A stretch of DNA of 53,267 bases from assembly GCA_019455085.1 (NCBI GenBank), contig JACFNA010000002.1, positions 1 through 53,267 of the forward strand, in the 5' to 3' direction. Shown here piece after piece: positions 1 through 53,267 of the stretch (positions are counted from its first letter, which is position 1; the number at the start of each line of letters is the position of its first letter). The position numbers and the translations under genes were made by a program. Source of the stretch: Chitinophagaceae bacterium. Lineage in GTDB: Bacteria > Bacteroidota > Bacteroidia > Chitinophagales > Chitinophagaceae. The notes beneath the pieces were generated by a model. That model saw nothing but the letters and a program-made list of their open reading frames with translations. It had not been told where the DNA came from and did not search any database.

Positions 1-1601
1 ATCAGTGCAAGCCCCATAGAATTCACCTCAGGCACTGCAAAAGTGAGCCCTGCTTCTTTTCCACTCACTTTGAGCGCACGTGCGATCCCGGCCGCAGCCA
101 GCAGAATCTCTTTGCTCATCATCCCTGTTCCTGAAACAATCAGCGGCTTTTTGCACGACAGAAGTGCTTTGGCTACATCGTTCGCATACGCATCTGTGTT
201 ATCGTTTCCGCCCTGGCTTCCCGCAATTGCCGCAATGATTTTATCAGACACTGCGAGCAGATGATTTGTATCCCCGGTAAATGTGCGGGTTGCAATCTCA
301 TCGAGCTTTGTACTGCACGGAGTAGCTGTATAAAACGGCCCTGTCCTGTCTTGCACTACTTCACGGATAGCCGCATCATTCCACTTTTGTATTTTCAGCT
401 TATAGGCTTCTTCGCGTGGCTGATTCTTTGCTGCCTGGCGCAAAGCCAGGGCAATCATGGGTGCTGTATTGGTCACATCCTCTCCCAACACCAGCACTGC
501 ATCATAGGTTTCTATTTCGCTCAGCGAAGGTGTCTTCACACCCACCGTGCGAAGCAGATTGAAAGCTGTCTCTGCCAGTTGGGCTTCGTGTTGGGGAATA
601 CCCTGATAGAAGTTTTCTTCTCCCACCAGTTGCTTCAGCATAAAATTAGATTCAAGGGAAGCGCGTGGAGAGCCAATCCCTATCATGCGTGGTTTGCCAC
701 CTACCAGATTCTTCACTGTGGTAAAGGCATCTGTATCGGAAGTGGCTTTCTGGGCCACCTTCGTCAGGCGCTTATCATCATTTACATATTCATATCCAAA
801 GCGCCCGCGATCGCACAGGAAGTATCCATTCACATCTCCATTGTATCGTGAAAGAATTCTGCGTAGCCCGCCATATCTTTCGGATGCCAATGTATTACAC
901 CCTACCGAACATTGGTGGCAGATCGATGGCGCACTTGTGAGGTCCCACTTGCGGGTGTAATGTTTCCTGAGTGTCTTGTCGGTAAACACCCCTGTCGGAC
1001 AAATCTCCACCAGGTTGCCACTGAACTCATTCTCCAGAGTGCCACTTTCGCTTCTTCCGAAATATACCCTGCCGCTCGAGGCAAATACCCCAAAATCCTT
1101 TCCTCCCGCATAATCATTATAGAATCTCACACAGCGATAGCACTGTATGCAACGATTCATTTCATGATAGACAAATGGCCCCAGATCCTGGTTTACATGT
1201 GTCCGTTTGTTAAATCTGTAACGTCTGTAATTATGGCCACTCATCACCGTCATATCCTGCAAATGACACTCTCCTCCTTCGTCACACACCGGACAATCGT
1301 GAGGGTGATTGAGCATCAGCGACTCGATATTGCCCGCTCTGAAATCTTTTCCTTTCTGGTCCTGCAACGAAATACGTGTACCGTTCACCGCATCTACCAT
1401 ACACGACATCACAATCTTGCCTCTTGTATCATTCTCATCGCGATATTGTATCACTGCACACTGACGGCAGGCGCCTACAGAATGCATAGCCGGATGCCAG
1501 CAAAAATAGGTCAGGTCCATGCCCAGCGAGAGACACACTTCCAGCATGTTTTTCCCGTCAGGCACTTCGTATTCGACATTATCAATTATAACTTTAGCCA
1601 T
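1..1601 (-). CDS. nuoG: NADH-quinone oxidoreductase subunit G (5' part; runs off the left edge of the window)
   Basis: Not in the ORF track because it is truncated. Manual translation from ATG 1601 gives MAKVIIDNVEYEVPDGKNMLEVCLSLGMDLTYFCWHPAMHSVGACRQCAV..., and later TRKWDLTSAPSICHQCSVGCN...GYFLCDRGRFGYE. Lies directly downstream of nuoF. Confidence 0.95.
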   Translation of the reverse strand, partial: MAKVIIDNVEYEVPDGKNMLEVCLSLGMDLTYFCWHPAMHSVGACRQCAVIQYRDENDTRGKIVMSCMVDAVNGTRISLQDQKGKDFRAGNIESLMLNHPHDCPVCDEGGECHLQDMTVMSGHNYRRYRFNKRTHVNQDLGPFVYHEMNRCIQCYRCVRFYNDYAGGKDFGVFASSGRVYFGRSESGTLENEFSGNLVEICPTGVFTDKTLRKHYTRKWDLTSAPSICHQCSVGCNTLASERYGGLRRILSRYNGDVNGYFLCDRGRFGYEYVNDDKRLTKVAQKATSDTDAFTTVKNLVGGKPRMIGIGSPRASLESNFMLKQLVGEENFYQGIPQHEAQLAETAFNLLRTVGVKTPSLSEIETYDAVLVLGEDVTNTAPMIALALRQAAKNQPREEAYKLKIQKWNDAAIREVVQDRTGPFYTATPCSTKLDEIATRTFTGDTNHLLAVSDKIIAAIAGSQGGNDNTDAYANDVAKALLSCKKPLIVSGTGMMSKEILLAAAGIARALKVSGKEAGLTFAVPEVNSMGLAL

Positions 1602-1621
1602 AATCTTTTTATTTGTTCTCT

Positions 1622-2902
1622 TTAATGCCGGTGATATTTACAACTGTGGTTGTGAATATGTTCATCAAAGTCTTCTCTGAAATACTTCAATGCGCTTTGC
1701 AGCGGCTCCATCGCGCCCGGTGCCAATGCACAAAAAGTATTTCCCGGAGCATTATAATGAGTCTGGAATGTAAGATGATCGATATCTTCCGGTTTCCCTC
1801 TCCCTTCTTCCAATGCCAGCAAAATCTTCGCAGTCCACGGCAGCCCTTCGCGGCAAGGCGTACACCATCCGCATGATTCCTGTGCAAAAAACTGCTCCAG
1901 GTTAAGACACATTCCAATAGGGCATGTCTTATCATCGAGCACGATGATGGTTCCTGTTCCCATACGACTACCGGCTTTGCCCACTTCTTCAAAATCCATC
2001 TTGATGTTCATGTGATCCGGTGTGAGGAAGTCGGTAGAAGCCCCCCCGGGCAATAAGCCTCTGAGCTTATACCCATCGAGCATCCCTCCTGCATGTTCTT
2101 CTATGATTTCGCCAAGGGTGGTTCCCAGTGGAAGTTCCCATATAGCAGGATTCTTCACCCGGCCGCTCGCACCGTAAAGTTTGGTGCCCCCTCCTCCTTC
2201 TGATTTGCTGATGGAGATATACCACTGCGCACCTTTGGCCAGAATATGTGGCACATTGCAATAGGTCTCTACGTTATTCACAATTGTAGGCTTACCAAAC
2301 AATCCACTCACTTGTGGAAACGGAGGTTTGTTTCTCGGGTTAGCCCGTTTCCCTTCGAGCGCATTGAGCAATGCCGTTTCCTCACCACATATATACCTGC
2401 CCACACTGGTGTGCAGATCCATTTCAAGCGCAAAGCCACTTCCTAATATATTCTTTCCGAGATATCCGGCCTTGTAAGCCTCATCAAGTGCTAATAATAC
2501 CCTATTGGCCGCTTCGTGATAAGCCCATCTGAGGAAGATATAACTCATACTGGCACCGATAGCATAGGCGCTGATGATCATCCCTTCAATCAACTGATGC
2601 GGATTTCTTTCTATCAACAGCCGATCCTTGAAAGTTCCGGGTTCCATCTCATCGCCATTGGCTACCAGATACTTTGGCTGGGGGACATCATCTCCCATCG
2701 GCACAAAACTCCATTTCAGGCCGGTAGGAAAACCCGCTCCTCCTCTTCCCCGCAGTTTTGAATCCTTCACCACACCCATCACTTCAGCAGGTGTCATCTT
2801 AAGCGCTGCCCTCAGTCCCTGATAACCGCCTACTGCTTCATACTCCTTCAGGGTGAGCGCTGTACCGTCTTTCTTAATATGTTCTGTTAATGGTCTTTCC
2901 AT
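1622..2902 (-). CDS. nuoF: NADH-quinone oxidoreductase subunit F
   Basis: LRGRGGAGFPTG, DEMEPGTFKDR, YICGEETAL and the 4Fe-4S motif ESCGWCTPCREG...C. Confidence 0.97.
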   Translation of the reverse strand: MERPLTEHIKKDGTALTLKEYEAVGGYQGLRAALKMTPAEVMGVVKDSKLRGRGGAGFPTGLKWSFVPMGDDVPQPKYLVANGDEMEPGTFKDRLLIERNPHQLIEGMIISAYAIGASMSYIFLRWAYHEAANRVLLALDEAYKAGYLGKNILGSGFALEMDLHTSVGRYICGEETALLNALEGKRANPRNKPPFPQVSGLFGKPTIVNNVETYCNVPHILAKGAQWYISISKSEGGGGTKLYGASGRVKNPAIWELPLGTTLGEIIEEHAGGMLDGYKLRGLLPGGASTDFLTPDHMNIKMDFEEVGKAGSRMGTGTIIVLDDKTCPIGMCLNLEQFFAQESCGWCTPCREGLPWTAKILLALEEGRGKPEDIDHLTFQTHYNAPGNTFCALAPGAMEPLQSALKYFREDFDEHIHNHSCKYHRH

Positions 2903-2908
2903 TTCTAT

Positions 2909-3400
2909 TTATTCATATTTAGCCAATATTTCATCCAGAATTTCCGGAGTGAGGTCTTCGTATAAGTCTTCGTCCACAATCATGGATGGCGCATGGTCAC
3001 AATTTCCCAGGCACGGTATAGGCAGAAAAGTGAAACGATCGTCTTTGGTGGTCATCCCAAAATCTATCTGCAACTTCTCTTTCAGCGCATTGCGAATGGC
3101 TTCATAACCCATAATCCAGCAGCTCACGCTGTTACAAAGGAAAATCACATGCCTCCCTACAGGTTTTCTAAAGATGATATTGTAAAATGTAGCAATACTG
3201 TCTATTTCGTGCGGCGTCATTTCCAGAATAGGACCCAGTTCCACCAATGCCTGGTCTGATACCCAGCGATTATGTTTCTGTACAATCTTCAGCGCATCGA
3301 TACATGCCGCCTGCTTCCTGGGCAGGTGATGAAACAGCGCTTCTATCTCTTTTCTTGCTTCGTCTGATATTACTTGTTCTGTTGCCATTCCAAAATTCAT
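2909..3400 (-). CDS. nuoE: NADH-quinone oxidoreductase subunit E (start may be ATG 3388)
   Basis: 2Fe-2S ligands CNSVSC and CLGNCDHAP; ATFY motif; operon position. Confidence 0.95.
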   Translation of the reverse strand: MNFGMATEQVISDEARKEIEALFHHLPRKQAACIDALKIVQKHNRWVSDQALVELGPILEMTPHEIDSIATFYNIIFRKPVGRHVIFLCNSVSCWIMGYEAIRNALKEKLQIDFGMTTKDDRFTFLPIPCLGNCDHAPSMIVDEDLYEDLTPEILDEILAKYE

Positions 3401-3403
3401 TTT

Positions 3404-5155
3404 TTATCGGTCAAGGTCTGATAACACAAAATCCACACTACCCAGTATTGCCATCAGGTCGGCAATGGTATATCCCTTACTGTAGTAAGGAACAAACTGG
3501 ATATGAGGAAAGCTCGGAGTCCGGATTCTGGTACGGTACGACATCGTACTGCCATCACTCACCAGATAATACCCGTTGTGTCCCTTGCTGGACTCTACTC
3601 CGCAATAAGACTCATTGGGTGGTAATACCGGTCCCCATGATACATTCACAAAGTGATTGATCAGGGTTTCAATATCGTACATCGTATATTTCTTATCCGG
3701 TGGTGTAGTCAGCGGGTGGTGCGATTTATACGGCCCTTCGGGCATGTTATCCAAACACTGCTGAATGATGCGAAGACTCTGGCGAATCTCTTCGGATCTT
3801 AACACTGCGCGGTCGTAGCAATCACCGTTCACCGCCACCGGTACATCAAATTCAAACTGATCGAACCCTGAATAAGGCTGTTTCTTCCTGAAATCCCAGT
3901 CGAATCCTGTAGCACGTAATCCCGGGCCTGTAACTCCCCATTCTATCGCTTCCTCTGTATTATATACGCCGATCCCTTTGGTACGGGCTTTGAAAATCCG
4001 GTTTTTCATGATCATCTTGTCGTACTCCTTCAGCCTTCCGGGCATATAATCCAGAAACTCCTTCACAAGGCCTTGCCATCCATTAGGAAGGTCCTGGGCT
4101 ACCCCGCCGATACGGAACCAGTTAGGGTGCATACGGTCTCCACAGATGGCCTCAATAACAGTAAAGAGCCGCTCTCTGTCATAAAACATCAGGAATACAG
4201 GCGTCATCATTCCCAGGTCCTGGGCAAAAGTGCCGTACCAAACCAGATGACTTGAAATACGGAACAGCTCGCTCAGCATGATCCGGATTACTTTAGCCCT
4301 GTCGGGCACATCAATTCCTCCCATCTGCTCCACAGCCATTACATAGGGGAAGTTGTTCATCACACCGCTGAGATATTCCACCCGGTCGGTGTAGGGTATA
4401 TAAGTATGCCACGACTGGCGTTCTCCCATCTTTTCGGCGCCGCGGTGGTGAAATCCGATATCCGGTACGATATTCACAATAGACTCTCCGTCCATCTGCA
4501 AAATCAGGCGCAGAATTCCGTGAGTGCCGGGGTGCTGAGGCCCCAGGTTGAGGAACATAAAATCTTCATTATCTTTTCCTTCGGAAGACAATCCCCACTC
4601 CTCAGGTTTAAACTGTAATAAATCCTGCTCTGCAAGCATTCGCTCCTCAGGCATCTTAAACTGCCCCATCTCCGTAGCCCTGGCAGGATGTGCTTTTTGC
4701 AGCGGATGGCCCTGCCAGTATTGTGGCATCAGAATTCTACGAAGGCACGGATGGCCTTCGAAGTGGATACCAAACATATCATACACCTCCCTCTCGTACC
4801 AATTGGCATTAGCCCACACTGTAGATGCAGTGGGTACTGAAGGCTTTTCTTCAGGACAAGCCACTTTAAGTCTTAGGAACTGATTTCTTGAGAAAGACAG
4901 CAGATGATAGAAAACAGTAAACCTGCTTTCAGGCTGTGCGCCCCTGTTTTGGCGCGCCTGTTCGTCGATGGCGCTCAGATCATACAGAAACTTGAACTGA
5001 AGGCCGGGAGCTGTTTTCAAAAATCCCAATACCGGAATGATGTAATCCTTACTTATCCAGTAAGTTGGAAAAACATCCCTGGTCTGCTGTACATATACTA
5101 CAGCTTCCGGAAATTTGGCTCTGATCTCCTGTTCTATATCTACGAGGTCTTCCAT
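3404..5155 (-). CDS. nuoCD: Fused NADH-quinone oxidoreductase subunit C/D
   Basis: NuoC motif [20 protein letters not shown] followed in the same ORF by NuoD motifs [18 protein letters not shown] and the C-terminal SDLDR. Confidence 0.96.
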
Positions 5156-5193
5156 ATATACGTTCTATTCAACTAATGTTTGACTAAAAATAA

Positions 5194-5829
5194 TCAGACT
5201 TCGTCCGGAGGCCGGATTTCTGTCATCTTTTGCCTTTCGGGCCGTTTGAGCTCACGCATTGCCGGCATTTGAGGCTTGATAATTCCCTGGGGCCCGATTG
5301 TCCAGCTCAGCGGGCGTTTTTCCTGCCCCACCTTATCGCGCAGCATCACGATTCCTTCCAGGAAGGCGTCCGGACGCGGCGGGCATCCCGGTACATACAC
5401 ATCTACCGGCATAAACTTATCAACTCCCTGTACCACACTATAGATATCGTACATTCCACCGGACGAGGCACAGGCTCCCATAGCAATAATCCACCTGGGC
5501 GCCATCATCTGCTCGTATAAATTGCGAATAATAGGCGCCATCTTAATAAATACCGTACCGGCCACAATCATCATATCGGCCTCTCTTGGTGTACCGCGAA
5601 TTACTTCGGCACCAAACCGCGAAACGTCGTATTTACTGGTAATACTGGTGGCCATCTCAACATAACAACAGGAAAGCCCGAAGTTAAAAGGCCAGATAGA
5701 GTTTTTTCTTCCCCAGCTTACCATAGAATCCATAGTCGTAAGCACTACAGATTGCTTTACGGCTTCCTCCATCGAGAAAGTGCCATCTATCTTTTGTTGA
5801 TCATCCGCACGGGTAGTCCACCATTTCAT
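5194..5829 (-). CDS. nuoB: NADH-quinone oxidoreductase subunit B
   Basis: [19 protein letters not shown] and [12 protein letters not shown]. Confidence 0.97.
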
Positions 5830-5840
5830 TTCTTCAGAAT

Positions 5841-6296
5841 TTAATTTTCAACTTTTGAATCAGCTACCACTTCAGGATTGCTCCTGAACTTTTCATGATA
5901 ACTCTTTAATATCTTTTTACCTGACGGGCCAAAATCGAGCGCCCCCATCCTCCATTCATATATTAATACAGCCACCAACAGCCCTATAAATATGGAAATG
6001 GCTATATATCCGGCCCACCCCAGTGCCTTGGCGTGAATAGCCCAGGCAACCACAAACACTACTTCGAGGTCAAATATTACGAAAAGCATTGCCAGAATGT
6101 AAAAATGAACCGGAAAACGGAACCGGGCATCCCCGGTGACCTTGATACCCGACTCATAGGGCCTGTCTGTTACGGTTTCTTTATGCCTCTCACCCAAAAA
6201 ATGGGAGGCCGTCAACATGATGGTTACTAACAAAACCACACCTCCTGCATAAACTAAGAGTGGCCATAATGATGAGAGGGACTCTGTTTCCTGCAT
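5841..6296 (-). CDS. nuoA: NADH-quinone oxidoreductase subunit A
   Basis: [19 protein letters not shown] and YEWRMGALD; three TM helices. ATG 6296 is preferred over the ORF-track start at 6332. Confidence 0.93.
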
Positions 6297-6726
6297 AGTA
6301 TTTAGAAGATTTTTAATAGGTCTGGCCAGCACTAAAGAATACGCAACGGTGCACCCTGTTATAGAAAACTCCCATAAAACCAGTCTTTTGGCAAAAATCC
6401 GGGGACAACAACAGGAGTTTTAAGTAACCGGGAGATTAGGTTAGACGAATTCTTTTAACCGAATCTGGGTTTATTTCTTAATCGGCGACTAAATTAAGTA
6501 ATAAAGAAGGAGAAAAATCAGATAGAGAAAAAAAATATTACTGAATACGTAACTGAAAAATGCTGTAAATCATTACCCTAAATGGTTTGCCGAACTTTTT
6601 CGCAATTTTTATCTCAGGATTTTTGCTGATAATAATGCGGGTTCTACTTTTTCAAACACGCTTTCTTTCGGAATCTACCAAAAACACAGTGTTGGCGCGG
6701 GTTTTATCAAAAAACAGCAAAACAAA

Positions 6727-6735
6727 TGTGGATAA
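6727..6735. promoter_or_regulatory. Single perfect DnaA box (TGTGGATAA) in the divergent nuoA / esterase intergenic region
   Basis: Exact match to the reverse complement of TTATCCACA. An isolated copy could be chance. Confidence 0.35.
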
Positions 6736-6811
6736 CTTTCGTTAATTTATTTTAGAAACCGGAACGGTTTTTGCCTATTATAGGCAAGACTTTTATTACT
6801 TAGAAAAACCA

Positions 6812-8158
6812 ATGTCTATGAAAAAATCAAGTTGCTTCGCAGCTCTCTTTGGGCTGTGCCTTTTTTTAATTGCAAAAACACCTGCTTACTCTCAAACCTT
6901 TACGGCCAAACCATCTGTTTCCATTAATGCAAATACCGGTGGCTTCTATGAATACCTGCCGGTTAACTACCTAAGCAGCCAAACAAAGTATCCGCTGATC
7001 ATTTTCATCCACGGATTGGGCGAACTGGGAGATGGTACATCTGGCCAATTGTCAAAAGTGCTGGCAAATGGTACACCTAAACAGATGAATAACAGAACCT
7101 TTCCGGCTACTTTTCAGGTAAACGGTAATACCTACAGCTTCCTGGCTATCATTCCCCAGTTCAAGAAATGGCCTGCACCGGCTGAAATCAACAGTATTAT
7201 TGACTATGCGATCCAGAACTACCGTGTGGATACCGACAGAATTTATCTTACCGGCTTAAGTATGGGTGGTGGTGTAGTATGGGATTATGTAGGGGCAAAC
7301 AAAACCTATGCAGACCGGATTGCCGCGATCCTTCCTATTTGTGGCGCCTCGAGCCCGACAACTGTTAAATGCGAAAACATCGCGCAGGCGAATATTGCTG
7401 TATGGGCCACACACAATAGCGGCGACGGCACCGTATCGGTGAATAATACCAACGGATATGTCAACGGAATCAACTCGCTGCCTGATGCCCCTAACCCACT
7501 GGCAAAGAAATCAATCTTCAGCAGCAATTCTCACGACGCCTGGTCAAAGACCTATGACCTGAATTATAAAGAAGACGGGCTGAATGCGTATGAATGGATG
7601 CTTACTTTTCAGAGAAATCATTTCGGTACGCTGCCTGATGAAAACCTCTCTCTCATAGTAAGAAAGTCTTCATACCACTCTGTACTGGAATGGACATACA
7701 CCGGCGATGAAACATATAGTGGTTTCTACATCGAAAGAAGTAAGGATGGAAAGAGTTTCGACTCCATCGGGTATGTCAGCACTGCCTCGGGTACGCTTAA
7801 GAGTTTCAAGTTTGAAGACGTGACCCCCTACGAAGGAAGAAACTATTACAGGGTCAAAGGGCTGAAAAACAATGGAAGGTTCCTATACAGCAAAGTGAAG
7901 AATATCATACTGCAAACAGGGGTAACGTTTAAACTGTATCCTAACCCTGTTGCCGAAGTATTCAACATTAATACTACCTATGAAATGAATGGTGTGCAAC
8001 TCGTTGTGACAGACATGGCCGGCAGGCGGGTGATGGAAAAAACCATTTCCGGGTCCGGTAATTTCGCTATTCCCATTCAGCTTCCCAAGGGTATATACTC
8101 AGCCGCAATCGTGGAAAAAGGAGATATGATTTACCGGCAGTCATTTGTGAAACAATAA
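6812..8158 (+). CDS. Secreted alpha/beta-hydrolase (esterase/PHB depolymerase-like) with T9SS C-terminal sorting domain
   Basis: Signal peptide, FIHGLGE, nucleophile elbow TGLSMGG, candidate Asp (GDGTV) and His (SHDAW). An Ig-like module (ERSKDG...NYYRVK) is followed by a YPNP...G.Y T9SS CTD. Confidence 0.8.
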   Translation: MSMKKSSCFAALFGLCLFLIAKTPAYSQTFTAKPSVSINANTGGFYEYLPVNYLSSQTKYPLIIFIHGLGELGDGTSGQLSKVLANGTPKQMNNRTFPATFQVNGNTYSFLAIIPQFKKWPAPAEINSIIDYAIQNYRVDTDRIYLTGLSMGGGVVWDYVGANKTYADRIAAILPICGASSPTTVKCENIAQANIAVWATHNSGDGTVSVNNTNGYVNGINSLPDAPNPLAKKSIFSSNSHDAWSKTYDLNYKEDGLNAYEWMLTFQRNHFGTLPDENLSLIVRKSSYHSVLEWTYTGDETYSGFYIERSKDGKSFDSIGYVSTASGTLKSFKFEDVTPYEGRNYYRVKGLKNNGRFLYSKVKNIILQTGVTFKLYPNPVAEVFNINTTYEMNGVQLVVTDMAGRRVMEKTISGSGNFAIPIQLPKGIYSAAIVEKGDMIYRQSFVKQ

Positions 8159-8271
8159 AAGCCCGGGCGTAACAAACTACAATAAAAGATTTGTTACAAA
8201 TTCCGGCATACTTGCTTTGAGCGTTGGGAGATACTTAGTTTTGTGCTATCGTCTTCCAACGCTCATTTTTT

Positions 8272-8940
8272 ATGATAAAGTCAACTTCTCGTTTATCCAT
8301 TCTGTTTATATTCTCAGGCGTCTTCATTCTCTCTTCCTGCAAGAAAGAATCAATAAAAGGTACAGGCGCTATCATCACCCAAACCAGGGAGGTATCCAAC
8401 TTCTATAATGTTTCTGCCTATGACCATATAGAGGCAACTGTCGGGTTTGGCACCCAGTTCAGGGTAGAAATAAAGGGATATGAAAACATGCTGCCTCACC
8501 TCAACACAAAGGTGGAAAATGGCACGCTGATCATCCGTTTTGATTCTAAGGTAAATGTGCAGGACGATGTGGTGGAAGTACAGATTACAATGCCTTCACT
8601 AAAGGCGGTTACAGCTGTGGACGATGGTAAAATCATTATAAAAAATGCTTTCCCCAATATGGATAACCTTACCGCATCATCCTTCGATAAAGGCTCGGTG
8701 GAAGTGATGGATGGCTCAGCCAGGCTTATTAAGGGAATCCTCTCCGGCACGGGGAAAATCTCAGCTTTTGGCCTGTTTACTGAAAAGGCCCAGTTAGAGA
8801 TAAACGGGGGAGGACAGATAGAAGTAAGTGTAAGAGATAACCTGAATGTTACGATTGACGGCAGTGGGATAGTGTATTACAAAGGAAATCCGGAATTATA
8901 TACGCAGATAACAGGTACCGGACAGGTCATCAAAAAATAG
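8272..8940 (+). CDS. Lipoprotein with GIN/DUF2807 (auto-transporter adhesin head-like) beta-solenoid domain
   Basis: Lipobox LSSC, ENMLPHLNTKVENGTLII, G-S-G repeats, YYKGNP and the C-terminal TGTGQVIKK. Confidence 0.8.
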   Translation: MIKSTSRLSILFIFSGVFILSSCKKESIKGTGAIITQTREVSNFYNVSAYDHIEATVGFGTQFRVEIKGYENMLPHLNTKVENGTLIIRFDSKVNVQDDVVEVQITMPSLKAVTAVDDGKIIIKNAFPNMDNLTASSFDKGSVEVMDGSARLIKGILSGTGKISAFGLFTEKAQLEINGGGQIEVSVRDNLNVTIDGSGIVYYKGNPELYTQITGTGQVIKK

Positions 8941-8990
8941 AATCCTGCCCTGATTATCTATTCCTCAAAAAGTCTGGATATTTGCCGGAC

Positions 8991-9980
8991 ATGGATAACA
9001 GTAATTTTATAGATTATATTAAAGTGTTCTGCCGTAGCGGAAATGGAGGTAGTGGCAGCAGACACTTCATGCGCAATAAATTTACTGCGCTTGGTGGGCC
9101 CGATGGAGGAAATGGCGGAAAGGGGGCCAGCATCATCCTCCGTGGAAACAAAAACTTATGGACGCTGCTCTCTTTGAGATATTATAAGAATATCCTTGCG
9201 GAAAATGGAGGGCCGGGGGGAGACAATAACAAAACCGGCAAAGATGGTAAAGACATCATCATAGAAGTACCTCTGGGTACCATTGCTACAAGAGAAGATA
9301 CTGAGGAAACGGTGGAAATCCTCCACGAAGGAGAAGAAAAGGTATTGCTCCGGGGAGGCAGGGGCGGACTTGGAAATTCAAATTTCGCCACCCCCACCAA
9401 TCAGGCGCCCACACACGCCCAGCCGGGAGAATCAGGAGAGGAGACAATTGTAAATTTTGAGCTGAAAGTACTCGCAGATGTAGGGCTGGTAGGTTTCCCC
9501 AACGCAGGAAAATCTACGTTACTCTCTGTGGTCACTGCGGCAAAACCCAAAATTGCCGACTACGCCTTTACTACGATTAACCCCCAGTTGGGAATAGTAA
9601 AATACAGAGATGATAAGAGCTTTTGCATAGCTGACCTTCCGGGAATAATTGAAGGCGCCGCCGAAGGAAAGGGTATGGGGCATCGCTTTCTCAGGCATAT
9701 CGAACGCAACGCCGTCTTGTTGTTCCTGATTCCGGCAGACAGTGCCGACCATGCCAGAGAGTTTGAAGTGCTGAAAAATGAACTGGAGGCCTACAACCCG
9801 GAAATGATGGATAAAAAATTTATCATCGCAATCAGCAAGTCTGATATGCTGGACGATGAACTTAAGACTGCAATCCGCAACGAATTACCTCCGGATATCC
9901 CCCATGTGTTTATTTCCTCTGTCACCGGTAAGGGGTTAACCAAACTTAAAGACATCCTCTGGGATGCACTGAATTCTTAA
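8991..9980 (+). CDS. obgE: GTPase ObgE/CgtA
   Basis: Gly-rich Obg fold (GGPDGGNGG), DVGLVGFPNAGKST, YAFTT and DLPGIIEGA. ATG 8991 is preferred. Confidence 0.97.
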   Translation: MDNSNFIDYIKVFCRSGNGGSGSRHFMRNKFTALGGPDGGNGGKGASIILRGNKNLWTLLSLRYYKNILAENGGPGGDNNKTGKDGKDIIIEVPLGTIATREDTEETVEILHEGEEKVLLRGGRGGLGNSNFATPTNQAPTHAQPGESGEETIVNFELKVLADVGLVGFPNAGKSTLLSVVTAAKPKIADYAFTTINPQLGIVKYRDDKSFCIADLPGIIEGAAEGKGMGHRFLRHIERNAVLLFLIPADSADHAREFEVLKNELEAYNPEMMDKKFIIAISKSDMLDDELKTAIRNELPPDIPHVFISSVTGKGLTKLKDILWDALNS

Positions 9981-10016
9981 AATGATTTTCTCTGTATATT
10001 TCCTGAAAATTAACTG

Positions 10017-10919
10017 ATGAGACGAAAGCTGCTTTTCTTTGTGAACCCCATCTCCGGAGGACGCAGCAAGGCCAGGCTCCTGGAAAACATTGCAGCCCGA
10101 TGCAGAAAAGAGAATGCCGCCTTTGAAATACTGGAAACAAATAAAGAAGGAAACTACGATTTTCTGCCTGATAAAATAAAAAATGAACAGGTTACCGACG
10201 TAATCATTTGTGGTGGGGATGGCTCCATCCGCTCCATTGTTTCCTTTCTGTTAGCCACACACGTAAATGTAGGCATCATCCCACTGGGAAGTGGTAACGG
10301 GCTGGCGCGTACCGCACTCATTCCCTACTCCATTCCCAAAGCGCTGAACACCATCTTTTATGGTCAGGCTGCATTTGTAGATGCCTTTTATGTAAACGGC
10401 AAACTGGGATGCCAGATAACCGGGCTTGGTTTCGATGCATTTATTGCTGCCGAGTTTGCCAAGGAAAGAAAACGGGGGCTAAAGACATACACCAAACTAG
10501 CGATAAAACATTTCTTTCGGACCAAACCCTATGACTTCACGGTAGAATGGGGCGACGAGCACCTTCATCTGAAAGCGTTTATCCTTTGCACTTCTAACGC
10601 CAACCAGTTTGGTAACAATATGAAGATCGCTCCCAAGGCCTTATTGAATGATGGAAAACTCGATGTGGTGGTTCTAAAGAAAACCTCCAAACTAAATATC
10701 CTCGTGTCGTTTGTAAACCATCTGCTGTTCGGGCAAAAGACGCCGGAAGGGCAGATTCAAAAGAATGCCGGCAACATCGCCTACTTCAATGTGTCTAAAA
10801 TAAAAATTATAAACCACCAGATGGCTCCCGTTCATATTGACGGAGACCCGTATCCTACCGAAAAAGAATTTATAATAGAAGTGCTCCCCAATGCTTTCAA
10901 ACTGATTCAGCCTTTATAA
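10017..10919 (+). CDS. Diacylglycerol/lipid kinase family protein (YegS/DAGK-like)
   Basis: FVNPISG, GGDGS, PLGSGNGLAR, GLGFDA and HIDGD motifs. Confidence 0.9.
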   Translation: MRRKLLFFVNPISGGRSKARLLENIAARCRKENAAFEILETNKEGNYDFLPDKIKNEQVTDVIICGGDGSIRSIVSFLLATHVNVGIIPLGSGNGLARTALIPYSIPKALNTIFYGQAAFVDAFYVNGKLGCQITGLGFDAFIAAEFAKERKRGLKTYTKLAIKHFFRTKPYDFTVEWGDEHLHLKAFILCTSNANQFGNNMKIAPKALLNDGKLDVVVLKKTSKLNILVSFVNHLLFGQKTPEGQIQKNAGNIAYFNVSKIKIINHQMAPVHIDGDPYPTEKEFIIEVLPNAFKLIQPL

Positions 10920-10946
10920 CCCCCTGTCCGGCTCCGGGCACTGCGC

Positions 10947-13172
10947 TTAGCGGTCAGATTTGAGAATCTGTATCAAATCCTTCATTACTTCTTCATTATT
11001 CTCCCTGTATAATGAACTGGCCACCTCTTCTTTTTCTCTTGCCGTCAAATGAAAATTGAGTGGTGCTCCAATCTGCTGTTTCTCGGGGACATACATGAAG
11101 GCAAGCCGCCTGATCGGGTCCTTCAGAAAACCCTGTGAATACGTGATCTCATCATTTTGATTATAATCCTGTACCTTGAACCAGTTGCTTTGCAGCATAG
11201 AAACAGGCCGGGTAACCGCATCAGCCATCGTGCTTCCCTTGTAGGGCGTGTCCCAACTACCCTTCATGGTCGAGCGGAACTGCACAATCACCACGCCACT
11301 CGTGTTTTCATTAATCCAGTCTTTGAACGCATAGAGAAAACGAAGTGTGGTTTCCTCACCGTTATTATCTCTCAATCCGGCATCCATCACATCTATGATA
11401 GGATGAGTGGGCAACCACACAGCGGGTAGCACGTAAGGGTAGGTGGCGTTCATCCTTAGCGCTGTGAGCACCCGCACATCCATGGGCGACCGTCCTCTGA
11501 ATAATGCGCCAAAATCAATTGCATCAGGGCCTGAAAACTTACTGGCGCTATCGATATAGGCTTCCTGCATCAGAAAACTCACCGGCTGTGTAGATATGAT
11601 CATCTTCTTCAGATCGCGCGTCACTACAGAATTGAAGATGATCAGTGGAATCTCTGCTGACGACTCAGCTTTGCTGTAAAACCCAACCGGATGATCCAGC
11701 ACTCCACCGGTATTCCGGTTAAATTTTTCTTCAAAAGCATACCCGCGGTCTTTAATATAACTAAAACCATTGTACGTAAACCGTTGTGTCGGCGCAATGA
11801 AGTCTCTTGCTACCAGGGAAGAAAAAACGGGGTTCAGAAGGTCTTCCGACACATTCTTCAGATATTTCTTATCCTGCAGGTTTATCTGAAAGCCTTCCTG
11901 CTTCTGCCTGTAAAGCTCTCTGAAGTAAGCGGCCGCAAGCATCCCTCCTGAAGCACCAGACATCATAAATGCACGCCTCAGAAACCGGCCATCTGTAGCA
12001 CTATCCAGGTGCTGCAATGCGTTCATAGAAAAACTTGCGCCCCTCAGGCCTCCGCCACTAAAATTTAACATCACAAGCAATGGCTTATCAGTCTGCTGCC
12101 GCGCTTTCCACCGGTTAAGGATCCCAATCATATTTTCCTTATCTGCCGCTATCTTTTCCGGTGTATTAAGCGACTGCAATGTTTCAAGTGTGTATGCCGG
12201 CCGGTCACCTGAACGATAGTCCAGCCCGTACGCCCTGTTACGTGGGTCAATGATATTGTTTACGTAAAGCGTATTTAGCAGGAAGTAAAACAAGACAACA
12301 AACAAAAAACTCCAGCTCCGCAGGAAATATCCCAGTGCGGCTATCACAGCGACCATCAGCGCAAAAAATATAAAGATGCTTGCCCCTGCGGGTAGCTGAA
12401 AAGCCCTTTTGTCAAGAAAAAATCCTATAGAAATCAGCAGGATAAATGCAAGAAGAATGGTGATGATGGCAGAAAAGTGATGCCGCTTAAAAATAGAATC
12501 GAGAAAGGTGAGGCTATAATGCGATACATCCCTTGCCTTGTGAAACTTAAAGAATCCTGAGGCATAATATAATACCGGCAGCTCAAAAACAGAGGCCTCT
12601 GCGTCCTGTGTGGTCTGTCGTGCCTGATCCCCTGAAAGCTTAAAAATCCCGGGTTGTATCCGGCGTACTATACGGCGGTCGGCAGTAAAGAAATAAGCAA
12701 ACGAAATTACATGGAGAAAGATGAGTCCGCCCAGAAAAGATAATGAAATAAGCAAAAAGCGCTCAAACGGTATAAGCTCATACTTTATGGCATAATGATA
12801 CGCTTCAAAAAAATAAACTATCAGAAAAATGGACGGGATAATGGCATTGTTCAAACAGTATTTCAGAAATGGGTTGGTGGTGGCTGCAAGAAATCTGAAC
12901 CGGCTGCTGTGCAGAATGAAGGTGGCAATGTTCCAGCTCATAATAAAAATACCGGCTGCAACCCCTACTATAGCCGAACCGAGTGGGTTAACTGAACCAA
13001 GATACTCCGGCGCCAGAAAAAGCCCGTCTGCACCAAACAACTTCATAAAGTGACCGGTAACTGTTAAAAACGGAATTGCCCAGAACAACAAAAGAGACTG
13101 CGACTTCCTTAAATGCAGCACGAGCAGCTGAATAGGAAAGGAATAATAAAAATATTTTGCAGCTTTCTTCAT
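10947..13172 (-). CDS. Polytopic membrane protein with C-terminal patatin-like phospholipase domain
   Basis: Many N-terminal TM segments, then SGGGLRG (oxyanion), GASGG (nucleophile) and DAG (catalytic Asp). Confidence 0.8.
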   Translation of the reverse strand: MKKAAKYFYYSFPIQLLVLHLRKSQSLLLFWAIPFLTVTGHFMKLFGADGLFLAPEYLGSVNPLGSAIVGVAAGIFIMSWNIATFILHSSRFRFLAATTNPFLKYCLNNAIIPSIFLIVYFFEAYHYAIKYELIPFERFLLISLSFLGGLIFLHVISFAYFFTADRRIVRRIQPGIFKLSGDQARQTTQDAEASVFELPVLYYASGFFKFHKARDVSHYSLTFLDSIFKRHHFSAIITILLAFILLISIGFFLDKRAFQLPAGASIFIFFALMVAVIAALGYFLRSWSFLFVVLFYFLLNTLYVNNIIDPRNRAYGLDYRSGDRPAYTLETLQSLNTPEKIAADKENMIGILNRWKARQQTDKPLLVMLNFSGGGLRGASFSMNALQHLDSATDGRFLRRAFMMSGASGGMLAAAYFRELYRQKQEGFQINLQDKKYLKNVSEDLLNPVFSSLVARDFIAPTQRFTYNGFSYIKDRGYAFEEKFNRNTGGVLDHPVGFYSKAESSAEIPLIIFNSVVTRDLKKMIISTQPVSFLMQEAYIDSASKFSGPDAIDFGALFRGRSPMDVRVLTALRMNATYPYVLPAVWLPTHPIIDVMDAGLRDNNGEETTLRFLYAFKDWINENTSGVVIVQFRSTMKGSWDTPYKGSTMADAVTRPVSMLQSNWFKVQDYNQNDEITYSQGFLKDPIRRLAFMYVPEKQQIGAPLNFHLTAREKEEVASSLYRENNEEVMKDLIQILKSDR

Positions 13173-13183
13173 AAAAGGGGCGC

Positions 13184-14257
13184 TTAGCTTCCGAAACCCA
13201 CATACTTGCCGGATTTCTTACGAACCAGATACATTTCAAAAACAAAAGACAACAAGAGCATTATTGCTACTGTCTGATGCGTCACTCCAAAATACAACAG
13301 ATTATCCCCTTTCGGCGATAACACAACTGTAAAAATCCCAAGTATCACCTGAGCGGTTACTAACAACATCGGTAAATTCCTGTATTTCCTGAACAACCTT
13401 CCTTCCTTTGCTTTCAGGGCTGTAACCCACCAGAAGATTGTAGCAATAAAAATCAGGTATGCCAACGAACGGTGAACGAACTGAACCGCTATTTTATTAT
13501 TGAACCAGTTGCTAATCGGCGGATCAAGTGTGTACATATACTTCGGAATCCACTCTCCGTTAATTGTCGGCCATGTGGGTGCCGACATAGCCGCATGCAT
13601 TCCGGCCATAAAAGCACCATAAATCAACTGGAAGAAAAGCAGCACACATATCAGTATCGTTTCATTTTTCAGCCACTTGTTCACAATTATTTCTTTCCGT
13701 GGCACACTCAGGCTCAGGGCAAACCAGAATGTATAAACAAGCAATATCAATGCCGCCATAAAATGCGTGGCAAGCTCTACGTGACCCACGAAATATTTTT
13801 CGGGAACCAAACCGCTTTTTACCATTACCCACCCGATAGCACCCTGAACCGCTCCGAGCAGGAACAATAGTACGAGGGGCATTACCATCTCTTTCTTAAA
13901 CTTCTTCGCGAACAGAAAGTAGAAAAATCCTACAGCGAATACCAGCCCCATAAAGCGGCCCCAGTTGCGGTGAAACCACTCCCAGAAAAAAATCTTCTTG
14001 AAATCTCCCAGTGTAAAGTCTGCATGTATATACCTGAACTGTGCCGTATTCTTATACTTATCAAATTCCGCCTGCCAGTCTGCCTGATTCAAAGGGGGGA
14101 GCGAGCCGGTTATCGGCTTCCACTCTGTAATGCTGAGGCCGCTCTCGGTCAGCCTCGTTATCCCGCCAAGCAGTATCTGCACTACTATCATAAATACACC
14201 AATATAAAGCCAGACAGCAATCTGCCGCCGCGACCTGTCCATAGTTAAATTATCCAT
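13184..14257 (-). CDS. ctaA: Heme A synthase COX15/CtaA
   Basis: GGITRLTESGLSITEWKP, FFWEWFHR, QFVHR and HQ motifs. Confidence 0.95.
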   Translation of the reverse strand: MDNLTMDRSRRQIAVWLYIGVFMIVVQILLGGITRLTESGLSITEWKPITGSLPPLNQADWQAEFDKYKNTAQFRYIHADFTLGDFKKIFFWEWFHRNWGRFMGLVFAVGFFYFLFAKKFKKEMVMPLVLLFLLGAVQGAIGWVMVKSGLVPEKYFVGHVELATHFMAALILLVYTFWFALSLSVPRKEIIVNKWLKNETILICVLLFFQLIYGAFMAGMHAAMSAPTWPTINGEWIPKYMYTLDPPISNWFNNKIAVQFVHRSLAYLIFIATIFWWVTALKAKEGRLFRKYRNLPMLLVTAQVILGIFTVVLSPKGDNLLYFGVTHQTVAIMLLLSFVFEMYLVRKKSGKYVGFGS

Positions 14258-14362
14258 CCGGTTGGGGTTTAGAGTATCTGCGTTAGTACAAACTGTTGAT
14301 TACAAGTTATTACACTAATACCAAATAATATCTTCAGCCTAATTTTGACAAAAATAAACAGA

Positions 14363-14935
14363 TTGCTGCTACCTTTTCTTCAAAGTGCTCTTACAGAGGC
14401 CGGAATCGATGAGGCCGGCCGGGGATGCTATGCGGGGCCTGTTTTTGCTGCGGCAGTGATCCTGCCTCCTGATTTCCGCCATCCTGATATAAACGATAGC
14501 AAGAAACTCTCTCCTGCAAAACGCGCAATGCTGCGACCGGTTATCGAAAGAGAAAGTATCGCGTGGGCGGTGGCTTCAGTCGATAATGAAGAGATTGACC
14601 GCATTAATATCTTACAGGCCACCTACAAAGCCATGCATCTGGCAGTCGATAGGCTGGCTGCAACTCCTGGTTTATTGCTCGTGGATGGAAACCGATTTAA
14701 AGAATATCCCAATATTCCACATCAGTGTATTATACATGGCGATGGGCTTTATGCCTCCATCGCAGCGGCAGGAATTCTCGCCAAAACGCACCGCGACGAA
14801 TTTATGGATCAGCTCCATAAAAAATATCCGGTGTATGCATGGAGGCAAAATAAAGGCTACGGCACAGCATCTCACCGCGAGGCAATCCGGCTGCACGGCT
14901 TATCCCCCTATCACCGAAAGAGTTTCAATATTTGA
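14363..14935 (+). CDS. rnhB: Ribonuclease HII
   Basis: GIDEAGRG, DSKKL, LLVDG, SIAAAGILAK and KGYGT. The ORF-track TTG at 14345 overlaps a TAATTTTG promoter motif, so the in-frame TTG at 14363 is preferred. Confidence 0.95.
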   Translation: MLLPFLQSALTEAGIDEAGRGCYAGPVFAAAVILPPDFRHPDINDSKKLSPAKRAMLRPVIERESIAWAVASVDNEEIDRINILQATYKAMHLAVDRLAATPGLLLVDGNRFKEYPNIPHQCIIHGDGLYASIAAAGILAKTHRDEFMDQLHKKYPVYAWRQNKGYGTASHREAIRLHGLSPYHRKSFNI

Positions 14936-14959
14936 ATGACACCGTTTTGCATGAAGAGA

Positions 14960-15036
14960 GGTTGCGGGTTTCAGGTTTCAGGTTTCAGGTTGCAGGTTTC
15001 GGGTTTTGGGTTGTGAGTGGTGGGTTGTGGGTTTGT
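14960..15036. repeat. Degenerate heptamer tandem repeat (consensus GGTT[T/G][C/T][A/G]), 11 units
   Basis: ggttgcg ggtttca ggtttca ggtttca ggttgca ggtttcg ggttttg ggttgtg agtggtg ggttgtg ggtttgt. Confidence 0.9.
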
Positions 15037-15153
15037 TAAATCGCATAGGTAAACGTTAAGCTGTTGTATCCAATTCCCCTTAAATATTGGTTAATGCAAT
15101 GTTACAGCCTATTTATTTTCCTCATTTTTCCGTAATCTTGAATTAACTGGGGG

Positions 15154-15161
15154 TAACTTTG
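15154..15161 (+). promoter_or_regulatory. Bacteroidota sigma-A -7 element (TAACTTTG) for the 735-aa gene
   Basis: Matches TAnnTTTG about 50 nt upstream of ATG 15214. Confidence 0.6.
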
Positions 15162-15213
15162 CAACGGAACTACGTCAGATGTAATCTTATTCACTGTACC
15201 TGTTTGCCTGAAT

Positions 15214-17421
15214 ATGAAAATAATTTTATTCTTTCTGGGGATTTTCTCTTTCTCAATATCTCTCTTTGCGGGAGACACTACTAATATCCCTCTGGCTCGT
15301 CAGGTATTTCACGACCGGATTGTAAAAGAGCAACTCAGGGCCGACAGGGCCGACGGGCACCAGGATGGACTTATCAAAGTAGGGCCCAATTCTGATATTA
15401 ACCTGCTGGTTACTGATGCAATCTTCCGAAGGGTGAATGTACTCAGAAATAATGTGGAGGATAATCCAAACCTCACCACAAATAATGATAAAGTAAGGTA
15501 CCTGAGATTTCTGGAATTTATGATCAGAGACTTTATCAGTGCCTGGAAGAATCATACACTGCAACCATCAATGGCACCCTCGCTGCTTGATTGTTTCACG
15601 TCGGTATTCTTTGATAATATGGAGGGCAAGAGTATGCTTCCTTATATTGAACAGGCGCCTTATGAGGTGGGCAAAATTGTGGCTAACCTGTTTTGGGATA
15701 ATGAGGGCTACAAAGAAAGCAGACTGGTGTTGTTTAAGAAATTTGCCACACTTTACCCGGGCGAAATACTAAGTAACATAGGCCCTTACACTGAGGAGCC
15801 TTTCGCCGATTCTCTCGTAATTGTAGCGTTTAATAACAGCCCCAGCCAACTCTATTCATACAGCCAGAGCACTCAGACCAAACAGGGGAAGCTCATTGCA
15901 AGAAGCAGGGACAGCCGCATACAAACTGTTGTAAAACTAAGCAGGCAACCGCGCGCATTATTTTACTTTCCTTTCCTTGATGACCTGATTTCGGGTAAGA
16001 GAACTATTGACGAAATCAGTAAGGTGGCCGGTACAGACGACAACACTTATGACAGCATTGGCTACTTCCGCCTGCTCGTAAAAACAGAAATTGATTATTA
16101 CGGCCGGCTTATCAGAAAGGACACTCCAATTGCCATGTTTGGCGCCAACGGCCTGGTGGATATGTTACAGCGTAAAGCAATCCAGCACTTCATTACCCCC
16201 ATCAACGATCTTCACGAGATGCCTAACCCTGTGAGGTTTCAGGCATTGAATCCACTTAACGCGCAGGAGCTTTACTACATGATGGTATTGGGCGAAAACG
16301 ATATTTACACCTCGAGTTACAAGTACAGCTTCGACCGAATGCTGCAGATGATGGGTCCCCACCCTCACGGAGACTCGTTACTGGTATCGTTAAACTTCGA
16401 CAAATTCAAAAAGTTTATCAAACTGGCAGCGGGATACAACAGGCTGGATGTATTTCTTAAAACAATGGCTCCGCAGAATTCAGAGAAGCTCATGCAGGCC
16501 TTTGTGCTCAACCTGGAGAAAACAGGTTCTCTCGAAGATGCAGTGGATGTGGCTGATAGCTATGGCAGCATTACAGATCCGGTGTTACAAAAATCAATGC
16601 TGGCAAATGTAGAGTGGAATCTCGACCGATGCACAAAACAAAACAACGAGCGCGGTATGAAGATCTATGGCTTGTTAAAAACCATCATTCTAAGCGCTGA
16701 CCCCGCCAACAACATTGATCTGAGTAAAGAAATTGGTATCCCTCCCATCTATACTGTGGACAATAAATATCTGGAAGATGACAGCGGCAGAATCATAGAA
16801 CAGGTATTCTTCTACGGCGACAAGGACGGCATTATGTCGTATAACAGTTACCTCACCAGCTTTCCTGCTTCCGACTGGACGATTACAGATAAAAAGCTTT
16901 GGATCGAGATTAAATCCAAAAAGGGCAAACAGGTATGGATATACGCCAATAAGCCACTCGACAACGAAGAGGGAAAAGACGCGGAGGCGCAGAATCAGTT
17001 GCGTACCTATATGGACAACCAGGGCCTGGTTCCATCAATCATCATCCACCGCGGACATAGCTATCATCTCCAGTCCACTATCAACCAACTCTCAGAAAGC
17101 AATAAGATAATAATGCTGGGAAGTTGTGGCGGATATCAGAATTTGAAATCAATCCTTGACTACGCACCTGAGGCTCATATTATCAGTACTAAACAGACCG
17201 GAGCCATGAATGTGAACAAACCAATCATTGATGCGCTGGACAATACCCTTCGTGAGGGTAAAGACATCGATTGGAGAAAGATGTGGGACGATCTGAGTGC
17301 TCAGTTCGTAAAAGCCCCCAAACAGATAAGAGAAACTTTTGAAGACTACATCCCGCCCCAAAAAAACCTGGGTGCACTGTTTATTAAAGCCTACCAGAAA
17401 GACGGAAATTCGGAAGAGTAG
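15214..17421 (+). CDS. Large secreted hypothetical protein with a putative C-terminal clan CD-like His/Cys domain
   Basis: 735-aa ORF with a signal peptide; C-terminal IIIHRGHSY and IIMLGSCGG motifs. The function is inferred. Confidence 0.75.
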   Translation: MKIILFFLGIFSFSISLFAGDTTNIPLARQVFHDRIVKEQLRADRADGHQDGLIKVGPNSDINLLVTDAIFRRVNVLRNNVEDNPNLTTNNDKVRYLRFLEFMIRDFISAWKNHTLQPSMAPSLLDCFTSVFFDNMEGKSMLPYIEQAPYEVGKIVANLFWDNEGYKESRLVLFKKFATLYPGEILSNIGPYTEEPFADSLVIVAFNNSPSQLYSYSQSTQTKQGKLIARSRDSRIQTVVKLSRQPRALFYFPFLDDLISGKRTIDEISKVAGTDDNTYDSIGYFRLLVKTEIDYYGRLIRKDTPIAMFGANGLVDMLQRKAIQHFITPINDLHEMPNPVRFQALNPLNAQELYYMMVLGENDIYTSSYKYSFDRMLQMMGPHPHGDSLLVSLNFDKFKKFIKLAAGYNRLDVFLKTMAPQNSEKLMQAFVLNLEKTGSLEDAVDVADSYGSITDPVLQKSMLANVEWNLDRCTKQNNERGMKIYGLLKTIILSADPANNIDLSKEIGIPPIYTVDNKYLEDDSGRIIEQVFFYGDKDGIMSYNSYLTSFPASDWTITDKKLWIEIKSKKGKQVWIYANKPLDNEEGKDAEAQNQLRTYMDNQGLVPSIIIHRGHSYHLQSTINQLSESNKIIMLGSCGGYQNLKSILDYAPEAHIISTKQTGAMNVNKPIIDALDNTLREGKDIDWRKMWDDLSAQFVKAPKQIRETFEDYIPPQKNLGALFIKAYQKDGNSEE

Positions 17422-17493
17422 GCCATTCTGTACAACCCGTTAAGTTTCCGGCATCAAATTTTCTATCCTTTACCTTTGGATAAAATTGCTTTT

Positions 17494-19569
17494 ATGTATT
17501 CCAGAGAGGAAATCAGACAGTTGCTGGAGGATTCAAAGACCTATCTTGATCATTCGCCGGACATCAGGCGGCTCAGGGAGCTGCTCCGGTTTCACGAATA
17601 TCGCTATTACGTCAAAAACGATCCCCTTCTCAGCGATGAAGCGTACGATAAGCTGTACAAAAAGCTTGAAGAAATGGAGCATGCACATCCTGAATGGATT
17701 ACCCCGGATTCTCCCACACAGCGAGTAGGGAAAGACCTCAATGATGATTTCAGGACTGTAAAGCACCTCGCTCCTATGCTGAGCCTTGAGAACAGTTACA
17801 ATCCACAGGATGTCATAGAGTGGCGGCAGAGGTTAAGCTCCTTTGTAAAATCACCTCACGTGCACTTTAGTGTGGAACCCAAATATGACGGTGCGGGTAT
17901 CTCGCTGATATACGAAAATGATATACTCGTAAGAGGAACGACAAGAGGTGATGGGGCAGAGGGCGACGACATCACCACCAACATCAGGCAGATACGTTCA
18001 ATTCCTCTGTCAGCTACCTTTTCAAAATTTGGTATCCGGCGCATAGAAATTCGCGGGGAAATATTGCTTACAAAAGAAAACTTCAGAATATTTAATGACA
18101 GTCTTATAAAAGAAGGACTAGCCCCACTGGCAAATCCAAGGAACGCTGCAGCCGGGTCACTGAGAATGAAAGATCCCGCGGAAGTGGGCAGAAGGCGACT
18201 GGAAGCAGTACTTTACCATGTCAGCTTCGTTGAATATTCAGGAAAAGAGAATCCTAACCTCAATACACATTCGGGAACTATAGAGGTGCTTAACACGCTG
18301 GGGTTCAAAACGCCGTGGGGCGATATGAGAACTTATAGCACCATCGACGATGTAGTGAATTATTGCCTGGACTTCGAGAGAAAGCGCGACGAGCTCCCAT
18401 ACGAAATAGACGGCATGGTGGTAAAGGTCGACGAGAAAGAATTTCAACAGATGGCGGGGAGCACCAGCCACCATCCGAGGTGGTCAATGGCTTTCAAGTT
18501 TAAGGCACGCCAGGCTACTACCAGGCTGATAGACGTAGAATTCCAGGTGGGGCGGACCGGAGCCGTCACTCCTGTGGCCAAACTGGAACCTGTGCCAATC
18601 GGGGGGGTCACGGTCTCGTCTGTTTCTCTTTTTAATGAAGGAATAATCCGGGAAAAAGATTTACGGATAGGTGATACTGTTATTGTCGAACGCGCGGGAG
18701 ATGTGATTCCCTATATAGTCAAACCGCTGACAGAGTTAAGAGACGGCAGCGAACGCCACATTCATTTCCCCACACATTGCCCCGTGTGTCACGACAAGCT
18801 CTACAAACCGGAGGGGGAAGCAGTATGGCGTTGTATGAACATCAACTGCCCGGCTCAGGTAGTCGAACGCATCATCCATTTTGCCAGTAAGGATGCAATG
18901 GATATAAAATCGCTGGGAGAGTCGAACGTAAGAAGGTTCTACGAAGAAAAAATAATTTCAGATATTCCGTCGCTCTATGCTATCGACTTCGACAGGGTGG
19001 CCGGCCTGGAAGGGTTTGGGAAAAAATCAATTGACAATCTGAGGGCAGCTATTGAGAACTCAAAAAAACAGGAACTAAACCACCTGATATTCGGACTCGG
19101 AATTCGTTATGTCGGAGAAGCCTCTGCCAAAGAGCTGGCATCGTCTGTAAACAATCTTTCAGAGCTGGAGAATCTGAGTATGGAACAACTACAGGAACTT
19201 AAGGATATAGGCCCCAGGGTAAGTGAGAGTATCTACTCTTTTTTCCATGACGCACATAACCTTAAGATGCTTAAAGAGCTGGCACAGAAAGGGTTGAACA
19301 TGAAAGGAACAAAGAAAAAAGAGCACACAGGCAGGTTGGCCGGAAAAACATTTTTGTTTACGGGCACCCTTGAGGGTATGAAGAGAAATGAAGCCGAAAA
19401 ACTGGCTGAAGAACAGGGCGGACGCCTTCTGTCATCGGTCAGCGCCCACCTGGATTACCTGGTAGTAGGGGAGTCGCCGGGTAGTAAACTGGAAAAAGCA
19501 AGAAAAATAAATTCAATTCAGGTAATAAATGAAAAGGAATTTTTAGATTTGATATCTCATTCCAAATAA
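17494..19569 (+). CDS. ligA: NAD-dependent DNA ligase
   Basis: EPKYDG, TRGDG, ANPRNAAAGSLR, Zn finger CPVC...C...C, HhH repeats and BRCT domain. ATG 17494 is preferred because TACCTTTG at 17471-17478 overlaps the ORF-track TTG. Confidence 0.97.
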   Translation: MYSREEIRQLLEDSKTYLDHSPDIRRLRELLRFHEYRYYVKNDPLLSDEAYDKLYKKLEEMEHAHPEWITPDSPTQRVGKDLNDDFRTVKHLAPMLSLENSYNPQDVIEWRQRLSSFVKSPHVHFSVEPKYDGAGISLIYENDILVRGTTRGDGAEGDDITTNIRQIRSIPLSATFSKFGIRRIEIRGEILLTKENFRIFNDSLIKEGLAPLANPRNAAAGSLRMKDPAEVGRRRLEAVLYHVSFVEYSGKENPNLNTHSGTIEVLNTLGFKTPWGDMRTYSTIDDVVNYCLDFERKRDELPYEIDGMVVKVDEKEFQQMAGSTSHHPRWSMAFKFKARQATTRLIDVEFQVGRTGAVTPVAKLEPVPIGGVTVSSVSLFNEGIIREKDLRIGDTVIVERAGDVIPYIVKPLTELRDGSERHIHFPTHCPVCHDKLYKPEGEAVWRCMNINCPAQVVERIIHFASKDAMDIKSLGESNVRRFYEEKIISDIPSLYAIDFDRVAGLEGFGKKSIDNLRAAIENSKKQELNHLIFGLGIRYVGEASAKELASSVNNLSELENLSMEQLQELKDIGPRVSESIYSFFHDAHNLKMLKELAQKGLNMKGTKKKEHTGRLAGKTFLFTGTLEGMKRNEAEKLAEEQGGRLLSSVSAHLDYLVVGESPGSKLEKARKINSIQVINEKEFLDLISHSK

Positions 19570-19571
19570 TT

Positions 19572-20132
19572 ATGGTAAAAAAACTATCGGGCGAAACATG
19601 GAAGCCTTTCCGTTTCGACGGGCTTCAACAGATGCGTAACAAATATGCCATCAGCTCCAATGGCAGAATCGCAGCTTACAAAAAAGATGTCTATGAAGAC
19701 GGTAGAATCCTGAAAGGCTCTATCACTTCAGGATACAACACACTGAACATTCACGCCGGTGGGCTTAGCAGCACTTACTATATCCACCGCGAAGTTGCTC
19801 GCCTCTTTTTACCAAAACCTCCTGCAAAAAAGAAAATTGTGGTGCACATCAATCACAACAGAAGTGACAACCGTGCAAAAAACCTGAAATGGGTAACGCA
19901 GGAAGAAGCCATTGCACATCAGCAAAAGAGCCCACTGCGCAAAGCTTATAAGGAGGTGCAGCAAAACAGGACCACCGGACTCAAGTTGACCATCGCACAG
20001 GTAAGAGCAATGAAAAATCAGCTTAATAATCCCAAGCGCAAGATGACTAAAAAACAGATTGCCGACAAATATGGTGTCAGTGAGATGACACTCTACAGAA
20101 TTCAAAGGGGAGAAAGCTGGAAGAAGGCATAA
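19572..20132 (+). CDS. NUMOD4-like / HNH-fold / HTH DNA-binding protein
   Basis: ETWKPF...YAISSNGRI (NUMOD4-like), HREVARLFL...VVHINHNRSDNRAKNLKWVT (HNH) and a C-terminal HTH (KQIADKYGVSEMTLYRIQRGESW). Confidence 0.8.
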   Translation: MVKKLSGETWKPFRFDGLQQMRNKYAISSNGRIAAYKKDVYEDGRILKGSITSGYNTLNIHAGGLSSTYYIHREVARLFLPKPPAKKKIVVHINHNRSDNRAKNLKWVTQEEAIAHQQKSPLRKAYKEVQQNRTTGLKLTIAQVRAMKNQLNNPKRKMTKKQIADKYGVSEMTLYRIQRGESWKKA

Positions 20133-20256
20133 TAGTCTATACACTTCTTGAGCACACTTCTGAAGACGAAAAAATCTTTTCGTCAATAGTACTTAATTGG
20201 GTTTTATATTTCCACGCTGTTTACATATTCAAGAGTATCCCACTCGTGGTTTAAAG

Positions 20257-20290
20257 AAAATAAAATGGCCGATGATAAACATCACCGGCC
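20257..20290 (-). terminator. Intrinsic terminator on the minus strand
   Basis: Minus-strand RNA GGCCGGUGAU-GUUU-AUCAUCGGCC followed by AUUUUAUUUUC. The internal G-U pair forms only on the minus strand. Confidence 0.7.
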
Positions 20291-20451
20291 TTGCTTACCT
20301 CTGAAACCACAAGAAAAAAAGTTAGTGGTAAGAAATAATATTTTGAATCAACAAGTCAATGTTCACGGGACAATACGAACCAAACGGGCTACAGTAAATA
20401 ATAGGAATTGAGTTTCGAACGGTTTTCGGGGGATAGGGGAAAAACTAATTC
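20257..20451 (-). ncRNA. Candidate ~190-nt intergenic small RNA
   Basis: TACTTTAG -7-like element (20463-20456) upstream and a terminator downstream. No ATG between them and no annotated gene on this strand. Confidence 0.4.
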
Positions 20452-20666
20452 AGTGCTAAAGTAAGAATATTTTATAATATCTGAAAAGAAAATTTATTTC
20501 TAAAACCAAATCAATAGCCTGAGCGTCAAACGGTTGACCTCATTTTAATCCCTCTTTTTTACATTTTCGTAATCCTTCAGGATTTTATGTTTGACAAACA
20601 TGCCTTTCTGCTGCACAGAAAGAACGACGACAAGGATTCCTTAATTTTGAAAAAAAAGATTACAAA

Positions 20667-21734
20667 TTGGCAAGGCATTTTCACAGAATAAGGGTCAGGA
20701 AAATCAACAAAGAAACATCAGAGTGTGTATCGATCGAGTTTGATATTCCGGAAGATAAAAAGGATTTATTTCAGTTTAAACAAGGGCAGAATATTACCAT
20801 AAAAAGCGACATCGATGGGGGTAGGAGAGCCTATTCCATTTGTAGCAGCCCTCTTGAAAACCGGTTGGCGGTAGCGGTAAAGCGTATCCCGAATGGGGTT
20901 TTCAGCACTTTTGCCCTGGAAAAATTAAGAGAAGGAGATGAGCTGGAAATTATGGAGCCCGCCGGCAGCTTCTTTACGGAGCTGGCGGTTGATCAGTCTA
21001 AATACTATGTCTTCTTCGCAGCCGGGAGCGGTATCACCCCTATAATTTCAATTATCAAAACGGTGCTCGCAACAGAGAAAGACAGCCGTGTGGCACTATT
21101 CTACGGAAATAAAAGCGTCTCTAGCATTATTTTCAAAGACGAGCTGGAAGCCCTAAAAGACCGGTATATGGATAGGTTTGCCCTGACATACATCCTAAGC
21201 AGAGAACAGACAGACTCACCCCTCAATACCGGGAGAATTGATAATGAAAAACTACAACTACTCGATCCTTTGTTCGATTTCAGCAAGGGAGATGAGTTTT
21301 TCGTCTGTGGCCCTGAAGCAATGATTTTTACAGTAAGAGATTATCTGAAAGAAAAAGGAATTGCTGCGTCAAAAATTCATTTCGAACTCTTCAACACTCC
21401 GGTAGCAGAGGAAAAGAATCAGGAACAAAAACCGGAAACTAAAGCAACCAGCCAGGAAAGTGCCGTCTCAATCACTGTGGATGGCAGGACTTACGATGTG
21501 GAAGTTCCCTACGACCGCCCCACTATACTGGATGCAGGCTTAGATATGGGCATCGATTTGCCCTATTCCTGTAAAAGCGGAGTATGCACCACCTGCCGGG
21601 CCAAACTATTGAAAGGTGAAGTAGAGATGGACTGTAATTACGGACTTGAAGACTACGAAGTGGAGCAGGGGTATATCCTTACCTGCCAGTCGCACCCCCG
21701 CACTCCTGAATGTGAGGTGGACTACGACCAGTAA
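20667..21734 (+). CDS. paaE: Phenylacetyl-CoA 1,2-epoxidase reductase subunit (FAD/NAD-binding plus 2Fe-2S ferredoxin)
   Basis: RAYSICS, AAGSGITP, VCGPEAM and PYSCKSGVCTTC...LTCQS. TTG start, with TAATTTTG at 20642-20649. Confidence 0.92.
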   Translation: MARHFHRIRVRKINKETSECVSIEFDIPEDKKDLFQFKQGQNITIKSDIDGGRRAYSICSSPLENRLAVAVKRIPNGVFSTFALEKLREGDELEIMEPAGSFFTELAVDQSKYYVFFAAGSGITPIISIIKTVLATEKDSRVALFYGNKSVSSIIFKDELEALKDRYMDRFALTYILSREQTDSPLNTGRIDNEKLQLLDPLFDFSKGDEFFVCGPEAMIFTVRDYLKEKGIAASKIHFELFNTPVAEEKNQEQKPETKATSQESAVSITVDGRTYDVEVPYDRPTILDAGLDMGIDLPYSCKSGVCTTCRAKLLKGEVEMDCNYGLEDYEVEQGYILTCQSHPRTPECEVDYDQ

Positions 21735-21909
21735 TAAAATCAGTTGCTGTTTGGAATGGGTAAAATGCAGAACAGCACTGCAAACGATTTTTTCCCTAAT
21801 GAGATGTGTCTGCTAAGACCACTTCCATAATTACATTCTCCACCTGACAGGTATTGGCCAAATGCTCTCACTGAAAAATCTTACCTTGTAAGTGGAAATT
21901 GCAAATAAT

Positions 21910-22878
21910 ATGGACACAGAAGCGCTTCAGCAATCTTTTAATGAAAAGATAGATAAAGACATCAGGATAGAGCCCAAAGACTGGATGCCCGCAGACTACC
22001 GCAAGACGCTGATAAGACAGATCGGCCAGCACGCTCATAGTGAAATTGTGGGGATGCTGCCGGAGGCTAACTGGATAACCCGCGCACCCACCTTGCGGCG
22101 AAAGTGTATCCTGATAGCTAAAGTACAGGACGAAGCCGGGCATGGTTTGTATCTGTATTGCGCTGCGGAAACACTCAACATTACCCGCGAAGAAATGACG
22201 GAGCAGCTACTAACCGGCAAAGCAAAATACAGTTCCATCTTCAACTATCCTACCTTATCATGGGCAGACATGGGTGCCATCGGCTGGCTGGTGGACGGCG
22301 CGGCTATCATCAACCAGATTCCGCTGTGCCGCACATCGTACGGCCCTTATGCACGTGGGATGGTGCGTATTTGTAAAGAAGAAAGCTTTCACCAGCGACA
22401 GGGATTTGATATCCTTCTTTCATTATGCCGTGGCTCAGAAGCACAAAAAGCAATGGCACAGGATGCGCTTAACCGCTGGTGGTGGCCCAGCCTGATGATG
22501 TTTGGCCCCCGCGATGCCGATTCACCACACACCATACAAAGTATGAAGTGGAAGATCAAGCGATTCACAAACGATGAATTGCGCCAGAAGTTTGTCGATA
22601 TGTGTGCCCAGCAGGTGGAGGTGCTCGGGCTACAGATTCCCGACCCCGAACTGAAGTGGAATGAAGCACGCGGGCACTATGACTTCGGTGAAATACACTG
22701 GGACGAATTCTGGAACGTAGTAAAGGGGAATGGTCCCTGCAACAAGGAAAGAATAGCGGCAAGAACCAGGGCGCATGAAGAGGGTGAATGGGTAAGACGG
22801 GCTGCGCTGGCTTACGCACAAAAACAAAAATCAGGAATTTCTGAAAGTCAAACCGCAAAAGCAACTATAAAAGAATAA
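21910..22878 (+). CDS. paaA: Phenylacetyl-CoA epoxidase subunit A
   Basis: [30 protein letters not shown] and [11 protein letters not shown]. The start could be GTG 21892. Confidence 0.97.
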
Positions 22879-22882
22879 ACTT

Positions 22883-23161
22883 ATGGAACAACCACTTTGG
22901 GAAGTATTTATCAGAAGCCGCCAGGGGCTCGATCACAAGCATGTAGGCAGCCTGCATGCCGCGGATGCTAAAATGGCTATCGAAAGCGCGCGCGACGTAT
23001 ATACCCGCCGGATGGAAGGGGTGAGTATTTGGGTAGTAGAATCAAAGCATATCCATGCATCCAATCCGGAAGAAGCGGGCAGCTTTTTCGATCCTGCCGA
23101 AGATAAAATATACCGGCATCCGACTTTTTATAAATTACCCGATGAGGTAGAATATATGTAA
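22883..23161 (+). CDS. paaB: Phenylacetyl-CoA epoxidase subunit B
   Basis: PLWEVFIRS, HVGSLHA, ARDVYTRR.EGVSIWVV and YRHPTFY. Confidence 0.97.
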   Translation: MEQPLWEVFIRSRQGLDHKHVGSLHAADAKMAIESARDVYTRRMEGVSIWVVESKHIHASNPEEAGSFFDPAEDKIYRHPTFYKLPDEVEYM

Positions 23162-23167
23162 TTACCT

Positions 23168-23941
23168 ATGCACGGAGACAACACAACTGACTATCTATTG
23201 TTCCTCGCCGACAGCTCACTGATAATGGGGCAACGGCTTAGCGAATGGACCGGCCACGGACCCATGCTGGAGCAGGATATCGCCATTACCAACATCTCGC
23301 TCGACACCATAGGGCAGGCCCGATATTTTTATCAGTTAGCCGCAAAAAGGCAGAATGAAAAGGCCGGTGGCTCCGAAGTCACTGAAGACACACTGGCTTA
23401 CCTGAGAGACGCCCATCAATACAGAAACTTGCTTCTGACCGAACTGCCCAACGGCGACTGGGGACAGACCATCCTCAAAATATACTTCTATGCCAACTGG
23501 CAAAAACTGATTTATGGCAAATTGATTTACACATCAGATAAAGACATAGCGGCTATAGCCGATAAAGCCCTCAAAGAGGTGCAATACCATGTAAACTGGA
23601 GCAGTGATTGGGTGAAGCGACTGGGCGACGGTACTGCAGAAAGCCATGAAAGAATGGAAAGAGCGCTCGAATACCTCTGGCCCTATACCGGAGAAATGTT
23701 TATGGAAACCGACTACGAAAGCCCGCAATTTGAACGAGACAAAGACTTTTCTTTAGATACTATCAGGAAGGAATGGACAGAAGAGGTGTATCACACCTTA
23801 CAGGAGGCTACACTTACGCTGCCACAAGCCGATACCTTCATGCACAAAGGAGGCAAAAAGGGTGTACACACCGAATATCTCGGATATATCCTGGCTGAAA
23901 TGCAATTCTTGCAAAGAGCCTATCCGGGATGCGAATGGTAA
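23168..23941 (+). CDS. paaC: Phenylacetyl-CoA epoxidase subunit C
   Basis: QRLSEWTGHGP.LEQDIA, KEVQYH, RLGDGT.ESH and EMQFLQRAYPG.EW. Confidence 0.96.
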   Translation: MHGDNTTDYLLFLADSSLIMGQRLSEWTGHGPMLEQDIAITNISLDTIGQARYFYQLAAKRQNEKAGGSEVTEDTLAYLRDAHQYRNLLLTELPNGDWGQTILKIYFYANWQKLIYGKLIYTSDKDIAAIADKALKEVQYHVNWSSDWVKRLGDGTAESHERMERALEYLWPYTGEMFMETDYESPQFERDKDFSLDTIRKEWTEEVYHTLQEATLTLPQADTFMHKGGKKGVHTEYLGYILAEMQFLQRAYPGCEW

Positions 23942-23961
23942 AAACACAATGCTAAAGCAGA

Positions 23962-24462
23962 GTGACAATGGAAACAGAAACACGCGATATTACTATAACA
24001 GATATACGTAAATTATTGGATGAGGTAACAGATCCGGAAATTCCCGTAATATCCATACATGATCTTGGCGTGTTGAGAGATGTAAGAAAAGAAGGGGACA
24101 CCTTCGTCATCACCATCACACCCACCTACAGCGGATGCCCGGCGATGGATATGATCACGCTCAACATTCATGGAAAACTAAGGGCACACCATATCCCCCA
24201 TTTCAAAGTAGAGACACAATTAGCCCCGGCCTGGACAACCGATTGGATGACCGATGAGGGAAAAAGAAAACTAAAGGAATTCGGGATTACTCCCCCAATG
24301 GGTAGCAAAGGAAGCGAAGACCTGATCAATCGTCACCCGCCTTGCCCTTTCTGCAATTCAGAAAACACAGAACTTGTCAGCGCCTTTGGCTCTACGGCCT
24401 GTAAAGCCCTGTTCAGGTGCAGGGACTGCTCCGAGCCATTTGATTATTTTAAGTGTCATTAA
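23962..24462 (+). CDS. paaD: Phenylacetyl-CoA epoxidase subunit D (Fe-S assembly-like)
   Basis: DPEIPV.SI.DLG, TPTYSGCPAM, PAWTTDW, FGSTACK and EPFDYFKCH. The start may be ATG 23968. Confidence 0.95.
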   Translation: MTMETETRDITITDIRKLLDEVTDPEIPVISIHDLGVLRDVRKEGDTFVITITPTYSGCPAMDMITLNIHGKLRAHHIPHFKVETQLAPAWTTDWMTDEGKRKLKEFGITPPMGSKGSEDLINRHPPCPFCNSENTELVSAFGSTACKALFRCRDCSEPFDYFKCH

Positions 24463-24664
24463 TCAACCCTGATGGTGTAGCCGCCTGCCCATCCCCATAT
24501 CAAAAGAGGATTTTCTACTGGTTTTCTCTCTATGACGGGTACACCCCCGTACATCTCGACCACCTGACACTAATCTATCCTCGCCAATCGGGCTGGCTGC
24601 CCAACCCCGAAAATGTGGAATACTTTTTATCACTTTACTCACCCTGGCCACCATGGGTTTTATG

Positions 24665-24672
24665 TAAATTTG
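24665..24672 (+). promoter_or_regulatory. Sigma-A -7 element TAAATTTG, 4 nt before the uvrD ATG
   Basis: Matches TAnnTTTG. Confidence 0.6.
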
Positions 24673-24676
24673 TCCA

Positions 24677-26980
24677 ATGCAGAACTATTTAGAGGAGCTG
24701 AATGACGCCCAGAGAGAAGCCGTACTACACAGAGATGGACCCATTATGATTGTGGCCGGAGCCGGAAGCGGCAAAACCAAGGTACTTACCACGCGAATTG
24801 CACACCTGTTGGCCAATGGGGTGGATGCCTTCAGGATTCTGGCGCTTACTTTTACCAATAAAGCTGCCGCCGAAATGCGCGAGCGCGTGGAGAAAATGCT
24901 GGGCAACAACCAGGCCCGCAACCTGTATATAGGCACCTTCCACTCCGTATTTGCACGGATACTTCGGGCCGAAGCAGAGAAATTGGGTTACCCCAAAAAC
25001 TTTTCTATTTACGATACTGATGATGCCAAAAGTGTGATCAAGACAGTAATAAAAGAAATGGGGCTAAATGATAAGACATATAAACCATCTATCGTATATA
25101 ACCGGATTTCCGGCGCTAAAAACAGCCTGATTACCCCTGAAGAGTATCAGAACGATCCCGTAATTCAAAGCCATGATGCCAAGGCTTTTCGTCCACTCCT
25201 CGGAAAGATCTATGCGGCTTATGCTGAACGTTGTTTCCGAAACGGAGCAATGGACTTCGACGATTTGTTGCTCAAATTTTACCAACTGCTCACCACCTTT
25301 CCGGAGAGCCTGAGTAAATATCAGCGCAAATTTCAGTACATCATGATTGATGAATATCAGGACACCAACAATGTACAATATCAAATCATAAAGCTGTTGG
25401 GGGCCATGCATGAAAATGTAGCCGTGGTGGGCGATGATGCACAAAGTATCTACAGCTTTCGCGGTGCCACAATCGAAAACATTCTTCGCTTTCAGAAGGA
25501 TTATGAAGACGCCAGGGTGGTGAAGCTGGAGCAGAATTACAGAAGCTCACAAAACATCCTCAATGCCGCCAACGTGGTAATCACAAAAAATAAAGGACAG
25601 ATCCCGAAAAAGTTGTGGACAAGCAATGTCGTGGGAGAAAAAATAAGGCTGGTGGAAACAGCCAGCGACAGTGATGAGGGGAAATTTATCGCAGACCAGA
25701 TTCAGGAGCAAAAGCTGCGCAATCACTTTCTGAACAAAGACTTCGCCATACTCTACAGAACTAATGCCCAGAGCCGGAGTTTCGAGGAGAACCTCCGCAA
25801 AATGAATATTCCATACAGGATTTATGGTGGCATCAGCTTCTATCAGAGAAAGGAAATCAAAGATTTTCTGGCATACCTGAGAGTAATAGTCAACCCAAAT
25901 GATGAAGAGTCGCTAAAGCGTATTATTAATTATCCGGCTCGTGGTATTGGTAAAACTACAGTAGAGAGGGCGGTGCTCTTTGCAAACGAAAACAACCTGT
26001 CGTTGTGGGATACACTGCGTAATTCTGCACAATCAGGATTGAAGGGGGCATCTGCCGGTGCTATCAAAGACTTTGTGCTAATGATAGAAATGTTTGCCAG
26101 TGAGATGGCCAGGAAAGACGCTTATGATCTTGCAGTACTTGTAGGCAAGCATACCGGATTAATGAAAGAACTCTTTAGCGATAAGACCACAGAGGGGCTT
26201 GTCCGTTATGAAAACGTGCAGGAACTGATGAATGCGATTAAGGAGTTTTCCATGACGCCCACCGAGGATGGAGAATTGCTCGACAAAGGGTTGGGGAGTT
26301 ATCTGCAACAGATAACCCTGCTTACCGATGCTGACGACGACGACGGTGACTCCAATGTAGTAAAATTGATGACTATCCATGCGGCAAAGGGCCTTGAGTT
26401 TCCCGTAGTGTTTGTCGTTGGCCTGGAAGAGAACTTGTTCCCCAGTGGGATGTCGATCAATACACTTGAGGAGCTGGAAGAAGAACGCCGTTTATTTTAT
26501 GTAGCGATTACGCGGGCCAAAACAAAGCTTTATCTAACATATGCGGACACACGTTACAGATTCGGTAATCTGATACTCAATGATCCCAGCCGTTTTGTAG
26601 AAGAACTTCCAAAAGATCAGATAGAACGTACTGCCTTTGGCCCCCGGCGCGAACAACCCTTCTCCCGCAGGGGTTCTTCGTATGGAGCCGCCGCAATTGC
26701 AGAACGCAGATACGGTCCTCCTCCACAAAAAGAAAAGCCGGTTTATACAGTTGCCAAACCCTCTACTAAACTTACTGAGCATGAGCCCTCGGCGGGTTTT
26801 GCCCCTACAGACGTAAACCTTTTGGATGTAGGTTCCCGAATCGAACACCAGCGTTTCGGATTCGGAGAGATCACAAAACTGGAAGGCGCCCCTCATAATC
26901 GGGTTGCTACAATCCGTTTCGATTCAAACGGCGAAAAAAAGATAATGCTGAACTATGCTAAACTGATGCTCGTTCAATAA
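24677..26980 (+). CDS. uvrD: ATP-dependent DNA helicase UvrD/PcrA
   Basis: AGAGSGKT, IDEYQDTN, VGDDAQSIYSFRGA, LEQNYRS, MTIHAAKGLEF, EERRLFYVAITRA and a C-terminal Tudor-like domain. Confidence 0.96.
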   Translation: MQNYLEELNDAQREAVLHRDGPIMIVAGAGSGKTKVLTTRIAHLLANGVDAFRILALTFTNKAAAEMRERVEKMLGNNQARNLYIGTFHSVFARILRAEAEKLGYPKNFSIYDTDDAKSVIKTVIKEMGLNDKTYKPSIVYNRISGAKNSLITPEEYQNDPVIQSHDAKAFRPLLGKIYAAYAERCFRNGAMDFDDLLLKFYQLLTTFPESLSKYQRKFQYIMIDEYQDTNNVQYQIIKLLGAMHENVAVVGDDAQSIYSFRGATIENILRFQKDYEDARVVKLEQNYRSSQNILNAANVVITKNKGQIPKKLWTSNVVGEKIRLVETASDSDEGKFIADQIQEQKLRNHFLNKDFAILYRTNAQSRSFEENLRKMNIPYRIYGGISFYQRKEIKDFLAYLRVIVNPNDEESLKRIINYPARGIGKTTVERAVLFANENNLSLWDTLRNSAQSGLKGASAGAIKDFVLMIEMFASEMARKDAYDLAVLVGKHTGLMKELFSDKTTEGLVRYENVQELMNAIKEFSMTPTEDGELLDKGLGSYLQQITLLTDADDDDGDSNVVKLMTIHAAKGLEFPVVFVVGLEENLFPSGMSINTLEELEEERRLFYVAITRAKTKLYLTYADTRYRFGNLILNDPSRFVEELPKDQIERTAFGPRREQPFSRRGSSYGAAAIAERRYGPPPQKEKPVYTVAKPSTKLTEHEPSAGFAPTDVNLLDVGSRIEHQRFGFGEITKLEGAPHNRVATIRFDSNGEKKIMLNYAKLMLVQ

Positions 26981-27003
26981 CAACACCTTTTCATCCCAAA
27001 AGC

Positions 27004-27378
27004 ATGAGAATCACACCGGACAATAAGCTTAAGCGACTCATCATTATAGGCGACAGGGTATTAATAAGACCACATAGGCCCGAAGAACGGACATCTACCG
27101 GCCTCTATCTGCCTCCCGGTGTCTATGAAAAAGAAAAAGTACAACAGGGGTATGTATTAAAAACAGGCCCGGGATATGCAATCCCTACCCCTGTAGAGGA
27201 GGAGGAATCATGGAAACCCGAAGAAGAACAGGTCAAATATATTCCACTCCAGGCACGCGAAGGCGATCTGGCCATCTTTCTTGTGAGCGGCGCCACCGAA
27301 GTGATGTACGAAGGCGATAAGTATTTCATTGTCCCACAGAGTGCCATACTGATGCTGGAAAGGGAAGAAGAGATGTGA
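27004..27378 (+). CDS. GroES-family co-chaperonin-like protein (no adjacent groEL)
   Basis: GDRVLI, RTSTGLYLP, G.V.KTGPG and EGD.AIF...ILM follow the Cpn10 pattern, with an acidic insertion. Confidence 0.8.
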   Translation: MRITPDNKLKRLIIIGDRVLIRPHRPEERTSTGLYLPPGVYEKEKVQQGYVLKTGPGYAIPTPVEEEESWKPEEEQVKYIPLQAREGDLAIFLVSGATEVMYEGDKYFIVPQSAILMLEREEEM

Positions 27379-27914
27379 GGGGGTTTGATCGATTTCCCGC
27401 TTTTATTTTTCCTTTTTCTAAATACCCATTCATTCAGGCGTTTACCACAACTAATCAGAGAATTTAAATTCACAATAAATTCTTTATGAAAACACTGCTT
27501 AACCCCTCGGTATTGAGCACACAATCCACATAAGGCAATACAATTAACCGGGGTTGACACTAAGAAAACTGAGTAAAGAATTGCCTGAATTTAAGGCGTC
27601 AAAATAACCTTTTTAATACGCTCTTCATAAAACAGTACTTTCATGTTGCTTCATTGATTTTTTCCTTTGGATTAAAAGTAAAAACTAGCAACAGTCTGTA
27701 TGCTGCGTTGAAAAATCAAAGAAAAAATTTTAAATAATAAAACATTTATCTATTTTTACAATGCATCACGAATCCTTTAAATAGGTACCAACCGAGCAGT
27801 GAACGCCACGGTGGTGAACGATGCGGGCAGGAGATGCCAAAATTGTTCATACATTGTCTCTTTGACTCCGTATTGTTCCGTAATGCAGTTTATTAATAAT
27901 TTAAAAACTGTCAC

Positions 27915-29369
27915 ATGGAACCCAATCAAAAAAATTATCCTCACGGTTTTCTCTCAGAAATGGGCATCTTCGGTTTCGAAGAAATCGAACCATTGATTCT
28001 GTCAGCATTAGTTACAGAAGACCCTCTGTTGCTTATTGGTAAGTCTGGCACCGGAAAAACACACTTGCTTAATGGCCTTTCGGAAGCCCTGGGTTTAAAG
28101 CACCGCCACTACAATGCCAGTCTCATCTCGTTTGATGATCTTATTGGCTTTCCCTATCCCGCTGAAAACCGGGAAAGTATTAAGTTTCTACCCACCCCAG
28201 CCTCTGTATGGGAGGCAGAGTCCGTACTCTTTGACGAAATCAGCCGTTGCAAACCCGAAATCCAAAACAAGTTCTTTTCAATTCTCTATGAGAGAAAAAT
28301 TCTGGGTTTAACCCTTGAAAAATTAAGGTACCGATGGGCTGCCATGAATCCATTCGGGTTTGACGCAAACGAAAACGGTGAAAATTATAGTGGCTCAGAG
28401 CCTCTTGATCCTGCTCTTGCCGATCGGTTTGCTTTTATTATGGAAGTACCCGACTGGCGCGATCTTAAGCCTCATGAACAGGAGGCCATCATCAATTCGC
28501 TTTCCTCTTCGTCCAATACACGTATATATGAAGAGTTGAAAAATTTCATCCGCTCCACCAAACGGCGATTTGAGGAGGTGATAGCCAATCCTGATGCAGA
28601 GATTGCTTCCTATTGCCGCATTGTGGCCAGCCTGATCTCCGAAGCAGATTTCCGTTTTTCTCCCCGCCGCGCTAAACAGTTAGTCCGTAATATCTCTGCT
28701 CTCCTGTGTGTGGCAGGGGAACTGGGTTACGACACTTCCGACAAAAAGAGGTACAATCTATTTAAACTGGCCCTCCGGAATAGCATACCCCAACGGTCAT
28801 ACGTTGAAAGTGTTCCCGATCACATACCCAATTCGGTACACAAAGAAGCAATAAGGATGATCTCCGAAACGAACAGAACGGATCGTTGGGTCTCGGAATT
28901 TCTGACAGATAAATCAATACCCAGGTGTATCGAAAAACTTCTTGATAAAAAGGTAGATATACACACCAAAAGTATTGCTGTTATACAATACTTAAATAAA
29001 AGGTCTGCAGAACAAAAAGCACTGTTTTCCTTCGTACTGTTTCCGGCGGCATCTGAGTTGGGCCTATTGACCGAGGATGCATTGAGTATCATGGGAAACA
29101 TTGCAACCAGCATTTACGAAGTCAACGGTTCCATTAAATGGAATGAGACCCGGTATTCGTCAAATCATCCACAATGGTCCGAATGCCTTCAGGTTTTGGA
29201 TCGGATTCCCAAAAGTGAAAAAATGAAAAAGACCAGAGCCAGACAGCTTTTCCTCCATCTTATCTCTGAAAATATTATGATTTCCCCTCCCGAATTCCTT
29301 GAAAAGCAACTCGATGCCTGCTTTTCTAAAATGGAAGTACTCCTAAATACTAATGCGGAATTAAACTAA
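27915..29369 (+). CDS. MoxR-family AAA+ ATPase with C-terminal extension
   Basis: Walker A GKSGTGKT, Walker B VLFDEISR, sensor-1 WAAMNP, Arg-finger PLDPALADRF and sensor-2 SPRR. Confidence 0.9.
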   Translation: MEPNQKNYPHGFLSEMGIFGFEEIEPLILSALVTEDPLLLIGKSGTGKTHLLNGLSEALGLKHRHYNASLISFDDLIGFPYPAENRESIKFLPTPASVWEAESVLFDEISRCKPEIQNKFFSILYERKILGLTLEKLRYRWAAMNPFGFDANENGENYSGSEPLDPALADRFAFIMEVPDWRDLKPHEQEAIINSLSSSSNTRIYEELKNFIRSTKRRFEEVIANPDAEIASYCRIVASLISEADFRFSPRRAKQLVRNISALLCVAGELGYDTSDKKRYNLFKLALRNSIPQRSYVESVPDHIPNSVHKEAIRMISETNRTDRWVSEFLTDKSIPRCIEKLLDKKVDIHTKSIAVIQYLNKRSAEQKALFSFVLFPAASELGLLTEDALSIMGNIATSIYEVNGSIKWNETRYSSNHPQWSECLQVLDRIPKSEKMKKTRARQLFLHLISENIMISPPEFLEKQLDACFSKMEVLLNTNAELN

Positions 29370-29373
29370 TGTC

Positions 29374-29838
29374 ATGACAGAAATGAACCCAAACACGGCG
29401 GGGCCGGGTTTTGTAAACTATCTCCAAAATACCGGCGCACCACAAAGCCGCGTACGGGTAGAACATGTGAACTCCTCAATGCTAACTCCGGATATCATAC
29501 GCGGAGCAGAATACACAATAAACCTGAAGATACCTGACAACATAATGGATATTGAAAAGTGGTTACTCAACAAAGCAAAACGACTTAAGCTAAGCGATTG
29601 GCAGGAAATTGCAATCAGCCTGCACGTGCCTCAATCAAGAATGATAGCATTTCCGTATAAAACGAATAGCCATAATATTTATAGTGATTCAGATATTCTC
29701 TTTGCTGCTGCTATCCTGTCGCGAACCAGCGGGTGTAGTTATCTTCCGACAACCAGGGGGGTATTCACCAGAAAACGCCTTAACCGCTCATTAAAACTTA
29801 TCACTATCAATATTGACGCTTTCTATGAACTGGACTAA
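29374..29838 (+). CDS. Hypothetical protein (154 aa) within the MoxR-vWA-MetK operon
   Basis: ORF starts 4 nt after the MoxR stop and overlaps the start of the next gene. No recognised motif. Confidence 0.7.
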   Translation: MTEMNPNTAGPGFVNYLQNTGAPQSRVRVEHVNSSMLTPDIIRGAEYTINLKIPDNIMDIEKWLLNKAKRLKLSDWQEIAISLHVPQSRMIAFPYKTNSHNIYSDSDILFAAAILSRTSGCSYLPTTRGVFTRKRLNRSLKLITINIDAFYELD

Positions 29839-31129
29839 AAAATATATAACCGATATTATTGAAGATCTGGCCGAAGAAAATGTTATTGCCTGCCGAGCAT
29901 TATTCAGGATTACAAGAATTGACTTCACCACGAATGTGCCGACCCTTGCCGTCAGCCTTTCGGAAAAACCCACTTTGTGCATTAATCAGAAATTCCTGCA
30001 AGAATATGCACATTCAGAAAACGATATAAAATGCCTGCTTCTGCATGAATTCCTACATGTCATGTTGCTCCACACCGAAAAGTATCAATTGTCAAACCCT
30101 CTTTTGAATATTGCCCTTGATGCTATAATCAATAGTATAATTCATCGCGTTTATGGGCTGTCATTGTCCGGGTTCTTTAATAGGTTTTATGCCGGAACCG
30201 GAGTCGACTGTTTACTAAGACCTCAGGATCCGGCAATCAACTCTTCAAAAGAAATCAACTGGAAGGAAATTCATAATGAAATTTATTGGGGAAAATACGC
30301 TGCTGATGATTTATTCGAACTCCTGGAGTATTTGTATTTTAAAAAACTGACCGGTAACTGCCAGGGCATTACTTTAATTGGTAACCATGAAGATCAAAAA
30401 TCTACTATCAGCCCCCAAAACAGTGCCTTACTGGATGGGATCCTAAAGAGTATGGACGGAAAAGGAATATGGAGTAAGGCAAAGGCTCGTGGTATAAGCT
30501 TTGACCATCAGGAAGACATCATTCAAATTAAAAGGCAAAAAATTGCTCAGTGGAGAAAATCCGCCTGGAAGATTCTCAAAAAATGTCTTCAGCCTGATAA
30601 ACGGGGAAAGACAGAAATCAGGCCGGACACTTCTATGATGCCTATCCTGAACAGCCACAACAGACGGGCTTTTACCCTGCTTGAAACCAGTGATATCATC
30701 CCGTTTTGCCCAATTTCTTCCTATCGAATTAAGCCAAGGGAATTAGCTACTATTTATCTTGATGTAAGTGGATCTATGGACGGAGAATTAGAACAAATAG
30801 CCGCGCTCCTTTCTTCATTTAAGGATTCTATCCGGTTTCCAATACATGTGTTCTCAAACGAAGTGAAAGACGCAAAACTTAAAGAGGATAAATTAATTTA
30901 TGATTCTACCGGCGGAACATCAATAGCCTGTGTATTCGAGCACATGAAGAAAAATAAAGTCCCCAAAAGTGTAATTGTTACCGATGGTTATACAGAACGC
31001 ATTACTCCGGAAATGTTATGGGGTATTGAAGTCAATAATATCCGGGCAATTATTTCCTATGATGGAAACCCAGCGGAATTCAGCTCAAATAAAATTGAAT
31101 ATCATCAACTTGAAAATTTTAGAAAATGA
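29825..31129 (+). CDS. DUF2201-type protein: N-terminal HEXXH metallopeptidase-like domain plus C-terminal vWA domain
   Basis: LLLHEFLHVMLLH and NIALDAIIN; MIDAS elements YLDVSGSM, GGT and VTDGY. ATG 29825 is preferred over TTG 29813. Confidence 0.85.
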   Translation: MNWTKKYITDIIEDLAEENVIACRALFRITRIDFTTNVPTLAVSLSEKPTLCINQKFLQEYAHSENDIKCLLLHEFLHVMLLHTEKYQLSNPLLNIALDAIINSIIHRVYGLSLSGFFNRFYAGTGVDCLLRPQDPAINSSKEINWKEIHNEIYWGKYAADDLFELLEYLYFKKLTGNCQGITLIGNHEDQKSTISPQNSALLDGILKSMDGKGIWSKAKARGISFDHQEDIIQIKRQKIAQWRKSAWKILKKCLQPDKRGKTEIRPDTSMMPILNSHNRRAFTLLETSDIIPFCPISSYRIKPRELATIYLDVSGSMDGELEQIAALLSSFKDSIRFPIHVFSNEVKDAKLKEDKLIYDSTGGTSIACVFEHMKKNKVPKSVIVTDGYTERITPEMLWGIEVNNIRAIISYDGNPAEFSSNKIEYHQLENFRK

Positions 31130-32271
31130 AAAGATTCTCTGAAGCAGTTCTGAACGGACATCCCGATAAGTTTTGCGACCTGATAGCCGACCGTATTATT
31201 CGTCATCTTTATAAAACGGCAGGCGATGTGTATGCTCAAATAGAAGTAAGCACATGGTCTGACTATATATTCCTTACCGGCTGTGCAGTCACCCGGTCAA
31301 AAGTAAACCTGAACGTAAGGGATATTATTGTAGAATTAGGTTATGAAATCGGTTACACTCCTCATAATCACATTAATGTAGAACAATACCAAATCCGGGA
31401 TCATTTGTGCCGCATTACCGGAGACCCGGATGATTGGAACAATTTTTCAAATGATCAGTGCATCATTACTGCATACGCTGGTTACGACGACAAAACTCAT
31501 TTTCTTCCGCCCGAGCACTTTTTAGTCTGGTATTTAAGAGAATCATTGATTCGTTCGCTTCATGGCGGCCTGCTTCAGGATCAGGGGCCGGATGGTAAAC
31601 TGCTTGTAATCATACAGGAAGATAACGAAGGTTGGCGACCGGAGAAAATCCTTGTAACACTACAACAAGAGCCGTCAATCTCGTTTATAGACTTTACCAT
31701 TAATCTGAATCGGGTATTACATGAAGCCTGGGATCAGCTGCGCACCCATGACAGGCGATGGAAGGGATTCTGGCATGATATCCAGGTAATCATTAATCCT
31801 AATGGCCCTTTGATAAACGGGGGAAGTGATGGAGATAATGGGCAGACCGGACGTAAATTGGTTATGGATTATTACGGTCCCCGTATTGCTTTAGGAGGTG
31901 GGGCAATCTATGGTAAAAATCTTGCACACATCGATAGGTTAGGAGCCTTTAATGCGCGCCGCTATGCTATAGATCTGGTGCGTAACGGTTCAAAAGACGC
32001 GATCGTAGAATTATGCTATGCACCGGGAATGAAGAGCCCCCTATCAATCCAAATCAAGTCAGAGAAAAGACACCCGGTACCGGGCAATCAATACTTTGAT
32101 TTTAATGAAATGAGGAAAAAGTTGGATGCTTCTCTTTTAGATTACGACCTTATTGGGTTAGGGACATTCTATAACCATAGTCTATCATTCAACCACAGAA
32201 CGGAATCTTCTATAAATGCAGGTTCCGGCTGGGATATCCCGATAATGAGTAAACCGGAAATTAGTGTTTAG
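31126..32271 (+). CDS. Divergent S-adenosylmethionine synthetase (MetK) homolog
   Basis: GHPDK, PDGK, INPNG...GG.DGD.GQTGRKLVMDYYG and GGGAIYGK...IDR motifs. ATGA overlap with the vWA gene. Several canonical residues are substituted. Confidence 0.85.
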   Translation: MKRFSEAVLNGHPDKFCDLIADRIIRHLYKTAGDVYAQIEVSTWSDYIFLTGCAVTRSKVNLNVRDIIVELGYEIGYTPHNHINVEQYQIRDHLCRITGDPDDWNNFSNDQCIITAYAGYDDKTHFLPPEHFLVWYLRESLIRSLHGGLLQDQGPDGKLLVIIQEDNEGWRPEKILVTLQQEPSISFIDFTINLNRVLHEAWDQLRTHDRRWKGFWHDIQVIINPNGPLINGGSDGDNGQTGRKLVMDYYGPRIALGGGAIYGKNLAHIDRLGAFNARRYAIDLVRNGSKDAIVELCYAPGMKSPLSIQIKSEKRHPVPGNQYFDFNEMRKKLDASLLDYDLIGLGTFYNHSLSFNHRTESSINAGSGWDIPIMSKPEISV

Positions 32272-32440
32272 GTCATCTTTTTGAATGTATTTGTATTGTT
32301 ATGCACGATTTCTCCCGGATATTGAGCCAATGGGGCTGCGTAACGTATAAAAGATACTTTTTCCGAATTCAGATAATCAGTCAGACCAGCTCCCACAAAC
32401 CCCATCAATTAATTATCTTTGCCCCTTAAACCTTTTGGTT

Positions 32441-33037
32441 ATGATTAAAACCGGTAACCCGATCATAAGCATCTATACGGAAGAGACTCCCAACCCACAG
32501 ACACTTAAGTTTGTGGCTAACAAGTTGTTATATCCGGGAAAGACCGCGGATTTCCCTGACGAGACCACGGCAACCGGCTCGCCTCTGGCACAACAGCTCT
32601 TTGCATTTCCTTTCGTAAAGTCAGTTTTTATCGCCAGCAACTTTGTAACACTCACCAGAACAGATGATATTGAAAACTGGGACGATGTCGTTCCAAGTAT
32701 TAAACAGTTTCTGAAAGATTACATAGAAGAGGGTGGGGTCATTATCAATGAGGATGTGCTCTCCCAGAGCAAAACAGATACAAACAATTCAATTAGCGCA
32801 GATGACGGGGATACGGTTAAGAAAATCAAAGAGGTACTAAAGAACTATGTAGCCCCTGCCGTAGAGATGGATGGCGGGGCCATTCAGTTTCAGAGTTTTC
32901 AGGACGGTATTCTGAATCTCAAAATGCTGGGAAGTTGTAGTGGCTGTCCTTCATCCATGATTACACTAAAAGCCGGAGTAGAAAAAATAATGATGCGAAT
33001 GGTGCCCGAAGTAAAAGAGGTGGTTGCCGCAAGTTGA
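32441..33037 (+). CDS. NifU/NfuA-family Fe-S cluster carrier (Nfu N-terminal plus NifU-C domains)
   Basis: TPNPQTLKF, SPLAQQLF, DGGAI and GSCSGCPSS..TLK.GVE. TATCTTTG promoter at 32414-32421. Confidence 0.92.
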   Translation: MIKTGNPIISIYTEETPNPQTLKFVANKLLYPGKTADFPDETTATGSPLAQQLFAFPFVKSVFIASNFVTLTRTDDIENWDDVVPSIKQFLKDYIEEGGVIINEDVLSQSKTDTNNSISADDGDTVKKIKEVLKNYVAPAVEMDGGAIQFQSFQDGILNLKMLGSCSGCPSSMITLKAGVEKIMMRMVPEVKEVVAAS

Positions 33038-33081
33038 TCAATAATGCCCTTACCGAATAAATTAATATCCATCCCGCTTCA

Positions 33082-33729
33082 ATGACCTTACCTGAAATCT
33101 ATCAACAATTTATAGCGGGACTGAAAGAAACCGGTTTTCTTGAATTTATCGCCGTTATTTCGGGTATTGTAAGCGTCTGGTTTTCGAGAAAAGAGAACAT
33201 CCTGGTGTACCCCACCGGGCTTATCAATACCACCTTCTATATATATCTTAGTATCAAGGGAAGTTTATTGGGCGAGGCTACTGTAAATCTCTATTATACT
33301 ATCATGAGTATCTATGGATGGATACTGTGGGCAAGACGAAATGAGCAAAAGGAACATATTGTTCAGATTACTTTCAGTTCTAAGAAAGAGTGGATTGGAG
33401 AAGTAGCCTTTTTCCTTTCATTTTATTTTGCAATCTACGCGGCACTCAGCTACCTAAAACGCGATTTTGCTCCCGGCGCCATTCCGTGGGCTGATGCATT
33501 TGCCAGTTCCACCGCCTTTACCGGAATGTGGCTGATGGCGCGTAAAAAGGTTGAAAGCTGGTATTGGTGGATTGCTACCAATATCGCCTCCATGCCGCTT
33601 TATTTCGTAAAGCATTATGTGTTTACGAGTGTTTATTATCTGATTCTCCTGGTATTGGCCATCATGGGATTAATTGAATGGAAGAAAAGGGCGCGCCATA
33701 ACCTTCTCCTTGCTAAAGAAGCCACGTGA
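33082..33729 (+). CDS. pnuC: Nicotinamide riboside transporter PnuC
   Basis: Multi-TM protein with YGWILW, WADAF, WLMARKKVESW..W and G.IEW. Confidence 0.9.
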   Translation: MTLPEIYQQFIAGLKETGFLEFIAVISGIVSVWFSRKENILVYPTGLINTTFYIYLSIKGSLLGEATVNLYYTIMSIYGWILWARRNEQKEHIVQITFSSKKEWIGEVAFFLSFYFAIYAALSYLKRDFAPGAIPWADAFASSTAFTGMWLMARKKVESWYWWIATNIASMPLYFVKHYVFTSVYYLILLVLAIMGLIEWKKRARHNLLLAKEAT

Positions 33730-34274
33730 AGCGTATAAAAAAATATGTAGCCATCGGGCCCGAATCTACAGGCAAGAGCACATTGTGTATGCAGTTAGCC
33801 GCACATTATAACACCCTCTGGTGCCCGGAATATGCAAGAGCCTATCTGGAAACAAACGGTACTGATTATTCGTACGACGATTTGCTTACGATAGCACAGG
33901 GGCAATTAAACCAGGAGGATGATTTGACCGCGCAGACCGCAAACGGCGACGGCCCTCCTTTACTTTTTGTGGATACAGATATGTATGTGATGAAGGTATG
34001 GTGCGAATTTGTATTTGGAAAATGCCATAGGTTTATTCTGGATCAGATAGCAGAAAGAAAATACGACGGTTATTTTTTGTGTAATCTGGATCTGCCCTGG
34101 CAAAAGGATAACCTCAGAGAATATCCGGACGAAAAAATCAGACAGGAGCTCTTTCATTATTACAGAGAGCTGCTTACAGCCCAGGATGTACCGTGGATTG
34201 AAATAAAAGGCAACGACGAGAGTCGAACCCGGTCTGCAATCGACTGGCTGGATAACCTGCCAATCGGTTTATAG
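33726..34274 (+). CDS. NadR-like nicotinamide riboside kinase / AAA_28 ATPase
   Basis: GPESTGKST, PEYARAY, FVDTD and PWQKD.LRE. Overlaps the pnuC stop. Confidence 0.88.
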   Translation: MKRIKKYVAIGPESTGKSTLCMQLAAHYNTLWCPEYARAYLETNGTDYSYDDLLTIAQGQLNQEDDLTAQTANGDGPPLLFVDTDMYVMKVWCEFVFGKCHRFILDQIAERKYDGYFLCNLDLPWQKDNLREYPDEKIRQELFHYYRELLTAQDVPWIEIKGNDESRTRSAIDWLDNLPIGL

Positions 34275-35546
34275 TTTTGTTCTGATACCGTGCAGAAATT
34301 TTTCCACAGCTTTCCTGATTTCCTGTGCTGCCACATTGTGGTTGTTCACCAGAACAGAAAACAGTAATAATTTGTTCTTCTCTGTAATTAAATACCCACT
34401 CAGAGAAACCACACCACTAATGGTGCCCGTCTTGGCAAAAATCTTTCCTGCATCTGCGTGATATAATGACGAAAGCGTGCCTGTGCCACCTGTGGGCAGA
34501 ATCACCTTCATCCTTTCCAGACCGAATTCGTCTTTCATCTTTCTCAAAATGAAAATAAAATCCTGCGGGGAAAAAAGATTGTAGCTGCTTAATCCCGAAC
34601 CATCAGACCATCTGGGACGCTGCGGCATATCAGCAAAATCTGTAGAAATAATCTTCTGAATCACCTGTCTGGTGTTCATCGTCCCCAGAATTTTGTTGCT
34701 TACCATAAGTAGTGACTGTTCGGCAAAGAAATTATCACTTCTGTGCATCATGATGGCGAGCATACTATCTAACGGTTGTGTATGTACGAAGTTATCACCC
34801 AGCACTTTGCGGGTAGTCAGCGATACGGTTTTCTTAAGGGTATCTGACCATAATGCTACTACCGTATTATCATCGGGAATAAAAGGAATTTCTACGCTTT
34901 TAGATTTGCCATCCGACACGGTAAATGTATTACTGTCCCACGGACGCGATACAGAAATGCCATTATTAATATTTCCCGATAGCGTAGTGCTTTGATTAAA
35001 CCAGGACGGTGTGGCGGAAACCCGGTTATTATCCCATTTTATGGTAACATAATCTCCGTACATGGGGAAGGCGCTTCTGGGGGCAGCATAGCTGTATTCA
35101 TAATCATCCCACGACCAGCCGTTACCCATAAAGGAAGAGAAATCGCTTTTTTCTATTTCCACATTTCTAAATCCTGAAAGGAACTTTAATACCGGCTGAT
35201 TCTTAAAGTCAGGATGCATCATAGTCGGGTCGCCCATGCCTTTTATTGCCACAGTCGACTCGTCTAATACCTGATATTGAATTCCGGTAATACTATCTCC
35301 CAGATATTTCATCGCTACATAACAGGATGCAAGCTTGGTATTGCTTGCGGGGGTAAAATACTTGTCGGACTGATATTCAAATATCATCTTTGAAGTAGCC
35401 GGATCGTAGATGGCGACGCCTGTATGAGCTGTACTTAAATTATTATCCTTAAAGATGGTAGCCCTGGCTTCTTTACTTATTTTTTGAGAAATGGAGCATG
35501 AGGTGAGCAGACATATAATAAAGAGGGGAAAGAAAAGCTTTTTCAT
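34269..35546 (-). CDS. dacB: D-alanyl-D-alanine carboxypeptidase/endopeptidase (PBP4, S13 family) lipoprotein
   Basis: PASNTK (SxxK), SDN, DGSGLS and AKTGT. Lipobox LTSC follows ATG 35546. Confidence 0.9.
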   Translation of the reverse strand: MKKLFFPLFIICLLTSCSISQKISKEARATIFKDNNLSTAHTGVAIYDPATSKMIFEYQSDKYFTPASNTKLASCYVAMKYLGDSITGIQYQVLDESTVAIKGMGDPTMMHPDFKNQPVLKFLSGFRNVEIEKSDFSSFMGNGWSWDDYEYSYAAPRSAFPMYGDYVTIKWDNNRVSATPSWFNQSTTLSGNINNGISVSRPWDSNTFTVSDGKSKSVEIPFIPDDNTVVALWSDTLKKTVSLTTRKVLGDNFVHTQPLDSMLAIMMHRSDNFFAEQSLLMVSNKILGTMNTRQVIQKIISTDFADMPQRPRWSDGSGLSSYNLFSPQDFIFILRKMKDEFGLERMKVILPTGGTGTLSSLYHADAGKIFAKTGTISGVVSLSGYLITEKNKLLLFSVLVNNHNVAAQEIRKAVEKFLHGIRTKL

Positions 35547-35578
35547 TCCCGAAAATAAACGAAAATTTTTTAGGGCAT

Positions 35579-35608
35579 AAAAAAATACCGGACTCATTCC
35601 GGTATTTT
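35579..35608 (-). terminator. Intrinsic terminator downstream of the SurA/PpiD gene
   Basis: Inverted repeat AAAATACCGGA-ctcat-TCCGGTATTTT with an A-run on the left, giving a U-tract on the minus strand. Confidence 0.75.
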
Positions 35609-35651
35609 CTTAATTTTTATCTGAAAGGAGATCAGACTCCTGTAAATATTA

Positions 35652-37781
35652 TCAATAGAACTTGCTTCTATAATCTTTGATTTTGGCCATTTTTCTAAGA
35701 CCCATGAAAGATTGTTGAAGTGCAGACTGTGTTTCCCGGCTTTGCGTAGCCTGTTCCTGTTGCTTCCACAGATCTTCTGCAACCGCCTTCTTTCCGGTTG
35801 AGGTTACCTGGATTAGAAACACTCCTGTATTACCGGCTATGGGAGCAGAAACTTTTCCATCCAGCCCTTTATCAAAAGCAGCACCGGTAACTTTAGGTTC
35901 ATTTCCAATCCCATTAATAATTTGCGCATTAAAGGTGAGGGAAGAGTCTTCACCGTCTGTAAGTACCTGTACACCGAAGGTCTGAGCTACTGCATCCAAT
36001 GATGCCGGGTTGGATATCTTCTTTGTGATTACTTCCGCTTTTTTCTGATTGCGCAGGATTCCATCAATAAGTGGTGCAGCTGTTTCCACATCCATTAGTC
36101 CTTCCCGCAATCTCTTGTCCACTTTTACCACTACAAAATCATTGTCAATTGAGAAGGGTTCAGAAACCGCTCCTTCCTTAGCCCCATTGGCCCATCTGAT
36201 AGCTTCTCTTGCATTTGAATAGCTACCCATCTGATAGTCATTTTCTCCTACAGGCATAGGCAAATCCACTTTGGAAAGTCCATTCTTTACAATGTAGTCT
36301 TCAAATGCTTTTTCGTTTGTACCGGCAGCTGAAAGCTTTACTGCTTCTGAATTTGCATGGTTAATGGTGGCATCACTTGGATCTATTTCGCGCGCCATAT
36401 ATGCAATCTTGTAGCAGGGTTCGAAATGGCTCTTAGACATTATCTCTATATAATGGTAACCAAATTCTGTTTTTACAACCTTCTTTGTTTCGCCATTTTC
36501 GTTCAGGAGAAACTTACCAAACTCTTTTGCAAAATTATCGCTCTGCACCGTCTTGAGGTCAAAGTTCATAACACCATTTGTTTGTTTTGCTCCTTCATCG
36601 GTTGAATAGACAGGCTCTAGGGCATCAAAGCTGGCACCATTTTTAATTGCAGTAGCCACACTATCGGCTTTTCTCTTAGCGGTACTGTCATCCATAATGG
36701 GCTGCTGTGTCTGGGGATTAATAGTTCCAAAGAGAATATGCCTTACTTTGAAGCTGTCGGCCATTGTCTTTTGATCTATAAGTTTCGCAATCACATAATT
36801 CTTTGCATCCAGATAGGGTCCATATACTCCACCTTTAGGCAATGCGGTGATTGAAGCAATATTGGGAACCTGAATCTGTGTAGCAGGAAGGTAACCATCA
36901 AAGAATGGAATAGTAGATCCGTTCCTGCCCAGGAAGAATTTGGCATTTGAGTCCAATTCAAATTCAGGCTTTATTTTTTCTAACGCATTAAATACTTCAG
37001 CGCTGTCTTCCTTACTTGGGGCTGCACTGAATGATACATAAGAGAGCATCATTCCGGGCTCCTGTTTGAACATACTCTTATGAGAGTTTATATAGTTTTT
37101 GACATCCTGTGAAGATATCTTAATTGTACTGTCGTTCACACTTGAATAAGGTACAGCCACATAGTTCATTACTGCATAATTCGTAGCTGCTTCCTTTTCC
37201 ATATTTTTTAGCCAGGTAGGTTGATTTACACTTGCGGCAATCATCGATGTATATTTCGAATAGAGTGAATTCAACACCATTGGATCAATCACCTGTGACA
37301 CCAGCGCATTGCGTTGCTCCTTATTTTTATTTTGCTTTACCTGTGTCCACCAGAGTTTGGCCTGCTCTATATCGTATTGTCCGGTATTAGGATCGGTAAA
37401 TGATTGTTTCAATTGTGCCGGTGCATCCTCACTAAATAATATTGTACTCAGTTCTTTGGCAGTGAAAACAAGTCCTAATTTTTCAAACTGATCATTTACA
37501 ATTTTCTCGGCTACCATCTGGTCCCACGCTCCCTGCATTACACTATTCCGCTGGCTCGACTGGTTACCATACTGCTGTTCCATCTGTGTTACCTTATCAT
37601 TGAAATCCTGGTAATCTATCGATTCACCATTTACTATTCCTATAGTAGTTTCGTTACCACCACCGAATAATTTACCGGTACTGCTCATTGAGTCCATTAA
37701 AATGAACCCGATAAGGCTTATTGCTACCAATGAAATCACAATCACCGCTCCCTTTTCACGGATCGTTTGAATTATCGACAT
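35652..37781 (-). CDS. SurA N-terminal / parvulin peptidyl-prolyl isomerase (PpiD-like)
   Basis: MSIIQTIREK followed by a TM anchor, IG.VNGESI, VRHIL and VKTEFGYH.IE. TATTTTTG promoter at 37821-37814. Confidence 0.88.
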   Translation of the reverse strand: MSIIQTIREKGAVIVISLVAISLIGFILMDSMSSTGKLFGGGNETTIGIVNGESIDYQDFNDKVTQMEQQYGNQSSQRNSVMQGAWDQMVAEKIVNDQFEKLGLVFTAKELSTILFSEDAPAQLKQSFTDPNTGQYDIEQAKLWWTQVKQNKNKEQRNALVSQVIDPMVLNSLYSKYTSMIAASVNQPTWLKNMEKEAATNYAVMNYVAVPYSSVNDSTIKISSQDVKNYINSHKSMFKQEPGMMLSYVSFSAAPSKEDSAEVFNALEKIKPEFELDSNAKFFLGRNGSTIPFFDGYLPATQIQVPNIASITALPKGGVYGPYLDAKNYVIAKLIDQKTMADSFKVRHILFGTINPQTQQPIMDDSTAKRKADSVATAIKNGASFDALEPVYSTDEGAKQTNGVMNFDLKTVQSDNFAKEFGKFLLNENGETKKVVKTEFGYHYIEIMSKSHFEPCYKIAYMAREIDPSDATINHANSEAVKLSAAGTNEKAFEDYIVKNGLSKVDLPMPVGENDYQMGSYSNAREAIRWANGAKEGAVSEPFSIDNDFVVVKVDKRLREGLMDVETAAPLIDGILRNQKKAEVITKKISNPASLDAVAQTFGVQVLTDGEDSSLTFNAQIINGIGNEPKVTGAAFDKGLDGKVSAPIAGNTGVFLIQVTSTGKKAVAEDLWKQQEQATQSRETQSALQQSFMGLRKMAKIKDYRSKFY

Positions 37782-37849
37782 GTTATTATCCTAATTTTTT
37801 GTGTTTAGGGCGGCAAAAATAGGTTAAATTAAAATAGCAACAAAGCTCA

Positions 37850-38324
37850 GAAAACAAGCTATAACAGGCAACTCCACCCCTGTCAGCCGCGTGATACCTA
37901 TACTAAAAACATTAGTTACTAACAGTGGCTGTTAGCAACAGAATTTTTATGTGAATAACCCTGCAAAATAAAAACATGAAAGGGGAATATCTTTTAATAA
38001 CTCCTGGTTCATATAACAGGTTTTATTACTTTCTGTAAAATCTACCCAAAAAGTGAGCTGCTAATTCACAATAACCCGTTCATTTTCTATCCGGAAAGTT
38101 ATACAGTAAGATATTTATACACCGGCGTGAATTATGAGTTGGAATATAACAATAGACAGAAGATTAATATCTGAATTGAGTGTGAAATGTGGTGGAAAAA
38201 GTAGTACTTATGATATTACCAAAAGTCTCAAAAAGATTCTATCCACTATTCCACAGTGCTAGTAATAATAAAAGTCTTTTTAAAATATTATATTATTCTT
38301 TTATTAAGTTAATAATCCACATTG
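37850..38324. other. Probable chromosomal replication origin (oriC)
   Basis: Gene-free AT-rich gap with DnaA boxes TGTGAATAA (37950-37958), TAATTCACA (38062-38070), TTATACACC (38115-38123) and CGTGAATTA (38126-38134). Tandem boxes CTATCCACT/TATTCCACA (38239-38255) are followed by CTA GTA ATA ATA trios (38259-38270), an A/T-rich DUE and TAATCCACA (38313-38321). Lies near mnmG and parS. Confidence 0.8.
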
Positions 38325-39449
38325 TCATTTTTGAAGAGTTGGCGAATCGGTATCATGCGTATGAGTCACTTTTTGGAGTGTTTGTGACAGAGTTTCTCTG
38401 AACGCTTCAAAGTTCATTTCCGGAAGTCGGTATTGGCCGCTCCTGAAAGATGCAATCGCCTCTGATAAGGAGAAGGTACTTTGGTTTCTGATCAGGAAAT
38501 ACTTTTTATCAGTGAGGTATGATCCCAGGTATTCCTGCTCTGCCTGTCCGGGGGTGGGTATAAGAATAGCCGGAACTCTGAGTTTTGCGAGATCCATTAT
38601 GGTGGAGTATCCGCATCTGCTTATTACTATATCTGAAGCACAGAGCGCTTCATTAAGTTTAGTTGCACTGAGATGGTTTTCTACTATGATGGTTGAATTA
38701 ACTATCAGTGGCTTCGTGTCTCCCGGAAGTCCTCTCACCAATAGAACTTTCTTTTTATTTTTAATGTCATTTAATTGTGAGATTATCTTTTCTTCAAGAA
38801 TAGTGCGCTGTGGTTCTGGTCCTGAGAGAATTATACAATAGTCGTACACTTTGGGTACCTGAATAAAGTGCATTCTGGATAGTGGCCCTATAAATTTTTG
38901 GCAGATATTCCTGGCGGAAGTGTGAGACAGGGTGCCGGAGAGTCCGTGTATTTCAGCATCCGGCACCCAGCATTCATTAAATTTCTTTATTACGGTTTGG
39001 TGTATTCCGGAGGCCACGCTGTCGAGTAGTGTATTACCGGTCTTTACCGTGATTTGATGAGTGATATATACAGCGTATATTGACTTATGGAAGATTCCGG
39101 GTCTATTATCAGAGATTATCAGATCAATTTTTCTTGCTTTTACAAGCTTTCTTATTTGCTTTTGTTCCTGATATTTTCGAATTATTATTTTGGGAATCTG
39201 AGTGAATATTTTAAAAATAAATAATCTACCATTTCTCGGATAAGTAAGATTGTAGCCTTTTAGCGAAATAAATTCCGCATTTGGAAATTCCGTTTGTAAT
39301 AAATGTTTAGAAAGGCCGGAGGCTGCTATAATTATATGCGAAGTGTATTTATATAGCTCCTTAATTATTGGAATACAACGAGTTGCATGTCCCAGACCCC
39401 AGTCTAACGGAGCTATTAGCACAGTGATATTCCGGCTTTCGGATGGCAT
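38325..39449 (-). CDS. Glycosyltransferase, GT28 C-terminal (MurG-like) family
   Basis: PLDWGLGHATRC, IISDNR, SGPEPQR, SRCGYSTIMD and PTPGQAEQ. ATG 39449 is preferred; the ORF-track extension overlaps the divergent lipoprotein gene. Confidence 0.88.
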   Translation of the reverse strand: MPSESRNITVLIAPLDWGLGHATRCIPIIKELYKYTSHIIIAASGLSKHLLQTEFPNAEFISLKGYNLTYPRNGRLFIFKIFTQIPKIIIRKYQEQKQIRKLVKARKIDLIISDNRPGIFHKSIYAVYITHQITVKTGNTLLDSVASGIHQTVIKKFNECWVPDAEIHGLSGTLSHTSARNICQKFIGPLSRMHFIQVPKVYDYCIILSGPEPQRTILEEKIISQLNDIKNKKKVLLVRGLPGDTKPLIVNSTIIVENHLSATKLNEALCASDIVISRCGYSTIMDLAKLRVPAILIPTPGQAEQEYLGSYLTDKKYFLIRNQSTFSLSEAIASFRSGQYRLPEMNFEAFRETLSQTLQKVTHTHDTDSPTLQK

Positions 39450-39576
39450 GCTTGTGTTTTCTATCAAATTTTGCAATTTTTGTGATATAAATTGTTTTAA
39501 TTTGGTATTCACTTTTTTACCTACCTTAGAGCAGGAATGGGAAGGGTGTAAGATAAGAGGTAAAAATCCTATAAAG

Positions 39577-39702
39577 ATGAAAAACTTTGGAAGACTTTTT
39601 CTTGTAATGTTGGCTTTAGCGGGTATTTGTATGATGGGATGCAGTTCATCCAAGAAATCGAACTGTGGTTGTCCAAACACACAAGGGATAATAGGCTATT
39701 AA
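39577..39702 (+). CDS. 41-aa small lipoprotein with CGCP motif
   Basis: MKNFGRLFLVMLALAGICMMGCSSSKKSNCGCPNTQGIIGY: signal peptide II with a GC lipobox. TACCTTAG promoter-like element at 39522-39529. Confidence 0.7.
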   Translation: MKNFGRLFLVMLALAGICMMGCSSSKKSNCGCPNTQGIIGY

Positions 39703-39714
39703 AAACCAATATAG

Positions 39715-39960
39715 ATGAAGAAATTTAACAGGGAGTTGCTGGTGTTGTTCAGAACAAAATCCAATTCGAATTTAGTCGAGCGCCAGGTTGAATCACTACA
39801 TGAGTTACTATATCATGTGGAAAAGGTAGAGAACATTGCTATCGCTCATGAAGTGGTTCATGTAAAGAACCGTAAAATCATTAAGCGCCCCAGACAGGTA
39901 TTAGGTATATTGAACGCACCTAAACTGAAGCCTTTCGTTTTTCTGAATAATTTAAACTAA
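39715..39960 (+). CDS. Hypothetical protein (81 aa)
   Basis: Starts 12 nt after the lipoprotein gene; AT-rich ATG context and plausible composition. Confidence 0.65.
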   Translation: MKKFNRELLVLFRTKSNSNLVERQVESLHELLYHVEKVENIAIAHEVVHVKNRKIIKRPRQVLGILNAPKLKPFVFLNNLN

Positions 39961-40946
39961 TTCTGTCTCCTCTCTTATTTCCCAGATTTCTTTCCCCCTA
40001 AGTAAATTATCCAGATCAGCATCCTTCGCTGTTTTAGCCGTTTCAATTTGTTCCTCCATCATGTCCTCGTAGCAGGGTTTATCTACATTGTAGAATACTC
40101 CGAATGGTCTTGGAAAATGGCCGTCCACAGTGGGGTCGTCAAAGAATCCCGCAAGGATTTGGGCTTTAGTCAGGTCTGCTGAGTCATGGATCCAGAGGTC
40201 GTTTACCGAAGTGTGTGTATCTATATCTGTAATCACGGGTTTTAACCCATCAAATCTGATTCCTTTATTTTTTTGTTCACCGAAAATAAGGGGTTGTCCT
40301 TCTTCAAGAAAAATAGTGTTATCAGCTTTTGTTTTCTTATCTGTAAATATTTCAAAAGCACCATCATTAAATATGTTACAGTTTTGATAGATTTCCAGAA
40401 AAGATGCTCCTTTGTGTTGATGGCTGCAAAAGTAGCCCCGGCTCCCAGCGCTAGTGATGCAGGATTGAAAGGGCGGTCGATGCTGCCGTAAGGCGAACTC
40501 TTAGTGATCGACTTTACATGACTTGTAGGTGAATATTGTCCTTTAGTCAGGCCATATACTTCATTATTAAATAAAAGAATATTGACATCAAAATTGCGGC
40601 GAAGCAAATGAATAGTGTGATTACCACCGATACTCAGAGAATCGCCGTCGCCGGTTACAATCCATATACTTAAATCGGGATTTGTGGCCTTAAGCCCACT
40701 GGCAATTGCCGTAGCCCTACCGTGAATGCTGTGCATACCGTAGGTGTTCATATAATAAGGAAAACGGCTGCTGCACCCTATACCGGATATAATTACAAAG
40801 TTTTCTCTGGGAATTCCCAGCGTGGGAAACACTTTCTGAACCTGTGCCAGGATGGAATAATCTCCACATCCCGGACACCACCTTACCTCCTGATCTGTAA
40901 CAAAATCCTTTGAGGTAAGTACCGGTGCTGTTATTGTCTCACTCAT
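39952..40946 (-). pseudogene. korB: 2-oxoacid:ferredoxin oxidoreductase beta subunit, frameshifted at about 40423
   Basis: The N-half ([38 protein letters not shown]) ends at GATFA. The homologous C-half ([23 protein letters not shown]...FPRPFGVFY) continues in another frame. Confidence 0.8.
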
Positions 40947-41024
40947 AATAATGTAAAGTTACTATTTAGCGATAGAGAAATGTAACAGTGTATTTTATTA
41001 TTTAGGGAAAAAATACAGTGACAA

Positions 41025-41546
41025 TTATCTTCCAAAATCATCCTGGACACGGATAATATCATCCTCATCACTTGGATGGTGTGGATGGGTGTGCTGCCAT
41101 ATCTCTGCAATAATTCCCCAGCCATCAGATCCTATTAAACGGTGCCGCTGTTCTTTTCTTAGAATGATGACATCATTAGTTTGTTTTTCTATCATTTCCC
41201 TTTGTTCATCATCGTCACTTACAACGACGTTGACGCTGCCGGCTATCACTTTCCAAATTTCTGCGCGCCGCAGATGGTATTGCCAGCTGAGCCTTTTGTG
41301 AGGCTCCACGATAAGAATTTTAGGACTAAGTTTTTCTGAAATTTGGATTTGCGCTATATCCACATCCGGAAAGAATAAGTCAATAAACCGGCCTGTCTGT
41401 GCTTCTGAAATATAATAGAAGCCACCCCATGGACGGTTGTCATCCATGTTTGTTGTTTCCAGTCCACAGTGGGTGATGTAGTCTTTAACCTTTTCAAACA
41501 CATCTTTTTTTGAAAGATTATCCGGCAGTTGTAATTGGTCTTGCAT
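41025..41546 (-). CDS. Cupin protein, mannose-6-phosphate isomerase (type II C-terminal)-like
   Basis: RPWGGF, RLSWQYH.RRAEIW, RHRL and EDDIIRVQDDFGR. Confidence 0.85.
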   Translation of the reverse strand: MQDQLQLPDNLSKKDVFEKVKDYITHCGLETTNMDDNRPWGGFYYISEAQTGRFIDLFFPDVDIAQIQISEKLSPKILIVEPHKRLSWQYHLRRAEIWKVIAGSVNVVVSDDDEQREMIEKQTNDVIILRKEQRHRLIGSDGWGIIAEIWQHTHPHHPSDEDDIIRVQDDFGR

Positions 41547-41580
41547 ATTAATTATAACTATTATGATTATACGTAATTAT

Positions 41581-43437
41581 TTATCTTCCCATATATACCA
41601 TCAGTATCTGCACATCACTGGGGTTGACCCCACTGATGCGGCTTGCCTGTCCTAACGTCTGAGGTTTTATTTTATTGAATTTCTGCCTGGCTTCTGTGCT
41701 GAGTGAGGTAAGTTTATCATAGTTGAATGAGGAAGGGATTATAAGATCTTCCAGCGTACTGAGTTTTGCGGCCAATTCTTCCTCTTTCTTAATATACACT
41801 TCGTACTTAATTGCTATTTCTGCTTCTTTAAGGGCTTCATCAGAAAAGTTATTGAGCATTTTCAATTCAGGTAAGGCATCTATCATTTGTCTGATTCCCA
41901 TGGCGGGACGAAGCAGTATTTGCGCTGCCTTTGTTTTTTGACTTAGTGGTGCAGCACCTATCGACTCCAGCAATGGGGGGGCAGACTCGAATATTGAGGT
42001 TTCCCTGAGTAGCTTTTCAATTTCCCCGATTTCTTCTTTTTTCTTTCTCACCCGGTTCATTCGCTGTTGACTTGCCAGCCCTATACGGTAGCTTTTTTCA
42101 GTAAGCCTGATATCTGCATTGTCCTGCCGGAGCAGGGTGCGGTATTCTGCTCTGCTGGTAAACATTCTGTATGGTTCATCGGTTCCTTTATTGATAAGGT
42201 CGTCTATTAGCACACCAATGTATGCTTCGTTTCTTTTCAGAGTGAAAGGCTCCTGTTCGTTGACAGACAGGTGAGCGTTCATTCCTGCAATAATCCCCTG
42301 GCAGGCGGCCTCTTCGTAGCCGGTAGTGCCATTGATCTGACCCGCAAAAAACAGATTTTTTACGAGTTTGGTTTCGAGGCTGAACTTAAGCTGTGTAGGA
42401 GGAAAGTAATCATATTCTATAGCATAACCAGGGCGGAACATTTTGCAGTTTTCAAACCCTGGTATCTGGCTAAGGGCCTGATACTGAACATTTTCTGGTA
42501 GCGATGAGGAAAAGCCATTCACATATACTTCATAGGTATTCCAACCTTCGGGCTCCACGAAGATCTGGTGGCGTTCTCTCTCTGCAAACCGGTTGATTTT
42601 ATCTTCAATGCTGGGGCAGTACCTTGGCCCGGTTCCCTTGATTCTCCCCTGAAACATGGGGCTTTCATCGAATCCGGTTCTAAGAGTTTCGTGTACTTGT
42701 TTGTTAGTATAAGTAATCCAGCAACTTCTTTGCCTTTTGGGCAATTGAGTGTCCAGATATGAGAAGCCCGTAATTTCCTCATCGCCCCGTTGCTCTTCCA
42801 TTTTAGAATAGTCGAGCGAACGCCCATCCACCCTGGGGGGGGTTCCTGTTTTGAGGCGATCGCTTTCGAACCCCCACTCTACCAGGTTTTCTGTAATACC
42901 GGATACCGACTTTTCGGCTACTCTGCCACCTTTGCTTTGCTTTGTACCAATATGTATGATGCCGTTGAGGAAGGTTCCATTGGTTAATACTACCGCTTTG
43001 GCTTCTATGTGGTGGCCGAGCCCTGTCCTGACGCCCGTAATTGCATCATCCTTTCTGGTGAGGCCCACCACGGTATCCTGGTAAAAGTCCAGATTTTCTA
43101 TATTTTCCAGAGCTTGCCTCCATCGCGTAGAGAATAGCATCCGATCGTTTTGTGCGCGTGGGCTCCACATGGCCGGCCCTTTGCTTTTGTTAAGCATTCT
43201 GAACTGAATAGTGGTTTCGTCCGTAACGATTCCGGAGTACCCTCCCAGCGCATCTATTTCACGGATGATTTGCCCTTTTCCAATACCACCCATGGCAGGG
43301 TTACAGCTCATTTGGGCCATATTCTGCATATTCATGGTAATAAGCAGCGTTTTGCTGCCCATGTTTGCAGCGGCCGCGGCAGCCTCACAACCGGCATGTC
43401 CTGCACCCACAACGATTACATCATATTTTGGAAACAT
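41581..43437 (-). CDS. mnmG: tRNA uridine-5-carboxymethylaminomethyl(34) synthesis enzyme MnmG (GidA)
   Basis: VVGAGHAGCEAA, MSCNPAMGG, RLKTGTPPR, GPRYCPSIEDK and AGQINGTTGYEEAA. ATG 43437 follows TACTTTTG. Confidence 0.98.
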   Translation of the reverse strand: MFPKYDVIVVGAGHAGCEAAAAAANMGSKTLLITMNMQNMAQMSCNPAMGGIGKGQIIREIDALGGYSGIVTDETTIQFRMLNKSKGPAMWSPRAQNDRMLFSTRWRQALENIENLDFYQDTVVGLTRKDDAITGVRTGLGHHIEAKAVVLTNGTFLNGIIHIGTKQSKGGRVAEKSVSGITENLVEWGFESDRLKTGTPPRVDGRSLDYSKMEEQRGDEEITGFSYLDTQLPKRQRSCWITYTNKQVHETLRTGFDESPMFQGRIKGTGPRYCPSIEDKINRFAERERHQIFVEPEGWNTYEVYVNGFSSSLPENVQYQALSQIPGFENCKMFRPGYAIEYDYFPPTQLKFSLETKLVKNLFFAGQINGTTGYEEAACQGIIAGMNAHLSVNEQEPFTLKRNEAYIGVLIDDLINKGTDEPYRMFTSRAEYRTLLRQDNADIRLTEKSYRIGLASQQRMNRVRKKKEEIGEIEKLLRETSIFESAPPLLESIGAAPLSQKTKAAQILLRPAMGIRQMIDALPELKMLNNFSDEALKEAEIAIKYEVYIKKEEELAAKLSTLEDLIIPSSFNYDKLTSLSTEARQKFNKIKPQTLGQASRISGVNPSDVQILMVYMGR

Positions 43438-43533
43438 CCTGCAAAAGTACACTAATGCAGAATTTTCGACAGGCGTCACTGTTTTTTTAGCATTTGTGTA
43501 ATGTGGCTTGTGTAGGACCGGGGTTGAATGATT

Positions 43534-43549
43534 TGTTTCACGTGGAACA
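43534..43549. promoter_or_regulatory. parS site (TGTTTCACGTGGAACA)
   Basis: Matches the canonical 16-bp ParB/Spo0J palindrome TGTTNCACGTGAAACA. Confidence 0.9.
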
Positions 43550-43580
43550 CCGAAGGTCTCATCAATAACACCGTATGTGA

Positions 43581-43596
43581 GGTTTCACGTGAAACA
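43581..43596. promoter_or_regulatory. Second parS site (GGTTTCACGTGAAACA)
   Basis: 15/16 match to the parS palindrome, starting 47 bp after the first site. Confidence 0.88.
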
Positions 43597-43597
43597 T

Positions 43598-44071
43598 TTA
43601 CCTCTTACCAAGGTAATAGTCTTCCTTTGATCGCATTTGCTTTTTCTGTTTTGGGGTGCCATCTTCATACCCACAGAGGTGAAGAAGTCCATGAATCATT
43701 ACCCTGTGCAGTTCTGTTTCAAAAGAAACACCATACTTTCCTGCATTTTCCCTAACCCGTTCTACACTAATATAGATTTCTGAAATGATAGCCTCCCCTG
43801 CCGGGGAAATAGTGAAGGTGAGGATATCTGTAAAGGTGTCGTGATTTAGATAGGCTCGATTTAATTCGATCAGATAAGCGTCCACACAGAAAATATAGTC
43901 AACCCTTTCCACTTCGGCCCCCTCTTCTTTCATCACACTATCAAGAAGAGACTGAGAGGGCAGCGATTCTTTGGGGATACGCGGCACCTGATGAAAGTTG
44001 AAGAAAAAATGCTTTTTGTTACGAGTAGCCAAAATAGATGGTTTTTTGATGTGGAGAGTTACCTTTGCCAT
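43598..44071 (-). CDS. ybeY: rRNA maturation endoribonuclease YbeY (true start probably downstream, e.g. TTG 44032)
   Basis: LN..YL.HD..TDILTF, EIYIS and HGLLHLCGYED (H3xH5xH, with the third His replaced by Glu/Asp). Confidence 0.9.
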   Translation of the reverse strand: MAKVTLHIKKPSILATRNKKHFFFNFHQVPRIPKESLPSQSLLDSVMKEEGAEVERVDYIFCVDAYLIELNRAYLNHDTFTDILTFTISPAGEAIISEIYISVERVRENAGKYGVSFETELHRVMIHGLLHLCGYEDGTPKQKKQMRSKEDYYLGKR

Positions 44072-44074
44072 AAG

Positions 44075-44320
44075 ATGAATCTTTCAGAAGCAAAAGTTGG
44101 GTCAAAAGTAAAAATTCTATCCCTTACTAATGGAGACCTCGCTCTTAAACTAATGGAAATGGGCTGTTTGCCCGGAGAAGAAGTAGTGGTTTGGAAAAAA
44201 GCGCCGCTAGGAGATCCTATTTATATTCTGGTTGCAGGGTATTCCCTCAGCCTGAGACTGAACGAGGCGGCCGCCATCGAGGTGGAAACCCTATTGCAGA
44301 ACAGCCCTGTTAATAAATGA
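44075..44320 (+). CDS. feoA: Ferrous iron transport protein A (FeoA, SH3-like)
   Basis: KLMEMGCLPG, APLGDPI and LSLR..EA. ATG 44075 follows TACCTTTG (44060-44067). Confidence 0.9.
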   Translation: MNLSEAKVGSKVKILSLTNGDLALKLMEMGCLPGEEVVVWKKAPLGDPIYILVAGYSLSLRLNEAAAIEVETLLQNSPVNK

Positions 44321-44889
44321 GAATCGGTCTTTACTTTGGTTCCTTTAATCCCGTCCATCATGGCCATCTGATAATAGCCAGCCACATGGTTAACTTTACC
44401 GATCTGCAGCGAGTATGGTTTGTGGTCTCTCCCCAGAATCCCTTTAAGCAGTCTGCCTCTCTATTAAACGAGCGCCACCGGAAACACCTGGTAGATCTGG
44501 CGGTTGAGGATGATATAAATCTCAAGACCTGCGACATTGAATTTAAACTGCCAAGGCCGTCTTATACCATTGATACCCTCATCCATCTTGAGGAGAGGTA
44601 TCCACAACATGAGTTTACTGTGATTATGGGAAGTGATAGTTTTCAGAATATTAAGAAATGGAAAAATGGTGACCTGCTCATTAAAAACTATCCCATAAAG
44701 ATTTATTTACGTTCCGGCTTCCCGGTCGACCCCACAATGCTAAAACACAGGATTGAAGTGGTGGAAGCCCCTATTTTGCAGATATCAGGAACACTAATCA
44801 GGAAACTTATCAAAGACCGTAAATCAATTCGCTATCTGGTTCCTGAAAAAGTACGGGAAGAAATTGAAAACCAGCAATTTTACTTCTGA
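44317..44889 (+). CDS. nadD: Nicotinate-nucleotide adenylyltransferase
   Basis: GSFNPVHHGH, SPQNPFK, PSYTIDTL, IMGSD and ISGT.IR. Confidence 0.95.
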   Translation: MRIGLYFGSFNPVHHGHLIIASHMVNFTDLQRVWFVVSPQNPFKQSASLLNERHRKHLVDLAVEDDINLKTCDIEFKLPRPSYTIDTLIHLEERYPQHEFTVIMGSDSFQNIKKWKNGDLLIKNYPIKIYLRSGFPVDPTMLKHRIEVVEAPILQISGTLIRKLIKDRKSIRYLVPEKVREEIENQQFYF

Positions 44890-44944
44890 TATAGAGAATC
44901 ACCAACACAACACATTGATTATCAGCATATTATAAACGGTCAGA

Positions 44945-45238
44945 TTAATTCAGTTCTTCTTTATTATCGTCCTCTGTGAGTTCGTTCAATCGCCTCTCGT
45001 TATGTGTCCAGGTGAAATGTGTGACCAGGAAACCACATACAATAGAGAGAGTAATAAAGATGTGAATCAGATAGGGGCCTCCTGTTTTCCAAAGATTGGT
45101 AAGCAGTTTAGATAAGAAAAATAAGATAAAGAAGGTGACAATAGCCCAGCCAATTATGTAGGTGATATAATATCCTGCTCTGGAACCCTTTCTCTGGTCT
45201 TTCCAATACTCAATAAAACGCCTGTCTTCAGCCTTCAT
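44945..45238 (-). CDS. Small two-TM hypothetical membrane protein
   Basis: MKAEDRRFIEYWKDQR...two hydrophobic helices...W..NE. Lies downstream of the E1 gene. Confidence 0.65.
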   Translation of the reverse strand: MKAEDRRFIEYWKDQRKGSRAGYYITYIIGWAIVTFFILFFLSKLLTNLWKTGGPYLIHIFITLSIVCGFLVTHFTWTHNERRLNELTEDDNKEELN

Positions 45239-45273
45239 TTGTAAAAAATAGATTCTTTTAAAGAGGTAATAGC

Positions 45274-47664
45274 TCATTCTTTCATCATTTCCAATACCGT
45301 GTGGATGATTTGTTCTGTATTAGGCTTGCTAAAGTAATCGCCGTCTGTTCCATAACCCGGCCTGTGATCCTTGCCTGTCAATGTTCTTGGGGTACAATCC
45401 AGCCATCTGTATCCTCCCTGCTCTTCCATTACCTTATTAAACATATAACCAGCAGCACCGCCAGGCACGTCTTCATCGACAAAGAGAATCCTGCTTGTCT
45501 TTTTAAGTGAAGCGAGTATTGCGTGGTGAATATCAAAAGGAATCAGGGTCTGCACATCTACCACTTCGCAACTGATTCCGTGTTTTTCAAGGGCGTTTGC
45601 AGCCTTGGTAATGTTTCTGAGAACCGACCCGTATGATACAATGGTAATGTCTGTCCCCTCCCTTAATACTTCGGGGATACCCAGTGGAACCCTGTATTCA
45701 TCAAGGTTCGAAATCAATTTTTCCTTCAGACGATACCCGTTGAGGCATTCAATTACCAATGCCGGATCGTTGCCTTCCATCAGGGTATTATACATACCTG
45801 CTGCCCGGGTCATATCTCTGGGCACACAAATATACATTCCTCGTAAAGAGTTGATAATCATACCCATGGGTGAACCGCTATGCCAGATACCTTCCAAACG
45901 ATGCCCTCTGGTACGAATAATTACCGGTACACTTTGTTTTCCAAACGTTCGGTAGTGTGTGGTTGCCACATCGTCGCTCAGGGTTGTAATTGCATATAGG
46001 AGATAGTCGAGATATTGTATTTCAGCTATTGGTCTTAACCCCCTAAAGGCCAATCCTAATCCCTGGCCGGCAATTGTATTCTCTCTTATTCCGGTATCAA
46101 ATATCCTGCCCTCCCCAAATTTCTTTTGTAAACCACTAAAACCCTGATTTACATCACCTATATATCCCACGTCTTCTCCGAAAGCCACCACTTTCTTGTT
46201 TCGTGTGAATAACGCGTCAAAATACTTGTTTAACACCTCGTAACCGTTGATTAGTGGTGCATTTATGTCGTACTCGGGTGCTACGGCCTGTATATTCAAT
46301 GCCGATTTGGGCCCTTCATTATATAAGTGAGTATTGAAGAGTGTAACGCTTTCCTGTTGCAGTTGATCAAAATAAGCCTTTACGTCGGCCGCAGCCGGTT
46401 CGTTTGTGTCGGGATGGGTGAGATAAGCAGAAAGGGCCTTCATCACATTCTTGCGGTTGGGTTCGCGCAATGAAGTCAGTTCGGCCGATATCTCTGCCGC
46501 CGCTTTCTGGTTGATGGCCGCTCCTGCTTTTTCAAGTAGTGCCAGGGTTTGCTGTACCTGTTCTCTGATTGGGTTTTGATATTTTTCCCAGGCGATGTTA
46601 CGGCTGTCTTTTACAAACTGTTTTGCTTCCAGCTCCAGCTTGTCCAGTTCTTCTTCATTTGCGAGTGAATTCACCAGAATCCACTCCCGCATCTGTGCCT
46701 TGCAGTCCCACTTCCTTTCCCAATCGAGCCGCGCTCTGGATTTGTAACGTTCATGGCTCCCGGAGGTGCTATGGCCCTGTGGCTGGGTGATTTCCTGAAC
46801 GTGAAAAAGAGCAGGAGTATGTGTTTCACGGATATGCTGGATAGCGGGCTCCAGGATTTCGCACATTCCCGCGTAATCCCAGCCTTTTAGTTGATAAATA
46901 TTGATTCCGTTTGTATCATCCGTTTTTTGAAAACCGGCTAAAGCCTCTGATATTGAAGCCTTTACGGTCTGATACTCTTTGGGCACCGAGATTCCATAGC
47001 CGTCGTCCCATACGAATACAGCCAGAGGTACCTGCATTACGGCGGCCGCATTCAGCGTTTCCCAGAAAGGGCCTTCTGAGGTGGCACTATCACCAATAGT
47101 GGCAAAGCATACCTCATTGCCATTATGGCTGAGTCCGGCAAACTCCTGTAATTCAGCATTATTTCTGAATAATTTGGATGCCTGTGCCAAGCCCAGTGCT
47201 CTCGCCATTTGTCCGGACGTAGGGGCTATATCTGATGCCGTATTTTTCATATCTGCCAGGTCAAGCCAGTTGCCTTCGGCATCAGTATTGGGGGTGGCAA
47301 AGTGTGAATTCATCTGCCTCCCGGCGCTAAAAGGATCATTATTTATATCGGGATCTGCGTATAATTGTGAAAAAAACTGTGCTACCGTACCCATTCCGGC
47401 AGCGAATGTAAATGTCTGGTCGCGATAGTATCCCGAACGGACATCGCCGGGTTTGAAGAATTTGGCCATGGCTACCTGAGCTACCTCCTTACCATCTCCA
47501 AAAATGCCGAATTTAGCCTTGCCTGTCAGCACTTCCTTACGCGCCAGTAAACTAGCCTCCCTGCTGATGCAAACCATCTTATAGTCTGCCAGTACCATAG
47601 AAATGAAATTGTCGAATGACAGGTTTTCCAAAAGGTCTTTTTCGGCGTGTGTCTCTGGGCCCAT
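45274..47664 (-). CDS. Fused alpha/beta E1 component of a 2-oxoacid (branched-chain/pyruvate) dehydrogenase
   Basis: GYYRDQT, ThDP motif IGDSATSEG...DDGYGISVP, GHSTS, FGEDVG, DTGIRE and AEIQYLDY, all in one ORF. Confidence 0.92.
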   Translation of the reverse strand: MGPETHAEKDLLENLSFDNFISMVLADYKMVCISREASLLARKEVLTGKAKFGIFGDGKEVAQVAMAKFFKPGDVRSGYYRDQTFTFAAGMGTVAQFFSQLYADPDINNDPFSAGRQMNSHFATPNTDAEGNWLDLADMKNTASDIAPTSGQMARALGLAQASKLFRNNAELQEFAGLSHNGNEVCFATIGDSATSEGPFWETLNAAAVMQVPLAVFVWDDGYGISVPKEYQTVKASISEALAGFQKTDDTNGINIYQLKGWDYAGMCEILEPAIQHIRETHTPALFHVQEITQPQGHSTSGSHERYKSRARLDWERKWDCKAQMREWILVNSLANEEELDKLELEAKQFVKDSRNIAWEKYQNPIREQVQQTLALLEKAGAAINQKAAAEISAELTSLREPNRKNVMKALSAYLTHPDTNEPAAADVKAYFDQLQQESVTLFNTHLYNEGPKSALNIQAVAPEYDINAPLINGYEVLNKYFDALFTRNKKVVAFGEDVGYIGDVNQGFSGLQKKFGEGRIFDTGIRENTIAGQGLGLAFRGLRPIAEIQYLDYLLYAITTLSDDVATTHYRTFGKQSVPVIIRTRGHRLEGIWHSGSPMGMIINSLRGMYICVPRDMTRAAGMYNTLMEGNDPALVIECLNGYRLKEKLISNLDEYRVPLGIPEVLREGTDITIVSYGSVLRNITKAANALEKHGISCEVVDVQTLIPFDIHHAILASLKKTSRILFVDEDVPGGAAGYMFNKVMEEQGGYRWLDCTPRTLTGKDHRPGYGTDGDYFSKPNTEQIIHTVLEMMKE

Positions 47665-47777
47665 GAAGCAAAAATATTAATTGTTGACCACGATAGTTAA
47701 AATCCTACATAAACGGGCAATTTGCAACCATTTATTCCGTTTTACTATCTTTGATAACCGAATAAAAGTACGAAAAA

Positions 47778-48251
47778 ATGAGGATTTGGCTGGCGATAAT
47801 AGGAATATTTACCATTTCCAATACTTGTCTGGCTCAGGAAAGGGCTATATCACCGAACGCAAAGGTTGTGGAGCAAAAAGCGGTGCCGGCAGAGGTGATA
47901 AAGTTTGACAAGACTACATTTGATTTTGGCAAAATTCCCCAAGGTAAGCCTGTCACTACAGTTTTTGAGTTTAAGAATACCGGGACTACTCCTATTGCAC
48001 TGGATAACGTACAGGCGGCCTGTGGTTGCACCACACCTGAGTGGAATAAGGATACAATTGCCCCCGGCGGTAAATCAAAGATTGTAGTAGGTTATAATTC
48101 AGCGGCAATCGGATCTTTTGCCAAACCGATAACAGTATATTATAATGGGAACCAACATATACAACTGTTAATTTCAGGAGAAGTATGGGAAACACCCGTA
48201 ACTTCGGCTCCGGAGAATAACGCAATTAGTCAATTTAAAAAGAATCAATAA
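47778..48251 (+). CDS. DUF1573 domain-containing secreted protein
   Basis: Signal peptide, FDFGKI, F.F.N.G, ACGCT and I.PG. TATCTTTG promoter at 47746-47753. Confidence 0.88.
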   Translation: MRIWLAIIGIFTISNTCLAQERAISPNAKVVEQKAVPAEVIKFDKTTFDFGKIPQGKPVTTVFEFKNTGTTPIALDNVQAACGCTTPEWNKDTIAPGGKSKIVVGYNSAAIGSFAKPITVYYNGNQHIQLLISGEVWETPVTSAPENNAISQFKKNQ

Positions 48252-48252
48252 A

Positions 48253-48675
48253 ATGAAAGTAGTATTTCTGGCGTTTTTTGCCCTTGTATCCACTGCACTG
48301 TTCGCACAACCTAAAGCCAATGATTATGCGAAGTTCAGTACAGAAAATTTTGATTTTGGAAAGATAAAACAGGGTGTTCCTGTTACTGCCACCTTTACCG
48401 TTACCAACATCAGTAAAGAGCCTTTGATTATTGAGCAGGCTGCTCCTTCTTGTGGCTGCACAGTGAGTGACTACACAAAAGAGCCGATCGCTCCGGGAAA
48501 AACAGGCACTATCAAAGCGGTGTTTAATGCTGCAGCACTAGGCCCTATTAATAAGACCATCACCGTAAAGTTTGCAAATGCACAGGATGTGAAGTTTGTG
48601 AAACTATCGGGTGAAGTGCTGGATGCCGCTGCATACGGAAAGATAAAGAACGACAAATCGCAGAAGAACGGATAA
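48253..48675 (+). CDS. DUF1573 domain-containing secreted protein (tandem paralog)
   Basis: FDFGKIKQG, PSCGCT and PIAPG; starts 1 nt after the previous gene. Confidence 0.88.
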   Translation: MKVVFLAFFALVSTALFAQPKANDYAKFSTENFDFGKIKQGVPVTATFTVTNISKEPLIIEQAAPSCGCTVSDYTKEPIAPGKTGTIKAVFNAAALGPINKTITVKFANAQDVKFVKLSGEVLDAAAYGKIKNDKSQKNG

Positions 48676-48703
48676 GCAACTTCAGTACTGTATTTTTGAT
48701 ATT

Positions 48704-48733
48704 AACCACGTCCCCGGGGCGTGGTTTTTGTTT
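48704..48733 (+). terminator. Intrinsic terminator after the DUF1573 pair
   Basis: AACCACGTCC-ccg-GGGCGTGGTT followed by TTTGTTT. Confidence 0.75.
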
Positions 48734-48812
48734 CGATAGACATTCGATAAACAAATAATAAGGAAGAAAAGAGACGATTATTTGTCGACCTTTGCTTCAC
48801 AGAATTGTGGAT

Positions 48813-49712
48813 ATGATGCAATATAAGAAATTGGGGAAGTCGGATCTCACTATAAGTCGTATTGGATATGGGTGTATGAGCCTGCATCCCGAACAGAAAG
48901 ACTTTCTAAGCCTGATCGATAGAGCGCTGGATTTGGGAATTAATTATTTTGACACGGCCGACCTTTATGACAAAGGTGGAAATGAATTAATGCTGGGAAA
49001 GGCATTTAAGGGGCGGCGCGACAAAGTAATCATTGCCTCGAAAGCCGGAAACCAATGGCGTCCGGATGGTAGTGGGTGGGACTGGAATCCCCGGAAAGAA
49101 TATATTTTAAAATGTGCAGAAGAAAGCCTGAAGAGGTTACAAACAGATTATCTGGATCTTTTTATGCTGCACGGTGGCACCATTCAGGACGATATTATGG
49201 AGTCTGTTAGCGCTTTTGAACAACTATTAAAAGAAGGGAAAATAAGATATTACGGACTCTCTTCCATACGCCCGAATGTAATCAAAGTGCATACAGCTTA
49301 TGGAAAAGTGGTGTCGTTAATGACACAGTTCAGCCTATTGGACAGGAGGCCCGAAGAAGCCACGCTTAACCTTATGCAGGAAAATAATATTGGCGTTCTT
49401 GTGCGGGGCAGTGTGGCGTCCGGATTATTGGTTGATAAACCGGCCAGGGACTATCTCGGGCACACATCAGCGCAGGTGGCAGAAGCCGCACTTGCGGTAA
49501 AGGCGGTTTCGCAAAGCGGGAGGACGCCGGCACAAACTGCGATTCAGTATGTGCTTCAACCCCCGGCGGTCACCTCCGCAGTGGTGGGTATGCGCACTCC
49601 ACAACAACTCGAAGAAGCCGTCGGCGCTGTAAGTGCGCCTCAAATGACACCAGAAGAAATAAAATATTTGCAGACCCACATTCCGGCTAGAAAATATGAG
49701 TCACACAGATAA
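48813..49712 (+). CDS. Aldo/keto reductase
   Basis: [30 protein letters not shown] and [10 protein letters not shown]. Confidence 0.92.
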
Positions 49713-50259
49713 AAAAATCCGGGGCAGGATCGAAGTAATAAAAGGGGATATCACTAAGATAAATGCAGATGCGATTGTGAATGCAGCTAATAGCAGCCTT
49801 ATGGGTGGAGGCGGGGTAGATGGTGCCATCCATTCAAAGGGCGGAAGCGCTATTTTAGATGCATGTAAGGAAATTATTGCCCAAATTGGCCATTGCCCTA
49901 CCGGGGAGGCGGTAATAACTACCGGGGGGAACCTGCCTGCAAAGCATGTGATTCACACCGTAGGGCCTGTGTGGCAGGGAGGGAAAAACGGGGAGACCGT
50001 AAAGCTGATTCAATGCTATAAAAACTCGCTGCTTCTGGCAGCAAAACAAGGGTTTCGCGTGATAGCCTTCCCAAATATCAGTACGGGGGTATATAATTAT
50101 CCAAAGGATGAGGCAGCAGCAGTGGCTGTCCACACTACCATAGATTTCCTTCTGGATAATCCTCTCCCGGAAAAAGTTGTATTCTGTTGTTTTGATACTA
50201 CCAATTACAATTGGACAGATTTTTATCTACAAACTTATTTGAAGGAAGAATCGAAGTAG
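49696..50259 (+). CDS. Macro domain O-acetyl-ADP-ribose deacetylase (YmdB-like)
   Basis: [28 protein letters not shown] and ISTGVY. Confidence 0.92.
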
Positions 50260-50406
50260 CAGAAAAAGTGCGTTCGTATTTCTAATAAAATAACTTTGGT
50301 TAGGTTTTTGTGAAAAGAGGTTTCCGAAAAGAATGAGAGAAACCGGTTAAAAGTAGAGAGGTAATGCTGCTTCTGTCAATTAAGTAAACATTTAAAAAAC
50401 ATTTTT

Positions 50407-51816
50407 ATGGCAAAGGGGGGATATGATTTCGGAATGGTGGGTCTTGGTGTTATGGGTAGTAACCTGTTGCTCAATATGGCAGACCATGGTTATGCAGTGG
50501 CCGGATTTGACCTGAACGAAGAGAAAGCAAAGAAATTCGAAGCATCCGGACAACAGGGTCAAAAGCTAAAGGGGGTAAATACTTTGCAGGATCTGGTAGA
50601 TTGCCTGGACAAGCCGCGCAAGATTATGATGCTGGTGCCGGCGGGCAAGGCTGTAGATAGTGTGATCAATCAATTAAAACCACTGCTTGACAAGGGAGAT
50701 ATCATTATCGATGGGGGCAACTCACATTATACCGATACTGTCGAAAGAATAAACAGGCTGAAAGACAGTGGGATCCATTTTATGGGGGTGGGTATTTCCG
50801 GAGGAGAAGAGGGCGCGCGCCGTGGGCCAAGTATTATGCCCGGTGGTGACAAGGAAGCGTATAAAGTAGTGGGGCCGATTCTGGAAGCAGTTTCTGCCAA
50901 AGTTCATGGCGAACCCTGTGTGGGATATCTTGGAAATGATGCTGCGGGGCATTATGTGAAGATGGTACACAATGGGATTGAGTATTCCATTATGCAACTG
51001 ATTTCAGAGTGTTACGACCTTATGAAACATGGGCTCGGGCTTTCCAATCCACAGCTCTCAGAAGTATTTGGCAGATGGAATTCAGGAGAGATGGAGTCTT
51101 TTCTATTGGAGATAACTGCTGAGATATTCAAGAAAAAAGACCCCGAAACCGGTGGTTTTCTTATCGATTATATATCTGACAGGGCCGGGGCTAAAGGAAC
51201 AGGAAAGTGGACTTCTCAATCTGGGCTTGATTTACTGATTCCTGTGCCCAACATTGATGTGGCAGTGATGGCGCGGAACCTTTCCGGCCTTCTGGAAGAG
51301 AGAAAAGAAGCGGCTCCGCTTTATGGTACTCGCGAACAGCCTATTGCACTTGAAGAAGAGAATCTTGAATCGCTGATTAAAGACAGCCTTCAGTTTGCCA
51401 CCCTGATTAGCTATGTGCAGGGGCTGGCCATGATAACGGCAGCTTCGCATGAATTAAATATGGAAATTCCTCTGGAAGATGTGGTGAAGGTGTGGAGAGG
51501 AGGTTGTATTATTCGTGCTGCATCGCTGGAGGTGTTTGCAGGAATTTATCACAAACAACCCGGCCTTAAGAACCTGATGCTCGATAAAGACTTCGCCGCC
51601 ACTTTGGAAGAGAAGCTCCCCGCAATCAGGAAGGTGGTTTCACTTGCCGCAGGAAATAATTATCCGACACCCGGACTTATGGCGGCGTTGTGTTATTTTA
51701 ACGGATATCGAAGAAGCTATCTGCCGACCAATCTGGTACAGGCACAGCGGGATTTCTTTGGGGCGCATACTTATGAAAGAGTTGATAAAGAGGGTATATT
51801 TCATACAGAATGGTAA
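50407..51816 (+). CDS. gnd: 6-phosphogluconate dehydrogenase (NADP-dependent, decarboxylating)
   Basis: GLGVMG, IDGGNS, SGGEEGA, KMVHNGIEY, KGTGKWT, WRGGCIIR and QAQRDFFGAHTY. Confidence 0.97.
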   Translation: MAKGGYDFGMVGLGVMGSNLLLNMADHGYAVAGFDLNEEKAKKFEASGQQGQKLKGVNTLQDLVDCLDKPRKIMMLVPAGKAVDSVINQLKPLLDKGDIIIDGGNSHYTDTVERINRLKDSGIHFMGVGISGGEEGARRGPSIMPGGDKEAYKVVGPILEAVSAKVHGEPCVGYLGNDAAGHYVKMVHNGIEYSIMQLISECYDLMKHGLGLSNPQLSEVFGRWNSGEMESFLLEITAEIFKKKDPETGGFLIDYISDRAGAKGTGKWTSQSGLDLLIPVPNIDVAVMARNLSGLLEERKEAAPLYGTREQPIALEEENLESLIKDSLQFATLISYVQGLAMITAASHELNMEIPLEDVVKVWRGGCIIRAASLEVFAGIYHKQPGLKNLMLDKDFAATLEEKLPAIRKVVSLAAGNNYPTPGLMAALCYFNGYRRSYLPTNLVQAQRDFFGAHTYERVDKEGIFHTEW

Positions 51817-51854
51817 AACATTACAGATTCATTTTTCAGATTAAACGTTAATAA

Positions 51855-53267
51855 ATGTTAGATTACAAAAAACTTTCTTCTACTATAATTTTCATTTTTG
51901 GTGGCAGTGGCGATTTGAATTTCCGTAAACTCACGCCGGCACTTTATAATTTATATCTGGATGATGCGCTTCCTGAGAAATTTAATATTGTGGGCGTGAG
52001 CCGGACAGATTATACAGATGCAGCATATAAGAAACACCTGTTGGAAGGTGTGAGCCAGTTCTCAAGGAATAAGCCCGGAGAGGAGAGTTGGGCTGCATTT
52101 TCAAAGCATATATCCTACATAAAAATGGATATCAATGAAAAGAGCCATTATGAGCAGTTGGAGAAGATTGTAGATGCCCACAAGCAGAAATATAATGAGA
52201 CACCCAGTGTTGTATTTTATATGGCGGTAGCGCCCCAACTGGTGCCGGTGATTATAAAACCATTGAGCGAGCTAAAGTTCTGTCACGAAGTACGTACAAC
52301 CAGGTTGGTTATAGAAAAACCATTTGGCCATGATCTCGATAGCGCACGTGAGATGAACTCAATCCTTACCAAATACTTTGACGAAGAGCAGATATACAGG
52401 ATAGACCATTATCTGGGAAAGGAAACCGTGCAGAATATACTTGCATTTCGTTTTGCCAATGCACTTTTTGAGCCGATATGGAACCGCAACTACATAGACC
52501 ACGTGCAGATATCTGCCACAGAGACAGTGGGTGTAGAAGGAAGGGGCGGGTATTATGAAAATGCAGGTGCGCTGCGCGATATGATCCAGAACCATATTCT
52601 GCAATTATTGTGTATGGTGGCAATGGAACCGCCGGTGAGCTTTAATGCCAATGAAATCAGAAACAAGAAAGTGGATGTGCTCAAAGCCGTGCGCAGGATT
52701 GACAAGTCGAATGTGCAGGACTATGCCGCCCGCGGGCAGTATCGCAAAGGGTGGCTGAAAGGCCAGGAGGTAGAAGGCTACAGGAACGAGAAAGATGTTA
52801 ATCCTGATTCAGAAACTGAGACTTTCGCCGCCGCAAAGTTTTTTATTGACAACTGGAGGTGGGAAGGAGTTCCGTTTTATGTCAGAACGGGAAAACGCAT
52901 GCATGTAAAATCAACGGAGATTACAATTCAGTTTAAACGTGCACCCGACTATGCATTTCCGAAGGAAGCCGCAGACACATGGAGGCCCAACAGGCTTTCT
53001 ATAGGAATATCTCCGGAGATGGATGTGTGCCTCAGGTTTCAGGCAAAGCGCCCGGGCCAATCGATGATTCTGAACCCGGTAGATATGGTTTTTAATTATA
53101 AAGATTCTTACGAAGGCGAGGAACCGGAAGCGTATGAGACTTTGTTATACGATGTAATGGACGGAGACGCCACGTTATTTATGAGAGCTGATCAGGTGGA
53201 GGCAGCATGGGAAATTGTGATGCCCATTCTGGAGGTCTGGAAACAACGCAAGCCGGTAGGTTTTCCT
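51855..53267 (+). CDS. zwf: Glucose-6-phosphate 1-dehydrogenase (3' truncated by the window edge)
   Basis: Manual translation from ATG 51855: MLDYKKLSSTIIFIFGGSGDL..., EKPFG, YRIDHYLGKETVQN, RDMIQNH and PEAYE.LL. Confidence 0.96.
   Translation, partial: MLDYKKLSSTIIFIFGGSGDLNFRKLTPALYNLYLDDALPEKFNIVGVSRTDYTDAAYKKHLLEGVSQFSRNKPGEESWAAFSKHISYIKMDINEKSHYEQLEKIVDAHKQKYNETPSVVFYMAVAPQLVPVIIKPLSELKFCHEVRTTRLVIEKPFGHDLDSAREMNSILTKYFDEEQIYRIDHYLGKETVQNILAFRFANALFEPIWNRNYIDHVQISATETVGVEGRGGYYENAGALRDMIQNHILQLLCMVAMEPPVSFNANEIRNKKVDVLKAVRRIDKSNVQDYAARGQYRKGWLKGQEVEGYRNEKDVNPDSETETFAAAKFFIDNWRWEGVPFYVRTGKRMHVKSTEITIQFKRAPDYAFPKEAADTWRPNRLSIGISPEMDVCLRFQAKRPGQSMILNPVDMVFNYKDSYEGEEPEAYETLLYDVMDGDATLFMRADQVEAAWEIVMPILEVWKQRKPVGFP

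Follow-up and report, generated by a model that had tools for sequence, protein, structure and literature searches.

A conserved, patchily distributed cassette joins a MoxR ATPase, a metallopeptidase-vWA protein and a divergent methionine adenosyltransferase behind a SAM-I/IV riboswitch

Here, we describe a four-gene cassette from a Chitinophagaceae bacterium (GCA_019455085.1, contig JACFNA010000002.1), in which a MoxR-type ATPase, a small protein and a metallopeptidase-vWA protein (the trio) are followed by a divergent methionine adenosyltransferase (MAT) and preceded by a SAM riboswitch aptamer. The analysis supports a conserved, patchy and previously undescribed unit, and no account of this gene combination, for which the initial annotation knew no described system, was found in the literature searched. 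We give about an even chance to the reading that the cassette is an inducible SAM-rescue module, namely a client-dedicated MoxR-vWA remodeller for a backup MAT.

In the window, i.e., the whole stretch of 53,267 nt that was analysed, the block consists of four forward-strand ORFs at 27915-32271, whose three junctions are, in order, a gap of 4 nt, an overlap of 14 nt and an ATGA overlap, and the ORF coordinates agree with the arrangement given in the initial annotation. The features are as follows:

27758..27854, + strand, SAM-I/IV riboswitch aptamer (Rfam RF01725; 54.7 bits versus a gathering score of 41.1, E 2.6e-7)
27763-27767, + strand, 5′ strand of aptamer helix P1 (P1 covariation)
27801-27804 pairing with 27845-27848, + strand, aptamer pseudoknot (covariation)
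27880..27886, + strand, anti-P1 strand of the expression platform (covariation and folding models)
27915..29369, + strand, MoxR-type AAA+ ATPase, 484 aa (AAA_5/AAA_3 match; C-terminal helical domain outside named families)
29374..29838, + strand, conserved small protein, 154 aa (no recognized family or fold; constant second gene in the trio)
29825..31129, + strand, HEXXH metallopeptidase-vWA protein (DUF2201-like), 434 aa from the ATG (HEXXH...D and MIDAS intact)
31126..32271, + strand, divergent MAT paralogue, 381 aa (S-AdoMet_synt_N/C; triphosphate/metal residues kept, methionine pocket rebuilt)

The Walker A, HEXXH, MIDAS and GHPDK motifs named earlier are present, intact and invariant or nearly so among relatives. 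The flanking uvrD, groES-like and nfu genes are also as described, the groES-like gene giving a Cpn10 match. It was considered as a further cassette member, but apart from the near-identical L003 no other locus has it, and it was therefore left out. The supposed AT-richness did not hold, as the GC content of the block (0.421; 24th percentile among 587 genome tiles) compares with 0.430 for the genome, 0.475 upstream and 0.417 downstream.

The four genes are complete and in order at all 29 genome loci with enough room, so that the co-occurrence expected for the MetK-like gene was indeed found. At the same time, the cassette is rare, being present in 0/300 genomes of the family, 1/400 of the phylum and 3/400 of a second phylum, i.e., in about 1% or fewer of the sampled genomes, and it is hence not universally conserved. 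The MetK homolog is not the sole housekeeping metK, since a full MetK is encoded elsewhere in 28 of the 32 carriers. A metagenome survey yielded 80 MoxR-anchored loci, with the small protein at 70/71, the peptidase-vWA at 58/58 and the divergent MAT at 36/42. An ordinary MetK lies directly upstream in five of the six loci lacking the divergent MAT, which brings the loci with a MAT of either type beside the trio to 41 of the 42 with enough room; the remaining locus ends at a contig end. Three Verrucomicrobiota genomes likewise carry the trio with an ordinary MetK directly upstream, plus another MetK elsewhere. This second architecture means that the trio is constantly accompanied by a SAM synthetase. 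The two MAT types are not strictly interchangeable, since a few loci carry both (L015, L026 full length). The divergent MAT family was found neither in viral contigs (closest 32% identity, among the best 80 of 600 stretches) nor on plasmids (best match 30% identity).

The divergent MAT shares 24-30% identity with MetK, together with the GHPDK and GRK motifs, the triphosphate/metal residues and the three-domain MAT fold (Z 31.6 to bacterial MAT, rmsd 2.7 over 340 residues; Z 23.4 to archaeal MAT). It differs from MetK in its accessory role, in its score against the MetK equivalog model TIGR01034 (131 bits, below the 309.4 cut-off), and in grouping as a single, very long-branched clade (support 100 in a quick tree). 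Twelve sites (H14, D16, K17, E42, D118, D163, K165, D238, R244, K245, K265 and D271), which we take to be the catalytic His and the triphosphate, Mg and K ligands, are each kept in 143-152 of the 152 divergent-family sequences; D118, D163, K165, R244, K245, K265 and D271 are kept in all 152, and H14, D16 and E42 in 150. The ATP side is thus fixed, while throughout the family other residues stand where MetK contacts the amino-acid end of SAM: E55 becomes G/A/S/F in 145/152, Q98 becomes L/I/V/M in 122/152, F230 becomes Leu in 117/152, and K269, presumably also SAM-contacting, becomes His in 150/152. The other contacts, E55, Q98, I102 and F230, are named in PMC8727953. At E55, Q98, I102, F230 and K269, the window protein carries C53, I97, P101, L229 and H268, respectively, with an uncertain alignment in the loop near Q98/I102. 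The ordinary MetKs linked to the trio retain E55 (11/11), Q98 (10/11) and K269 (11/11).

Because the methionine pocket is so different, the substrate of the divergent MAT may not be methionine. The enzyme could adenosylate another acceptor or act as a SAM-pathway triphosphatase, with the trio maturing it or delivering its substrate, and acceptors envisaged here are a different thioether or decarboxylated or peptide-bound methionine. This new chemistry, which we regard as doubtful, would account for the replaced contacts beside a fixed ATP side, for the single long-branch clade and for the shortened gating-loop region with its own conserved residues (C95, N109, W44-S45). However, archaeal MATs catalyze the same reaction using different pocket residues (PMC8727953), a SAM-repressed leader suits a SAM-producing output, and the trio also accompanies ordinary MetKs without a downstream divergent copy. 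Judging from the sequence, the divergent MAT likely still makes SAM via its rebuilt pocket.

The aptamer, the sole SAM-I/IV riboswitch found in this genome, matches RF01725 over the whole model (positions 1-99 of 99). Its position directly upstream of the MoxR gene had gone unmentioned in the initial annotation. P1 and the pseudoknot are 96% paired across 18 leaders with two-sided changes at six of nine pairs, a covariation equalled by 0/500 shuffles, and the anti-P1 helix is 94% paired with two-sided changes at four of seven pairs, compared with 18-58% for slid controls. The anti-P1 strand is predicted to pair with 27763-27769 in the SAM-free state (ON) and with the MoxR start region in the SAM-bound state (OFF). 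In folding models of 24 leaders, blocking the anti-P1 strand opened the start region to a greater extent than control blocks did in 18, and did not beat the control in the other six. These models predict an operon under SAM-riboswitch control that is switched on as SAM falls. Scans for sigma-70 promoters and terminators gave matches at chance level, and no intrinsic terminator is therefore claimed.

An Rfam-grade riboswitch directly precedes MoxR at 21 of 26 related cassette loci. Among 16 metagenome loci that are more distant, only 7 have a riboswitch above the cut-off, and a second class, SAM-alpha, occurs at 2 of the 16. In genomes G613, G623, G596 and G944 no riboswitch scored above the cut-off (0/4), with three sub-threshold matches. 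While the full-length match above the gathering score and the covarying P1 and pseudoknot agree with RF01725 (Weinberg et al. 2010, PMC2864571), the leader here controls a MoxR-led operon, and the available main text and supplements of that work hold no mention of MoxR or COG0714. PMC545781, in which riboswitch, SAM, MoxR and metK appear together, was rejected as a precedent, as the MoxR in its accessible text belongs to an unrelated iron regulon. The same leader design also precedes ordinary metK genes (L026, L013, L032 and L051).

Near certain loci (L007, L016 and L017), SAM-I/IV copies also lie upstream of unrelated genes, so the switch itself is mobile, and the flanks of the cassette vary between genomes. 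Both would fit a general stress chaperone/protease cassette that SAM riboswitches and MAT genes merely picked up on mobile islands, leaving trio and MAT functionally unlinked. We find this very improbable, as gene order and the overlapping stop/start codons are fixed across several phyla, a MAT adjoins the trio at nearly every roomy metagenome locus, and two riboswitch classes converge on the cassette.

In MoxR, Walker A (GKxGTGKT), Walker B (DE), N145, R171 and SPRR are invariant in 23 sequences, with Walker A/B, sensor and arginine finger all intact; the bpMoxR model matches weakly, below its cut-off, and the C-terminal domain matched no named family. The peptidase-vWA gives weak, sub-cut-off matches to DUF2201_N and the DUF2201 vWA, and its H74, E75, H78 and D99, together with D313, S315, S317, T365 and D387, are invariant in 26 sequences, the MIDAS (DxSxS, T, D) being complete in the vWA half. 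The small protein matches 292 clusters (E≤0.001), of which the 150 that were listed span 79-256 aa. Its structure model (pLDDT 81) gave no PDB match in Foldseek at E≤0.001 and a best Z of 3.0 in VIA-align, which does not prove a new fold. No relative with a solved structure was found for MoxR/peptidase-vWA (DUF2201-like) pairs, and a predicted complex of peptidase-vWA and divergent MAT scored 0.01.

CbbQ-CbbO, a Rubisco activase, and RavA-ViaA are reportedly client-dedicated MoxR AAA+/vWA remodellers. MoxR-vWA pairs such as NorQ-NorD are described as remodelling one target enzyme (PMC13036017). The cassette resembles all three in placing an AAA_5 MoxR-type ATPase and a MIDAS vWA protein beside one enzyme. 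In contrast to them, its putative client is a MAT, its vWA protein also contains an intact HEXXH peptidase, and it adds a third small subunit without a fold match, a riboswitch and an additional ATPase C-terminal domain. A MoxR and two-domain peptidase-vWA pair (PHROG 1297/249, 1314; E 6e-21, 3e-11) is also known from group 2.2 jumbo phages, where a role in virion assembly was proposed; as far as the available text goes, that pair lacks the MAT, the small protein and the riboswitch (PMC7824862). A tblastn search of INPHARED with the peptidase-vWA gave no match.

MoxR-vWA systems are also known from biological conflict (Kaur et al. 2020, PMC7159879), and the cassette shares the MoxR and vWA core and the patchy spread of the ternary systems in the accessible text of that study. 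Unlike them, it has no VMAP, iSTAND, FtsH or propeller component and no variable effector on the vWA, its four-gene content and lengths being constant; the main text, as available, mentions neither MetK nor a riboswitch. With this precedent, an anti-phage guard may be envisaged, in which a phage SAM lyase depletes SAM and the riboswitch registers the loss, the MAT-like protein serves as bait or sensor for the lyase, and the machine then responds by arresting or killing the cell or by cutting phage proteins. We consider such a guard unlikely, although rarity, patchiness and an intact peptidase would suit it. PADLOC matches occur in 17/135 and 11/123 neighbour proteins versus 4/130 control proteins, and neighbours include type I RM, BREX PglZ/BrxL, AbiE, MzaDE and Hhe. 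Defence genes are thus modestly enriched among neighbour proteins, but the enrichment is weak per locus (15/66 cassette loci versus 4/20 control stretches; 12/66 versus 1/20 once generic domain matches were removed by judgement) and would be expected of any mobile island. Housekeeping genes surround the copy in the window, with no defence gene adjoining, and PADLOC 2.0 models match the four proteins only as short P-loop noise (MoxR). Moreover, a bait needs no full catalytic set, yet this is kept over 152 sequences, and the same slot is taken by ordinary MetKs. BREX co-occurrence by PF08665 was discarded, as the model matches an unrelated ~520-aa protein present in almost all Bacteroidota, which we take to be PorX, in 28/33 carriers and 144/151 controls; strong matches occur in 2/33 carriers versus one among the control rows listed.

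For the SAM-rescue reading, we infer from gene linkage that the trio acts on the MAT. A fall in SAM would turn the cassette on through the riboswitch. MoxR, as a hexamer, would then act with the small protein and the peptidase-vWA adaptor as a remodeller dedicated to one client, a backup SAM synthetase (here the divergent MAT), which it would assemble or return to activity. The intact peptidase is foreign to known activase pairs, and a toxic or degradative output is equally possible from it. SAM supply is favoured over toxic output since the SAM-riboswitch leader shares its design with those of neighbouring ordinary metK genes, and since an ordinary MetK whose active site is intact can replace the divergent protein. 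Of the earlier proposal of the MetK homolog as client, effector or sensor, the constant pairing of a MAT with the machine is supported, while the decoy or effector role is weakened.

Loss of MAT activity or SAM destruction is a likelier trigger than methionine starvation, because no gene for methionine supply belongs to the cassette, whose MAT doubles an enzyme already in the cell. The best-known trigger of this kind is attack by phage SAM lyases, which both break down SAM and trap MetK in filaments, and such an attack is plausible here; in that case, the ATPase and peptidase would strip the inhibitor away or cleave it. T3 SAMase is reported to inhibit MAT through filament formation (PMC8406200), to bind only certain MetKs, and to be more abundant and more toxic without Lon (10.1101/2023.02.27.530186). 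In a more far-reaching and quite tentative version, the cassette would be a riboswitch-gated counter-counter-defence: lyase attack, read as a SAM drop, would induce a third-class SAM synthetase that the lyase cannot lock, together with an AAA+/metallopeptidase machine, one subunit of which would have a new fold. This machine would dismantle the filaments of lyase and MetK and eliminate the lyase, which would keep SAM-dependent restriction and BREX active.

This bears on how SAM synthesis in bacteria is viewed. MAT is regarded as a single essential enzyme that needs no partner and falls into two sequence classes, one bacterial/eukaryotic and one archaeal. The cassette implies a third, in which the pocket is rebuilt and which is served by a SAM-inducible remodelling machine of its own, and its divergent MAT is a candidate biocatalyst for SAM analogues. 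If the rescue reading is true, MoxR/peptidase-vWA (DUF2201-like) pairs would gain their first candidate cellular client, and the cassette lets one ask whether bacteria hold an inducible answer to phage SAM lyases.

The four open reading frames and junctions described in the initial annotation were reproduced in the window sequence. Its gene content stands, but it missed a riboswitch leader, and its AT-rich block is refuted by a GC content of 0.421 against 0.430 for the genome and by equally AT-rich downstream genes. The features discussed here are as follows.

21892-24462: upstream of uvrD, ordinary genes that we take to be paaA-D of phenylacetate degradation
27004-27378: GroES-like gene (Cpn10) that carries an acidic insertion
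27758-27854: SAM-I/IV riboswitch (Rfam), ending 60 bases before the MoxR start
27915-32271, plus strand: four-gene cassette

According to Pfam and NCBIfam, the first gene encodes a MoxR-type AAA+ ATPase, the second (154 aa) has no family, the third encodes a DUF2201-like peptidase-vWA protein (matches below cut-off), and the fourth a methionine adenosyltransferase (MAT) homologue scoring far below the NCBIfam MetK cut-off. As its proposed special role implied, this homologue is not the sole metK, an ordinary one being present on another contig. The closest named locus (L003, 96% identical) is from a Chitinophagaceae genome. Since cassette DNA was matched in none of 18 congeners, and uvrD and nfu are adjacent in 7 of the 11 congener loci fetched, the window's copy is an insertion. 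The GroES-like gene, whose second genomic copy is 37% identical, has its congener match away from uvrD-nfu and thus may have moved with or beside this insertion.

The cassette is real and conserved. The MAT-like query retrieved 33 GTDB loci (32 of the divergent family, one ordinary metK), and the proposed co-occurrence was confirmed by four genes in order at 29/29 loci with room, including three whose small-protein gene was identified by inspection. The flanks differ between loci. In a reciprocal search from MoxR, 80 of 571 metagenome loci were kept (67 non-redundant); where room allowed, the small protein was present in 70/71 (the single miss, L221, is a filter artefact), the peptidase-vWA protein in 58/58 and the divergent MAT in 36/42. 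Given this co-occurrence, a chance assembly of the cassette is very improbable. The expected patchy distribution was borne out and the cassette is rare, with carriers in 0/300 genomes of the family, 1/400 of the phylum and 3/400 from the phylum of G329 (Spartobacteria). Hosts, going by their record names, include Bacteroidota, Ignavibacteria, Omnitrophota, Limnochordia, a deltaproteobacterium and Spartobacteria. Ordinary MetK exceeded the cut-off in 28 of 32 carrier genomes and was fragmentary in three more, while none was found in one. Locus L032, from a genome marked unpublished (G328), accounts for one row in each of four counts (synteny, riboswitch, alignment and MetK) and for a single metK remnant. 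In Cnuella takakiae, the only cultured carrier found, the divergent MAT (L030:8001-9049) is split between two reading frames at about residue 258, by a frameshift or a sequencing error.

SAM-I/IV scored above cut-off directly 5' of MoxR in 21 of the 26 cassette loci scanned. Among the other five, the motif is visible by eye in L003 and L006, contig ends interrupt L023 and L027, and no match precedes MoxR of L033; the housekeeping metK locus L001 gave no SAM-I/IV match either. SAM riboswitches exceeded the cut-off in 7/16 metagenome loci, mostly more distant, two of them being of the unrelated SAM-alpha class, and in none of four further genomes, two of which had three sub-threshold matches between them. 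In 18 aligned leaders, the aptamer P1/pseudoknot covaries, as does a competing helix, exclusive of P1, in which the 5' strand of P1 pairs with an anti-P1 strand further downstream; for each, 0/500 shuffles reached the observed pairing and covariation score, counts not readable as probabilities because the leader rows are related, and slid controls fell far below. In the folding model, SAM binding is predicted to free anti-P1 to pair over the MoxR start region, and blocking anti-P1 opens this region more than control blocks in 18/24 leaders. An equivalent design precedes ordinary metK genes (L026, L013, L032, L051). Combined, these models suggest that translation would be ON at low SAM.

Tandem SAM riboswitches were also observed (L004:612-1329, L005:265-1139, L019:979-1329, L051:753-1018, L178:2312-2536), with up to three SAM-I/IV copies per 900 bases and, in L178, SAM-alpha directly followed by SAM-I/IV. 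Other SAM-I/IV copies precede unrelated genes without a Pfam family (L007:3301-4508, L017:3515-4587 and, on the minus strand, L016:2147-1054). The L007 frame presumably resembles a REP-associated transposase by motif, which suggests insertion behind a duplicated switch. In one cassette branch, an ~88-aa frame lies between riboswitch and first gene (L213:1826-2089, weak DUF6538 match, E 2.5e-4; also L033, L166, L167, L168, L171, L173, L235, L236, L237). We take it to resemble an integrase arm-type DNA-binding domain, and it is possibly a fifth gene or a regulator.

The predicted model of the divergent MAT adopts the MAT fold (pLDDT 85; Z 31.6), and its family groups as a single, very long-branched clade (29 of 152 members sampled). 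Over the 152 sequences, in E. coli MAT numbering, D118, D163, K165, R244, K245, K265 and D271 are kept in all, D238 in 151, H14, D16 and E42 in 150 each (the remainder being gaps) and K17 in 143. Five positions retained by ordinary MetKs are replaced: E55 by G/A/S/F in 145, Q98 by L/I/V/M in 122 within a poorly aligning loop (Gln survives in 4/30 rows of one alignment), I102 by Pro in 132, F230 by Leu in 117 and K269 by His in 150. For K269 and for the phosphate/metal ligands in this alignment, the functional roles are assumed. With catalytic residues kept in 143-152 of 152 sequences, the protein is very likely an ATP-using enzyme, its acceptor methionine or another, and not a dead version of the decoy that the initial annotation had considered. 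One study lists E55, Q98, I102, H14, D163, R229, F230 and D238 as SAM contacts (PMC8727953), so several replacements touch the SAM site. New chemistry by the divergent MAT is nevertheless rather unlikely; archaeal MAT performs the same reaction with different residues, according to the same study.

As for the other three proteins, aligned relatives show no variation at the residues of the MoxR ATPase, the peptidase or the MIDAS. The small-protein family comprises 292 clusters; the 154-aa member has a confident fold prediction, and no structural match to this model was found. The peptidase-vWA profile found no PDB relative, its nearest named relatives being phage MoxR partners. The cassette would work like client-dedicated MoxR-vWA remodellers, belongs to no catalogued system and is apparently undescribed, as the initial annotation had supposed: in the openly accessible papers searched, neither MoxR-vWA with S-adenosylmethionine synthetase nor a SAM-I/IV expression platform was found described. 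Searches for MoxR with DUF2201 found nothing, and those for DUF2201 alone, or for riboswitch, SAM, MoxR and metK together, only unrelated work. The MoxR/vWA/metallopeptidase phage-defence papers searched do not describe it, nor does the searched text of Weinberg 2010 (PMC2864571) mention MoxR.

In 5 of the 6 metagenome loci lacking the divergent MAT, an ordinary MetK lies immediately 5' of MoxR, its stop codon in some of them overlapping the MoxR start; the same arrangement occurs in three genomes, each with another MetK elsewhere. The MoxRs of this architecture mostly form one clade (FastTree support 0.956), with that of L235 outside. Some loci from Bacteroidota/Ignavibacteria carry, ahead of the four genes, an additional ordinary metK with a separate SAM-I/IV copy. 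This accessory gene is intact in L015 and L026 but reduced to remnants in L013 and L032, and probably also in L004. Accessory MetKs form a separate clade in the MAT tree, with members in L043, L044, L051, L015 and L026 (Bacteroidota/Ignavibacteria); SAM-I/IV matches lie at those of L026, L043 and L051, and two housekeeping metK loci have SAM-II long-loop instead. The trio of MoxR, small protein and peptidase-vWA protein therefore travels with a MAT of either type. It is this constant company that most strongly hints at MAT being the client of the machine, one of the roles that had been proposed, and at both types doing a similar job.

A PADLOC scan of neighbours (E 1e-15) matched 17 of 135 genome-locus proteins (160 available) and 11 of 123 metagenome proteins (329 available, hand-chosen, longer ORFs favoured), versus 4 of 130 control ORFs (197 available, from 20 arbitrarily chosen stretches in the genomes of carriers); per locus, the figures were 15/66 versus 4/20. 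Clear defence genes (type I RM, BREX, AbiE, MzaDE, Hhe, McrBC) adjoin some cassettes, and MTA/SAH-nucleosidase-family genes three, while most loci, the window included, have no defence neighbours. Such a pattern agrees with a mobile island but falls short of establishing defence. The divergent MAT family was absent among the best 80 viral loci (L068-L147), where many phage contigs carry ordinary metK of at least two clades. A HEPN(HepT-like)-CBS protein recurs 5' of the cassette (L010, L017, L153, L159, L162; L017 and L162 are near-duplicates); CBS domains are able to bind adenosyl ligands, which would make a nucleotide-sensing RNase one candidate function. Another vWA protein, of larger size, also recurs close to the cassette (L168, L187, L197, L210, L218), adjoined in L187 by a MerR-type regulator.

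An anti-phage guard is an unlikely reading. T3 SAMase is reported not only to cleave SAM but also to inactivate E. coli MAT via filaments (PMC8406200), to leave some other MetKs unbound and to be restrained by Lon in vivo (10.1101/2023.02.27.530186). The best reading, with roughly even chances of being right, is a SAM-inducible MAT rescue. A backup MAT and an ATPase/peptidase induced by SAM loss would also counter a T3 SAMase-type attack, so that the rescue and anti-phage roles would overlap.
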